From NCBI GenBank assembly GCA_904063045.1, contig CAJFCJ010000020.1, positions 736,916-800,915 on the forward strand: 64,000 nt of DNA. Reading direction: 5' to 3'. This DNA comes from Dimorphilus gyrociliatus. Its lineage: Eukaryota; Animalia; Annelida. The notes beneath the pieces are model-generated. The model worked only from the letters and a program-made list of their open reading frames with translations. It had not been told where the DNA came from and searched no databases. The translations under genes were made by a program, and so were the position numbers. Positions 1 through 64,000 of this stretch are shown one piece after another (the stretch's first letter is position 1; every line of letters starts with the position of its first letter).

Positions 1-3000
1 TTTTAAATAAAAAGTAGAAGTATCAGGAGGATTCTGCCCATATAGGGTGCTTAGTGTAGTGACGCCTTTCCCAACAGCTTGAAATTGCTCGTGCAGTAGC
101 GTTAAACACCAAACGCAAACAGCTACGTTTCCAAGGCATAGACAAACTAAATATGACTGTTGAATGTAGCTTTCAACGAGAAAGGCAATGAGAACTTTTG
201 ATTTTACAAGGATTTTCAATGCATTGTAGCACAAGAAGATAAACGTCGCTGCTGCGAAGAAAGTGCAAACTATGAAACGGACAAATAAAATATGGTTATT
301 TCGCCCTATGCACTTGTTTAAGAAGATCTGTCGATGATTAAAGATAAGGGGGAATAATATAACAGATATAGTTCGACATATTAATTAAAAATCGTTATCT
401 TTACACTTACACAGTGGTGATCCATACGCTCCATACATTGGTTGCATAGTCGGCAATGTTTCGTACCAGCCAGCGGTATTAGCTGTGTCGAAAATGCAAA
501 AGAACCTTTGTATAACTTCTCCAAACTATTTAACGTCAGAAAAATATGAAGGAGATTTATATACCTCGCAGTCAGAGCAAAAACTTTCGGGCTTAATAAG
601 TCCCTTAGCTATGTCTAAACAAGTGTAATCCGAACCATCCTCCTTCTGCGCATTCTGCTTCAGTACCCCTAACGAGAGCGATTTTTAAGGTTTCGAATAA
701 TTAATCTCTTTCAGCCCTACTTTACCTGGATCTTTCCAAAGAAGAAAAACGAATGATAAAGCTATGAAAGGAATGGAAATCACAGATCCAGCAGTTAAAA
801 TCGGATACAGAGGTGAGACTACTGGATATACTTTCCAGAAATAGCCGATAATTGTATGTAGAAGACCTCCACCGAACATACCCAGCCTATGAGGATTTGG
901 CCAACCGCAGACATGATTTATCCTTCAGGGAAAAGGAAGAGTAAATTATATTTCAAAATTCTAACCAAATCCTTTTAAAGCTCTCAATCCAAACCTTGCA
1001 TTTTCTCGAGAATAATGGAAGCCTAGGTATCCCATTGCCATCGTTGTGACAAGTCCTTGGGCATGGAGCGCCTCTCCTATAATCACAGCGAAGAAACATA
1101 CTGTCAACATCAAAGCCAACCCCCACCAATACAGTATAGGCCCCCTTACTTTAGCATCTTTCAGAGGCATCTTCATATGGTGTGCTAACAGATTAATAGT
1201 CTCTGTATAGCTGCAGGTGAAGAATCAATTAGGAGTAATATAAATCCAAGATAACTTTATAGTACCAATACGTAAGCATAATCATTTCTTATACATTCGT
1301 ATGTCATGGTCACAATACTATGATTAGAAGAGAGAAAATTGTACATTTTTTAATTAGGCTTTCATGCAGAGACGAAGCTAAACCGTACACGTGATACATC
1401 TACGTGACACCATTATATTCCAGAAAATAACTAAGAGAGGGAACGGAGAGAAAAAACAGATAGACAGATGCTATTTTAGCTTCCACTACAAATTCTTTAG
1501 TTTTATAAATAGTTATATTTACCTAGAACCCAATTGTAAAGGACTTCGACTGTGTTTATTTTTTTAAACAAAAATTTGAATAATTAACAATTAGTCTTTT
1601 ATAAAATTAAACTTATTCTTACGAGCCGGGAACTTTATCCTTAGCATTTTTTGCCATGTCGATCGGCTTAGATCCTTCATTATTAGTTATGTCTAGTAGA
1701 CGAAGACCTCCTTTCTCAAGGATAAGGAAAGCAGCTGTCGATAGACCAACTTGACAGGCAACCTATACGTTAAGACAAATAGGGAAAGGTTCAAGCATCT
1801 ATAAACTTTCGTTTTCTTAAAATAGCTATGTTTTTAATTCTAATTAATTACATGAAGGGGAGTATTTCCGTATTTGTCAGCTGACGATAGATTACTTCTC
1901 TGCAATAAAAAAAGAGAAAAAACCGCTTCATTGTGATATTCCGTCCACCAATAAAAAATGCTGTATACGTACATTATTCTTTAATAAAAACCGCAAGGCG
2001 GGAATATTCCTGCTCGCAACGATGTAATGAAGCGGAGTTAGTCCTTCGTTGCAAGCAGTTTTTGTACAAATTTGATGCATTTCTACTAGATAGTACATTG
2101 CTAACCTACAGAGAAATAGAATTATGGAGATGATTTATACAACACGATTATGAATATTTTTTTCTAAGAATAATTGTGTGGGCTTACACGCTTCCACCAA
2201 TGGCCGCATGGTGCATGACGTTTCTTCCAGTTTTGTCCTTTGCGTGCAGGTCACAACCGCTTTCGATTAAGGAATGCATGCATTCGATGTTTCCTCGCTT
2301 GGCAGCAAAAAATATAGGCGTATGCCCAAAATCGCTTTCCGCGTTTACGTCGCTTCCGTGTTGTATGAAGAGAGCAACCAAGTCACGATCACCTTTCAGA
2401 CATGCCTTATGCAACGGTGTGAGTCCGCCAGGACCTAAACAAAGGATTAACACAATAAAGTTAGAGGATAGCAAAAAGATAGCTTTTTAATATTCCATTG
2501 TAGAAAGAGGTAGATAGAGGGAAGAAAGACCGAATGAGTAAGTAAATTTTGAATGAAGAAGGAAGACGATCAAGACAGTTGAGAACTAGTCAACCTGTCG
2601 TGCAATAAAATAATTTCTGGCCGCCGTCTTTGAAGTTGTTTATTCTTAAGAGCGTTCGAAGTATACGTGATGCGGGAAGAGGATGTACTAGAGAATCTTC
2701 GCCTCCGGCAGGTCAAGACCTCTGCGAAGGCGTTCCGGAAAGTCGTGTTGAACATAGTGTAGATAATTGGATTGGCCAAGCTGGAGAGATAGCCAAGCCA
2801 AACAATTATGGCGACGCCGGTTGGTGAGAAAGAGCAATTAGTCTGACAAACAACAGAGAGTATGTTAACAACGAAGAAAGGCGTCCAAAGAATAACGAAC
2901 ACAGAAAATATTACTCCCAATACTTTAGACGCTTTCTTTTCATTGGAGGCAGTTCTTTTTGACATTATTTCACTTTTCCTTCGCTTGCCAGCTAAAGCTT

Positions 3001-4133
3001 CTTCATCTGAACCTGAACCTATAACCCTACCATGGACGGTCAGTTGATTCCGGCATAGAATTCTCAGGGTTAGCACGTAAGTAACTAGCATTACAGCAAA
3101 TGGAATGTAGAATGCGAAGACGGATCCATATAGCACGAAATCGCGTGACTTTGGTAAGCAGTAGGTTCCATCATAGACAGACGTCGTTCTCATTAGACCT
3201 AAAACGCAGACAGGACTCGATATCGCAATACTAATTAACCAAACAAAAAGGATCTTTGTGAGAACCCACTTGGCGGTTTTATTCCTACCGTACTTCATTG
3301 GATACTTAAGACTAAGCCACCGGTCCAATGACATAGTACACATATGCCATATGGATGCTGTACACATTAGAACATCGGCTGTTAGCCAGACAATACAAAC
3401 GCCTATACCCAACGTCCATTTACCGTCGTACAAGTCAACGGCAGTTCTAAGAGGCATAACTAAAATTGCGACAAACAGATCGGCAACAGATAAAGAAACC
3501 AAAAAATAATTCGTCATATTTTGAAGACGCTTATCTCTATAAACTGCAACGCAGACAAGAATATTCCCTGTACATGTAGCAATAATGACAGTAGTAACAG
3601 CTAAAAGTTCCCAGTTCCGTTTTGATTGTTGGACGGTAACGTTATTGAAGGGCGTCGAAAGATTCTCCATCGCCAGTGTGAGGCCCGAATGCCGATTAAT
3701 GCGGCGTCACGAGTCTAGACGTCGCTGACTGGCGTAGGAGTGTGAAAAAAAAAGTGCTCTTACCTTTGCTATTCACTATAGATGGATCATTTTGGACCAT
3801 TTCATTTATATTCTGAAAACTCATACAATCCACTGCCGCATGAATATCCAGAACATAGCCAACTTTACCATCTTCGTAATGCTGCAGTTTACCACCTGGT
3901 AGCATGGACATAGGGAGTCCTTGATTACCGTGACCCATATTGTTCATTTGAAACTGAACTAATTTTTTAGCAACTGCCTCCTTCTCTTCTATTGACATGT
4001 TAGCAAGCGTGACAGGATCTAACTTGGGCATGTTTCGCTCTGTTGTTTGACATTTGTTCGAGCATGGTATAACATCATTACCGTCTCCAACTCCGGTGCT
4101 CTTTAATGTAGGCTGATCCAGATTCTCCTTCAT
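1..4133 (-). CDS. Ankyrin-repeat DHHC palmitoyltransferase (ZDHHC13/17-like), multi-exon, 3' end runs off the window
   Basis: Exons join in frame: 4133-3764 (...IVNSK G|), 2434-2188 (PGGLTPLHKACLKG...), 2105-1973 (EGLTPLHY), then GNTPLH|VACQVG ankyrin exons, TM exons ending in KDPG (685-1176), FCSDCE|LIPLAGTKHCRLCNQCMERMDHHC (about 560-415) and |IFLNKCIGRNNHILF (about 327-1). Donors and acceptors checked are GT-AG and phase-compatible. Confidence 0.88.
2570..3670 (-). CDS. HTR2: 5-HT2-type serotonin receptor (class A aminergic GPCR), intronless, nested in intron 1 of the DHHC gene
   Basis: 366-aa single ORF with 7 TM segments: GNILVCVAV, LQNMTNYFLVSLSVAD, TM3 Asp in ADVLMCTASIWH, SLDRW, NEKKASKVLG, LWTPFF, WLGYLSSLANPIIY. 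The NWxxL N-terminal, NEKKASKVLG and WLGYLSS motifs match the 5-HT2 subfamily. Confidence 0.85.
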   Translation of the reverse strand: MENLSTPFNNVTVQQSKRNWELLAVTTVIIATCTGNILVCVAVYRDKRLQNMTNYFLVSLSVADLFVAILVMPLRTAVDLYDGKWTLGIGVCIVWLTADVLMCTASIWHMCTMSLDRWLSLKYPMKYGRNKTAKWVLTKILFVWLISIAISSPVCVLGLMRTTSVYDGTYCLPKSRDFVLYGSVFAFYIPFAVMLVTYVLTLRILCRNQLTVHGRVIGSGSDEEALAGKRRKSEIMSKRTASNEKKASKVLGVIFSVFVILWTPFFVVNILSVVCQTNCSFSPTGVAIIVWLGYLSSLANPIIYTMFNTTFRNAFAEVLTCRRRRFSSTSSSRITYTSNALKNKQLQRRRPEIILLHDRLTSSQLS

Positions 4134-4244
4134 TTTTTTTGTTTGCGTAGCGCTTAGATCTTTTATTCAAACCAATACTTTGATTGTAACGACGGCGAAT
4201 TTAATCAAAAAGCAATAATTTACTGACGGTATTCCTATTACAAA

Positions 4245-4252
4245 TGACGTCA
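4245..4252. promoter_or_regulatory. Full CRE palindrome TGACGTCA about 110 nt upstream of the DHHC start codon
   Basis: Exact motif in the putative proximal promoter. About 0.5 copies are expected by chance in 64 kb at this base composition, so support is weak. Confidence 0.3.
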
Positions 4253-6262
4253 AAACGGATTCCCCTTGGAGACGCAAGTTAAACTGTAGAGTATTAATAA
4301 TTAGTTTTTTTCTATACCCCCTATCAGTGTCGGCCTATGGCAGCAATTTCCGATTAACTCGTCTGGAATTCTCAATTTGACAAACTTTAAATGCGTATAT
4401 GTAAAATTTCTCAGCCTATGCTTAAGCTTTTATTACTTTCATGAAGTAACAAACAAATAAAGGCATATCAATACATATAGCTCTCTCAACTCTGCTTCTT
4501 TTTTTTACTATATTAAACACTTATATAAACAATCTTTTTACTATAAACAATATAACTATATAGATAGATAGATATATAGATAGATATAAGATATCTGGTA
4601 TATATTAAATATAAATACATTGAAAAGAGTGCCACGCTAAGAGATAATGAAGAAAGCGACTATTCTGCTTTTGCCGGACGACCGGATATTGAACACGCTT
4701 GTTCCAAAGTAACGAGGTTTTTTACAACTTAGAAAAAAAACTACCTCATAGATTGGTTAATGCATTAAACGGAAAACGCTTAGTAACAACATATTGATGG
4801 AAACGTTATCTACTGCTTAATTAGATAGTGATTGATACAAGAGAAATTAATATACACTTGCCGTAAGTGTTTGGCAATAGGAGGAGGGGCGTCGATTCCT
4901 ATTTATGGGCTCATGTCAAAAGGTTAAATCTTGAAGAAACTGGGTGCTGCCATCTTTCGTTTATGATTGAAAACGCATTTTTTTCGGTTCACTTAAAGTT
5001 AATAAATAAGCGTTGAAAAGAAACTAAACGAACGGAAGTGGGCTGATTTATTGGTTGTTCAGTTAACCGTTTGAAGAATTTATGTATTGTTTTCTAAGCG
5101 GTGTGTGTGTCTCAGACGAAAGGAAAAGGCGTATCAAATTTTATTAGAGGGGAACAAGTAAAAGGGGAAGAGGGGTGTCGGTTTGAACCGGTTTGAAAGC
5201 TGATGGAAAGTCACAAATCTTGTTTTAGGAAAATATCGCGTTAAATAGTAAACAGAGATGTGCATTAATAGCCTAAGGCCACTTGCTAATACATTTTCGG
5301 GTCAGTAGAAAATAGGTCAAAGCGTACTTTTCTTGCATAAAATCTTACATGTTTCGATTTTAATGAGTGTATAAAGCTACACGGAAACATATAACCGATT
5401 TTATCCGCAAAGTACAACTGCCAATACAACATTCTGTTTACAGAACGCGTTCTATCGTATACCACTTGGAAAGTTTTCTAGAAAGAGCGTCCAGGTGACG
5501 CCGTACGTGGCGCCACCGCTATTTTTTTCCCGCGCAAAACTTCATACGACTCACAAAAAACGCGGTAAAAACCTATGAATAATATTTTTTTTAAGTCTGG
5601 AATATTTCGAAATAAGGCGTCATCAACTTACTACCACCGTTGTGTATATCAGTCAAGTTAAAGCTTGTTTCGATCAAACTATATACGATATCCTTTGTAC
5701 TATTTTTTAAAACTATTGTATATTTGCCGCGTTCGAACAAGTCTTGTTCAACAACACTTAAGACTGTATTTCAAAAATATAATATTAGCCAGAAAACTTT
5801 AGTTATAAATACATAAATACATAGATTCGTCTCATTCATCATTCGCATTCATTCTTCGAGACGTATACCATATAAAATATTCAAGTTTCCCAGATATGCA
5901 TAGTTCATAAAAGCTAAAATCCTCTACATTCTTGATAATACATTTATATACAATTACGGCAAACGTAATATGACTTGTCGCAAGAATTCATCAAATAATT
6001 AAACACGCAGGAACAATTGCAGAGAGCACACAAAGTTAAGACATAATGCATCAGTCATATTACGAATTAAAAACCAAAGTATGTAGTATATTACATGCGA
6101 ACACAAATTTCACTATACTTTCAGACTAGTAGTTTACAAGTAAATTAATTAATATTACGCGCTTTTACATCTATAACATCTCCATTATAAAAGGCATTCC
6201 AAGTAAAAAATGATTTGAAAAAAAAACAAAATAAAAATCTCCTGATGGTCGACTAATTCGGC

Positions 6263-7132
6263 TCAAAAAATCTGAGGGAAAAGGGCAGCTTGTTGGGCAG
6301 CCTGTAGAGCGACAAGACGTCTTTGTGCCGCAAGAGCAGCAGCTGCGGCTTGAGGACCTTGATTGAACGGGCAGTGGCTGATTGTATGGGCCCGCTCTCC
6401 GGTTTGTAGACATAGCGGACATCTGTAGTGGAATAAAATGGGACAGGTAATCCTTCCTTCATCGTCCTTCAAGACGTGATTTGTATAGACCCATTCCTCT
6501 TCACCGTTATTCTTGCAAAATCGGCAGTAATTGATCTTGCTGCGTCTTTTCGATATCGGTGTCAGGCCAGCAGCAACTCTTTGCCTTTCTCTATCATATA
6601 GGAAAGCTTTAAACGCCAATTGCGCCATTTCAGGGGTTGGCTCGATACCAGGTGGCAAAAGATTCGTCAATCTGCTCTTCGCCGAATTTTTGGCGCCAAT
6701 TCTTCTATCGAATGGGTCCAATTCCCTTTCGATACCGTTCGACATGAAATCTTGTTGGGCAGCCAAAGCATATGGTTGATTCAGAACAGGTTGTTCAGGA
6801 AATAAAGCCTTTGTCGATTGTACTCTTCTAGCCATTTCTTGCATATCGTTCACCTGGTTCGCTCCATGTAAGCCCATTTGAAAATCAACGCCATTCGACC
6901 AAGTCTCTTTTGGCGGATTAATAAGCGGGAGCGACAGACCACTGTCATTACTATTAGGACGAGGAGATTCTGTTTCGCTGGAACTCGAAGTATTACCAGA
7001 CGAGCCGGCTTCGGAAAGAGTCACTGAAAAAGCAATTGATATCAATATAAATAAACGCAACGTCCGCGCGAAAAAAGGAACTATTAGCACGTGCTCTGAG
7101 TAATATGCAGAATATACGATAAATATATTCAT
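6263..7132 (-). CDS. nanos: Nanos (CCHC)2 zinc-finger translational repressor; true 5' end uncertain
   Basis: YCRFCKNNGEEEWVYTNHVLKDDEGRITCPILFHYRCPLCLQTGERAHTISHCP is the diagnostic nanos domain. The first 36 or so codons of the ORF may be intron or UTR (TTTTCAG acceptor near 7024). Confidence 0.95.
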   Translation of the reverse strand: MNIFIVYSAYYSEHVLIVPFFARTLRLFILISIAFSVTLSEAGSSGNTSSSSETESPRPNSNDSGLSLPLINPPKETWSNGVDFQMGLHGANQVNDMQEMARRVQSTKALFPEQPVLNQPYALAAQQDFMSNGIERELDPFDRRIGAKNSAKSRLTNLLPPGIEPTPEMAQLAFKAFLYDRERQRVAAGLTPISKRRSKINYCRFCKNNGEEEWVYTNHVLKDDEGRITCPILFHYRCPLCLQTGERAHTISHCPFNQGPQAAAAALAAQRRLVALQAAQQAALFPQIF

Positions 7133-7324
7133 ATTACTAATGTACCTGTATTATAATATACATTTAGTCATATTATACTTACAGCTTTGCAGTATATTCG
7201 TTAAATCCATGTTAAAAGCACGAAATTTCAGCAGAGAATTGAAGACTGGCGTACGCTAACGGACATAGTACGATTTTGGCGCTACGGAGCTAGAAATCCC
7301 GCTTTTTTTCGAACTATACGATCG

Positions 7325-7336
7325 CTGATTGGCTGG
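7325..7336 (-). promoter_or_regulatory. CCAAT box (NF-Y-like CCAGCCAATCAG) upstream of nanos
   Basis: Canonical RRCCAATCAG in a CpG-containing patch about 190 nt upstream of the nanos ORF. Confidence 0.3.
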
Positions 7337-9433
7337 CGTGCTTGTTGGGCGACAAAGGGAATTTATTTTTTTAGACTGGTGTCATTCCACTCTGAATAGT
7401 GAAAGTTCACGTTAGGGTTGGGAACTGGTTCCCATCGCGTCTCAACAAAGAAAGCGTCAACAAAGAAGCACCTGCCGGGATGGAAGGCGCGAAAAAGAAT
7501 CAAAATAAGATTTTTGGCGGGAAACAGTTATATAATCAGGTTATCGAAACTGCTGCTTGATAGGGGATGAGTAATAAACTAATAATCCAGAGCATAAATC
7601 TCAAATGAATTTAATAATTATAGGGTGAATCAGCAACAAGCACTTTCTAATTTTCGACAAGGGAAAGTGTTCAATCGTATGACGTCATTGTAATGACTAA
7701 ATGTGTCAGTAATTAGTCGACTCTATTAAATGATCGTAAAGCAATTGGTGAGCACTGCAAAGCCGATTAAAGTACTCAAAATTCAGATTTGTTTTTTAGC
7801 ACGCTGGTCGAAGATAAACGACGAGTGTTTGATTGTTCAAAATGCTTGCGCGTCCATCGACGGGTAATTTATAACATCGAAAACAGACGATGAGTTGTTT
7901 TCCCGCTTTAAATTTCATTAAAAATAGAACGACAGATGCTATACGGGCGGCTATAATTTTCGGTAATTCGCTCTGAAGTCTATGGCACTGACTCAAAAAA
8001 GCAGTTTAATTTTATTCTACTATAAAATCTTTAGGATATGAAAATTGTAAACTAGTTATCGAATTTCACTAGGCCTGTGAATGAAACATAGGAAGTAACA
8101 AAGATAATGTCAGATACGATAACAAGAGAGCAAAATTTCTGATAAAAAAAATATAGCTATAAGTGGTCTACTTGGGTTAATAATAACCATACTACAAATT
8201 TACTTTCTCTGATTCAGTTCAGACGGACTTGTCTATACTACTCAAGTCTATAGCAGAAGGCGCACGGGTCATATTTACCTCTACACTTAGACAGATGGCG
8301 CTATATGCGACAGCGATAATGAAGAAATCGGCGTTCGTGGCTTCAAAAGAAGTAGTCAACTTCAATTGACAATTCGGTGTATTGTTGAAATAACAACTAT
8401 TCGTAAAATGCTTTATTATTCTAGATCGTTGATCTCATTTACTATAAAATTTATCGTTTCTTGATAATAAAAAAAAAAAAAAGCTAATGCCATAAAATTA
8501 TCTTTTCTCATAAAACATAGCAATGAAAAGTATTGGTTTTTCAACTATCTATCGTAGTAATTGACCAATGACACTTAACGCACAGTGTATATAAATATAA
8601 CTCGGACTTAAACAAATTCTACATGCTCATGAGGGCGTATCGTAAGGGTAGAAGGAAATCAAAACTAATAGACATGGTGGTATATTCCTACATTTTTTTT
8701 ATACCTTCTAACAATATCACCTACATAACCTATCATTAAAATTATTTCCCGCCTTTTTTCTCTTTTATAAATACCTATCCCCTTCTCCACTCCCTCTTTA
8801 AGAAAGAATAGAATTATTTTATTTTTAAACAAAATTAACAAAAATCATTCCTATTCTCCCTCCCCTTCCTCTTCTCGGTAATAATAACGAAAAGTTGTAG
8901 CCTTTGTTTGTTTTCGAAGGCAAACGTAAATATACTATATAATATGAAAAGGATACTTTGTTTCTAAACCGTATCCAGTTACTTTGTATAAAATTTAATT
9001 TGTAGCAAACTTTTAGATAAGAAAACTTTTTGAAGTATTTCCTTATCTTATTTTTTTATTTGTTTTTTTCTTTTACTATAAACATATAAAAACACTAATA
9101 AAGTTGTCATATTCATTGTAAAAAAAGGAATGAAAGAAAGAAAATTATTAATAACTCTTCTATTATTCCTTTAATAAATATTTTAAAATAATTGCAATAG
9201 TTAATTTGTGTTTCATTTCATTGTTGAAATAATATATTGAACTGTTATTATTAATAGGTATGTTATTTAGCATTAAAACGCAAAGAGGTCTATTGAGAGA
9301 TAGAAAGAGAGAGAGAGAAGAAGAAGAAATCGATTATAGCCTATAAATAAACAATAAAAGGAATAGTCTAAAAAAAAAGTAAAAGAGGATAAAAATAAAA
9401 GCGAATGGATAAAAATAATCTTAAAAAAAAACG

Positions 9434-12400
9434 TTATGCTCTCTGTAAAGGTAGTCCGTATATTACCGGTGAAGCTCCTGTCAAATATTTTAGATTGCAA
9501 TTCTCTCTCGCTTCATTACATATAAAGGGCACAAACTCTCCTCTTTCAGCTAAACTGATAGACCTTATCTGTTCTTTCGTAAACAAATCGATATCCTTAT
9601 CCGTTACTTTCCACATATTGCCCATAATGCTCGAACTGGAATTAGAACAAATAAACAGTATGCATAAGGAAAATTTGATATTTACCAGCCACTGCTAAGA
9701 TAGTTCAAGACAGTTCGACCGCTGGCGTCGAACTCTCCTTCAGTGGTTAATTGAACGCTGCTGCAGCCCATTAAAATAGCCATTGATTTCGTTTTCAGGC
9801 GATATAGTTCCTCTTTAGAGAAACATTGACTGCCGGATCCATGTCCGGCATACAGAAAGATATCTTTGCATTCTAATTCCCTCTTTAATTCTTCCCAAAT
9901 TGGTAATTTACCACTTGCGCCATTCCAACCCAAACTTTTTAAAAAGGGTACTAAATTTTCTTGAGATTCTGTTAGAGTATCGTCTGGATCAACGATATAA
10001 TATGCATTATCGAATTGTACAGGTTCCTTATTCATCAAGTTGTAATGCTGAAGTACGCAGTTAATTGATGGCATTCGATAAACTTTGATTGAATCTCTAC
10101 AAAAAGGCATATTTTCGAAAGGAATATGCTGTAGTTGCTGCAGTTGTTTTCAATGATTAATTATTAGTTTGTTTATTATTATCATTTGCAGACATTACCC
10201 TATCTACTATCAAAATTAAAGGTTTATCAGACGAAACAGAAATATCCATTTCCAGAAGGGAATCTACAAATTTCCCATTATCTACGCATAAATCGTTGTA
10301 CTCGCAGTAAACATCAATTAACCAACTTAATTTGGTTCTCGTCAAATAACTAGAGCCGTTCATTAAAACCTAATAAGAATCAATAGTTAAATTAAAATTG
10401 AAAACATTTAATATGCACATGTTAGAATGAGATTAATTAATTAATTATTAACCATTATGAAAGGAACATGGTTTATCAGATGAAACTCTGTCGCTAGTTT
10501 TCGTGCATTTTCTTCCAATTGTTTATTACTGATTTCATTCAAAGGGAAAGGCTTTATGAATATTTTCACCGAACCAAATAAGAACTCCTCTAAACTTTCT
10601 AAAATAATCTGGGGGAGAGGTTGAGAGGAGGGGAAAGGAAAACAAAGAATTGAGTTTTATATAACATTTGTAAGTAACACTTTCGATTCTCTTTAAAAAC
10701 CTTTACTTCTTCGTCCAACTTCCGCCGAGTCTTCCAAAAAGAATCCTTATCAGTTAAAGTAGTAGAATAATCTATTTCTTTTATAAGGTATTTAAATCTC
10801 TCCAGTTTCTTTTGACACTATTCAATAAATTATTAAATAAATGAATGGATAGATCTGTGTAATTGTTCATAATTACCTCTTTCTGTTCGAATCCGCCTAT
10901 TGGTATGATAATTGGTCGACAACCATTGTGATAACGAGTTAAAAATAATCTCTTACTTGATTTAGTAGATGCTTGAGCGACGCTTAATTGACAAATACAG
11001 TAATCTGTAAACAATTTAGTTGGTTTCTTTGTTTACAAAGATTGATAAGAGAGGAGCGGGAGGAGAGAGAGAAAGAGAGAGAGAGAACTAACCTTTGGGA
11101 AGGTTTTGAATAAGGTCTTTGTGATCTTCAAGAGTCTTTCCGAATTTTGTAAACCTTAGGCTATTTAGATAATCTTCCGTTTGGAATCTGAAAGTTAAGC
11201 AGCTGTCAGTATCGCATTCCCCTCCACTTCCATTCGAATATGAAAGAATAACTTTACAATAACTAGTCGATTAATTCTTTAGTTAAATGTTTTTTAATCA
11301 CTTTCATCACTATACCACTATTATTCGTTGTACTTAAAACATTACATAACTGGATTATTTTTTCAATAATCCGATAGAAAAAAAAATAGATAAGCCAAGT
11401 ATGTTGAATAATAATAATAATCTCTTTCTTATTGGTAGGTAAAGTAATACTAACTTGAATTTCTTTGCCATTACGGAAGATAAGAAATGTCTATAAGAAA
11501 TACTATGGATCTCTGATAAAAAGAAGCTTTTTTCAAGATCATTTTCAGATAATAGGGCTAGCGCACTACAAACATATCGATACAGCACAATATTAGGTTC
11601 AATTTTAATTAAATTGAATAATTTAGTAAGAATATTCTTTGCCTTCTCCTGTTCTGAATATAGGATAGCTGAAAAAGCGAACGAAAAGTCAAAGAAAGTT
11701 ATCTTAATAGTTGGAAATGGCCTGAGGGCTACAGCCAGAAATTTTCTTATTTTGTACCGTTTTTAGAAGAATCTGTAACCGATATGGTAGTTTCAGGTGA
11801 CGTTTCCAGAACATCGTCTGTCAAATCTGATTCACTCCGGGCTTTTTCAGGGTCCTTATCGTGTTTCATTGGCTGACTCTTGTCCTATAAAAATAATTTA
11901 CATTAACACTTGCTTATTTTTATTTCTTTGATTTTGCTTAAGTAGTTTCGTTTTTTTTAATAAACAACCTCTTTAAAGTTTTGTAGACGGCGTCTCTTTC
12001 TTTCACTCTGTTTTTTCTTGTATCCCAAAATAGGACTAGGAAGAAAATCGTCATTATCTAAATCGACGTTAAAAGTCATTTCCTCCTTTATTTCTCTTTT
12101 CATATTACACGTAACCTTTTCGATTCTATCTAGATTTGTTGTTTTCGGTGTTCTAGGTCGTTTTGGTTGTGCATTGGTTCTCAATCTGTTAAGCGTTGGT
12201 GATAAAAGTCGTTTGAAGTTTTCTTCTTTTATTATATTTCTCTCCAGTGTCTCTATTCTCAGGGGTTTTAATTCCGGGAACACTGCAATTGCCTTATAAT
12301 ATAACGCTTCCCCTTCGTATTCATTACATAGCAGAAAGGTATATTTTTGAAGTTTGACTAGCTTCTCTGTTCTACGTATATAACTTTTAAAGCGTTTTGC

Positions 12401-14326
12401 ATTTCGAAAGAGCCAAGCTGTCTTTAAATGTAATAGGTTTAGTTTTATCAGACTTTCGTGATACATTAGCGTTGAAATTGACGAATGAAATTCAATATTG
12501 TCGTATTTATTAGCTTTGTCTAATACAGATTTCATAATTTCTACGCCTTTTGTAGTTGTCGAATGGAAGATCATAGCTAGAGGCTGTAAGTATGAAAGAA
12601 CTTCTCTTTTTTTCAACTTCTTAATTGAAAATTCTACTTTATTGTAGTAATAGTTTAATAAGACAGATTGGAGAAATACGTCGCAACATGGATTACAGCA
12701 GCATGAATCATGATTGAGGTAATCTGGTTTAAAAATCTTCGGTCGAGATATTACAGATATTTCTTCAATTTCTGACTGAGAACTATCCTCTTGATCATAT
12801 TCGTCTAGAGGTTGATTCCTTACGGCTAAATCGCTATTGGAACTGATATTTGCATTGTTATTTGGACTCTTCTCTGATTTAACGTTTGAAATAGAATCAG
12901 TTGTAAAAGTATATTCCAACTGACGCAAAGTTATCGTAGCTGATTTAAAGCGATGAGCAAAAAGTTCAAATTTCACTCTTAAATTCAAAAATTCGGCTAA
13001 CCTATTGGAGATTTAGACAATATAATCGGTAAAAAGAAATTATAATTTGATAGAACCATAAGGGTAAACAGAGAGATGTCGATAGAGAAACAGCTTCTGT
13101 TAAATAGGCTTCGGTGTATCGAATGTTACCAGTATTTATCATCCACTTTATATAATCTCTCAAACAAGCAAGGCTTAGTGAGAATATTCTATACTTTTCC
13201 TCTCTTTTAATTACTGGATACAATAGAATATGTTATGTATTCTTTCTTTATGAAGTAACATTTAACGAGTTGAGCATCAACTTACACATCCGATAAGAAG
13301 TTTTATCCTTTTTAAAGCATAGCTTAACCAATTGTAAGCACTTTGAAACGCTTTTATCCAAATAACAACTTTTTGTTTCAGTTCCTTCCCTCCTGAGTGT
13401 AACAATCTGCTTTGGTTAAGGAGAGTAGTATTTAGACGGGACATATGTGATTTAAATAACAAAAGAACCTTGGCGTTTAATAAATAAAGCCGAATTTGAA
13501 GTGGTAAAGTTACCAAGTTTTCCCAGAAACTATCCTTGTACCTTTGGCTTATATTTTTTATTATTTTATAAGCTGCTTCATTCTGAATAGTGATTATTAA
13601 TACTTATATAGTTTTGCAGGTGTAATCCTTTCCATAAATAAAACTGAAAGTACTTACGTTTCCCTTGTAAAATTCTAGATTAGCTTTTGTCAGGGAGAAT
13701 TTTATTTGGGTAACTTCTCTTATCGACTTTTTTGTCTCAATTAATTGTTCAGCTTCTCTTAGACATTCATCTGCTAATGTCAGAGTGTTTTGTTCGCAAA
13801 ATAAATCGACTATTCTCAATAATATTTCCAAATGACTATAGAACAGACGGTTATCTTTTCTCGTTCTAATCGCATTGAGAGCTATAAGTAGACCGTCTAA
13901 TTCTCTATAAGGCTGTATAAGAAAATAAGAATGTAAATGTTTTTTCTTCATAAACAAATTGGGATTGGAATTATTTTTTCCGTAGTAAAAAAGAAATGAT
14001 CATACTAATTTTAACAAGTTGAATATATCCCCTGACTCTATAATCTGGGATATTGTTTCTTTCTTTTCTCCTAACAGAGAAGGATTGATTTTTCGCCATA
14101 ATTCGATTATATCACCTAATCCAACAATTCTCTTATATTGAACACCTACTGTAACAACAGGATTTAATTTTCCCTCTTCACTATTCTGATTCTGTAAAAA
14201 ATACGAAAATTACATACGCATGTATATGTATGCAAACATAAATAAAAAGTATTATAATCAAACCGATAAAAATTCGACATCGTTAAGAAGAAATTGATTG
14301 AAACGTTTTAAGGATTCTTCTACCAT
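9434..14326 (-). CDS. ESPL1: Separase (peptidase C50), multi-exon; start codon tentative
   Basis: Catalytic motifs FLYAGHGSG and ILMGCSS (9682-10110) and C-terminal GNMWKVTDKDID...LKYLTGASPVIYGLP (9434-9625). Upstream helical exons (11957-13957) are colinear on the same strand. Tentative ATG at 14326 (MVEESLKRF). Confidence 0.9.
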
Positions 14327-17214
14327 TTTCTAATTAAAAATAACATCTGTAAAGGAGATGTAACCAAAAATAAAGACATTTATTTAAAATTGAAAGGCGC
14401 GTTTTTTCGTCAATATTAACGTTTGCAGGTCCGCATTAAATTTTTAAATAAAAACTAATTTTAAGACTTTTTTTATATTAAAATGAATAAAAAAGCTAAC
14501 AATTTAAATCTGCTATGTAAAGTGTCATGTTTGTCCCTTAAGTTCTTCTGAATAGCCAATGATATAAATAGATTATGTATAATACGGTATTGAAAATATA
14601 ATTTCTCCTACTGCACAGGTAAAAGAACCAACAGTGTAAAAAGGAATTAAATATCAAGAAGCTTTCAACCCCATCTATCGGTAATTATTTTTTTTTATCA
14701 ATACTTAATTTTGATTTACCAATCGACAAGAATATATATATTCAATTTCTTTTACTCTATACAAGCATCAACACCGTTATTATTGCTAATAGTGTTACCA
14801 TTAATAGAAATTATTATAGTTCGCCTCTTTCAATTATACACGCAATATGATAAGAAATTGTATATTATTATACTAAAGATCTTTTGTTTTTTTAAAGTAA
14901 AAGATGCTTAATTACTGAAACTACACCTTATTAATCTTGTGTTATATATCCTCAAAACTAAAGTAACTTTCTTAATAACAATAGAAAAAATGGCTCTATA
15001 AAAAAGATTTTAATCATATTTCTGTATAGTTTAGAATTGCGGAAGAAATATCATGGGAAAGTTTAATTTAACTTGATGTGAAAGTTATTTTTATTCTCTA
15101 TCTTCTCTATCTTAGTTGAAATAATGAAAAATAATATTCTTTTAAACGTTTCCTGTTTCTTAATTAAAATAAATGGCATGTTATATTTATTTAATATGTA
15201 GTCTTCTATCAATATATGATCATCGCTTGTAATTTATAAAAGCGATAGAATAAAAAGACTATAGGGTGCTAATGTATATTTAATAACCAAGGCAATCGTT
15301 TAGGAGATGTCACGAGCTATCTTAAGATTAATCACTTACCATCTTAAGGCTTTTCTCAATCAATTAATAAAGTTTAGAATATAAATTTTAAGTACCATAT
15401 GATAATAATAGACAACAGATCACGTAAAGAGAGTATATATCGCATATATAGTAATATGTTTATAGGAAAATATATACTGTATATATATACATTATATATA
15501 TATATATACATGTTTAAAGATAATATAATACTGTCGCAATATTGAATAAGAAACGAATGAATTAGTATAATTAACGCATTGGTAGATGCTTTGCTTTAAT
15601 CTTATAAAATTTTGATTACTCTCTAAGATGACACAGTAGATATTTCTGTAACCTAAAAGGACGCCTATATTAAACTTTAAAAAAAGGAACAGAAATGGTT
15701 TTTACATCAAAGAAACGTAATTTTTTGAAGACTTTAATTATCTCATTAATAGAGAGAAAAGTTATCAACACCTAAGATGAATATAAGTTTGTTACCAGAG
15801 ATTGTAATTATCATAAATATATCATATATTCCCCAAGTAAAATTCCCTCTATGATATCATTTATATTCTAAGATTTAATAATAATCTATTGTGAAATGTC
15901 ATGTATACGGTACGTGGAAAAAGGGAAAAAGAAAAGAATAGAACAGAAGGATTAACGTGTACAGTATTAAATAATTGAGAAAACTATATTTAGAGAATTC
16001 ATCACAAATCTATTCGATTAAATATTAATATTCTATTAGATTTGTTATTCTTTCTTTTATAGTATTTTAGACGACGTTCTTTTTGCTTAAAAAAAGCATA
16101 TTGTTATATTACAAAGAGGCAAAACTTTAAATTCTAATCTTTTTTTTAGTTATAAATAATATAGATAGTTATTTTAATAAATATAACGTATGTATATGTT
16201 TATTGATTGTGTTTAAAAGCTCTTTTAGTGCTTAATATTTCAAATATTTGTTGCCTTTTATGATAGTTAAGCTTTTGCTTCTATTTTTATTATAAAGTAT
16301 TCCAATGATAAAGACAGATGATTTTTTTTCTTCTATTCAAATAGGAGGATAAGCAGACGCAGTAGACGAAAGAAGAAGAGGGAATATAATAAGCCTAACA
16401 AAATGTCAAAATAGCAATTATATATTTAACATGTAATTATTATTATTCATTCATTCTAAATAAAAGAACACTAACAGAATACGTCTATACATATTCTAAC
16501 TTACAAATAATATTATATATTAATATTCGAATATGGTTCTTAGGTAATAGCAAAGTTATAGATGTTTTAATAAAGGATATTTAGTATATTTCTAAAATTA
16601 CCAATTATCTCCGTTATAATAAACTACTATGGAACGTATACTCCTCTTCCTTTTTTTTATATAATTCTCATTGAAATACCTCATGCTTTTGAAATATCTT
16701 CTGGTGGAATAATTATTTGAATGTCATGATTTTTTTTCTATTCTTGAAAACTGACAAATAACACGGCATATAGAAGGGAAGGGAATATAGAGAATGGAAG
16801 AGATAGAAAAGGTGGTAGACAGACAACCTCGTAGGTTGATATGTGAACATGCATACAAACAAAGAGAGAGAGAGAGAGAAGGAGAAAGAAACAAAGCTAT
16901 TTTAATTTTTTAAGGTATTCTTTTTACTCCCTTTTTATAGTATTATGTCTGGTCTATTAGAGATGCGAACGGTTAAAAAATGGCTTCTATATACATCTAA
17001 TAGACCACCTCCACAACCAATGTGTTATGCCTTTGGGGTCGATTCCATTTCCAGTGTGATTGATAAAATTCTCATCACATTCAACCTTGCTTTTTATAAT
17101 TGCTATTCGAAGAAATATGTTCAATTAGTTTATTCCTATTGCATATTTTTACTTTTCCCTCCATTGCCTAATAAAAGAATATTTATAGTAATACGAGATT
17201 GCCCATTTCATTTA

Positions 17215-17216
<2 letters not shown>

Positions 17217-17245
<29 letters not shown>
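17217..17245. repeat. (AT)n microsatellite
   Basis: Direct inspection. Confidence 0.9.
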
Positions 17246-18569
17246 CTGTATATATTTAATATAGATTTATTTATACCAATATACATTAAACGTGTTTAGC
17301 GATCTAACTAGATACATAAAAGACAACACGCTTCTGAGAGGCTAGATAAGAAATAGGAGTCGTTCAAAGTAAACTAAAGAGTGTTAATATGAAAAGAAAA
17401 TGTTTTCGTACAGACTTCACGTGGTATACGACTTATTTAATGAAAATATATCCACCTGGAAAGATTTTCAGTAATAGTTGTCTTTATTCCCCATTTCTTT
17501 TGTTTATCATTATACACTTAGTAATGATAACGCTTAAAAGGGGCGAGATGCTCATTGAGTTTCTTTAATGGGATGAGGGGTAATACGCCAACGTTCCTAA
17601 TGTACTTAGGAGTTGTAAACCGGAAAAATTTGGCGAGCTGGGGGTTTGTTGTTTAAAACGTGCGTTGGTGCCTCTAAGCGTTTTCCAGAGATGGCTTCAA
17701 CAAAGGCGAAAGATTAGGTTAGAAAATGAAATTTATGGTCCTTAAAACGTCCTTTAGGCAAAGTCTTTAAATATAACTTTTAGAACAAGAAATTCTACTT
17801 ACTGTTTTTCATTTACTGTAAGCAGACAGAACTACTTTTATATCACCTCACTACACGAATTACGACGCAAACAACCACACCATAGAGGTTGTTATTTTTT
17901 TCGAATATAGTGATAATCTATTCTTAGGGTGAATCCATTGAAAACATATATCTATTTAAAGCTTCCATCTAATGGATCTAATGTGCAACTTTTTTGTACC
18001 TAAGTGTTTAATACCAAACCGATTAAAATAACGCTAATCATTTTTCAGCTAGTTATCGTGCTCCATACCCTACTAGAAATCACATAATGCAGCTACATTC
18101 CTAGAAATACTGGTATCTATTTCCAAGAAAAGACCAGTGCAAACTTACAAAATTCGTATAAAAGGCTAGGAGAAAGAGAAACAGTAAAAGAAAAGAAAAA
18201 GGATGTTTTAAAGTTAATCAGATGAAAAATATAGATTGATTAAATATTTGAGAAAGATTGGTATCGAATTTTTTAAGTAACGGATACCAAGTACTTAGCA
18301 GGGGCAATTTTACGTATCAGATAATCTTTCCTGTCAATTGTAAGCCAGTTATTATAAGCAATATGTGACGGGTGAGGAATGATGGTATTGACTTGTTTAC
18401 GAAGTAAAAAATAAACTTTTGTAACATGTTCTATTAATACTTATCATTAAACTATGAAAGAAACTACAAAAGAAAAAAAACTGGGTTAACTAATTATTTT
18501 CTCGTTGTTTTTTTTTTTTTTAAATATTCATGTATGAATTTTTTTTCCCTCTCCCCCCTCCCCTCCCCT

Positions 18570-18572
<3 letters not shown>

Positions 18573-18601
<29 letters not shown>
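18573..18601. repeat. (CT)n microsatellite preceded by (CCCCT)n
   Basis: Direct inspection. Confidence 0.9.
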
Positions 18602-18604
<3 letters not shown>

Positions 18605-18897
18605 TGAAGGATGAAGATGTTGCACTGACGTGCAGTTGTATATTTATATATAAATCTAATTTCCTCTAATAGCATCTCAATTGGAATTTCAAGATTTTAT
18701 TTTTTTTCAGATCGATTATGATTTCACAACGGACAATTAATTACTTTTTTCTTCTGTTTTTTAGATAAAATGTTCATTTTTTCTTGTTTTTTCGTTCCAA
18801 TGAAATAGTAATAGTAATAATAATAGTAGTAGTAGTATTAGTATTTAGAAGTAGTAGTCTTTTTCGATTTAATATCTTCTCTTTTAAATATTCTTAT

Positions 18898-20393
18898 CTA
18901 CTTAGGTATGTGTACATCTTCTAAGGATCCGGCAGTTTTCGGCAGAATCTATACAAAGGAATAGATATGTAATTATTTAGTTATTAATTATAGATGATTA
19001 ACAAAGAGAATAACATACGTGGCATTGGCATGTCGTATTTACTCGAATGTAATTCAACGAAATTGATCCTCCGTGAAGTGGTTCAATGAATGCCTGAACA
19101 AAAGATGTTTGCTGTTTACAGGACGATAAGAATCTGTACAGATAAAGGATAAATTATATGTATTTATGTATATATTCAAATATGTTTATAGGGAATGTTT
19201 ATCTGTTTGTTTATTGTGTTTGTTTGCTTTTTTTTAAGCTTTTCTTACTTTTTATGATTTATTCCGTAACAGCAGTCGGGACATTCTCTTTGCAGTTCTC
19301 GATGAGTGATTGAATGCCAATTTGAATCGGTATTATTACACTCTTCCACGTAAAAATACTGTTCATATTTGGCTCTAGGAAAAGGAATAGTTTTTGTAAC
19401 TTTTACTCTCTCTTCGTTCAATGTTTCAGCTGTATCCAATTGAACCCATTTAAAGTTACTAGGGCAAGCCGCCATTTCAGTTAGTGGTACTCTATTTATT
19501 CTTTTCTCTATTTTCTAAAGAAAAAGAATATATAGTAGAACAAAAATCAAGCACCGCATTTCTAAAGAGAATCTTTATATAATAAGAAAAATCAACTTAC
19601 TCTTCATTACTTTAATGAGTTTCTCCCTCTTTTAAGTAAAGTAAGTCTGCTTACCTTTAAATAGCTATGTTTGCTGTTGTGTTGAGGTACGATTACGGAT
19701 CTGGTTCTATGATTGATATTTTCCTTATCCTGGAGGAGAAGCGACGACATAATCGAAGTGAGTAGACTGAGTCTTGTATTTCTCTCCTTTGCTATGATTT
19801 CATCTGAAAGGAAACGTTTCTCTATTATAAAGGTTTCTTTTAATATAAGCTATTCAATTGCTGCCTACCACGTTTGACGTGATCCGAATGATTCGACGTC
19901 AAATCCACATTATAATCACTCTGGACTGAAAAGTACAATATATTAAAGATATTTTAAAAAACCTTGCTATATTGTTCCCTAAAAATAGTTTATAAGGGCG
20001 CGGTAAACTATAATAGATCTTAATTAATTGGTTTTCCAAAAATAGTGTAAAAGGTCATTTCATCTCCCAATCTTGGGTTGAGAATTAAAACACTCCTTTA
20101 TATTAGTCAGACTGCCTTTTTTTTTTACCTATTCTTTTATTGTAAGTGATAAATCCTTAAAGGTCAAAAACTTTTCAAATTACAAAAGTTTATAATAACT
20201 AGTTTGCCAAAAAACAATTGACTTTGTCAATCAAAATTGAACTTAATCAAATGAGAAAAACACTATTATTACTAGAATTCAATCTATGTAAATAAATTAT
20301 ACATTCTATTGTTTATAGCAGAAGTATAATTGAAAAGAAGGATGGGCACTAGAAAGAAGAGATAGAAAAGTAATGAGAAGACAGAGAGAGGTA

Positions 20394-20428
<35 letters not shown>

Positions 20429-20842
20429 GTTTGAGGAAGGGAGGGAAAAAGAGAGACAGGGTAAGAGAGAGAGAAAGAAGAAAGAAATGAAACAGAAATG
20501 ATTGAAACATATTGAAATTAGACAAGACATTTCAAAATGGTGTTCTTTTCCTTCATTTATAATCAATTAATTTCTTTTTAAAAAAAAAAGACATAATAAA
20601 ATTTTTCTTGTTTTATTTTTTAGAAAAGTAACAAAACCATCAATAAAAATCCTTGGATATATATGTTTATATATATATATGTATATATATATTCATTATA
20701 TACGCTAAATATCCCTTTATTAAAGCCATAGAAATACCAGATACTTACTGCCTTGGAACTGGAAGGCAAGCGTCGACGTAAAATGTAGTGTCGTAAACGC
20801 TGCCAAAATAATTTTATTGGTATTTTCCGGTTTCTGTATCAT
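18898..20842 (-). CDS. Neurotrophin (NGF/BDNF/NT-3 family cystine knot) prepropeptide, 6 exons, 243 aa
   Basis: Exons 20842-20749, 19925-19869, 19803-19655, 19514-19249, 19133-19019 and 18948-18898 are all GT-AG and phase-compatible. Signal-peptide-like KIILAAFTTLHFTSTLA, basic sites VKR, RTR and EKR, mature domain ACPSNFKWV...QYFYVEEC...CYGINHKKFLSSCKQQTSFVQA...YIRVNTTCQC matching NT motifs (C-x5-W-V, QYFYETxC, CRGID, CxxxQTYVRAL, IRIxTxCVC). Confidence 0.88.
20397..20425. repeat. (AT)n microsatellite in neurotrophin intron 1
   Basis: Direct inspection. Confidence 0.9.
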
Positions 20843-21477
20843 TACACAATCTTTTTAGTATAATTTTAAATATTTTCTCTTTTTTTTTTCTTTTAAAATT
20901 TTCTTTGAAGTTGCCGATTCGTAGACGCAAAACCAAATGAAAAAGGCGAATATTGTCTTCCGTTTGTTTTGCGCCGTCTGGCGATAATATCTTTTTTTTT
21001 TAGTTTATACAAGATTTTCCCATCTTTTACCTTAATTTTACCTTTATTTTTGATTTTAGATAGAAATAAGTTGTTTTTAGACAATTTTTTATGCATATTA
21101 ACTAATATTTTTTCACTCTTATCGAATCTCTCCTTTGGTTAGCCGTCTATCCTCATTTAATATAGTACATAAAAGAAATGTCACGTGATCGTCTACCAAA
21201 AATAGTTATCTAAGGTGCAAATTCAGCGATGGTGATAAATAAGGTCATAGACCAGATTAAATGATAACGTCAAAGGAATATATTTGGTTAAAAGTCACGA
21301 TATATATACATTTATCCATCGTTTGGATGTATGAAGAATTAAAAAGTGCTGGGAATATAGATAAGAGACAGTATAAAAAGATTGTATATTAATAGTAATA
21401 ATAGTAATAATAATTTTTTGAATAATAATAAAAACAACTTCATAAAAACGTTACATAAGGATAAAATTAATAAATCC

Positions 21478-24400
21478 CTATAATGATTGAATGTCAATAG
21501 GTATATCAAATTGTGTCGATATTCGTTTAAGCTCTTCTTCGTAACGTACGTTTCTCTCCACAGCTTGTTTATAATTATATTTAAGATCTTCTATCTCCTC
21601 GAAAAATGCTGGTCCAAAATTTTCCAATTCTTTATTTAACTTTTAAATTTGATGATGGATATAAAAAAAAAGGAAAAAGAATGCTTTAACAAAGAGACAA
21701 GTAATGATTTATCACGATTTCGCTTACTTTTCCTACTCGGTTGTTTAATTGATCCCTTTCTAGTTCAACTGCTCTTAATTTAGTTCTTAAATCGAGATTA
21801 TCCTCTATAGTCTGGTCGTGAACCCTTAATTTCTCTACCATTTCGTCATCCCGCTAAAATAAAATATATAATATATTTATATATTAAATACTTAATTATT
21901 GATTTTACTATATCTTGCATATCTCCAGTGACCGTTCTTCTTCTCAAATTTCTTATTTCTTTCAATAATTCGCCTTTTTCCTCTTCTAAACGACTAACGT
22001 CCATTCTGTTAATTACGATCAGGGGTTAGTCGGTATCAAACCATTAAGTAATTATTTAAATACACTCTACAACTGATCCCATATATAATTTATGGAACGT
22101 ATGGAATTGTATCAAATTTACTCTCTTCCTCCTTCTCTTGTTTTTTTATTTTCCCCGTAAAGGATAAAGATTGAGAAGATGACAAAGATAAATTATATCA
22201 ATTTTGGAAATAAAGGAAGAATAAGAATAAGAGAAATACATAAGATGAATATTAAATTAAGTTTTAATTAGTTAAAACACGCTAAAATGTATAAATGAAT
22301 AAAAAGAGGAAAAGCAACGAGAGAATCGAACAATTAAACCTTGTCTGCTGTAATAGAGATAGGGTTTCCCCATCAGCGTGGGTTGTTGGAACTGTTTGAA
22401 TTATTTGTATCTGCACAAAGGAAAACCTAAGTTTAGTAACAAATTTGCAAATATGAAATATCTTTTTGCTCACCTGTCGCTGTAAATCTCTATTATCCGT
22501 AATAAGCTCCTGCTCTCTCATGGCCGCTTCCCGAAGAAGAGCCTTAGAATCGGCTAACACCTTGTCCTTTTTTTAATTAGAAATTTTTCTCATTATATAA
22601 TTAATCTCAATAAATTGTAATTATATTCTATAATTTTAGGATATTAATAACAACTCGCTTGTAAGAGAGTTATATTTATCCTATAAGGTTAATAGCCTTA
22701 TTTCTTACCTTCTTCTCTAGATCTTCCTCTAATTCTTTTATTCTAGTTTCATAGAGATGAGTTGTAATGTTTGCTTTACTAGCAACTTTCGATTCGCCCC
22801 CATGCAATTTAGCCTTGACCATTTCGAGATCAGAATGCAATCTATCCCTATTTCTCTCTACTTGCTGAACTTGCATTTTCAGCTTTTCGTTAGTTTCGAT
22901 CTCTTTTCTTAACTCTTTACGTAATTTTTCATAATCTTGCTTTATTCTTTGAACAGCCATTTGCTGGCTTTCGTATCTCTCGGACAGAGATGCTCCGACT
23001 TTTGATCTAAGTTCTTCCAGTTGTTCCCTTAAAGCGGAATTTTCTTTTCCCAGACCTTTCAATTGTTCGGAGTTCACTATTCCAGGTGTTTTTTTCAATC
23101 TTTCATTTTCTAGTTGCAATTTTTCAACAACTTTCTTAAGAAGGGCAATTGTTCGCTCCAACTCTCGAGCGCTTTTTCCCGACTCTCCAATCTGTCAGAG
23201 AGAATTAACTAGTCGTGAAAGGATAAAAAGATTGATCCTTTTTTTTTAACTTACCCTTCTTACGCCTGATGGGGGTGTCAAAATTGCTGTAAGACGTTCA
23301 GTAGAACCTGACGAGTTCATACTTAATTGCTCTTTTTCCATTTTCAATACGTCAACATATTGCTGTAGATCGTGAACTCGCTGACGTAATCTCGGTACGT
23401 CTTTATTTAGTTTTTCTATTTCTAATTTAAGTTCCACATTCTCTTCACTAACTTTAATAAAGTCTCTCTGTAATTTTTGTTCTTTTTTCTGTAACGTTCT
23501 ATGTGCAGCGGATGAGATGGTTTCCGAATCTCCGGCCATAGTCCGTCTTGTTGCCTCCTGCTCGTAGGCGTCTAAACGCTCAGAAAGGAATTTATTGCGT
23601 AATTCGATTTCTTGAACTGTCGTTTCCTTTCCAGCCAGGAGTTGACGCTTCATTTCCGCAATCTAAAAGTAAATTTTTCTTTAGTAATAGAAAAAAAGAG
23701 GGAAAAATTTATAAAAGAACTCTGACATTCTATTCCGTCTTTCCTTTGACATGAAAAAAAAAAACGATTAAATGTGCTTACTTCTTCTTCTAATTCAAAG
23801 TTCCTCTTCTTATACTCTTCCAAGGAGTGCTGCTCTTTAATACTAGATGGCGCAAAAGCTGAGGGTTTAGTTTTAGGTTTAGCGGAACCGGAAGATTTTA
23901 AAGATGAAATTCTCTTTTCAAGTTGTTCTTTTTCTTGATTGGCTCTATTAGCGAAATGTAGTTAAATTAATAAGTTGAAAGTATGAAATCAGTTAAAAGT
24001 TTAAATTCATCACCTATTCAATCCTTCTTTGTATCTGTCGCAATCTTTGTGCAGCTTCTCCACTTCGTTATCTTTGTCCTTTAAACGAGTATTTAGTCTA
24101 TCAACCATTTGCTGCCATTTCTTAGTTTCCTCCCATTTCGCTACAGCCTCAGGCTGATTAAAAAGATAAAAGATTGTCGTTTATATGGATCAGAAGAAAT
24201 TACTCTTAAATTATCAATTATTGTTGTCAATTACTTTTGTTTGTTCGTAAGGTTTTTCGGCGGTCATTTTCCTTTTAAGTTCATCTTGTAATACTTTATT
24301 TTTTCGGCGTAACTCTTCAACTTCTCTCTGATTATCACCAGCAACGAATCCCTGGAGGTCAGTGTGGGGGTGTGAAAGGAAATTGATAAATAGATCTAAT

Positions 24401-27400
24401 TTTCCAAACGTGTATTTCATACTAACCTGCTTCCTTACATTACCCATTCTACGAATTTTATTGTCAAGATCATCAACCTCCTCTTCTAATTTCTTTTTAT
24501 CGCTTTTAAGCTTTTTTACCTGTTTCTCCAGACGCCCTGTTAAGAGATAATGATTACATATCCGGTTTCAGTAGAAAAAATTTGACATTTTATTAAACTA
24601 ATTTTACCTTTATCAGCTTCAAATTCTTCTTGTGCGAGTGCCATATGTTCACGTTCTTTTTGGATGATCTTATTTGATTTCTTCAAAGAGATTATCTGCT
24701 TTTCTAATTGTTCAACTTCCTCTTGAAGACCTTTTGTCCTCTTATCAACAACCTTCTCTATATGAATCTCGGTAGACGTTTGATCTGCGTAGGCTTGAAC
24801 TTCACTTTGGGCTTGTTTAACCATATCCGATCTCAAGTCTTGAAGAGTTTTACTAAGGGTTGCTTGCTGCTTTTCTTTATCTTTTAGATCGGATTTAAGT
24901 CGCTCAACTAGTTGTTTCATGGCAGTTGTGGGGGCTTTTACATTTTCCCTCTTTTGATGCTCGATTTCCTGATACAAAATAGCAATTTGGTCACTTTTTT
25001 GTCTAGCTTCCTCTTCAATATTATCCAATTGTTCCTTTACTTCCGACAACTCCAAATTATGGTTTTCTCTAATGGAATCTATCTCAGCCGAATGAGATTT
25101 AATTAGGTCATCGTGCTTACATTTCCACGAGTGACACTCTTGTCTACACTTAGCTAACTTATCTCGCAGGGCAGCCATCGAATTATCTCGTTCAGCAACT
25201 TCGTCTTCTAATTCATTCAATCTACGTAATTGTTGATTCGTAGGTAGAGTGCTCTGATCTATTTTCTCTGTAGCAGCCTTTCGTAGTTTCCTCAAACCAT
25301 CTTCTCTTTGAGCGTGGAGTTGTTCTTGCAAATTTTTCAATTCTATCTCGTGACGCTTAGCCTGATGTAGAAGATCATCTCTGGCATTTTTCAATAGTTC
25401 ATCGAATTTTGCAATAGTTTGCTGTTTCTGCTCTAGACGAGCTTGAAGAGATGCAACTGTTGCTTGGGCAACTTTAACCGGATAATCTGCATCTGTCGAT
25501 GGCGGAGCAGAACCTTCAAGATGGGCAGTAGCTTTGGCAATAGCATCATCACGTTCTTGTGAGGCTGGTAGACGTAGTCTAAGTTCAGTAATTACTCTAT
25601 CGCGTGCCGTAACATCGCATTCTAATTTCTTCACTTTATTTTCGAGCTCTTCCATTCTCTGTTGAACGAAAATAAGTTATATATATTATTCAAATTTTTG
25701 GCGCGAAACTAAAAAATATTTATCTTAGCCAGTTTAGTAGACTTAGCAACTTAGCTCATAGATTTTTTATAATAGGCCTACGAGATAAATGGCGGCAGAT
25801 ATACGGTATCGAATGCATCAAGAAATCTATAAATATTTATACAAAGCTGATTATGCGCAATGCAGATCGGTTATGAACAAATTGATGTGCTACGGTCACA
25901 GTATAATAAAATATCAACCGGAATATCCTTTGATTTACTGTGTTGCGCTGATGATCGGTTCAGGAATGACATTGGATATAAGTGATTGGTACTGCTTTAT
26001 AAATAAATCTCTAAGCGAACCTCTACTGAGGATAGTGTTTCTTGTTGGACATAGAGTATACGATATGAGTCTAGAAAGACCATATTTTGGTGAGAAAGTT
26101 AAGCGCTTCGAAGCGACAAAACGTGCTTATACTTTGCATAAAAATGGCTCAGTACGAACTCTAAGAGATTTAAGCATTATAACTATTCGTAGTAAGTTGC
26201 CAATACCGTATTGTCGATACGTAAAACAATTAATATTGGATAGTAAACTGCCTGCAAAGTTAGAAATGGAATTACTATTTGAGAAAGAAATTGATGAAAT
26301 AATGGAACAAGCTCAAGAAGAACAATTAGTATCAATGATGGGTATTAATACTTATGAAAAATTCCTGTTAGCCGCCTTTTCCTCAAGTTGATTAATCGTT
26401 CCTTTGTTGAAATAATTTTGTTATTTGTGCTCAATCCTACCTCTTTTAATTTTTAGTGATTTTAGTTAGGAAACTTTGATAAATGATGTTTGAGAAAGCC
26501 TTTAAAAAGTTTATTCTACTTACTTTTTTAGTTGCCTGTGTTTCGGCTCGAGCGTCTAATATGAGTTTCACATTACGTTTAATCGTTGTTGTTGCCTGCT
26601 CTAATTGTTCGGCAACTGGAAGTGAAGTATCGGGAATTGCACCGACAGCCGATTCAAATTGAGAAGCTGCCGAAGCAATTTCGGCTTGGTGTTTTTCCAT
26701 ATTCATTATTGTTCTTTCTAATTCTACCTCCCTTTGTTCCCATTCCAGCTGTCTAGCTTCCAATTCCTTCTCCATCCTAACTTTTTGTTCGTCGAGATCT
26801 GAAGCCTCTGCTTCGTATTGCTTATTAACGGATTCCAAATGATGAATTTGCTGTTGTAATTTATCGCAGTTTCTCTTGTGTTTAAGCATTTCCAATCGAA
26901 CCTCCTCCAAACGACTATGCCATTCCACCACCTTAGCCGCTCCCGCTCCATCCTTTAAGGCGCTTATTAACTCTTGCAATCCGTCTCTTTGTAATTTAGC
27001 TTTTTGTAATTCACTTTCCACTTTATCTCTGTCTATATTTGTCAATCTTAGCTGCTCTTCCACATTAGCCTTATCCTTTTGAAGTTTAACTAGATTTTCT
27101 GTAAATTTCTCTTGAGTAGGTAGTGGGACAGCGCCGCTGTACCTTCTTCGAAATTCTTGGAGTGTAGTTTTTAGATACCGTTGTTTTGTACGAGATTCTT
27201 GTCTATTATGATATATGGTTTGATCTTTCTCATCTATCTTTCTTTCAGTTCTTAACAATTGAGCTTCTAGTTTTAAAATCTTTTTATGACTATCTTGAAC
27301 TTTCCTAACTGCAGTTCCTTCGCTTATTTGCAATTGGACGAGCTGACGGTGTAATTTACCGATAACAGATTTCTCATCGCTCGAACATTGGAAGTCAAGG

Positions 27401-30400
27401 AGTTGCTGACGAAGCGATGTTACTTCCTTATCACGCGAAACCTGTTGTTGGTCTAGAGCTCTGGCTTGATTCGAGGCAACCTCGGAAATGTCTTTAAGGG
27501 TTGCTACCTCCAATTTAGTTTTAGACAATGCCTCTTCCAATTCTAAAATTTTTGTCCTATCTCTATCACTTATTTCTTTTGTTACAGAATTAGCGAGCTC
27601 ATCCTGAAGTTCCCTTTCAGTCTTTTGTAATTCGAGGTTCATCTTAGTTATTTCTCGAAATTTACTCTCCAATTCAAAATTTCTATCTTCCAACTCTCTT
27701 AATTGGATTTTTTGTTGGTCATACATTCGAGCAGAATGATCAGCTCTCTGCCTCTCGTTTAATTCTTTTAGCTCCAAAGTAGTTATTTTCTTTGACAAAC
27801 TAATTACATCAGAATCCCCGAGTATTTCCGTCGCTTCTCTTCCAAGACCTTCCTTCCTTAATCTTTCAAAGGCTGCTTCAATGACGTGTAATTTCTCCTT
27901 CTCAGTTGACAATTCCTGTTTGAAAACATCATTTTCAGATCGTAAGCGTTTTATTTCGACCTCGAAACCGGAATTCTCTTCATTCTTCGCCACTAAGTGA
28001 TTACTTTTCTCTAATAAATCCCTGTACTTTTCAGTCAATTCCGTGTGCTCTTTATTGGCTCTTTCTAGATCCTTAGATGGAACACTATCATCCAAACGCT
28101 TTTGAAGACTAGCTAATTTAAAGGATGCCATATCCTTATATCTTTGTAAATAGCTTATTCTATCTGTTATGGCCGCTTCCATCTCAATCATTTCATTTTT
28201 GAGCTTTGTATTTTCTTTTCTACAAGTTTGCTCCATCTCAGAAAGTGCTGTAAAGCGTCTAGTCAATGCTTTTTCATTAACCTTTAACACAGTTATTTTT
28301 CTTGTTAAATCCGCTAAACGACTTTTAATTTCATCTTCATTTGATAGAGAGTCCAATAGATTCTAAAAAAGGAGAGAAAAGAGAGGATATGTATTATAAA
28401 TTGAAAAAGCAACAGAAATTAATTACATCTAATTCAATTCCTTTTGCCTTTGATTCTTCTTTCTCACCAATGGCGTCTTGTAATTCTTTTCTTAATCTCT
28501 CCAATTCTTTATCCATTTCCTGGTTTAAGTAATTAAAACATAAATTACAAGTATTGTGTTAATATTCTGCTAGGATTAAAAGAAAATACGAATAAAAAGA
28601 AGAGCAACAATACCTTTTTTCTTTCAATATATTCTTTGTATATTAAACCCTGTTGAGTTCGAACCACAGCAAATTTCCTTTTATAAACTTCTAGGGATTC
28701 TTCCATTTCCACAAGCATTTTTTCCTTAAGTGACAACTCCTATACGGATAATTAATTAATATTTCCTGTTTCCAAAATTTAAAAATAATTTACGAAAAAC
28801 GAACTTGTAAAATTTGAACTAAATGCTCGTTTAATGATGCGATAACATCCGAACTAGTTGGAGCCATTCCTTCGGGCAACGCAATCGTTTGAAAGTGAAC
28901 ACCAGCACCTGCTTCCTTAAGCGATTTTAACTCTGCTTCTAAAGTATTTGTCTAAAGGTTTCAAACACATTAATAAATCAATGTACGACTGAAAATCTAA
29001 TGTATCTTATTACTTTATTCTGCTGTTTTTCAAATTGAACAGTTGCTTTTGTTGCTTCGTATCTTACATCTCTTAATTCCTTTCTTAAAGCTTCATTATG
29101 GCCAGTCAAATTATCAACTTGAGCTTTAAGGTAAAACGTTGCATCGTAACGTCCCATGACATTTTTAGCTTCAATGGCCTATTTTATATGGTAATTTAAT
29201 ATAATGGCCGTGTAAGTTATTTCGTCTAAAGTATCTTTATATAATATTTACCGTGAGCATCTTGTCTAATGATGGGCATTCTAGCACGAGAGTTCCTCCA
29301 CTATTGACTCCTAGACGTGAATAATTAATATTAATAATCTTTAGCTTACAGAATTTCTACTTTATTACTTTCTTCTTCAAGGGCAGACTTAATTTCTTTC
29401 AGACCATCGTGCAAACCTTTATTCTCCTCTAAAAGATCTTTTTCTTTGTTCCTTAATTCGCTAGTCTCAAGGCTAAGTTTTTGGAACTTTTTCTCCAATT
29501 TTTCCATTTCAATCTTTTGCTTTTTACTCTGTTAAAATATACGACCTGTTTTTAATATGGTCTTATTTGCTGAATGAAAGAAGTACTAACAAATATCTCT
29601 GCTGTTCCTGGTTCAGCGGATAACTTTGAAACGGTTTCCGAAACTATAAAATTATCTCCAGTATCTTCAGACCAAGCCGCTCTAACACCACTAATCAATG
29701 TAAAAATATATATATCATATTATTAATTAATTATTAAGAGGAGATTAATAATGACCTTGGTCCTACTCTACGTGCTAGAAGACGGATTTGGTTCTTTAAT
29801 TTATAAATGGTATCTTCATTACCCTCAATCTATAGATTAATTACGATAAAAGATAAAATTAAAAATTGAAATTAAAGATATTGAATTATCTGACCTCTTT
29901 TTGTAAAATCATAATATTTGCTCTGTCTTCTTCTTTTCTAACTGCCTTTAACATTTTAAAATCTGCAAGGTCAATCTTATCATCTGCCTTGTAGCCTAGT
30001 CTTTCCCTAAGTGCTTCATTTTCATCAGCCATCTCATTTAATTTCCACTCGCATTTATCAATGTGTTGAATTAGTTCTTCGTATTGTTTCTCTAGATTTT
30101 TCTTCTCATTGTTAACTCTTTTTAGATCTGTAATGGCGTCACTCAGCGGATCATTACCAGAGAATCTATTACGGTATTCTTCCCAAAATTCATTCATTCT
30201 TCTGTCTTTTTCTTCGGCATGAGCTTCTGCTTCTACAGCTTTTTCTTCTGCAATTCTTAATTGTTCTGCTTGAGTTTTCATCAATTCTTGCATTTGAGCT
30301 AGTTTCATTGTAACCTTTCCTACAGGCTGACTCTGGCCCTTATTAATTTCTCTACGTAAGTCCTCAATTTCGGCTTTAACTTCGTTCATTTCATTTACTC

Positions 30401-31665
30401 CATCGCTTAGTTTATTAGTCAGACTTTCTATTTCTTTATTTTTATCCTCTAAAACTTTTGTTAACAAAGCAACAGATGCTTTTTCGGAGTCCATATTAGC
30501 CGCTGTTAGACGGTCTTTTAAGTCTGAAATTTGACTATTCAAACGAAGAATATGAGCATCTTTTTCAGATAAAAGATTGGTCCAACTTTCTACTTTCTCA
30601 TTAACGTAAATCATAATTTGGTCGTCAGCGTCCAATTTGTTTTTTTGAGCATTGTGAAGAGCTTCATTTTGATCTTTCAACATTTCGTTTTCATTCTCGA
30701 GTACTTTCAATTGCCTATCAGAATCGGTATATAATTGTCTCATTTTGAAGCATTCTTCTTTGGTTTTTTCAAATTCTTCGCTACCGTCCCTTATTTCCTG
30801 TTTTAAGTCTTCTATACGCCTTTCTAAAGTGATCTTTTCATCATATAACTTATTCATTTCATCTTGTAAACCAGACATATCTTTGTTCTTTGCCCTTAAA
30901 TTCTCCCTTTGTTTATCCTCATCTTCTCTTTTGGCTCTAAGCTCTTCATTGAACTTTTGTACCATACCTTGTAGCTTATTTTTATCTTCTTTTAATAGCC
31001 CACTCTCTCTTTGTGAATCTCGTAAATCTCTTTTCAGATTTTCCATTTCTGCTGACTGTTGTTCTAAATTTCTTCTCTCCTTATCCAGGTCCACCAAAAT
31101 ACTTTCTTTTTGTCTTCTGAGCTCATCAACCATTTGTTCTAAGCTTTGAATATTATTGATAAGGTTTTCAGGTACCGACTCTCCTGTTGTTGTTCTTATG
31201 CTCTTTTTCTAATACAGAAGAAGCAAAAATTTAAGAAAAACAACAGGTATTTATTAATGTCTCTGACTTACTTTGGCTTCTTGTAGTTCTAACTGAAGTC
31301 TGTTTACTTCCTGTTCCATCTCCTTTTCTATTAAAGCCAAAGTTGAACAAACTGCCGTTAGCTATTATTCACCTACCTCTCTTTTTGTTTATTTTTGAAA
31401 ATGACATCACTTCTTCCGTAGCGACTTCGAGTTCGACACATTTTAGGTTTAAACATTGTTGGAGAGCGTTTACGAGTATTTGAACGTTAGAATCCTCAGA
31501 AACAGACTCAGGTTCCCGCTAAAATAGAGCTTTATCACTTTGTGTAAAGTGTCTAAGTACAAAATAACTTACAGAAACCAAAAACTCGATTACATTCACA
31601 ACTTCTTCGTCTTTAGCATCTTCAGCATTAAATGTAGCTAAAGACTCAATAGTTAGTTCGCCCAT
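21478..31665 (-). CDS. CEP290: Centrosomal/ciliary transition-zone protein CEP290, multi-exon
   Basis: Long coiled-coil exons with CEP290-specific strings: LKVNEKALTRRF, ISYLQRYKDMASFKL, ELNERQRADH, DEKSVIGKLHRQLVQLQISE, ARDRVITELRLRLP, C-terminal FFEEIEDLKYNY. ATG 31665, TAG 21478-21480. Confidence 0.95.
25789..26391 (+). CDS. Intronless 200-aa protein with a C-terminal SOCS-box-like motif, antisense within a CEP290 intron
   Basis: Good Kozak context (taaATGG). 26152-26280 encodes VRTLRDLSIITIRSKL...LILDSKLPAKLEMELLF (BC-box [STP]Lxxx[CSA]xxxI plus an LPxxL Cul5-box-like segment). Lies wholly inside the 865-nt intron 25659-26523. Confidence 0.7.
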   Translation: MAADIRYRMHQEIYKYLYKADYAQCRSVMNKLMCYGHSIIKYQPEYPLIYCVALMIGSGMTLDISDWYCFINKSLSEPLLRIVFLVGHRVYDMSLERPYFGEKVKRFEATKRAYTLHKNGSVRTLRDLSIITIRSKLPIPYCRYVKQLILDSKLPAKLEMELLFEKEIDEIMEQAQEEQLVSMMGINTYEKFLLAAFSSS

Positions 31666-32192
31666 AGTTTATTGAACGATTTAAAGTACCGAACGAAACT
31701 AGGAATAGTTGCGAGTCTAAACTTGACAAATCACAACGTTGATCTTTTTGGTTATATTGAAAAAATACAAAAGGGTATTTAAAAGCAGAAATCTTCAAAA
31801 TAAAATTTTTAACAGCTCAGAAATACTTAGTTTCCATGTTGTATATAACATAAAATCATTTTACAAAAGAATTTCAGCGCTTGTTGATAAGGGAATTCCA
31901 GGAAGTGACGAAATAACCCTCTAGGGGAGTCCTAGACTAAAGTCAAACCGCTAATATTACATACATTATTATTATCAATGCAGTTTTATAATTATTCAAT
32001 ATAACTGAATGAAAAAAGCCAAAAACTCATACCCATTGCACGTTCATTGTTATAGATTTATTTTTGAAAAATAATAAATCGCAAGTTTCTGTTAAAAATT
32101 AACAGGCGGATCGCGTGGGAAACAACATTAACTCGGTTGGCCAGTTCTACAATATAAACTCTGTTGAACACAAAGGTACTATGGCCACATCA

Positions 32193-33775
32193 TCAACTGG
32201 ACGGTTGGTTCCGTTCCGCTAGAAACTCTTCATATGCTTCCGCTATTTCCTCATCGATTCCGTCATCTGATTCTATCACTTCCTCTACTAGTTCATAACT
32301 TAAACAAGAAATATTTCCATTATACGTGAAAAAAGAAGGAAAAATATATGAATGCCTTACCCATTATAAACAAAGTCCTCCTCAAAGGGAATAAAGTCAT
32401 TTATATCTGGGGGAAGAGAGCGGGAATCAACCAAGTTACCGCCAGTAAATTCTCCATTTTCGGTATATGCTGGTAAATCTCCGTACAATTCGTTATGTGT
32501 ATTTACAGCTTCTGGTAAGGAGTATATATGTCCGGCGTTGTAATAGAAAACCGGGCAGTCCTGTGAAATCAAATTATAATATCAGACTTAAAATCAGAAG
32601 AGACAGGAGTTTGGAAGACGTTGATCTTTAAACTTACAATTGTCTCTAAACAAATGCCATCATAGCTTTTGTTCTTTAGGCCAAAGTTATTTGCTCGTAA
32701 CTTTACCAAGGATAACAGCTTCATACGAATGCGCCTTTGTGTAAAATAAAACATAGGGTAAATATTTAACACTGATTAATCGACCCTTTAACTTCCTTAC
32801 CTGCTGGCTTTACTGCTTACTATGATATTTTCAATAGGAGAAAATAGCCAATCTAACATATCTTGTAGACGAGGTGGTCCGGCTTCTTTGGATTTACCGT
32901 GCTTCTTAAAGTGTTCGCATTGAGCCAGAATTGCTCCGGTCATCTATTTTTAACGTATTTAGATTATAAAGGATGTGAATTTAATAATATCGAGTTGCTG
33001 ACTTTTATAACATCAATTACTGCTATGACCACGTTCTCCTCAAGGCGAGTCATTTCCCGATTATGAGCATATTTCATGATCTCTTGCACTATTTGGTTCA
33101 GCTTGGAGCCAATTTCGCCCATTCTTGAACCGGTAGAAGACTGAAATGGTTTAACAATGTTATAGGTTTCAAAATGGAAACATTAGTATGGGCCCTTACA
33201 ATCATATTTAGAAATATCTCGCCCATAAAAAGAATAGTTCCAGACAGGAAGTCCAATTTATCCGGTTGCCCAATGGCGCCCATTGCTTTCTCAGCTTCTT
33301 CATTACACCTTTAAAATAAATTAAACGTTCTGATTCATTCAGTTTTCAAAATTTACAAACTTGTTGATCAAGTGCGCTCGGAAGTCTACGCCGTCTATTA
33401 TTGTCGAAGATAAGTGCTTGTTCAAGTAGACGAACATTCTGGCGCAGGTATATCGAATTGATGATGTTGAAACACCCTATTTAAAACGGGATAAATTCAA
33501 ATGCTGATAGCCATTACACCATAAAGTATACATACCAAATTAAAGATATATGATACAACTGCTGTCACATCAGCATTCGTCTTGCATGCATTTTTCAAAT
33601 TATTAACTAATTTCGGCATCACCTCATGGTAGGAGCCAGGACTGGCTGTTAATGAGGACATTGCAGTCCTTACAGCGGTCATGGCCGTTGAATCGTGTTG
33701 ATCGCCGGCAGGTGCGACTGACTGCAAACTTCGAGGTACGAAAATTGCAGCCCCGGCAGATAGTGAGCTGGTCAT
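32193..33775 (-). CDS. PAIP1: Polyadenylate-binding protein-interacting protein 1
   Basis: N-terminal PAM2 motif SSLSAGAAIFVP, MIF4G-like helical exons, acidic C-terminus GIDEEIAEAYEEFL. Confidence 0.8.
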
Positions 33776-34371
33776 TTTTTCTGCGTGAGAAAAGGTCTGG
33801 CTTAGCTGCTGAACAATTAGTGATCTAAAAGGCTTACGTACGATGTCAGTCGATTTACCGACTCTTGCAAGCAGTTCAACCGGTTTAGGCACTTTTCAGT
33901 AACTGTTTAATTCGTATGAGGATCACACTTAAGTGGGCTATTCGTCTAAAAACGTAGATTAAGTTTGTTATGTTTGTGAAGTCTCAAAAAAATAGGCCAA
34001 GAAACGTTTCCGTTTCCTGTGATACGAATATTTCTTGAGCGAAATGAATGTTCAATTCAAAATTTTTTTTTATCAATTAATAAATTTTACTTTTAAAAAT
34101 GATGGAAAGGGTATTATTAACTTTTTCGAGAGAAAAAAACCGGATTGATAACACGTGAATATTTGACCGTTTCGTCGGTATCAGGAGCCAGATTACATAT
34201 ATAAAAATATAAGAATCAACCAATCGGACATTTTAGCTACAGAAACGACTGGTTCGGTGGGAATATATATCTTGCTTGCCTGCGAATTTTCTAGAGTAGT
34301 GTGACAAAAATTCCCTATAGGTGGGAATAGTATCATAATTTCCGTTTCCGTTTCCAACACACGTGCAAGCA

Positions 34372-35715
34372 ATGGGCAAGAAGCGTAAAATTCAGAAAGA
34401 GGAAAATTTGAAAAATGTCAAAAAGGCAAAGAAAAATGTTGTCGAACTGCCACCGGTCAGATCATCAGAAGAAGCGCCGATAACTAACGTAAATTTTGTA
34501 TATATCGCGTTTTAGCTTATAATTTTATGCTTACTTTGTAACAGAATAAATGGTCTAATAAAGAAAGGGTATTAGTGTTTTCATCTCGAGGAATCGGCTT
34601 TAGAGATAGACACTTAATGAAAGATTTTAAAGTACTAATGCCGCATAGTAAAAGTGAAACCAAGATGGACAAAAAGGATAGCTTAACCGTGATCAATGAG
34701 GTAAATCACTCAAATATTTTATAATATGATCTTACATGTCCTTATGAGATTATACAGATATGCCAAATGAAGAACTGCACAAAATGCATCTATTTTGAAT
34801 CAAAGAGAAAGACTGATCTCTATTTATGGTACAGTATATTTAGCACCTAGAGTGTACTCCGTGCATATTAATATACTATAATTTTTTTTTCTCTTTTTAG
34901 GATGTCAAACTGTCCCAGTGGTCCATCAGTTCGATTTGACGTTCAAAACAGTATGCTTTATCTTATTAAAATTTCATTCATTCTTTATACTGTTTTTGTT
35001 TATCAGTACACACATTATTGGAATTAAAATTGACTGGAAACTGTCTTAAACATTCAAGACCACTCCTTTGTTTTAATGAGGTTCGTCAGAAAACATGAAA
35101 AAGCTAACGAATTAATTTACTGTTAATCTTACAGGCCTTTGATGAAGCTCCTCATTGGTCATTGCTTAAAGAATTATTGATTCAGGTTTGTTAAAGAAAC
35201 TTACATTTATTCTTTTTTTAATAAGTAATTCAACAGATTTTTTCGACGCCCCGAAATCATCCAAAATCTCAACCTTTTGTAGATCATGTATTTTCCTTTA
35301 CTGTTGCTGACAATAGAATATGGTTTAGAAATTATCAAGCCATGGAAGAAGATGGCAAACTAGCAGAAATTGGTAAATGTTAAGTCTTAAAGCACAAAAA
35401 ATGTTTTAATAAATTGTCCTTGTAGGTCCAAGAATGGTTCTAAATCCAATAAAAATATTTCGCGGAAGCTTTGAAGGAGAGGTTCTCTGGCAGAACCCAC
35501 ACTACGTCTCTCGCATCAATGTAATTTTCCCATAATATTTCTTTTTTCTATCTTGTTAATGAATTTTACTTATTTAGATACGACGTCAAATAAAGCTTGC
35601 TAAGGCAAATAAATATATGGATCAAGTTCAACAAAAGAAAGCTCGTAAGAAGCGTCTCTCTGGAATTATAACTTATAAATCTGATATTACTGATCAAGTG
35701 TTTGCAACAAACTGA
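34372..35715 (+). CDS. BRIX1: Ribosome biogenesis protein BRX1
   Basis: KWSNKERVLVFSSRGIGFRDRHLMKDF, MKNCTKCIYFE, GPSVRF, HPKSQPFVDHVFSF, RIWFRNYQ and EIGPRMVLNPIKIF across short introns. Confidence 0.95.
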
Positions 35716-35821
35716 TAAATGAAATCCTATTTCAATAGTTAATTTTGTCGGATTATGCTAGAAATATGCTAAAACAAAAATTAAACATTTTTACATAAAA
35801 GTGAATCTAGAATTTCTGTTA

Positions 35822-36591
35822 TCAACTTTTATTTGTAATTTTAAATAGTATAATATCACGAGCTTTATCATAGCCAATGCGCGTAACAACAAAATCTCTC
35901 TCTTTTAACAAATTTAGAAACTTCTCGTCCCTTTGATAACGAATTTTACAAGTAAGAAGTATGAAATTCTTCTGACTAGATAGGTGCCTTAGCGTCTCCA
36001 GTAATTTTTCAAAAGTTTCTTCAATGTAAATTATATCGGCAGCAATAATCAAATCATAGTGATTATCGTAATCCTTTAGATTAACACCCCACTCAAGTTC
36101 CCTGACTGAAATTATACTTTCGTTCAGTGAATTAACTTCCACATTTTTCTTTAAAGAGTCTAAAGCTAATGATCTATCAGTAAGCACAACTTCAGCAGCA
36201 TCTGTTTTTAAAGAAGTATATCTGATAGTGTTTATCACGTTTATAATTCGTGGATATATACCTAGGCGACAAGCTATCATTCCCGGTAAACCAGTTCCAG
36301 CTCCCACCTCAATAATACTCTTATTTCTAACTAAATCAGGGTTTTTATGTAAATATTCACCCAAAACAATGGCCTGTTTAAAAATGGAAAAGTATTCAGT
36401 TATTCAATTTTTATCTTAAAAAAACAGATATACAGTACAGAGTCCCATAATACAGCCGCTATTCCAATTGATTGCCAATCCTGGATAATTTGTAGAGAGA
36501 AATCACCAATTGATACTTCTCTTAAGTTTAAAAAATGACGAGGTACTATACTCTCATCGTACACTACTAATGCTTGATTTGACGTGGTCAT
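35822..36591 (-). CDS. METTL21A: Protein-lysine methyltransferase METTL21A-like (family 16)
   Basis: ALVVYDE..IIQDWQSIGIAAVLWDSAIVLGEYL, motif I EVGAGTGLPG, LTDR, ELEWG, YDLIIAADIIY, KIRYQRD. Confidence 0.8.
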
Positions 36592-37056
36592 TTTGAAATT
36601 TATAATGGATAAGCATGTGATAAAAAAGGGATAATTCTGAAACTTATTTGGCATTTACAGTTAAATTAATTGTTAGAAAATGCAAAAAAGAAACGAATTG
36701 AGTTAGCTGTCAATCGAAAAATATTCTTGCAAATTAAACTCACGGTATCCATAATTCTAAGAAGAATTTTCTTATTTTTCAAACTAAGTATTATTAACAA
36801 ATGCTATAATTCCAAGTCAAGAAAACAGCAAAAATTTCCATAAAATTTTAAAGTATTTAACAACTAAAAAAATACTGCTAATTTTGTAATAAATATAACC
36901 AGTTTTCAACAAAGAACAACCATACTTTCTTAGAGTGTTTCACTTGTACATTTGATTCTATCAAGTATTTGGTAATATCATTATTTTCCCCTATTTAAAA
37001 CTTGTTTAGAGATATTTTTTCCTAACGTATCTCTTGTTTAGTTTAACTAAAACAGT

Positions 37057-37491
37057 ATGCCGAAGTCGAGAGAATTCCTAACCACTTCTGAGTCGGATTC
37101 TGATGATAGTCCACCCAAGGTATACCGCTTTTCATAGCCCGCTAAAACAATACAACTTGTTTTCCAAGGCAAAAAAACGCACGATAGAGAAAAAGCCCAA
37201 ACCAAAGGCGAGTGCTTCGAAAGAAACTCCAGATGATGGAAAAGTTCAATTGGCCGCCAAAAAGTTCGTCAGTATAAGTGAATTTAGGAGCCGAAAATAC
37301 GTTGATATTAGAGAGTATTATGAAAAAGATGGGAAAACTTTACCCGGAAAGAAAGGTTTACTTTATTTAATAGTTTTACTGTATCTTCCAAGCATTTTTT
37401 CAATCTATTAGGTATTGCGCTTGATGAAGCGGCTTGGAATAAGCTGAAGGATAACATAAGTGTTATTGATGAAATGTTCAAGAATCGCTAA
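37057..37491 (+). CDS. SUB1: Transcriptional coactivator PC4/SUB1
   Basis: [17 protein letters not shown]-terminus and [33 protein letters not shown]|IAL ssDNA-binding domain, 3 exons. Confidence 0.95.
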
Positions 37492-37799
37492 TTATTATTG
37501 CATACTTTTTCACATCCTCAGCTTTATTAATTAATTATCCTTTTTACTGAGAACACGTACCGCCATGTAAACAAAAGTACTCAAGTGTTTAATACAAGCA
37601 TTTTATCTGAAGAAAATTGTCAGAAAATATTTCGTTTATAAGTTAGGAAACTTATAAGTTAGGAGAAACTGTATTTAGTGAATCTATAATAAACGTAGCA
37701 TAGAGACAAGTACAAGAAACATTTTAACTATTTTATAGCATTAGTCTTAATTAAATTAGCTTTTACACTTTACACGTATCACGTCTTCATTCAGGATAT

Positions 37800-39456
<1,657 letters not shown>

Positions 39457-40450
39457 TTTCTGTAGGATAAGAATAGCTTTTGTTAATAAAATATATCGTT
39501 TTGAACTGTTTTTTGAATCTTACTGCTGTAAATTATTCAATAAAACGAATATAAAAAACCACTCTAAATGTAAACAACACATTCTGTGTCTCAGTTATAA
39601 TTTTATCTCGAGTTCTTATAATATACTATAATTTTTGATTTACAAAAACCACTTACGATGTTCAAATTAATTGTAGTTTCTCAATGCTCAAGCCAAGTTA
39701 AGGGTTAAATAACTGCAAGACAGAACCGGGATCAAAGACTGGCTCCTATTCCTTAGCTTTTTTAATCAAACTAAATAACCACTCGCTAGAGTTATCAAAT
39801 GAGAAAAAAATGTCTATCACTCGAAAGAAAGAGAAAGTCAATATATTCGTTATGATCTATATAAAACAATAAGTTAATACAAAGATTGTCAATACATGTA
39901 ACGAATGCTAGTGTATTCTTGTTTTAAGAGTTCCCAAATAATTATTAACTATTATTGATTTCTTATAACCTCAAGTCTGAGGAAAGTATTAAGTTAGGCT
40001 AGACAACTTTGTGATCTGTTTTTTAATTTGATAAATACACAAACAAATTGCTTTATGTAGTATGTTGCATCTTAATTCTATTGAGCTGCAGACAGTTTTT
40101 CGATAATTGTTGAATAAGATGGCTGAAGTATGAGAAAATTTCTCTTTAAAGCATGTATAAGTAATGATTTTTTCAAAACTTTAAATTATATTACTTCTAT
40201 GAAAAACTGGTAAGTCTGAGCAGTGTCATTTTTTTCGAACAGGAAGCGGAAGTCCTCCGAGGTGTCAACACCAGTGAGAGTAGAGCTACGAAGAAAACTG
40301 CTGCTTATAACATCTTGCAAATTGAGACACCAGTACTATCCACTAACAGCATCGTGGTGCCTTGTTTCAAATCTGACAAGTATTGAAAAAAATACGGTAG
40401 TCCGTCGTTTAGCATCAATATCGATTTCCTTACCATTTGGGAACCGAAAG

Positions 40451-41785
40451 ATGGAAGACGGAGACGTTAGAGCTTGTATCGAGAATAGAAAGAGCAGGAG
40501 ACGACAAAGATCTCATGAATCAGGAGATTCGGAAGCTGAAGAGGGAAAGTATAAGCATATAGCACTTAATGTCCTAAAGAACAGTGAACGAATGAAATCT
40601 TGCTCACGATCATTGTGTGCTCAAGGATACAATTGCAATAATTTTGACAAAAGAGGACGATGCATACATGAGCAACCGGATGCATTTTGTAAATGTGTTT
40701 GCGAATCCACAAAGGAAGCACCATGCGGAGGTCCAACGTTCATAAACGATTGCTGTTGCGCAGTTAGTAATCCTAGTTAGTTGCTTTTAATTATACATTT
40801 GCATATCATGTCTTAATATCAATTTTCCCAAGCTTTTACTTGGTTATGGGATGGTGAGAATGCGAAACAATCTGGAGAGTCGTCTGTCTATCTTAGCCAT
40901 GAAAAAAAAATGGTCATTTTCCATATGAATTATAGCCGTGGAACGGCTGCAATAAAAGGAGATACGTTTATGACAGAAGGACAGCACTTCTGGGAGATTA
41001 AAATGATGAGTTCAGTATACGGAACAGATATGGTAAGGAAATTAATTACGTAGAAATAATATATGTCAGTAATGATCTTATTTTTCGCTTTGAAAGATGG
41101 TTGGTGTAGGAACAGAGAAAAGCAAAACGGGTGGATATGAATCGTCATTCGTCAGCTTATTAGGTAACGATACAGAAAGTTGGGGATACTCGTATTTGGG
41201 ATATTTAAAACACGACCGTGCGGAGCATAGGTATGGAGTGGGATTTGGTCAAGGAAGCATAATTGGAATTCATTTAGATTTATGGCATGGGACCTTATCC
41301 TTTTACAAAAATCGTTATCCCCTTGGTAAAATACTTTACTTTCTTTTATCTTTGCTTCGGAGAATTAACGAAATTGTAAATTTATTGTTTTTTAATCAGG
41401 TATAGCATTTGTAAATTTACACGGATTGAATCTTTGTCCAATGGCTATGTCAACGGCGGCCAGAAGTGCCATGAAAATAGTACAATCGCAAAGTTCGCAT
41501 ACCACGTTATTCTATTTTTGTTGCACAAGAATTCGAAGGTGTTTTGCGCCCGAATCTGACTGCTTAGAATTACTCAAACCTTATCTACCTCCGGGATTGT
41601 ACAAATTGCTGACAGAAAAGTATTATTGGATATTTCAAAAATCGTGCATTTTCAAAGACGATATAACTTCCCCACGGAAAAGGAGTAATACATTAAGGAG
41701 TGAAGATAAGTCTTTTACACCTGAAACGAAAAAGAATAGAAAAATTGACGAAATTTTTGACAGTGATGAAGAACTGGGGCAATAA
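40451..41785 (+). CDS. SPSB3: SPRY domain and SOCS box protein 3; start may lie further upstream (open frame from 40223)
   Basis: YSRGTAAIKG, GQHFWEIKMMSSVYGTDM|MVGVG, SLLGNDTESWG, FGQGSIIGIHLDLWHGTLSFYKN, STAARSAMK, SOCS box TLFYFCCTRIR...LPPGL. Confidence 0.92.
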
Positions 41786-42705
41786 TTTGTCAAAACTTAC
41801 CTTTCGAACAGTCTATTTATACTTGCACTGTGATTCTATTCTACACTTGATGTTCTGAATTTTAAAAAATGTAATTCTAATAGTCAGAAAGATTCATCTT
41901 AAGAAATAGAGTGGATTAACCAAACGGTAGAGTCTACTATATGAGTGAAAATATTTTGATATCAAGATGTTAGAAGTGAAACTGCTCGACACGTATAGTC
42001 AAAAATTTGTAGCGAGGGTGTACTTCATTTTGTCATTGCACCACTTAAGACAAATAGGCTGGAGATGAAAGTCGTCTTCCTATCGACTCGAAGATAAATT
42101 AACAATAAGATAAAATATTTATTTTGATGGAGAGTTACTTTAAATGCTTTGATTCAAACTTTTTTAGCCTTAAATATTATTTGAGTGGAAAATTGCTTTT
42201 TTTTTTTATCAAGTATTTAAGAGTTAAAAGTTGATTTAAAATTTGCAATTGTTATTTACATTGGATATGCTTCGGGAAAAAAAACATCAGAGTAAATAAC
42301 ATTCTTTATGGTTTCTTACTCCAATTTTTATTTATTTTTGTGGAAATCATCTGTGATTATATACAAGATTATACGAAAAATCAGTCATTCTAAAAAATGC
42401 TTAAATAAATCTAAATAAGTCGATCCTTAATGAATGATATTGGTGTAAGATGTTTGTTGAAGTTTTGTTGCAGCACATAGAATTCGCAAAGCATTTGTAA
42501 AGATGGAAATTCCAGCTTCAGAGTTGTTCTATGAAGTATAAAAAGTTTTTTAGTTCTAATACTTCTCAAGTAAAGACATCAGGACACTTAAAACCAGTTT
42601 TTTGTGTTAAAGTAGGGTAAATTCGAACAAAAAGTGTTTACTTTGATATGCGAACTCCTTGTCAAAATAATTCTTGTACTATACTATATGTATTTTATAA
42701 CGATG

Positions 42706-43804
42706 CTATGATATAAATTTTTGACTACTCACTTGCGAGACTGGTAATTCCTGGGATGTCTCAATTGTTTCTGAAGAAAGCTCTTTATATCTCCTAGATG
42801 TTGGGCAGTGCAAAGCTTTATGGCCTAACTGTCCACAGTTATGACAGTTTATTGCCAACAGCCGAGAACTTTTAAATGATCTTGATTCGGCAAAAATAGG
42901 GCTGTAAATAGAAATATAATTGAGCTATCTTGAGGCAAAAAACAGTAAATTTATTATTCAAATTATGAAATTGCATTAAATAGCATTTTCAATATTTTTG
43001 AAAATATGAAACTGTTTATTCTTGCACTATATACAGTTACATATATATATATACATATATATGTGGAAAATATTACTGAACGTAAGGACAGTCCTTCCCT
43101 CTGATACAAAAGCCAACTAAATAATTATTACAAATCACTCGTTTGACATGTTTCAGTCTGCATGTAGGCCCTGAAAAGTATATTTTAGTAATTTAAGAGC
43201 ATTAAATTACTTCTATTGAGCTGCTATGTTTAATGAATATCACTGAAACCACCTACCTGAACGGCAAAAGCCACGATCGTAAAGTGGGCAACGCCCTTCG
43301 TTTGTTAATTTAACATGAAGAAACACGCAATCCTTATTTGTGCACTCTCCTTTTGTTTATTAGAATTATATATTACGAGTTTTTGCTTATTATCTTCTTT
43401 CTAATAAAATATTTATTATCTTTTGTTTAACTAACCATTAACTGCGTAAAAATAACATTCGGGCATTCTACTCATATCAAATTGATGGCGAAATTCACAG
43501 TCATCACCTTTCTTACATAATCCCCTTAACCAATGCTTGCAGACAACTGCTCTTTTACTTTTCATATGCCTATAAGGGCATAACTCTCGAGATGGACATT
43601 GCCCGTAGTAATACTTTAAACATACCGAAGATTTTGACTCTATATTTTGCAAAAAATTAACTTTTATATTAAACGGAAATAGTTTTATAGCTTACTATCC
43701 ATCCCTACAAATGATAAGTAATTGTAGGGATATTGACGGTCAAGCTCTTTTTCAATATCAAATATAATATTTGATACGTCTGATGTTTTTTTAAAATTCG
43801 ACAT
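42706..43804 (-). CDS. CPSF4: CPSF4/CPSF30-like protein (5 CCCH fingers plus a CCHC knuckle); 3' end tentative
   Basis: IIFDIE..FVGMD|KS, VVCKHWLRGLCKKGDDCEF, MPECYFY, CPLYDRGFC, VICNNYLVGFC, knuckle CHNCGQLGHKALHC, over 5 phase-compatible exons. Confidence 0.82.
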
Positions 43805-44783
43805 ATTTCATTGAAAAACATGTGTATTCCAGAGAAATTTTATTTTATATTTTTGAATTTCTCCAGTTCTATTCCAGATATATTTCGTCCACGGTGATTG
43901 GATACTTTTGGAATATAGATGATATATTTCAGTTCCTTGTTCATAATAATTAATTACAATGAGATGCGGAACGTTAACCATACATTTGATATGGACACTG
44001 AACTTGTACTGCGAATCAATATCGATTATGATGGAACTTTTGCAATAGAAACATCCCATCAGTTTATAGACTTCTTGTTTCATTTACCTCTCCTCTAGAG
44101 ATAATAAACAATTTAAGCATTTAAGTTTGTTATTATTACTCGTAAAGATAGAAAAAGCGGAAATTGTTAAATTACGTTACAGTTGTTATACATCAGTGAA
44201 ACCCGCAAGAATACTTTCGTAGAATTAAGTACAATTGCAAATACAAGTATTTACAATTATTCATTCAATATTTACAAGTTTACGTTAATTGAGACTAAAC
44301 TTTTTAAGATTTGTAAAACAAAAGCCTAAAACAACTATTTAATTTTATTACAACAAAGAATGTTACAGCTTTTAAGTTTTTTGTGACCAAGAGATGTAAA
44401 GAAAAGTAATTCTAGGTAAATTTTAATGCTTTAAAGTACTTTTCGCACTTGTTATTCACTATTTACTTCATAGAAAAAAAAGAAGAAGATAAATTTAGCT
44501 TGATAAACGGACTATAATATAAAGAGTTTACGTTTGATCAATCTAAAGCAAACAAGAATTTTGAGGATGAGATTACAAGGGCAAGATTTTAAGTTTTTTC
44601 ATTAAAATTCTCCATTTTAAAGACAATGTATTAATCTCTTTGACTCTCTTCAAAAAATTAAGTGGAGGATATGTAAAGTTTCCAGTGTTCTTTTAAGAAT
44701 GTCTTAAACTATATTTTGCTTTCGAGTACGTTATGTTTTCTTTCAAACGGCTTAAATATTTACTTTTCTTTTTAATAGCAAGC

Positions 44784-46025
44784 TCATCGATTGATTGTAT
44801 CTCTGTTTTTAGGGGAATAAATCGCATAATAGAAAACAATTACCTTATAGAAAATGTACAATATACAGTATAGTCTTAAAAAAAAAACATGGCTTAAATT
44901 TGGATTACCTTCTTGATTGAAGTCAAAGAGTTTTGGTATCATTACGGTTCTATTCGATTGAAATACACTTAATGATTGATCAAGTATTAATCTCTCAACA
45001 ATTTGGTTTGGGTCACCCATCTCTTGCGAACCTAAACTATTGAAAAATGGTAAACCAAGCGCTTCTACTGCTGTAATTCGTTTGTTCGGTGGATAAACTA
45101 GTATGTTTTCAATAAAAGGAACAATTTCTGAATAGGTTCTGGTAGAGTCTGAAAGTAGAACTCTTTTCCAAGGATGAGGAGTAATTTGTGGAAATCGAAA
45201 ATCACGAAACTCGGGATTCATTTGATCAATATCTTCCTTGGTAGGAGTACCTAAAACTTTGATTATCTCCACTAACTGATCAACACTATCGTTTCCGGGA
45301 AATAGAGGACGACCTATCATCATCTCTCCAATTACACAACCTACTGACCATAAATCAATTTGAGTTGTATATTTTACGCATCCAAACATTAATTCGGGAG
45401 CTCTATAATATCTTGAACATATGTACGCTACACTAGCTTCTCCTGGTTCAAGGAGTTTTGCAGAACCAAAATCGCAAAGTTTTAAAATTCCCGTTTCATC
45501 GTTAATTAGTAAATTTTGAGGTTTAATGTCCCTGTGGCAATAGTTTAATCTATGCAAATATGCTAAACCGCGGAATAATTGATAAGTAAAAATTTTTATC
45601 CAAATCAATGGCATTGCTCTTTCCCTTTTTGCATAAACTCGTATAGTTTGATAAAGCGTGTAAGGTAAATATTCAATAATCAAGTTCAGATAAAGTTCTT
45701 TTGAATTATCGCCGTGAGTATAATAATAATAAAGTAAGTTAATCAAATTTATATGCGTAAGATCTTTCATAATTTGTAATTCTCTGTTTTTATATCGTTT
45801 GTCTAGAAGAACTTTCTTTATAGCAATGATCTTATCAACTTTAGTATCACCGCAGTAAATTAATTGAGCTTTAAAAACCACACCAAACGAACCACTACCA
45901 ATTTTTTCGCGTTTTATCCATTTCAATTCAACAATCTTTTCTTGTTCATTAGCAAGAGCTCTCTTAGACGCATATATCGTTGTTACTTGAGCATGATCAG
46001 CAAGTTTATCTTTTCCATTAGCCAT
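44784..46025 (-). CDS. GSK3: Glycogen synthase kinase-3 family kinase, divergent; kinase domain in one exon, C-terminal exon unresolved
   Basis: IGSGSFGVV, AIKKVLLDKRYKNRELQIM, HRDIKPQNLL, LKLCDFGSAK, YICSRYYRAPEL, FPGNDSVDQLVEIIKVLGTP. Donor at 44908 after FDFNQE; likely ATG at 46025. Confidence 0.9.
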   Translation of the reverse strand: MANGKDKLADHAQVTTIYASKRALANEQEKIVELKWIKREKIGSGSFGVVFKAQLIYCGDTKVDKIIAIKKVLLDKRYKNRELQIMKDLTHINLINLLYYYYTHGDNSKELYLNLIIEYLPYTLYQTIRVYAKRERAMPLIWIKIFTYQLFRGLAYLHRLNYCHRDIKPQNLLINDETGILKLCDFGSAKLLEPGEASVAYICSRYYRAPELMFGCVKYTTQIDLWSVGCVIGEMMIGRPLFPGNDSVDQLVEIIKVLGTPTKEDIDQMNPEFRDFRFPQITPHPWKRVLLSDSTRTYSEIVPFIENILVYPPNKRITAVEALGLPFFNSLGSQEMGDPNQIVERLILDQSLSVFQSNRTVMIPKLFDFNQEGNPNLSHVFFLRLYCILYIFYKVIVFYYAIYSPKNRDTINR

Positions 46026-46831
46026 ACTATACCCTATTAAGGATATTCTTTTTCTCTTCTTTGTTTTTAAGATAATAAAATTTTGAAAAATTGAATGTTT
46101 AAAACTTTTCATACACTGAGTTTGTCATTTACATCAAATTATATCTAAAATCAATTTTATTTATAAAATATATTATTTATATTAAATAAGTCTATTTTTG
46201 GAGAATTTTTATAAATCAATTGATTTATTGTTATGGATGAATAATACGTTTTATAACACGTTTTTGAAAAAAATATGTCTAGAACCTGTCTAAATCTGTT
46301 AAGATAGAAGTTTTCGAATATTATTATTTTTCTGTGGTCATTTTATAGGCTTTTCATAATCTCAAGTAAAAATACATTTTTTTTGTCTAGATTTAATCTA
46401 TTTAAACTAAAATCGATTAGAAAGACTTGAAATTATAATGGGTTTGAAACATTTGCGCATCAACTCATCTTTTACCAGTTTTCACTTTCTTCGGACTGTT
46501 TTCCGTAGGCGTTCACTTTGTTGCGGAAGGTATTTTTGTTACAAAATATTGAATATTTAGTAATTAAACTATCATATTTTGATTTATTTAACATATCTCG
46601 CTTTATTTAAAGTATTTTTAAAATAATTCATTGATAGTATGTGATGATGAGTAATGAACAAGCGACGTTTATTGATTTACCTTATTGATTGACATATACG
46701 AACGAGTCATGACTACCTGATGTATTTTGTATTTGTTAATTTTTGCTAGAACGATAAACCAAGAGGTGTAATTTTACTCAAGACATAAATTTTACTCATT
46801 TTTTCAGTTTTGATACCTCTGTTAGTTCAAC

Positions 46832-47858
46832 ATGTCAGTTTTATACTCGTGTATTGCTAGAGGAGATATTATTTTGTGCCAAGAATGCAAAGAAGGCAGT
46901 TCTGTGACTTATGAAAATAAACTTCGCAGTATCCTACCAAAATTACAAGCTAAAGATGCTAAAACATCTTACGAATCAAATGGGTGAGTCGATAAGAGTG
47001 ATTTAGCCATTTTAAGTCACACCTGATTGTATATTACTGAATAACAACATCACATGATACGATAAACTAGAGCATTGTATTTTTTTTCGACAGATTTATG
47101 TACCATTTGATGCTAAAGGATGATTTAGCCTACGTTGCTGTAACTGATCCAAGCGTAGGTAAATTAATGCCTCACACATTCCTTGGAAAGGTTTGTGATT
47201 CATTCTTTTATCTTAATGAATATATCATTCTTTAAGATGTATCTTGTGTTTAGATCCATGAAGAATTTAGTCAGACTAGTCTTGTTCAGAGAGCTGCTTT
47301 TGCCTCACCGTATGAATTTAATATGGATTTTTCACCATGTCTAGCTGCAGAAATGGTAGGATAATTACAAATTGATGATTCATAAAGGCTATTTTAAAGG
47401 TTTTAAACGAATTTCTCAGAGACGAGCAACGGAAAACGGATATGGACATATAGCAAACTTGAACAATCAAGTAAACGAAGTAAAAGGTATAATGACTCAA
47501 AACATTGAAAGTGTCCTTCGAAGAGGAGAAAATTTAGAGGACCTTGAAGACAGAACAACTGCACTAGAGGATACGGTTAGTATTGTTTCCTTATAGTAAT
47601 AAAACAATAAAGATTAAATAGTAAATCTAATTATATAATAATGACTTTTTCACATAACAGAGCAGAGTTTTTCAACAAACGGCCAAACAGGTTAGGAGAA
47701 AATATTGGTGGCAGAATATGAAAATGCGAATCATTTTGGTTCTGGTTGTCTTAGCTGTCATTGCTGTTATTGTTATAATCATTTGCGCATCGACTGGTGT
47801 ATTTTCAAAAAAATCCTCGTCGCCTAAAACAACTGTAAAACCATCATCTAATCCTTGA
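46832..47858 (+). CDS. VAMP7: Longin R-SNARE, VAMP7-like
   Basis: Longin start MSVLYSCIARGDIIL, SNARE QVNEVKGIMTQNIESVLRRGENLEDL, RKYWWQNMKM plus a TM helix. Confidence 0.8.
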
Positions 47859-48240
47859 AACAATTACAATTTATTGAAGATTTTAAGTGAAAAGACAAAA
47901 TTAAGGCTCCGAAACAAATAAAAAAAAAAGAAAATGAAAAAGAAAACAATATGATTTTGATATATTTGGAATATATACTATTTAAGTATACAATTATAAT
48001 AATGATTTTGTCATATTCAATAACTTATTGAAAGATAAAGAAAAGTCAGTTCAGACATTGTAAAATGTTTTCTTTTTGTATATATATATATATCACAGCA
48101 CCTGAAAATCACAAGAAAAGTAATACTACATTAAGAAAAAACAATGGAATATTTGACTTAAAAAATCTAAATTATAGTATATAAAATCTAATTGATACAA
48201 ATTCAATATTATTCTTTTATAATTATATATTTATAAAATA

Positions 48241-51200
48241 TTAATCAACATCTTGACGAATAGCATCCATAAAACTCTGATTTTTCTCTTTCATACTTTC
48301 TTGTTGTTTATCATAAGCGTGTTTCTTTTCCTGTTGAGAAAAATTATGATACATTATCAATATTTTAATAATTTTCCTTTATATGGAACTTTTTTTGAAT
48401 AATACATTCTTACTCTTAATTAACTTAAATTAGTGTATTTAATTATTAAAATTTTATCTACGCCATTCTTAATTGTATACAATTGTGATAGTTATAATTA
48501 TGAATAATAAGAAAACAATTGAATTGTGAAGTGTTTCTTATCGGTCCATTTCCAATATTAAGTACGAAATTTCCCGTGTGATTAAACGTTTAATTCGTAT
48601 GCGCATGCGCAATTATTGAAAGTTAATAATAGTGATAACATTCTTTATTTATAAAAATAAAGACAGATAGTCTTACTGTTTTTTTTAAATGTTATTGATG
48701 TTCTATAGTTTTTTATACTGAGAACAAGAATACAGAAATCGATCCTGGTTGAGCATTAAAAATAGCATCGACTATTTAATTTATACTAATCAAAAAAGTC
48801 AAATATTTCTTTAATATTCCTTTATAAATATTAAATATATAGAACTGATATATGAATTGAATAGGCCTTTTAAAATATCATTCAGTGATTACCATCATAT
48901 CATTGTTTTCTTTCTTCCAACGTGTATCCAAGGATTCTGAGACTGTTGTTGTATCCTTTGACTAAATTGTAGATGTTATCTTGATTAATTATAAAAGAAT
49001 TTGTAGCATATAGAAAGAAACGACTTACTGATTGATTTGAATCTGTATCTGAATCTGAATCTGAATCTGCATCTGAAGAGCTTGAGCCTGTATCGTTCTC
49101 TGAATCACTCTCTTTTATTGTCGATAATTTATCTCTACTTTTAAAAAAAAAGGGAATTACTTGATTGCTTTTTATTTAATAGGAATAAACATAAGAGAGA
49201 AAATAGTATTTACTCATTTTCTCTGTCTGGATCTGCTGCTTGTAAATACTTTTTAATGTCATTATGACCATATTCCGCTGCAACGTCTGCAGCAGTTCTA
49301 TCATTACTATCTTTACAATTTAACAGAGTTTTCTCCTGCTGTACAAGCCATTTTACGCAATTAAAGTGTCCGCTAAAAAAATTGATTAAATTAGGTTAAT
49401 TGATTCTCTGTATAAATATATATGACATATATTTTTATTACTGTTTTGCAGCTAAGTGTAAGACTGTTTGATTCTCTCCCAAAGTTGTTCCTGTGAAGGA
49501 GGCGTCTTTTTGAAACAGGAGCTAATGAATAATTAATGTTAAGGTCAATAAAAAATTCAAGGTAAGGACGCGGTTACTATCTTAATTACCTTCAAGATAT
49601 TTGTATGGCCATTTATTACAGCTAAATGAACAGGTCTGTAACCGGTTGGTGAATCCTTCTCAACATCTGCATTATTTTCAAGGAGAAACTTGGTGATGTT
49701 TTCATGTCCTATCTCTGCTGCAATCATTATGGGCGTTTTTCCTTTCTCATCTGTCAAGCTTTAACGAACATTCAAAATTTTATAGGACTATTATTCCAAT
49801 ATCAACTTACTGCAATGTTTCTGAATCGTGTTTAATCCATCTTGTTACTAAATCTACATTTTTATCTCTTATTGCAGAATGTATTGAAGGCTGATTTAAG
49901 ATATCGTCAGCGCTATCTGGGATTGTCTATATATTTAAAATTATAGATAAATTTAGATTTAAGGCTTTATAATAAAGAAAATAAACTTTACACTTTCTCC
50001 TTCATCTTCGGAAGGTTGTTGAGCAACTCTATTACGATTACTTCCTAGTGTCGTTGTTGTTACAGCCACCGTTGTACCATCCGTTTCGTCGGTCTCAGTT
50101 ACTGCTGTAGAACTATTAGTATCCTGAGATGAAACTTTTGCTGAAAAAGAAAGATATAAGTCTGGTTTTTGTGTAGAAAAATGTAAAATTCGTAACTACA
50201 ATTTGTTGCAAGTTTGTCGTTGGTATCTGACTTAGAGGCAGAAGAGGTAGTAGAATTTTCCATAGGTTCTACGCCCGTAGACTTTTCATCTTTTTTAGAG
50301 TCGTCCTTAAATTCAATTGGAATAACTCGAACGTTGTTAGACTCTACTCTTTTAAACTTTTGGTAATTTGATTCTTGAGAGGAAGTGGTATTGCTATCAG
50401 TTTTTGAATCGGTAGCTGATGGACAATTTGACCTCTCTGTCGAAGATTGTTCATCAAGAGGTGCTTCTACAGGTTCGACTTGATCATCTATTGTTCTATT
50501 AGTTGTGGCATCTTCGGTAGTGCTCTCGTTTCCTATTTATTTTACGATTAATAGTTAAATACGGATTGTATATGAAGAAATTGATCAGTGATGTAGGCTT
50601 ACTTGCTGAAATAAAGGGTATGCGGGAAGTTACATATAATTTTCTGTAGGTTTTTTTATCATTGTGTTTTGCGGACAACCAACAATTATTTTCCACTTTA
50701 TACTGAGTCTCTAATTTCATATTTTGAATTAGAACGTTTTCTAATTGCCATTCCGCACCTGCGCAGGAGAAAGGAGTCAATATCACTCCAAAGTAAAGTA
50801 ATCAATTTAGCTTTCTTTAATCGATAATCAACCGATACTTTTCGAAAATTAATGCTGTATATAGATTATTCATTAAAAAGAATTACCTGGTTTTGTGCTG
50901 TCATGTCCTATTCCTATTTTAATAATATGTCCAACATTGGGCGCTTCGAATTCTAATTCATCCTTCTAATTAGTAGTATAAGGTAATTTATAATGTTACT
51001 GTTATAAATTTAAGATGGTATTTACCTGTCCCTGCTTGAAAAGCGGGCCACGTGTTAAACTTGTTAGTTGGATTGGTTTTGTTTTTCCGTTTTCACCATG
51101 AAGGACTAGTTTGATAGGAGCGTTTGTTCCTGATCCTACTATTGGTGATGTTTCAACCTCAATTCTGTATAACACCTTCTCTGCGTTTGGATCAACATCT

Positions 51201-54200
51201 TGTTCAATAGGATCGTAGTCATTAATGAGCTCGGTAGTTGTTTGTGTCTCCGTTGTTGTTGTTGTTGTTGTTGTTGCTTTTGCCTTGCGTTCTCCTTTCA
51301 TTTCTTCCGATAATTCAGGAGAGGAATATTCGTTTCCAATACTTCCGTCTCGCTTAGAAGAATGTTTTGAGTCTGAGGATGACGCATTAGAGGTTAAGGA
51401 ATAGCTTGAGCCAGAATAGGCGCTTCTGCTCTCAGTCGCTTTAGAAGTTATCGATGAATTCGAGTCGGACTCACTATCACTGTAAAGGTCAGTATTGAGG
51501 TTTTCCTCTATAAATAGTAATTTTATATACCTTCTGTCATATGACGCAGAAGACGCAGGTCTTTCAATTGACCTATTTTCTGGAGGAGGTCTTGGAGGGT
51601 ATGCAGACCGTGGTCTTCTATTTTTGTTTTGATCGTCGAAACTTGAGTAACTACTATGTTGACTCTTGGATCGGGAATCTTTCTCATCAGGCTTGAAAGT
51701 TAAATATAATAAAACTATAAAGTAAAATCTCTATTATTCAAAAAGATGCTCAATCTTACCGATTTCTCTTTTATTAAATATTTCCGTCCATGAATATCAT
51801 AAGCGTATTTCATTTTTTGTTCCTTCAAAATAGTAAAACAATATATAGAACCTAAAATTATTGTAATTGAAATTCAATAGAAACCGATTTCTTTTTGTCA
51901 GCGATACTCTCCGGTTTGTTCTCTGCTTCGTCCATGTCTTGAGTTTTTTCCTGGAAATTTAGATTAAAAACACTTTGGTAATTTATTATAAATCGATCTT
52001 TTTTTATTACGCTGGCAACGATGAGCCGAGTAGCAACACTAATTAATCTTTTGGCTTCTCCCCTAGATATTGTTGTAGGTGGAGCACTTCTTAAAACTGG
52101 ATATCCTCCTCTAAGTTTACTGTTAAATAGAGACAAGTAAGGAAATTGTTAGTAAATATTTACAGTAGAATTCTTTGGAATATATTAAGAGGAGCCTGGA
52201 TCTACCTGGAATTTTTTGGTACATTCCTACTAAATCCATTAGGGTGGCTTTGGGGTTTTATAACCATACCTTTCCTTGTTCTCAAATAATATGATGAATC
52301 GAGTTCTAGAGGCTAAAGTTTTATATATATATATATAGATATATATACTTATAAATATTTAATAATTCAAGAAGGAGAGTTAGTTCACTGCACACCTTTT
52401 TAGCAGGTTGATCCTAAATAAAAAAAATGAAAAGAGAAAAATAGTTTATAGAGGGATTACAAGTGTTATGAAAAAAAAAACAACAACACAAGATAAATGT
52501 GCTATTTGTTTGTATTCATAAGATTGATAATAAAGAATAACAACACACATAGATTCATTAATTAATCTGAGTAGTGTGTGTGCTAATAGGGATACAAAAT
52601 ATTATAGTTTAGATATTATACTCCATAGTTGCCGATGAAAGGAGAGATATTATTAGCCGTATAATTTAGAGTTAATCGGTTTATGAGTATTATATCTTAA
52701 TGGGGATGGAGAGGCTATCCCCTATTCTTTTAGTTTGGTTTTCCCTATAATTTTACATATTTAATATCTTACCACGAATGAATATTGCTTCATATAACGA
52801 TTCAATTTCCTTTTTACTATTCTTTCTCGATAAACTAAATCATCGATCTAAAATCAGAAAACAATAATAAGACAATATGAATACTTTAACAATAAAATAT
52901 TATTAGTAAGAATTATGCTCTCTTCCTAATATAATAGCGAAGAGAGGTGGAAGAGCGGGGGGGGAGGTCGAGGGTGGAAACAAAATATTGTTTTTCTATT
53001 AAAAAAAAACCAGAAAAAGCAAGTTAAGCCGTTGTTAAATACATTGTTTACTTTTTTGCAATAAATAGTGTTTCTCTGCCTGTACTAGCTGATGATAAAT
53101 TACAATTCCATATGGGCAATAAAAAAAAAACATGCACAGTATGCTGGAAGACTAAGAAGAGAAGATCAATTTATAACTAATTCATTTATTCGTTTATTGA
53201 TTTATTGTCTCGATTATTTTACATGTTCATAGTTTTTTTTTAATAAAAAAAATTAATTTTATTAAAAGGAAACTCAGAATCTTTAGTAGGAAAGCTACTT
53301 TTTTAAATATAAATAAGCTATATAAACCATATTACAAAGTCTATAGATATACAACATTTATATAGTATATACTGTATATATATATATATATACATCATAA
53401 AAGTTTTGACATAAAATTATTTTACTGTATATCGAAGAGTTTTAGATATTTAATTGGATTTTAATTAATTAGTAGAATGAATTTAAAATACTATTAAAGA
53501 AATGGAACATTTCTTATAGAAGTTATAAGAGAAAATTGAAAGCTAAGAAACTTTGAAGTGTATATTTGTACAAGTTAAATAAACCTATTTTCTATTATTA
53601 ATATACCATATTTACTAGAGTGATCGAGGTGCAAAAAGAAGTTGGTATATAGGTAAAAATCGTTATTTTAACTATAAATATATGAATATAACTTATATAT
53701 ATTTTAATTTATAATGTGATGGAATATAATGGAAACTATTTTCAGCAAATTAGAAAGATGGAGAGTAAAATATGAATAAATTGGTGGGTGTGATGGAATA
53801 TATATATATTAGTATATAAACTAATATAGATAGATATCTATTATATAGTAAAAGTATAATTTTACTGAGAGATATATAATCAATATATAATAAAACCAAT
53901 AAATAAAAAAATAGAGTAATCTCTACGATATACTTGAACACTTTTCTATTTTGTTAAATATCATTAGTAGAGGCGAAAAAAGCTTATTAAATTGCTTGAA
54001 TATTCATTTCTATAGTGATGGTTTATTTTTTTCTTTTTTAAATTAACTAACCCAAAAATTTGTTATAAAAATACCAAAAGTATTAGCTGTCGTCTATTTA
54101 ATTGATTATTCTCTGTCTAAAAATCAATTTGGGATGGTATTTCCTTTTTAGAATGTGTTTACTCAATCAAATCGGTAACGATACTTACTCTTTTAAATTG

Positions 54201-54493
54201 AGTCAATTGTACTCGAACGTCATGAGGGGAAAAGTAGTGCTTCAAAGGTCGGTCGTGCAATCCATCGTATTGTAAAGTTGGCCTCTAAACGAAGCGATAC
54301 ATACCCTTTTGTTATCTTTATCTTGAAAAAATTTTCATTTTCTCGTTTACTTGTTGTATGACTTACCCTTCTTATAGGGGGATGATCAAGTTTTGGACAA
54401 TCTGGCCCTGATAAATCAAATCCGTCTTCTAACCTCTTCAGTTGAAAATAGTGTTTTCTATCATATAAAGTTGCAGTATTAAAGAACAGTCGA
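48241..54493 (-). CDS. Multi-exon protein: FSIP2-like N-terminal motif, PLAT/LH2 domain, S/T-rich linker, ankyrin repeats, acidic tail; 5' end unresolved
   Basis: GFDLSGPDC..QYDGLHDRPLKHYF (54493-54189); PLAT YRIEVETS..SGTNAPIKLVLHGENG...IGHD..GAEWQLENV..CWL (about 51170-50620); ankyrins GKTPIMIAAEIGH, GYRPVHLAVINGH (about 49920-49230). Exon phases that I traced are compatible. Confidence 0.65.
51252..51276. repeat. Coding (GTT)n repeat giving a poly-Thr tract
   Basis: Encodes ATTTTTTTT on the minus strand in ORF 51002-51301. Confidence 0.9.
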
Positions 54494-54905
54494 CTGAGAT
54501 ATTTATTAATACAAACAATTTTTTCGATACAGATTTTATCACATCCTGAGATGTCATGTTACCGCTGGAAGTCTTTTCTTCAGTTATCAAGCAAATTTTA
54601 ACTATCCTCTCAGGTTATAAAATATTAGGACTAAATGGCCTTTCCAATTTCTTTCTATTTTCTAATCTGCCTCAATGTAACTGCTGTCGCTAAGGACTCA
54701 ACAAATAAGATATTGGCAACAGATGTCGTTTGCGGAATATTGCTTTTACATAGCGAGTAGCGACATCTATATTAGCGCAAAAGCTACTTTCTGTAGGTTT
54801 TCGCTATATCTTTCAATAGCTAGGTCACCTTTAACCAAAATAATATTTGTTAGCCAATCTTTCTTAGACCCTAGTGTTCTCCTGGTTGGCGGATTTCAAC
54901 TATTG

Positions 54906-54908
<3 letters not shown>

Positions 54909-54936
<28 letters not shown>
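54909..54936. repeat. (AG)n microsatellite
   Basis: Direct inspection. Confidence 0.9.
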
Positions 54937-54939
<3 letters not shown>

Positions 54940-55862
54940 AATAGAGAAAGCCAATAAGATAATTTGAATCCTCTGTAAATTTTCTTAAAATTTGATATAT
55001 TTACACTTGTTGAATTTTCCACCCAACGTGCTGGCCACATCTGTTCTAATCAAAGTTCGAACGCCTTTTCACATAAATATTTACTAAACCTAATATAAAA
55101 AGCTTGAATAACATAAAACTTAAGGGAAAACTTACGTTCAAAAGTTCAAAAAGAATAGAATATATTTATTTAACAAATTGACGCTAATAAGAAAGTATAC
55201 TATTAAAAACGTATTAACAAAGTAAAATGAGGCACTTTTAAAGCCCTAATACTACTAATATATCAGTAATTCATGCCTTCTCGTATTGTTTTCTTATTTT
55301 TGGCCCCAAAACAAACTCTAGTATATCAAAGAATGTTAAATAAAAATTGTATATTAATGGGCCATAAATAATTGGAATTTTTTTATAGGGTGAAAGTTAA
55401 CGGTACTTTTAAAAGTATATGCAGTATATACTATATATATATATATATATTCAGTATATATATATAAAATATATAGTAGGTACTTAACATTTTCCTTGTC
55501 TTTGTAATTTATATTACCATAAATTCCAGAGATAATTAATATTTATTGTGTTTAAAAGAACGCTTACTTAATAATATGTTCATATTAATTAATATATCCT
55601 GCATATATTTGCATTTTAATAAATATATTCAAATATAATATATAAATAATGTATTCATATTTATTAATATATTCAAATACTTTTAAATTACTTTCTCGGG
55701 TATAGTAAGACTAGTTTATACAACGTATACGTGTGTATGCCGCAAGAGGGCCTTGACTTTAAATCAGCCAACAGCGTTATCTCAATTTCAATTCTCCTAT
55801 CGGACAATTATCCAATCTACCTGCCATTTTATAAAAAGGCATTGAAGAGTTAAAAAGGGGAA

Positions 55863-58800
55863 ATGGACGTTGGTTTAGTTAGTATTCTATTACTAAGTTT
55901 ATTAGTTTTCTCTTCTGGTAAGTGAACTTTGCCTTCTATTTAAACGAAAGAAAAGACAATTGAAAGAGTAATTCGAATTGAATAATTCTTTTAGTAAGAG
56001 ATAACATAGACGTTCATACATACACGCACGCATATATATATATATATATATATATACTTATACAGTATATACATTCTGTATATAAATAATATAAATACAC
56101 TATATATTCTGTATATCTATACATATGTTTTTTATAAATACAGCTTCTATTATATCCGTTCGCTTCAAATGCTGCGAAATAGGAAAAAAGTACTACGAAC
56201 AAAATTTACTTTGCCCCTATCAACTTTTAAACGATACTATGCTTAGGCAACAGTTGATAGATGATAGAGACTTCCAAGTTTGCAGGGTGATAAGTAAGAG
56301 AAGGATACGATAATATTATTCATCTTGGTTTTATATTTTTATTCCCTTTTTCATGATAACTCTTCGTATAGGTCAAGTTTGTTGTATAAAGAATTGGAGG
56401 AAATTTCAATGTTCAGAAGGTAAAGGTATCGCTTATTCTGGTAGAGCTTGCCCTAAATCCTTCTCTAAACCTGAACTATACGAATCAAAGGTAGGGAAAA
56501 TTGAAGTATTCTCGTTGTAGGTTTTCCCGCTAAAAGTTTCTTTGAGATATATAATTCATTTATCGTCTTTTTGTTTACTCTAAAAATATCAAAATGATAG
56601 CAGACGTTTATTTAGAAATATAATGGTCGTATTATTAAGAGCTCTTGTAAAATCTAGTTTAAATGATCATGATGATTTATTATTTTGTTACAGAAATGCT
56701 GCAAATGCTGTCAATTAGGCCTATTGGCTAAAGAAACGTTACGATTAAGTTGCTCACAAATGCAGAGTAAGGTTCCGCATTGCGGTTCAGTCTTCTACGA
56801 ATGCTGTTCGGGAAGAGAAGAACCAGGAATGGGATCTTCACCTGCTCAATGCCCGGCAAACTGTCGCCAAAAATGCGATCAAAGAAGCGGGAAACCTATT
56901 TGCGGATGTTACAAAGGATATAAATTGAATAAGGATAAAGCTACGTGTAATGGTAAAGAGAAACATATATTTATATTTCAACTTCTTTTTCTAATAAAAA
57001 AGAAAATGAATGTTTGTACAGACGTTGATGAGTGTGCGAAAAATCCGTGTAAATCGTTCGAAAGATGCCTAAATACCGTTGGAAGTTACAAATGCGAAAA
57101 GATACCGACAACCACTGGAAAGACTACGAAGATAACTACTACCCTTAAAACAACGACAGCTAGACCTAGTTGTGGTGCGGGATATTTCTACGATGATACA
57201 GAAAAGGATTGCCTAGGTATTTATACAATTTAGGTATTTTATTCAAGTTGGTACGATCATAAAATAACTTAGATAGCGCCATCTATCATTTCGCCCCGGT
57301 AAATATTTACCGTTTAAACATAAAACTATCTCTAGCTTTCAAGTCATTACGTAATCTCAATTTATCAAAGAGAATAGGAAAATTAACTTGCTGTTCACAG
57401 ACATCGACGAGTGCAAACAATCAGATTTACACAACTGCCACGGTGCTTATCAGCGCTGTTGGAACACACCGGGTAGTTTTATTTGTAACTGCCCAAGTGG
57501 ATTCAAGTACCATTCAAAATCTGGTGATTGTGTCGATATAAATGAGTGTGAAGCTCCTCATTTGAATGGCTGTAAGGCTGGTATGAGATGTGAGAACAAT
57601 GTTGGCTCTTACAAATGTCGTAGAGCGGCAGGATGCGGAAGCGGCTATACTCTAGATGAGATTAGCCAGGAATGCTTCGGTAGGCCTATTCCTTCTTCTC
57701 TTATCATCACACTTGATTAGCAGTCTTCCATTTAAATATTTGTAGATATTAATGAATGCGAAGTTGGAACACACGGCTGCATGATTTGGCAGAATTGTAT
57801 AAATTTACTTGGTTCAAATAGTTGCATAAGGAAGAACTGTACAGTAGGATATCGGCTCAATTACAAAACTGGAGAATGTTCTTTAATACCGTGTAATCCT
57901 GGTTATTCTGCCTTAAAAACAGGAAGATGCGAAGACATCAATGAATGTAAAGCATCGAAAAATCCTTGTTCAGAAGGAGAAGAAGAATGTATAAATACTC
58001 CTGGTTCCTTCGTTTGCAAGATTATCCGTACTTGCCCAAAGGGTTTTATATTGGATAACTCGATTACTGAGTTGGACTGCGTCGATTTAAACGAATGTGC
58101 TATTAATGGCTCTATCTGCGAGGATTCTAAAATGAAATGCTTAAATACCTATGGTTCTTATATTTGTGAATGCCCCAGAGGATATGCGAAAAGTGGATCA
58201 TCCTGCGAAGGTTCGGTGAAAAACAAGAAAAATAATAGTTTTATTTATTTTTTGTCCTAACTTTCCCTCTTACTAAAAAAAACGAGATAAAAAAAATAGC
58301 ATTATTTCTTACGTAGATATCAACGAATGCTTGGAAGAGAGGCGTTACTCGGGGCGAATATGCCCCGAAAATTCGGATTGCATCAACACAAAAGGTTCCT
58401 ATTACTGTGAATGTAGAATAGGCTTTGCGAAGAAAAACGATATGTGCCAGGGTAACTTTTCATTTCTTCTATCTCTCTACAATTCTAGTATTTTGCTTCT
58501 GTTTTAATTAAATTTCAAAACTTAAAACAGATGTTGACGAATGCCAGATAGGAGGAAACGATTGCGAGCAACTTTGCTTTAATAGATTCGGGTCGTACGG
58601 TTGCTCTTGTAGGAAAGGATATAGACTAGGAACGGATCGTAAATCTTGTATAGATTATGACGAATGTAAAACTGGTCCCTATCCTTGTTATGGATTATGC
58701 AAGAACAAAGCAGGAAGTTTCGAATGCAGTTGTCCATCCGGTTATAAATTAGATTGGAGTGGTAGAATATGTAAGGATATCGACGAGTGTCAGAGCAGAA

Positions 58801-59375
58801 ATGCCTGTCGTTACAATCAGCTCTGTGTCAACAAGAAAGGTTCGCACACTTGTGTAAGTAAAGTTTGTCCAAGGGGATATTCAAAGAAATTAGCTTATGG
58901 GCGAATTAGCTGTATTAATAGGGCGAGAACGTTTTGCAACAACAGAGGGGGTAAATGTAAAAGGAAGCCATGGAAAGTTGAATATCACTATTCAAGCTTC
59001 GCTGCTGAACATTCAGCCGTTCAAGATGTATTTTCCATTAAGGGTCCTTTCATTAAAAGAATTTCGATTAAATTTGAATTTGGAGTTGAATATTGCCATT
59101 TGAAAAATGGTACTAAATTGGATTTGGCCTCATATTTTAGACTCTACGTGCATCCGAATCGTTCTCACGAAGCTATATTGAAAACTACGAGGCAGTTACC
59201 ATCCAACTCTGAGATATCTATAAAAGTTCTTATGCACAAATATTCAAAACAAAGAGGTCAAGTGGATCGTTATGTTTCCATGGCAGAGCATCATCTCATT
59301 ATGTTCGTTACGAAACTCCCTTGGCCAGTTAGTAGAGTTAATAGAAGAAGACGTAGATACTACGCTCTACACTAG
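55863..59375 (+). CDS. Fibulin-1/2-like extracellular matrix protein
   Basis: Signal exon [18 protein letters not shown], three anaphylatoxin-like CC..C..CC modules, about 11 EGF modules (mostly DxDEC/DINEC calcium-binding type) and a fibulin-type C-terminal beta domain. Confidence 0.88.
56032..56056. repeat. (AT)n microsatellite in fibulin intron 1
   Basis: Direct inspection. Confidence 0.9.
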
Positions 59376-59702
59376 ATGGCAACACTTGAAGATCACCTAA
59401 ATATCAAAAAGATTTTCTACGATTTATTGTACTAAAGCTATGTATTGTACTCTTTATCTATTATTGATGACTTTCAAATAAAATTCTGTAGATAAAAAAT
59501 ATATAGTTGTTTCTGGGAAGGAAGTTTTATTGTTCCTAGCTAAATAGTATTAGCAAAATACTAGGCAACGAATAGCACAAATCAATCAAGATTTTCAATA
59601 AGTATTACTATTCGATTGTTACTAAATTTGGGTGTGCTCTGAAACAACTAAATGAAGAATTTATACTTATAAAAAGCATTTATCGTCTCCTATTATTGAA
59701 AA

Positions 59703-61538
59703 ATGGCTAACAACAAAGGAAATAGTTTAATTTTTTACATGTTCGAATTAAATACAAGCTGTAGAGCTGTATATATACTTATTGAAGAGCTTAACATTGA
59801 AGCTACAATTCAAAAGATCGATATGAGAAAGGGTGAACACTTAACAGACGATTTTAAGCAGGTAAATTTTCAAAAATGAGAAAAAAATATATAAAAGTAT
59901 TTGTTAAATTCATTTGTTTGCCTTTTCATTGAAAAGAATCAGTTTTCAATCCTAGTGCACCTCTAAACCTCATTAGTCTTTCTCTTCGCCCCATTTTCTT
60001 CAACATTTGCGTTGCAAGTTTAAAAAGAGATTGTGGGAAAATCTTATTAAAAGGTTATATATCTAACAACCAGATATTGGGGGAATTCCAGTTATTTTTT
60101 TATCTAATATGCATATAAAAGAGAAATATGAATAATTTATCAAAGAAATAGGTAAAATTAGAACCCTTCAAGATTGTAGAATAGGGGGCTTTTTTAGACA
60201 AGATAAGGAAAAGGGTAAAGGGACAAAACAATTATAAAATAATTTCATAGTTGTGTGCATTACTGTTATATATAATTCATAGTTCAAAAATATCATTATT
60301 AACTGATAAAGAAGTTCCTACATGGGGTATTTCTCTATTATTATTCTCGAAATAGTGTTCAATTTACTATAGCAATGCTATTCAACGTTCATCAAAAGAA
60401 TATAATAAAAATTTGATAAAAATTAAATCTATTTATCCATTTTAATAGAAGAAATGAAATATGCAAATGACTTTTTAGTTATATAAGACAAATAGATAAC
60501 ATAATTTAAATCAATAAAGAGTATTTCAAATATTTAAAAAAAATATATATACATTACACTTTGTAGATAAGTCCTCTAGGACAACTGCCTGTTATGATCG
60601 ATAATGGATTAAAATTAAGCGAATCGTGAGTTACTATTTTAGTAATATTAGGTTGACTTTTATAGTGTTCGAAACTCAGATAAGACAGGAGAGAGATAAA
60701 CTGAGATAGATGCATCATATATAAATTTAAATATATATATATTTATTTTTTTAAAGTTGCTACTATTTAATGCTGATCTGACAAAAAAATAAAAGACAAC
60801 CTTAACATTTTAGTAAACAATTTATTTTGTGCGTTTTTCAACATTCTATGGTTTCTATTGCAGATCGGCTATCTTATGTTACTTGGTTGAACAGTACGGA
60901 AATGAGGAACAACAAAATAAATTAATGGGCATCAACGATATTAAAATAAGAGCAAAGATTCAAATGGCTCTTTACTTTAATGTATCACGTTTCTACAAAC
61001 CTGTCGCAGACTGGTTGGTGCGTGTTCATTATACTATTTACATGCAATACCTTTTCAAATGTCACTATTTTCAATAACTTAGTCGAATATCAACAGTATT
61101 CTTATTAAACATAACATGACGTTACATTATTATTTAACTACGTGACTTGAAATATTTTATCATTTTATGAAAAATTTAAAAGCTTAAAGTTTTCATCTAT
61201 TTGTTCGATAGAGACCTCAAATCTTTAGAGGAAGCCGACCAACTGAAGGAGAATGCCTAAAACTTAAAGAGGCTTTGAGGCAGTTAAACTCTCTTATAAA
61301 GTCGTATTCAAAATACGTAGCCGGAAGTGATGAACCGACTGTAGCCGATATTGCGCTGTTTTCGTCCGTTTCATTCTTGCAAGTTCTCAATTATAACTTG
61401 TTGCAATACAATAGTCTTTGGAATTGGTTGAAACGCTTGAAAAAGAGCTCTTTAGAATTGCCTATTGGAAAGAGTTTGATCTCTTTACAGGAATGGCAGG
61501 AGGAACTAAATGCTAAAAGCAATGAAAACGATTGCTAA
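59703..61538 (+). CDS. Glutathione S-transferase, theta/delta-like, 4 exons
   Basis: SCRAVYIL, KGEHLTDDFKQ|ISPLGQLPVMIDNGLKLSES|SAILCYL, YVAGSDEPTVADI. Confidence 0.88.
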
Positions 61539-62232
61539 ATTTTTTTTTGTAGATAAGAGAAAATTATTATTAAAATGCTAGTTTATCTTTAAAAAATACT
61601 CTTCTATTCTTTATTGTTTTTATAAAGGCATGTACTGCAAATAATTTGCAATAAAGATAATTTCTATAGTTGCTAGATGTTGAAGAATTGAAACAGAAGT
61701 AAAATAGAATGTCCCTGAAAATATTTGCTTATTTTCTTACATTGAAGCGTTTTCAAAAAACCGACCGATTAGGCCTAAAGAATGATGAATCATGCCGAAT
61801 TCGAGAAATAAGAAATAAATACATTTGACATTGTCATTTTTTGATAGTTGAATATTAATTATAATGAAAATTTATCATGTTGGCTAGGAAATTCCTTGTT
61901 TTTTATTGTCTTTGGAAATGTATTTGTGCGATTTATTGCTTTCATATTAATTATCGTATCGGTTTAAAATAACCAATAATAGTTTACCTGTTTATTCTAT
62001 TTATTCATTAATTAGATCATCATATTTAGCAAATAATCAAAAATCTTGCCGATTATAGTACACTTATTATAATCACTGAAATAGTGCAATAATAATAATA
62101 AAATATGAGACGAATAACAAGATCATATAATTAGAAAAGGGACTTTTTAAATCTGTCTGCGCATGCGTGGGTATTTGCATTATAAAATATCTTCTATTGC
62201 TATCACTTCTGCTCTAGCTTGCAATTAGTAAC

Positions 62233-63120
62233 ATGGGTTCATCGGATAAGCCATCTAGAAAAAGGAAACACAGAAAGTCGTCTAGCAGTTCCACGACAAC
62301 TTGCCTTAGAAAATGGATAAGAGATAATAATCTTACTCAATGCACTGGTCCAAGACCTTTGGATAGAATGCCCTTAAAAATTTGGCTGTAAGTAACAGAT
62401 TTCTTTATAGAACAATCAATTATTATTTTTCTTTTTATATTAAAAGAACCAAAGTATTAAACGAAAAAATTGTACCTGGTGTTGTATGGATTGATAAAAG
62501 TAAATTAAAGTTTCGTATACCTTGGAAGCATATGTCAAGATCGTCGTTTGACAAAGATCGAGATATGGAATTATTTAGGATGTATGCTCAACACAGTGGA
62601 AAGCAGGATAAAGATTGCAAACAATGGAAAACCAATTTCAGATGTGCTTTGAATTCACTAAGATCTATTGAACGAGTAAAAGATGAAGACCAAACAAATC
62701 AGGATGAAGCCTATAGGGTTTTCCGTTTCAAAGAACAAATAAGTAAGTAACTAACTACACTATTGTTATTAAAAATTTAACTATATATATATAAGCAATG
62801 TATATTGATACAAATACTTATTAATACGTTCTATAATAATATTTCGCATTACAGATTTCGAAGTCGAAACTGATTGCATAGAACATACTGAAAGTGCCAC
62901 TGACGGAGCAAGTTATCCGGTATCGCCCATCATAGACGAATGTGTGAATTCGTCTGATAACGAATCTGATGACTTTAGCAATGTTATTCTACCTGAAGGT
63001 TTCTCATTAAATTCCCCTATGGATAGTATAGATATACTATTTAGCTGTCAACATCAAGATGATCAAAATGAACAATCGTTATACACAATACCAGATTTCG
63101 ATTCGATTCTGGGCTGTTAA
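62233..63120 (+). CDS. IRF: Interferon regulatory factor family transcription factor (DNA-binding domain plus acidic tail), 3 exons
   Basis: RMPLKIW|L..VPGVVWIDK..FRIPWKH..KQWKTNFRCALNSL is the IRF tryptophan-repeat DNA-binding domain. Confidence 0.9.
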
Positions 63121-63546
63121 AATAAACATGAAATAGGTCAAAAACATTCTTTCATGTGATTTTAAATTGTACATAATAATTTTGCAATTGTTTTTTATTG
63201 AAATAGTACATATATTTTAAAGTTGTGTGTTTAAAGCTTACACTTACTTATACCTAGAAAGGTAGTTTTTTTTAATATTAAATAGTGTTCTGTTTTCATT
63301 TATTCGAATTCCAGTCCTTATTTATAATAAATATAGCATTGTAACATATGGTTCAATTAAAAAATTCGCTCTCAATTGTCACTGTTTATTGAACGGACAA
63401 GAAAACAATAAAAAGAAGTTTGTTTGCAAAATAATGCTCTTCGTTCTATTATTCATACCTTTCCCGAAAAGCCTTATGCGTAGGTCACAGAACGATATAA
63501 TGTGAATGTCAAATTGTTAACGTAACTCTGAAAGCATAATATTTAT

Positions 63547-64000
63547 TTATTCATTAGTTACTTTTCTAATATCTCTTTCTGAATCAAAGTAGCCCCTTTG
63601 TAAACTTAAAGATGGTACCAGCATATTCATTTGACTTATATATTCGTTAGCTTTTTTAATTTTTGCTGCATGCTTAATCTTTGCTAACTCCCAATTTTGT
63701 TTAGATATGTCGCCGTTTTGAAAATTTTCATATTCAAGCTTTAAAATTTTTAATGCATTTTTTCTAGTTGATACAGCTCGTTTCCTCATTTCAATCCAGT
63801 CAGCTGTCGCTTCATTTTTAATAAGAATTTCATTCATCTTAGCTGTCATGTGATCAACGTATGGAGACTCGTAACCGTACTTTAGGGGTTTTCCAGCTCC
63901 CTATAAATAAGTTTTTTTATTCATTCATATAACCATATGACTATGTATAACCTTCAGGTTTTTCATATCGGTTTGTTTGAGACTTTGTTCGACGAGACTG
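63547..64000 (-). CDS. 3' part of an unidentified gene (last two exons)
   Basis: Phase-0 junction SLKQTDMKNLK|GAGKPLKYGYESPYVDHMTAKM continues the 100-aa ORF to the stop at 63547. No motif recognised. Confidence 0.55.

Follow-up and report, generated by a model that had tools for sequence, protein, structure and literature searches.

A gene for a predicted serotonin receptor of the 5-HT2 type lies in sense orientation within the first intron of an ankyrin-DHHC palmitoyltransferase gene in the annelid Dimorphilus gyrociliatus. This arrangement is well supported by sequence comparison, though not proven. Both genes are at the start of a 64,000-nucleotide stretch of contig CAJFCJ010000020.1 (positions 736,916–800,915 of assembly GCA_904063045.1), here called the window. 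Both are on its minus strand, as are all features below, and host exon 1, the receptor ORF and host exon 2 follow one another in a single orientation. Host intron 1 (3763–2435, 1329 nt, GT...AG, phase 1) holds the entire receptor gene between its donor and its acceptor, by coordinates and in a sister species in which both boundaries are kept. The receptor ORF takes up 83% of the intron, leaving 93 nt on its 5’ side and 135 nt on its 3’ side. The remaining host introns are 57–89 nt long, plus a single one of 412 nt. On re-reading the DNA, the coordinates and sequences that the initial annotation gave for exon 1, the intron, the ORF and the flanks were all as described, and its same-strand 5-HT2-like ORF inside intron 1 was borne out by a 7tm_1 domain, by best matches to 5-HT2 receptors and by the same layout in the sister species.

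Contigs from the sister species (ca. 84% nucleotide identity) have the same layout, with all GT/AG sites, exon phases and open frames; the gene order there is nanos – exon 1 – receptor – ankyrin – DHHC – RasGEF. That the locus is an artefact, either a misassembly or a dead retrocopy open by chance, has a negligible probability. The sole point in favor of an artefact is that intron 1 is unusually long for a genome with a median intron of 66 bp (PMC7854359). Against it, the identical gene order recurs in independent short-read assemblies of the sister species built from at least five runs, which excludes misassembly, and all 366 codons of the receptor stay open in the two species, at a dN/dS of 0.021 and a dS of 0.46. 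All Logan contigs with the sister ORFs were unspliced and colinear with genomic DNA, intron 2 included.

The host gene and its first exon

The host gene has ten exons and a predicted protein of ca. 637 aa. Exon 1 (4133–3764, 370 nt) begins with an ATG at 4133, has 123 codons plus 1 nt and ends in phase 1 at the donor AAAG/GTAAGA, the GT of which is kept in the sister species. Exon 2 (2434–2188) follows the acceptor TTGTTTAG/GTCCTGGC, starts in phase 1, ends in phase 2 and also has its AG and GT kept. The splice from 3764 to 2434 had been described as in frame, and the phases of the two exons agree with this prediction, since the phase-1 end of exon 1 is the one that exon 2 requires. Exons 3–6 (2105–1973, 1899–1852, 1762–1623, 1210–995) and 7–10 (922–726, 668–565, 482–411, 327–1) continue in open, chained phase, and the coding sequence extends 57 nt past the start of the window, ending at a TAA. 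Exons 3–10 have equal lengths and open frames in the two species, with every AG/GT site kept, and one chained open frame joins all ten exons in both.

The exons were searched individually, and continuity of frame was judged from exon phase alone. Exon 2 encodes ankyrin repeats (Pfam Ank_4, E 1e-20; Ank, E 1.5e-16) and exon 3 matches Ank_2/Ank_3 at E 2.5e-4. Exon 9 (482–411) encodes ...MDHHC and ...CNQCMERMDHHC, and the final exon matches the Pfam DHHC family (E 2.4e-8, 34.5 bits, with a cut-off of 28.7). By the chain of exons, the ankyrin repeats are N-terminal and the DHHC domain is C-terminal of them. The host is best described as a HIP14/ZDHHC17-like gene for an ankyrin-DHHC palmitoyltransferase, a name that may reflect orthology or a convergence of domains. 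Like HIP14/ZDHHC17, ZDHHC13 and Akr1, the ca. 637 aa host protein has N-terminal ankyrin repeats followed by transmembrane segments and a DHHC cysteine-rich domain. Unlike them, it has a divergent sequence, in which DHHC is followed by IFLNKCIGRNNH, and its N-terminal 90 residues have no relatives.

Whether the nesting is real depends on exon 1, and the assignment of this exon to the host as coding sequence is well supported by five kinds of sequence evidence: rate of change, the donor and the indel next to it, matching phase, an exon 2 with no usable ATG, and ankyrin-like spacing. Exon 1 has an open frame in each species, and its one indel, of 3 nt, keeps that frame. Its dN/dS is 0.13–0.23 in frame vs 0.84–1.3 off frame, a pace like that of host exons 2–3 (0.157 for exon 2, against the sister species). 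A 2-nt frame-breaking indel directly follows the donor, so that the end of the read-through ORF is not conserved (145 aa in one species, 177 aa in the other). In D. gyrociliatus there is no in-frame ATG between the stop upstream of exon 2 (2477–2475) and exon 2 codon 47.

The junction of exons 1 and 2 had been said to rebuild an ankyrin repeat. The spacing is there by eye, with 34 residues from His to His and the pattern SxVN...G.TPLH, while the tail of exon 1 by itself matches no Pfam ankyrin model and no PDB chain. The last ca. 35 residues of exon 1 look like a degenerate first ankyrin repeat, and the exon as a whole would encode a lineage-specific N-terminal region. Only the sister ORF was found as a homologue of exon 1, in a phmmer search of 1.84 billion representatives together with a word search, PDB, Pfam and the ESM Atlas. 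One match of exon 1 to a repeat protein was dismissed as chance.

An improbable alternative is that 4133–3764 is not part of the DHHC gene at all, but a separate small gene or a translated leader of the receptor. The ankyrin-DHHC gene would then start at or after exon 2, and the receptor would be an upstream neighbor that is not nested. The lack of homologues or a recognizable domain in exon 1 would fit this, as would the lack of database proteins joining exon 1 to the ankyrin-DHHC part and the in-frame ATG that the sister species has at exon 2 codon 4. In D. gyrociliatus, however, the start would fall at codon 47 or later, deleting the first ankyrin repeats, and the conserved acceptor of exon 2 requires some upstream exon. 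The donor and phase of exon 1 are conserved, yet the end of the ORF beyond the donor is not (again 145 vs 177 aa), and exon 1 evolves at the rate of the host exons, unlike the receptor.

No protein or transcript-derived contig joining exon 1 to the ankyrin-DHHC part was found in the public collections searched. The public protein collection had no exact copy of the receptor, nanos or exon 1 ORF, while the neighboring RasGEF (CAD5124123.1) was present. Because no protein in the collection has exon 1 though an annotated neighbor is there, the published annotation probably omits this exon.

The nested receptor gene

The receptor is encoded by a single ORF with no introns (3670–2570, 1101 nt including the stop), of 366 codons and a TGA. 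The product is an intact class A amine receptor with a complete Pfam 7tm_1 domain (model positions 1–260 of 260, E 1.8e-60). Its top 29 matches in PDB are all 5-HT2A, 5-HT2C or 5-HT2B (231–259 bits, E 7e-76 to 2e-67). The first class other than 5-HT2 is D2 (198 bits, E 2.5e-57), and in summary 5-HT2 is ahead by about 50 bits. The best named homologues are 5-HT2 receptors of molluscs and arthropods. By these match scores, the receptor appears nearer to 5-HT2 than to other classes of amine receptor.

Several motifs align with 5-HT2A: D3.32 (TADVL, aligned with YLDVL), FxxxWxPFF (FVILWTPFF) and NPIIY. The W6.48/F6.51/F6.52 cluster and NPxxY, which were tested for as features of amine receptors, are also present. 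DRW is found in both species where DRY is expected, with the Asp and the Arg retained. The third intracellular loop is short, and there is a cysteine (Cys321) after helix 8. Between the species, the receptor has 98.4% amino acid identity, and the dN/dS given above points to very strong purifying constraint and makes a silent ORF very unlikely. We predict a serotonin receptor of 5-HT2 type, which would bind serotonin and couple to Gq. This is the only gene of the 5-HT2 type in the genome – the next genomic matches, 5-HT7/1-like and octopamine-beta-like, have 37% identity.

The receptor shares with bilaterian 5-HT2 receptors (human 5-HT2A, 2B and 2C, mollusc, insect) the seven-helix core with D3.32, W6.48, F6.51/F6.52 and NPxxY, and over the helices it is 40–60% identical to those of protostomes. 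It differs from bilaterian 5-HT2 receptors in its size (366 aa vs 450–640 aa), with a minimal third intracellular loop and minimal termini, in DRW for DRY, and in having no introns.

Possible modes of expression

The best explanation of the locus, and one we consider probable, is that a functional single-exon 5-HT2-type gene lies in sense in the phase-1 first intron of the ankyrin-DHHC gene, is transcribed as an independent unit, and is spliced out of host transcripts. Neither coding unit is damaged, and purifying selection acts on host and receptor alike. The junction of exons 1 and 2 and the ends of the receptor transcript are inferred here, the latter from a conserved ATG-free leader, the Kozak context of the start codon, and an ATTAAA with a GU-rich element.

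The 93-nt leader (3763–3671), which separates the host donor from the receptor ATG, is presumed to be the core promoter and 5’ UTR of the receptor. It has 91% identity to the sister species, vs 66–68% in other intron sequence, and 3708–3659 is 100% identical. It contains a T9 run and a pyrimidine tract ending in CAG/TCAG (3754–3725), as well as TGACG-type motifs. Between 4133 and 3790 the sequence has 18 ATGs, but from there to the receptor start codon, which has a good Kozak context, it has none. A receptor transcript that starts within this conserved leader, right after the host donor, would therefore have the receptor AUG as its first. The leader gave little sign of a stable RNA structure (fold z-score just −2.2), and Rfam returned nothing useful within 1–8000.

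The 135-nt tail (2569–2435), from the end of the receptor ORF to the host acceptor, has ATTAAA at 2491–2486 as its sole standard poly(A) hexamer, a GU-rich TGTGTT at 2454–2449, a branch-point-like CTAAC at 2464–2460, and the pyrimidine tract and AG that form the 3’ splice site of the host. Its role in polyadenylation is predicted from these elements. The 3’ end of the receptor transcript would be at the weak ATTAAA/A-rich signal, ca. 80 nt past the stop and ca. 50 nt before the host acceptor. The tail is 66% identical to that of the sister species, which at the equivalent place has AAGAAA and an A11 run, and this difference in the hexamer speaks against the independent unit.

The initial annotation had also held that every host pre-mRNA transcribes the whole receptor ORF, and this follows from the geometry of the locus; its further proposal, that the two products share or compete for transcription, is a hypothesis. 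Host transcripts would begin upstream of 4133 and traverse the entire receptor unit, weak poly(A) signal included, which splicing of exon 1 to exon 2 would then remove. A U1 snRNP on a 5’ splice site suppresses intronic polyadenylation. Host transcripts alone would carry the exon 1 donor, a plausible reason why the signal would be ignored only in them.

Upstream of the host ATG is a conserved block, 4354–4134, presumed to be the host promoter and 5’ UTR. It has 82–94% identity to the sister species, vs 32–60% in neutral flanks, and includes a perfect CRE palindrome, TGACGTCA, at 4252–4245. A different reading of the locus, which is unlikely though worth weighing, takes this block as a common promoter (ca. 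4250–4200) for a unit like the cholinergic locus. The receptor mRNA would have a short non-coding 5’ exon (with a donor near AAA/GTATTG at ca. 4180, for example) joined to the acceptor-like 3730/3726, would skip the coding sequence of exon 1 and would end by intronic polyadenylation; the enzyme mRNA would join exon 1 to exon 2. The conservation of the upstream block throughout its length is consistent with this, and so is the stretch 3754–3729 (T9, pyrimidines, CAG/TCAG), which is conserved almost without change and looks like the other 3’ splice sites of the host. That tract and its CAG are at least as similar to a 3’ splice site as to a promoter, which also counts against an independent unit. 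In VAChT/ChAT, which has the same geometry, both genes are expressed from several promoters and by alternative splicing (PMC3053374). However, no outstanding donor is found upstream of the host ATG, the candidate being weak and unsupported, and a U-rich tract directly after a 5’ splice site also suits a splicing enhancer or a core promoter. In place of a receptor promoter, the 93-nt leader may contain a 3’ splice site, or else a U-rich element that enhances use of the host donor.

Fusion products were tried and rejected. Joining exon 1 to the receptor through a mini-intron (3764 to an AG at 3729, 3725 or 3715) leads to stops within 2–9 codons in three frames, and an in-frame TGA (3709–3707) ahead of the receptor ATG also bars it. 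If a donor-like CAG/GTTGAC at 2595 were used to join the receptor to the enzyme at the exon 2 acceptor, the phases would not match and a stop would follow immediately. Trans-splicing from a spliced leader and an operon were set aside, since both are reported absent in D. gyrociliatus (PMC7854359).

A further, speculative idea to which we give little credence is a coupled locus with two products. Depending on where transcription starts, a transcript would or would not include the exon 1 donor, and this would set splicing against polyadenylation ca. 50 nt before the host acceptor, so that output of enzyme and receptor would be controlled reciprocally or jointly. The pair could then be an enzyme-substrate locus, which is conceivable because the receptor carries Cys321 – a cysteine after helix 8 is the usual palmitoylatable position.

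Origin and comparison with known nested genes

The search for a nested 5-HT2 gene in related species, proposed with the initial annotation, was positive in the sister species and negative in Capitella, an oyster and a clam. The Capitella orthologue has an intron of more than 5 kb at residue ~81 and a second split around the third loop, with no Ank/DHHC gene within 10 kb. The 5-HT2 genes of the oyster (Saccostrea) and clam (Mercenaria) span 9.4 and 29.5 kb, and neither has an enclosing gene. Because these three orthologues carry introns and have no enclosing host, the nesting is derived and, compared with Capitella and two bivalves, confined to the Dimorphilus lineage.

The receptor would have lost introns that are present in annelid and mollusc orthologues, and its third intracellular loop would have been shortened. 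It may have reached the intron by retroposition, or the host may have gained a new upstream exon around it. A single ORF with intron-bearing orthologues is what is expected of a retrogene. Retroposition is left unsupported by the flanks, which share no word of at least 8 nt as a target-site duplication, and a possible poly(A) remnant, the A11 run after the 3’ UTR, is in the sister species only. The genome has no intron-bearing parental copy of the receptor, its next matches being of other classes. Orphan retrogenes (PMC3548309) are similar in being intronless, in having no intron-bearing paralogue left and in sitting in the intron of another gene; the receptor differs from them in these two marks, the missing target-site duplication and the A-run of the sister species alone. 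The other amine receptors of D. gyrociliatus are also single-ORF genes, which makes stepwise loss of introns an equally good origin.

As a further example of nested genes the arrangement is known in kind, and on its own the locus reveals no new mechanism. It adds to the published genome a gene that is probably unannotated, the sole 5-HT2-type receptor of D. gyrociliatus. As a same-strand nesting the locus is very tight and, in evolutionary terms, young, and it belongs to a compact genome that has no trans-splicing. The host donor and the receptor start codon are 93 nt apart, and ca. 50 nt lie between the presumed poly(A) signal and the acceptor. This makes the locus a convenient natural test case of how two sense transcripts of common DNA are sorted by the spliceosome and the machinery of cleavage and polyadenylation, and of how genome compaction leads to gene nesting.

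The structural reading of the initial annotation holds up on comparative evidence (the coding signal of exon 1, the splice sites and the layout in the sister species), and its framing of the locus as exceptional does not. It had stated that nested genes are usually antisense; in mouse and human, same and opposite orientations are "broadly similar", with a slight antisense bias (PMC11694760). Same-strand nesting is thus well known, from these near-equal orientations and from VAChT/ChAT, which weakens the claim. Nested genes in mouse and human favor long, 5’-most introns, and premature polyadenylation of the host has been linked to nesting (PMC11694760; PMC3192792). The Dimorphilus pair is like animal host/nested pairs generally in having a complete gene inside a long 5’ host intron. 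It differs in its extreme packing, with the ORF at 83% of the intron where the genome median intron is 66 bp, and in the closeness of the receptor start and presumed poly(A) signal to the host splice sites.

The nearest known system is the cholinergic locus (VAChT/ChAT; unc-17/cha-1), where the VAChT ORF, a single exon, shares the orientation of ChAT and lies within its first intron (PMC3053374). In both, the ORF of a membrane protein of neurotransmission lies as one exon, in sense, in the first intron of a gene for an enzyme. The two cholinergic products share one pathway, while here they are a serotonin receptor and a palmitoyltransferase, which, if coupled, would be similar in logic as a candidate enzyme-substrate pairing. 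The cholinergic layout has been kept from nematodes to mammals, whereas that of Dimorphilus is confined to its lineage. Finally, shared 5’ exons and promoters are documented for the cholinergic locus, while exon 1 of the Dimorphilus host is coding and a shared promoter is hypothetical.

Gene order and host gene model

The initial annotation described a complete serotonin receptor gene within intron 1 of a DHHC palmitoyltransferase gene, and this observation was confirmed. The measures reported for it (an intron of 1329 nt and an ORF of 1101 nt, with 93 nt before and 135 nt after) and the junction sequences (donor AAAG/GTAAG, acceptor TTTAG/GTCCTGGC) were all correct. On the minus strand, the locus contains a nanos gene (7132–6263; Pfam zf-nanos, E 7e-22), the 370-nt coding exon 1 of the host (4133–3764), the receptor ORF (3670–2570), and nine short further host exons that encode ankyrin repeats, transmembrane stretches and the DHHC domain and extend to 57 nt past the window start. 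A RasGEF gene lies just outside the window start, convergent to the host, with an ORF (8347–9771 of L011, the adjoining D. gyrociliatus DNA) identical to CAD5124123.1. The stop codons of the two convergent genes are only 168 nt apart (L011 9774–9945), so their 3’UTRs must be either very short or overlapping antisense. The gene order is the same in the sister species, in Logan assemblies of several runs (L009, L010, L013–L015), with about 84% DNA identity at the locus. On this comparative evidence, sense nesting in intron 1 is well supported and probable.

The ten-exon host model was read from the sequence and then checked against the sister species. Domain searches were run exon by exon on unspliced sequence, with continuity across exons followed by phase. 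Each exon carries on the phase of the one before it as an open frame in the two species alike, and all GT and AG splice sites are kept. Exon lengths are equal, the single exception being an in-frame 3-nt indel in exon 1. Exon 2 matches ankyrin strongly (Pfam, E 1e-20) and exon 3 weakly, ...MDHHC is encoded by exon 9, and the last exon is above the Pfam DHHC cut-off. The predicted protein of ~637 amino acids is the size of HIP14/ZDHHC17-type enzymes. Introns 1 to 9 are 1329, 82, 73, 89, 412, 72, 57, 82 and 83 nt, in a genome with a median intron of 66 bp (PMC7854359); those after the first are thus 57–89 nt, with the exception of intron 5. This only other long intron (1622–1211) has an 86% conserved block at 1381–1430, in which a CACGTG E-box (1393–1388) adjoins TCACGTAG (1407–1400); the block is likely an intronic regulatory element.

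Exon 1 and the host

Comparative evidence favors membership of exon 1 in the host. Exon 1 evolves as coding sequence, with a dN/dS of 0.23 and 0.13 in its two halves, versus 0.84–1.3 in the wrong frames. These values are like that of host exons 2 and 3 (0.16) and far from that of the receptor (0.02). Both species keep the exon 1 donor, and less than 10 bases downstream of it they differ by a 2-nt indel that causes the read-through ORFs to end differently (145 versus 177 amino acids); coding constraint stops exactly at the donor. The phases agree, since exon 1 ends in phase 1, the phase in which exon 2 starts, and the acceptor of exon 2 is conserved. There is no ATG in the D. gyrociliatus exon 2 frame from the upstream stop to codon 47, and therefore the host requires an upstream coding exon.

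The ankyrin repeat said to be rebuilt over the junction (...LDIHAAV...SIVNSKG/PGGLTPLH) has the expected periodicity, with 34 residues from His to His, but the tail of exon 1 alone was unmatched by Pfam ankyrin models and PDB sequences. The only relative of exon 1 found in the collections searched was the ORF of the sister species, and no protein there fuses exon 1 to anything. The proteins of these public collections include the neighboring RasGEF, CAD5124123.1, but neither exon 1 nor the receptor; the published annotation therefore probably leaves out exon 1 and the species’ only 5-HT2-type gene. The unmatched tail, the lack of other relatives and the lack of a joined protein count against exon 1 as part of the host, as does an in-frame ATG at exon 2 codon 4 in the sister species (L009, about 11086–11100), lacking in D. 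gyrociliatus, where the corresponding residues are PGGLTPLH rather than PGGMIPLH. In the sister species the host could instead start after the receptor.

Identity and origin of the receptor

The 366-amino-acid receptor product is a complete 7tm_1 domain (Pfam, E 1.8e-60). Among solved structures, 5-HT2A, 2C and 2B account for all of its best 29 matches (231–259 bits), and the first other class is D2, at 198 bits. Of the relatives with names, 5-HT2 receptors of molluscs and arthropods come closest, with 40–60% identity over the helices. D3.32, the FxxxWxPFF cluster and NPIIY are retained, DRW stands in place of DRY, the third loop is very short, and a cysteine follows helix 8. This is the sole 5-HT2-type gene in the D. 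gyrociliatus genome – the next genomic matches, 37% identical, are 5-HT7/1-like and octopamine-beta-like. The latter two are single ORFs of 344 and 396 amino acids on other D. gyrociliatus contigs (L002 1477–2511 and L003 1354–2544), and D. gyrociliatus amine receptors are as a rule short and intronless.

The Capitella ortholog has an intron of more than 5 kb at residue ~81 and is split again around a long third loop, and there is no Ank/DHHC gene within 10 kb of it. The 5-HT2 genes of oyster and clam span 9.4 kb and 29.5 kb, and no gene encloses either. The synteny in related species that the initial annotation suggested looking for extends to the sister species and is absent in Capitella, oyster and clam. 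Because the 5-HT2 genes of these three are un-nested and intron-bearing, nesting and the intronless state are, judged from gene structure, derived in the Dimorphilus lineage. One origin that fits is retroposition into an intron that already existed, the receptor then being an “orphan” retrogene because no parent copy remains. No target-site duplication is left at its flanks, and the single-ORF structure of the genome’s other amine receptors argues against singling out retroposition. Alternatively, a new upstream exon may have been added to the host on the far side of a neighboring receptor gene, which fits an exon 1 without any homolog.

Expression signals and known nested genes

Between the two species, synonymous divergence is about 0.5–0.7 and unconstrained DNA aligns at 32–60%. 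Against this background, the 93 nt from the host donor to the receptor ATG are 91% identical, and the segment 3708–3659 is 100% identical; the receptor 3’ flank and host intron 2, for comparison, are 66% and 68% identical. This conserved leader contains two TGACG-like motifs. Elsewhere, a perfect CRE palindrome, TGACGTCA (4245–4252), kept in the sister species, lies in a conserved block ~115 nt upstream of the host ATG. Further upstream of the host promoter, an AT-rich spacer of poor conservation contains a (TATC/TATA)n microsatellite (4560–4610), where the sister species is unalignable. Two non-coding blocks between nanos and the host promoter (5480–5231 and 5126–4977) are 84–92% identical, and could be enhancers or non-coding exons of host or receptor. 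Roughly 550 nt after the nanos stop (6206–5715) are 84–98% identical, far more than the neutral 35–60%, and are probably a strongly constrained regulatory 3’UTR. An Rfam search of positions 1–8000 of the window gave no matches.

Receptor and host are both functional genes, and any host transcript begun upstream of 4133 necessarily runs through the receptor. With 18 ATGs from 4133 to 3790 and none in the leader, the receptor mRNA could be translated by scanning only with a 5’ end or splice acceptor after 3790. The receptor probably has a start of its own within the conserved leader. The principal competing model has both genes share one promoter, a non-coding 5’ exon being joined to an acceptor-like site at 3730/3726 in the style of the cholinergic locus; in the leader, a T9 run and a pyrimidine tract that ends CAG/TCAG occupy 3754–3725 (minus strand). 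Spliced-leader trans-splicing was set aside, as it is reportedly absent from D. gyrociliatus (PMC7854359).

With a start of its own, the receptor would also end at a weak poly(A) site of its own, some 50 nt short of the host acceptor. ATTAAA (2491–2486, minus strand) is the sole standard poly(A) hexamer downstream, and is followed by TGTGTT (2454–2449), which overlaps the branch-point-like CTAAC and pyrimidine tract of the host; in the sister species, the place of ATTAAA is taken by AAGAAA and a run of A11. Host pre-mRNAs would bypass this site and splice the whole unit out. Polyadenylation within introns is known to be suppressed by U1 snRNP bound to 5’ splice sites, which suggests a simple rule in which transcripts with the exon 1 donor would be spliced and those starting after it polyadenylated.

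Premature host polyadenylation has been linked to nested genes and intronic promoters (PMC3192792, PMC11694760), and nested genes in mouse and human prefer long 5’ introns (PMC11694760). The premise that nested genes are usually antisense is weak, as nesting on the same strand is no rarity: mouse and human have both orientations at “broadly similar” frequency (PMC11694760), and a textbook case is VAChT, a single-exon gene nested in sense within intron 1 of ChAT (PMC3053374). This kind of arrangement is already known, and the Dimorphilus locus is one more example, unusual only in the tightness of its packing and its youth.

Follow-up and report, generated by a model that had tools for sequence, protein, structure and literature searches.

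Does the minus strand between positions 20842 and 18898 of the 64,000-nucleotide window analyzed here encode a true neurotrophin of the annelid Dimorphilus gyrociliatus, and how far would such a protein depart from the NGF family as known in other animals? Reading of the genomic letters gave six GT-AG exons (GT..AG in 5/5 introns), which join into a coding sequence of 732 nt, i.e., 243 codons and a stop, with end phases of 1, 1, 0, 2, and 0 for exons 1 to 5 and with introns 1 to 5 of 823, 65, 140, 115, and 70 nt (Table 1). The initial annotation had proposed a 243-aa prepropeptide assembled from six small exons with consistent phases, and this model proved exact; likewise, the 76-aa fragment that it gave as the sole piece in the ORF track is present at 19245-19475, where it is the only long ORF of the region. 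The gene had also been described as hidden, which did not hold, since NCBI and UniProt already list the same model under a neurotrophin name. The identical 243-aa protein of D. gyrociliatus is public as CAD5124128.1 (UniProt A0A7I8W782, "DgyrCDS12429"), automatically named Neurotrophin-3, and each of the six exon translations is an exact substring of it, in order. Contamination was considered and rejected, the contig being annelid and not human.

Table 1. Features of the neurotrophin gene and of its upstream region (positions in the window)
Feature	Position	Strand	Length	Content
Exon 1	20842-20749	-	94 nt	ATG 20842-20840; probable signal peptide and propeptide start; donor GTAAGT; CAD5124128.1 residues 1-31
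Putative signal peptide	20842-20765	-		~residues 1-26 (inferred); core residues 11-21, Kyte-Doolittle hydropathy 1.93
Exon 2	19925-19869	-	57 nt	propeptide; VKR site 19878-19870 at end; NHS glycosylation sequon; CAD5124128.1 residues 33-50
Exon 3	19803-19655	-	149 nt	propeptide; RTR site 19708-19700; CAD5124128.1 residues 52-100
Exon 4	19514-19249	-	266 nt	KIEKR (KR 19505-19500); knot Cys1, Cys2, and Cys3; expanded loop
Exon 4 cysteines	Cys1 19466-19464; Cys2 19340-19338; Cys3 19271-19269	-		
Cys2-Cys3 loop (exon 4)	19337-19272	-		contains CPDC, 19283-19272
Exon 5	19133-19019	-	115 nt	Cys4 19120-19118, Cys5 19030-19028, Cys6 19024-19022; NTT sequon; donor GTATGT
Exon 6	18948-18898	-	51 nt	16-residue C-terminal tail and TAG; CAD5124128.1 residues 228-243
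Conserved noncoding block	20901-20928	-		~60-85 nt upstream of the ATG; 26/28 identical to sister species

The family to which this protein belongs was addressed by profile searches, for which the Pfam gathering cutoff is 27 bits for both NGF and Spaetzle. The whole public protein, CAD5124128.1, which served for all full-length analyses, matched the NGF profile (PF00243) with 60.1 bits (E of 2.7e-16) over positions 5-110 of 112. Exon 4 alone scored 25 bits (profile positions 5-66) and exon 5 alone 24.9 bits (positions 72-107), and because these two exons separately match colinear parts of the profile, the signal is real and far beyond chance; exon 3 gave zero Pfam matches. Exon 4 aligned to BDNF and venom NGF and exon 5 to NT-4 residues 87-123, and all 17 of the 17 PDB sequence matches were neurotrophins (NGF, BDNF, NT-3, and NT-4; E of 6.6e-7 to 2e-2), with venom NGF as the best. 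By features and by structure alike, the ESM Atlas clusters closest to the protein were mainly of the NGF family, with Spaetzle-family clusters listed too. Word-index searches with the whole protein and with the mature region returned zero matches up to an E of 10. A large HMMER search with exon 4 returned a bacterial lamin-tail-domain repeat protein, discarded as spurious (38.6 bits summed over four repeats), and as its sole other match a fragment of the sister species; the AlphaFold2 model built from a two-sequence alignment was unusable (mean pLDDT of 34.5). A genome-wide search of the 77.9-Mb D. gyrociliatus genome found NGF-family sequence at this locus only. We regard it as very probable that the locus is the single NGF-family gene of D. 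gyrociliatus and an orthologue of the Capitella, Platynereis, Helobdella, Lottia, and Aplysia neurotrophins, and the initial assignment to neurotrophins and not to Spaetzle-like proteins agrees with the profile scores and PDB matches.

An NGF-type cystine-knot domain takes up the C-terminal ~130 residues, its six knot cysteines being spaced much as in vertebrates apart from a longer Cys2-Cys3 loop. Eight cysteines lie at residues 117, 159, 178, 181, 182, 194, 224, and 226, six of which (C117, C159, C182, C194, C224, and C226, ending in C-x-C) align to the knot of NGF, BDNF, and NT-4, as first claimed. Their gaps are 41, 22, 11, 29, and 1 residues, versus 42, 9, 11, 27, and 1 in NGF, so that the expanded Cys2-Cys3 segment noticed at the outset is real; alignment to PDB sequences showed that an insertion in the same loop is tolerated in human NT-4. 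The CPDC pair beside Cys3, which had been presented as extra, is indeed present (C178 and C181) but loses its peculiarity, since Capitella and Lottia neurotrophins have CPGC-C at the same place before Cys3 (published alignment, Wilson 2009, PMC2772990). The sister species has CPNC-C at the equivalent site and keeps all eight cysteines where seen. To judge from these alignments, the CPxC pair is a lophotrochozoan family trait and not an innovation of D. gyrociliatus, a trait of annelids and mollusks for which we found no discussion in the literature searched. The lineage-specific part is only the extra 7 to 8 loop residues (22 residues; Capitella has 14 and Lottia 15). Because the supposedly extra pair is common to other annelid and mollusk neurotrophins, the locus is an ordinary member of a known family.

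The term "canonical-type" used in the initial annotation holds only in part, since it fails for the residue equivalent to mammalian Asp30, whose conservation among canonical neurotrophins Wilson 2009 (PMC2772990) describes as strict. An ungapped comparison after Cys1 gave A-E-T-L for D. gyrociliatus, where Capitella has A-R-D-I, Lottia A-R-D-M, and NGF A-T-D-I; Asp is thus replaced by Thr here, and likewise in the sister species. Leu, moreover, stands where the vertebrate W-R-F-I-R motif has Trp, and the protein is therefore divergent. Compared with the PROSITE-type vertebrate NGF signature [GSRE]-C-[KRL]-G-[LIVT]-[DE]-x3-[YW]-x-S-x-C (quoted in Wilson 2009, PMC2772990), D. gyrociliatus reads C-C-Y-G-I-N-x3-F-x-S-x-C, with exact spacing and differences at 4 of the 8 specified positions. 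This signature is vertebrate-centered, because the Capitella and Lottia neurotrophins likewise depart from it (I or R at position 3 and N at position 6).

The sister species offered a second view of the gene. On its contig, exons 1 to 5 are 90-98% identical (88/94, 56/57, 137/149, 242/266, and 103/115 nt, respectively) and every splice site is kept, including the AG/GT sites of exon 2, while the introns are full of indels. Across these five exons, codon changes amount to 34 synonymous versus 17 nonsynonymous, and the gene is therefore under purifying selection; exon 4 accounts for 14 synonymous and 8 nonsynonymous changes and exon 5 for 10 and 1, i.e., 24:9 for the knot-bearing exons. Upstream of the ATG, pairwise alignment placed indels in the sequence flanking the conserved block at 20901-20928, which may correspond to a 5' untranslated region or a core promoter.

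If the product is a neurotrophin, does the genome hold its receptor? An exon-level protein search located a canonical Trk gene (G000:C28, ~24.3-32.65 kb, + strand), whose kinase was closest to TrkB (324.8 bits), TrkC (317.8), and TrkA (310.8), followed by MuSK (244). The gene also has an exon for an I-set Ig domain, a transmembrane segment, NPNY, and the activation loop DLYSTDYYM; the LRR and LRRCT exons were recognized by eye only, and comparison of the second Ig-like exon with solved Trk domains detected no sequence similarity. Other routes to the receptor led elsewhere: activation-loop DNA patterns, (S/T)(S/T)DYYR and Y-x-x-DYY(R/K), retrieved ROR-like (C6), DDR-like (C1 and C10), insulin-receptor-like (C17), and ROS-like (C15) kinases and not Trk, and the small Pfam families TrkA_TMD, LRRCT_2, and TNFR_16_TM gave only chance-level matches. 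No p75NTR was found in the D. gyrociliatus genome. The best gene with TNFR cysteine-rich domains (C24:353.6 kb) was rejected as p75NTR, a death domain being absent within reach and its cysteine-rich domains being closer to those of CD40, DR6, and HVEM. We assume that the neurotrophin and Trk form a ligand-receptor pair in D. gyrociliatus.

Could the product instead be a cystine-knot cytokine of the Spaetzle or NT2 type, acting on Toll-like receptors and not on Trk? The Spaetzle profile (PF16077) matched across the whole knot with 14.2 bits (E of 0.071), some Spaetzle clusters stood among the ESM Atlas feature neighbors, and, like Spz and NT2, the protein lacks the Asp that marks canonical neurotrophins. 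This score is, however, below the cutoff, versus 60.1 bits for NGF, no PDB match was other than a neurotrophin, and the extra cysteine adjoining knot Cys5, a Spaetzle trait that serves the covalent dimer, is absent, the sequence being N-T-T-C-Q-C, without the CC doublet of the CC-x-C found in many Spz proteins. Moreover, the D. gyrociliatus protein, read by eye, shares CPS...W after Cys1, RE-CP(G/D)C-C-x-GINH, and the same Cys3-Cys4 spacing with the proteins of Capitella and Lottia, which group with the neurotrophins in Wilson 2009 (PMC2772990), and the genome carries a Trk gene. A Spaetzle-like identity is thus very improbable. Next to negligible, in our opinion, is the chance that the neurotrophin gene is a decaying or unexpressed relic, i.e., a pseudogene in a compacted genome. 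The divergence of the protein, the lack of a detectable p75NTR, and a search for expression data with the genome paper, which found none for this gene, would fit such a fate, but the reading frame is intact over six exons with canonical splice sites throughout, synonymous changes exceed nonsynonymous ones 2:1, and the sister species retains the cysteines where seen.

The least certain part of the gene model is exon 6. A real gene with a wrong 3' end, through read-through of the exon 5 donor or use of another last exon, would leave the exon 6 tail out of the protein, and several observations lean in this direction: no counterpart of exon 6 could be aligned in the 220 nt held after exon 5 of the sister contig, read-through of intron 5 would add 6 residues, including two more cysteines, before a stop, with tails that differ between the two species, and a transcript-derived protein was not found in the databases searched. 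Conversely, the public EVM/PASA annotation has exactly the same exon 6, a good donor follows the CQCH codons in both species (GTATGT here and GTAAGC in the sister), and exon 6 is preceded by a pyrimidine tract and AG at the end of a 70-nt intron, a length typical of this gene. At its end the sister contig runs into a TA microsatellite, and its exon 6 may simply lie further on; furthermore, neurotrophin C-terminal tails are variable anyway. We consider a wrong 3' end unlikely, if worth keeping in mind, and retain the six-exon model.

The precursor shows a hydrophobic N terminus, a putative pro-region of ~80 residues without cysteines, and a KR pair at residues 104-105, 11 residues before Cys1, an arrangement that would suit a secreted prepropeptide. 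The hydrophobicity of the putative signal peptide is only moderate. The three basic sites listed by the initial annotation (VKR, RTR, and EKR) are all present in the sequence. We propose that the N terminus would act as a signal peptide and that a proprotein convertase would cut after KIEKR (residue 105), so that ~11 residues would precede Cys1, a stretch like that of NGF and BDNF, with VKR50 and RTR85 as possible additional cuts. The mature protein would be a noncovalent homodimer activating the worm Trk in the nervous system. C178 and C181 would most simply pair together, forming a small fourth disulfide in loop L3. In NGF-p75NTR structures, L3 contributes to the p75NTR contact. A rather doubtful hypothesis could be that C-P-x-C is a conserved signature of lophotrochozoan neurotrophins (Dimorphilus, Capitella, and Lottia), which would form in L3 either a fourth disulfide or a CxxC sensitive to redox state, and that the 7 to 8 additional loop residues of Dimorphilus, together with the lack of a detectable p75NTR, reflect drift to a Trk-only ligand.

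Among known systems, the Spaetzle/DNT proteins (PF16077) share the cystine-knot superfamily and activation of a proprotein by cleavage but act on Toll receptors, with no Spaetzle gene reported from lophotrochozoans. With vertebrate NGF, BDNF, NT-3, and NT-4 (PF00243), the D. gyrociliatus protein has in common the six knot cysteines, Q-Y-F-[YF]-x-x-x-C, C-x-G-I-[DN], S-[FY]-V-x-A-[LF], and I-R-[IV]-[DN]-T-x-C-x-C; knot identity is only ~25-30%, Asp30 and Trp99 are not conserved, and vertebrate neurotrophins are without the C-P-x-C pair and have a loop of 9 residues (16 in NT-4). The vertebrate precursor lies in one exon, versus six here. The splitting of the mature domain by introns, put forward initially as unlike vertebrates, is correct as a description but not new, being on record for sea urchin NT2 and for Daphnia NT, in which four of the six exons carry the knot. 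The Daphnia pulex NT (Wilson 2009, PMC2772990) is likewise a protostome neurotrophin with a six-exon precursor and a knot interrupted by introns, which spreads over four exons versus two (plus a tail exon) in D. gyrociliatus; it is without the CPxC pair in the published alignment.

The closest likeness is to the lophotrochozoan neurotrophins compared here, i.e., those of Capitella teleta, Lottia gigantea, and Helobdella (Wilson 2009, PMC2772990), Platynereis dumerilii (Lauri et al. 2016, PMC4812194), and Aplysia (ApNT). Common to them and to D. gyrociliatus are C-P-S-x3-W after Cys1, Q-[WY]-F-Y before Cys2, C-P-x-C immediately before Cys3, G-I-N-H after Cys3, a Cys3-Cys4 gap of 11 residues, and a terminal C-x-C; the predicted layout of the D. 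gyrociliatus precursor would also match their prepro form, in which a basic cleavage site precedes a cystine-knot core of ~120-140 aa. The D. gyrociliatus protein differs by Thr at the Asp30 equivalent, where Capitella, Lottia, and Helobdella keep Asp, by a vertebrate-like QYFY instead of QWFY before Cys2, and by KIEKR instead of RSKR as the likely cleavage site. Like Platynereis and Capitella, D. gyrociliatus has a Trk with Ig domains in its genome, whereas p75NTR, present in these two annelids, was not found in D. gyrociliatus. The significance of the locus is small and mostly one of bookkeeping, the public gene model being confirmed as coherent; CPxC-C across annelids and mollusks and the apparent absence of p75NTR are points for specialists that leave the picture of neurotrophin evolution unchanged. 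D. gyrociliatus belongs to the Dinophiliformia, which are sister to most other annelids, and the neurotrophin-Trk pair known from Platynereis, Capitella, mollusks, and Daphnia also survives in the compact genome of this miniature marine annelid.

The minus-strand gene under study (Dimorphilus NT) encodes a neurotrophin, as the initial annotation had proposed. The whole 243-aa protein reached 60.1 bits with the Pfam NGF profile (PF00243; E 2.7e-16, cut-off 27), and all 17 distinct chains in the PDB sequence search were neurotrophins, led by venom NGF (E 6.6e-7), NT-4 (3.1e-6), BDNF (6e-6), and NT-3 (1.3e-4), then NGF. Exons 4 and 5 each matched alone (25 bits, profile positions 5-66, and 24.9 bits, positions 72-107), with no Pfam match for the pro-region exons in the exon-wise search. 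A Spaetzle assignment, raised as the alternative to be checked, gained 14.2 bits, and the neurotrophin reading is thus favored, since the NGF score lies above and the Spaetzle score below the Pfam cut-off (27 for both); the nearest ESM Atlas clusters (features and its own model) were mostly of the NGF family, with some of the Spaetzle family. No second NGF-family locus was found in the D. gyrociliatus assembly (G000; 349 contigs, 77.9 Mb), and its only other Spaetzle-like match was sub-threshold (19.2 bits; an 87-aa open frame terminating in LPSLCHC), which may be another cystine-knot ligand or a chance match.

The locus is AT-rich (~30% G+C), and its only sizeable ORF is the 76-aa piece already noticed. 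Reading the minus strand reproduced exactly the proposed six-exon model, with consistent end phases (1, 1, 0, 2, 0), 732 nt in total (243 codons plus TAG), and five GT..AG introns out of five (823, 65, 140, 115, and 70 nt); intron 1 carries (TA)n and (GA)n microsatellites. The gene is not hidden, however. A word search with exon 4 gave a single protein match, a 91-aa ORF (P0001) present in Logan assemblies from several sequencing runs and 91% identical to exon 4, whose 90% cluster has as its second member a 243-aa protein (P0003; NCBI CAD5124128.1, UniRef100_A0A7I8W782) labeled "DgyrCDS12429 [Dimorphilus gyrociliatus]" and "Neurotrophin-3". All six exon translations are exact substrings of P0003, in order, and the split codons I32, D51, and K189 also agree; whole-protein analyses used P0003 as deposited, with no hand-joined exons. 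The gene is therefore already in the public annotation as a neurotrophin and is not new; the public models derive from AUGUSTUS, exonerate, and PASA, merged by EVidenceModeler.

Coordinates of the neurotrophin gene and of other features (without contig name, window positions; C, contig of assembly G000)
Feature	Position	Strand	Locus or basis
Exon 1	20842-20749	-	minus-strand reading
Exon 2	19925-19869	-	minus-strand reading
Exon 3	19803-19655	-	minus-strand reading
Exon 4	19514-19249	-	minus-strand reading
Exon 5	19133-19019	-	minus-strand reading
Exon 6	18948-18898	-	minus-strand reading
76-aa ORF	19245-19475	-	
Intron 1 microsatellites	20380-20425, 20640-20700		
28-nt block	20901-20928	-	
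Protein-kinase domain	45291-45911 (G000:C20:782206-782826)	-	
Canonical Trk gene	G000:C28:24300-32650	+	L037, L016
Second Trk-like tyrosine kinase	G000:C14:104100-110200	-	L035
ROR/MuSK-like receptor kinase	G000:C6:2600049-2602700	-	L012
DDR-like genes	G000:C1:197 kb, probably G000:C10:722 kb		
TNFR cysteine-rich-domain gene	G000:C24:353500-354600	+	L038
Spaetzle-like match	G000:C25:100020-100157	-	L039, 2467-2727

Alignment of the window with a genomic contig of a close relative (L001, Logan run SRR23372228) gave 90 to 98% identity and zero indels over exons 1 to 5, every AG and GT splice site of the aligned exons being retained, and many indels in the introns, as expected for a conserved gene. 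Synonymous codon changes exceed non-synonymous ones (34 to 17 in exons 1 to 5; 24 to 9 in the knot-bearing exons 4 and 5, the exon 4 count also taking in the last pro-region and cleavage-site codons), the mark of purifying selection, with a dN/dS of roughly 0.15 to 0.2 by a crude site count. No counterpart of exon 6 was found in the 220 nt of L001 3' of exon 5, and the read-through tails past exon 5 are unlike between the two species; the C-terminal 16 residues are consequently the weakest part of the model. All sister-species contigs stop in a (TA)n run ~220 nt past exon 5, and since L001 terminates in this microsatellite, the last exon may lie beyond its end. Upstream, a 28-nt block ~60 to 85 nt 5' of the ATG is identical to the sister species at 26 of 28 positions amid diverged non-coding DNA and may belong to the 5'UTR or core promoter.

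Residues 11 to 27, moderately hydrophobic and differing by two conservative changes in the sister species, could form a signal peptide. N-glycosylation sequons occur at N43, N160 (directly after Cys2), and N221 (ahead of Cys5). Two further basic sites, VKR50 and RTR85, are retained in the sister species, a weak signal because the two species are so close. Cleavage at more than one site would be nothing exceptional, since the Aplysia neurotrophin is reportedly processed to several isoforms. The probable maturation site is KR104-105 (context KKIEKR), 11 residues ahead of Cys1, a spacing comparable to that of NGF and BDNF; it also compares with the RSKR cleavage site reported in Platynereis (Lauri et al. 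2016, PMC4812194).

An exon-level search of the assembly with a Trk-like kinase exon located a canonical Trk receptor gene on contig C28. Its exons run in the order I-set Ig, second Ig-like (no PDB sequence match), transmembrane segment, NPNY motif, and kinase, the LRR-like and LRRCT-like exons 5' of these being recognized by eye only; the kinase, with loop DLYSTDYYM, scored 324.8, 317.8, and 310.8 bits with TrkB, TrkC, and TrkA versus 244 with MuSK. The C14 kinase, compared over one exon, was closest to TrkB (88 bits versus 82 for MuSK), with the loop DIYTCDYYK, an NPNY juxtamembrane motif, and a single recognizable ectodomain exon that looks EGF-like; it may belong to the "Trkl" class described in protostomes (Wilson 2009, PMC2772990). 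Other kinases include a ROR/MuSK-like receptor (loop NIYSCDYYR) that has, upstream, a cysteine-rich exon of Frizzled type, DDR-like genes carrying discoidin exons, and, within the window, an unrelated protein-kinase domain (PF07714, 90.5 bits, 446-aa open frame). No p75NTR orthologue was identified in the assembly by an exon-wise HMM scan, which can overlook a divergent death domain, so that loss is not proven. Just one clear gene with TNFR cysteine-rich domains came to light (Pfam TNFR_c6, 45.8 bits). It has a transmembrane segment, and was rejected as p75NTR because its repeats are closer to CD40, DR6, and HVEM and the same scan detected no death domain nearby.

The mature domain holds eight cysteines (residues 117, 159, 178, 181, 182, 194, 224, and 226). 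HMMER alignments to NGF, BDNF, and NT-4 place 117, 159, 182, 194, 224, and 226 in the knot, bearing out the alignment of six knot cysteines with NGF/BDNF; the AlphaFold model, built on an alignment of two rows only, had a pLDDT of 34.5. A phase 2 intron separates Cys3 from Cys4, so the split mature domain is real but not new: the Daphnia gene has six exons, with the knot distributed over four, and sea-urchin NT2 is likewise multi-exonic (Wilson 2009, PMC2772990). The expanded Cys2-Cys3 loop also stands, with 13 residues inserted relative to NGF and BDNF in the HMMER alignments; human NT-4 has its own insertion there. Yet the loop, of 22 residues versus 9 in NGF and 16 in NT-4, already reaches 14 in Capitella and 15 in Lottia, so that only 7 to 8 residues are specific to the Dimorphilus lineage. 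The extra pair does adjoin Cys3 (RE-CPDC-C-YGINH; CPNC-C in the sister species) but is not peculiar to Dimorphilus. Codons translated by eye from the nucleotide alignment of Wilson 2009 (Additional file 1, PMC2772990) read RE-CPGC-C-IGINH in Capitella and V-CPGC-C-RGINH in Lottia, so that a CPxC pair is common to annelid and mollusc neurotrophins; no discussion of it was found in the literature searched, which is absence of evidence only. With lophotrochozoan neurotrophins the protein also shares CPSx3W after Cys1 and a Cys3-Cys4 gap of 11 residues. It differs in having QYFY for QWFY before Cys2, Leu for the Trp of WRFIR, and Thr at the equivalent of Asp30, a residue "strictly conserved" in canonical neurotrophins (Wilson 2009, PMC2772990). 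Altogether, the multi-exon structure and the extra cysteine pair are family traits that published sequences already show. Peculiar to Dimorphilus are only the moderate lengthening of loop L3 and the few residues changed where neurotrophins are otherwise conserved.
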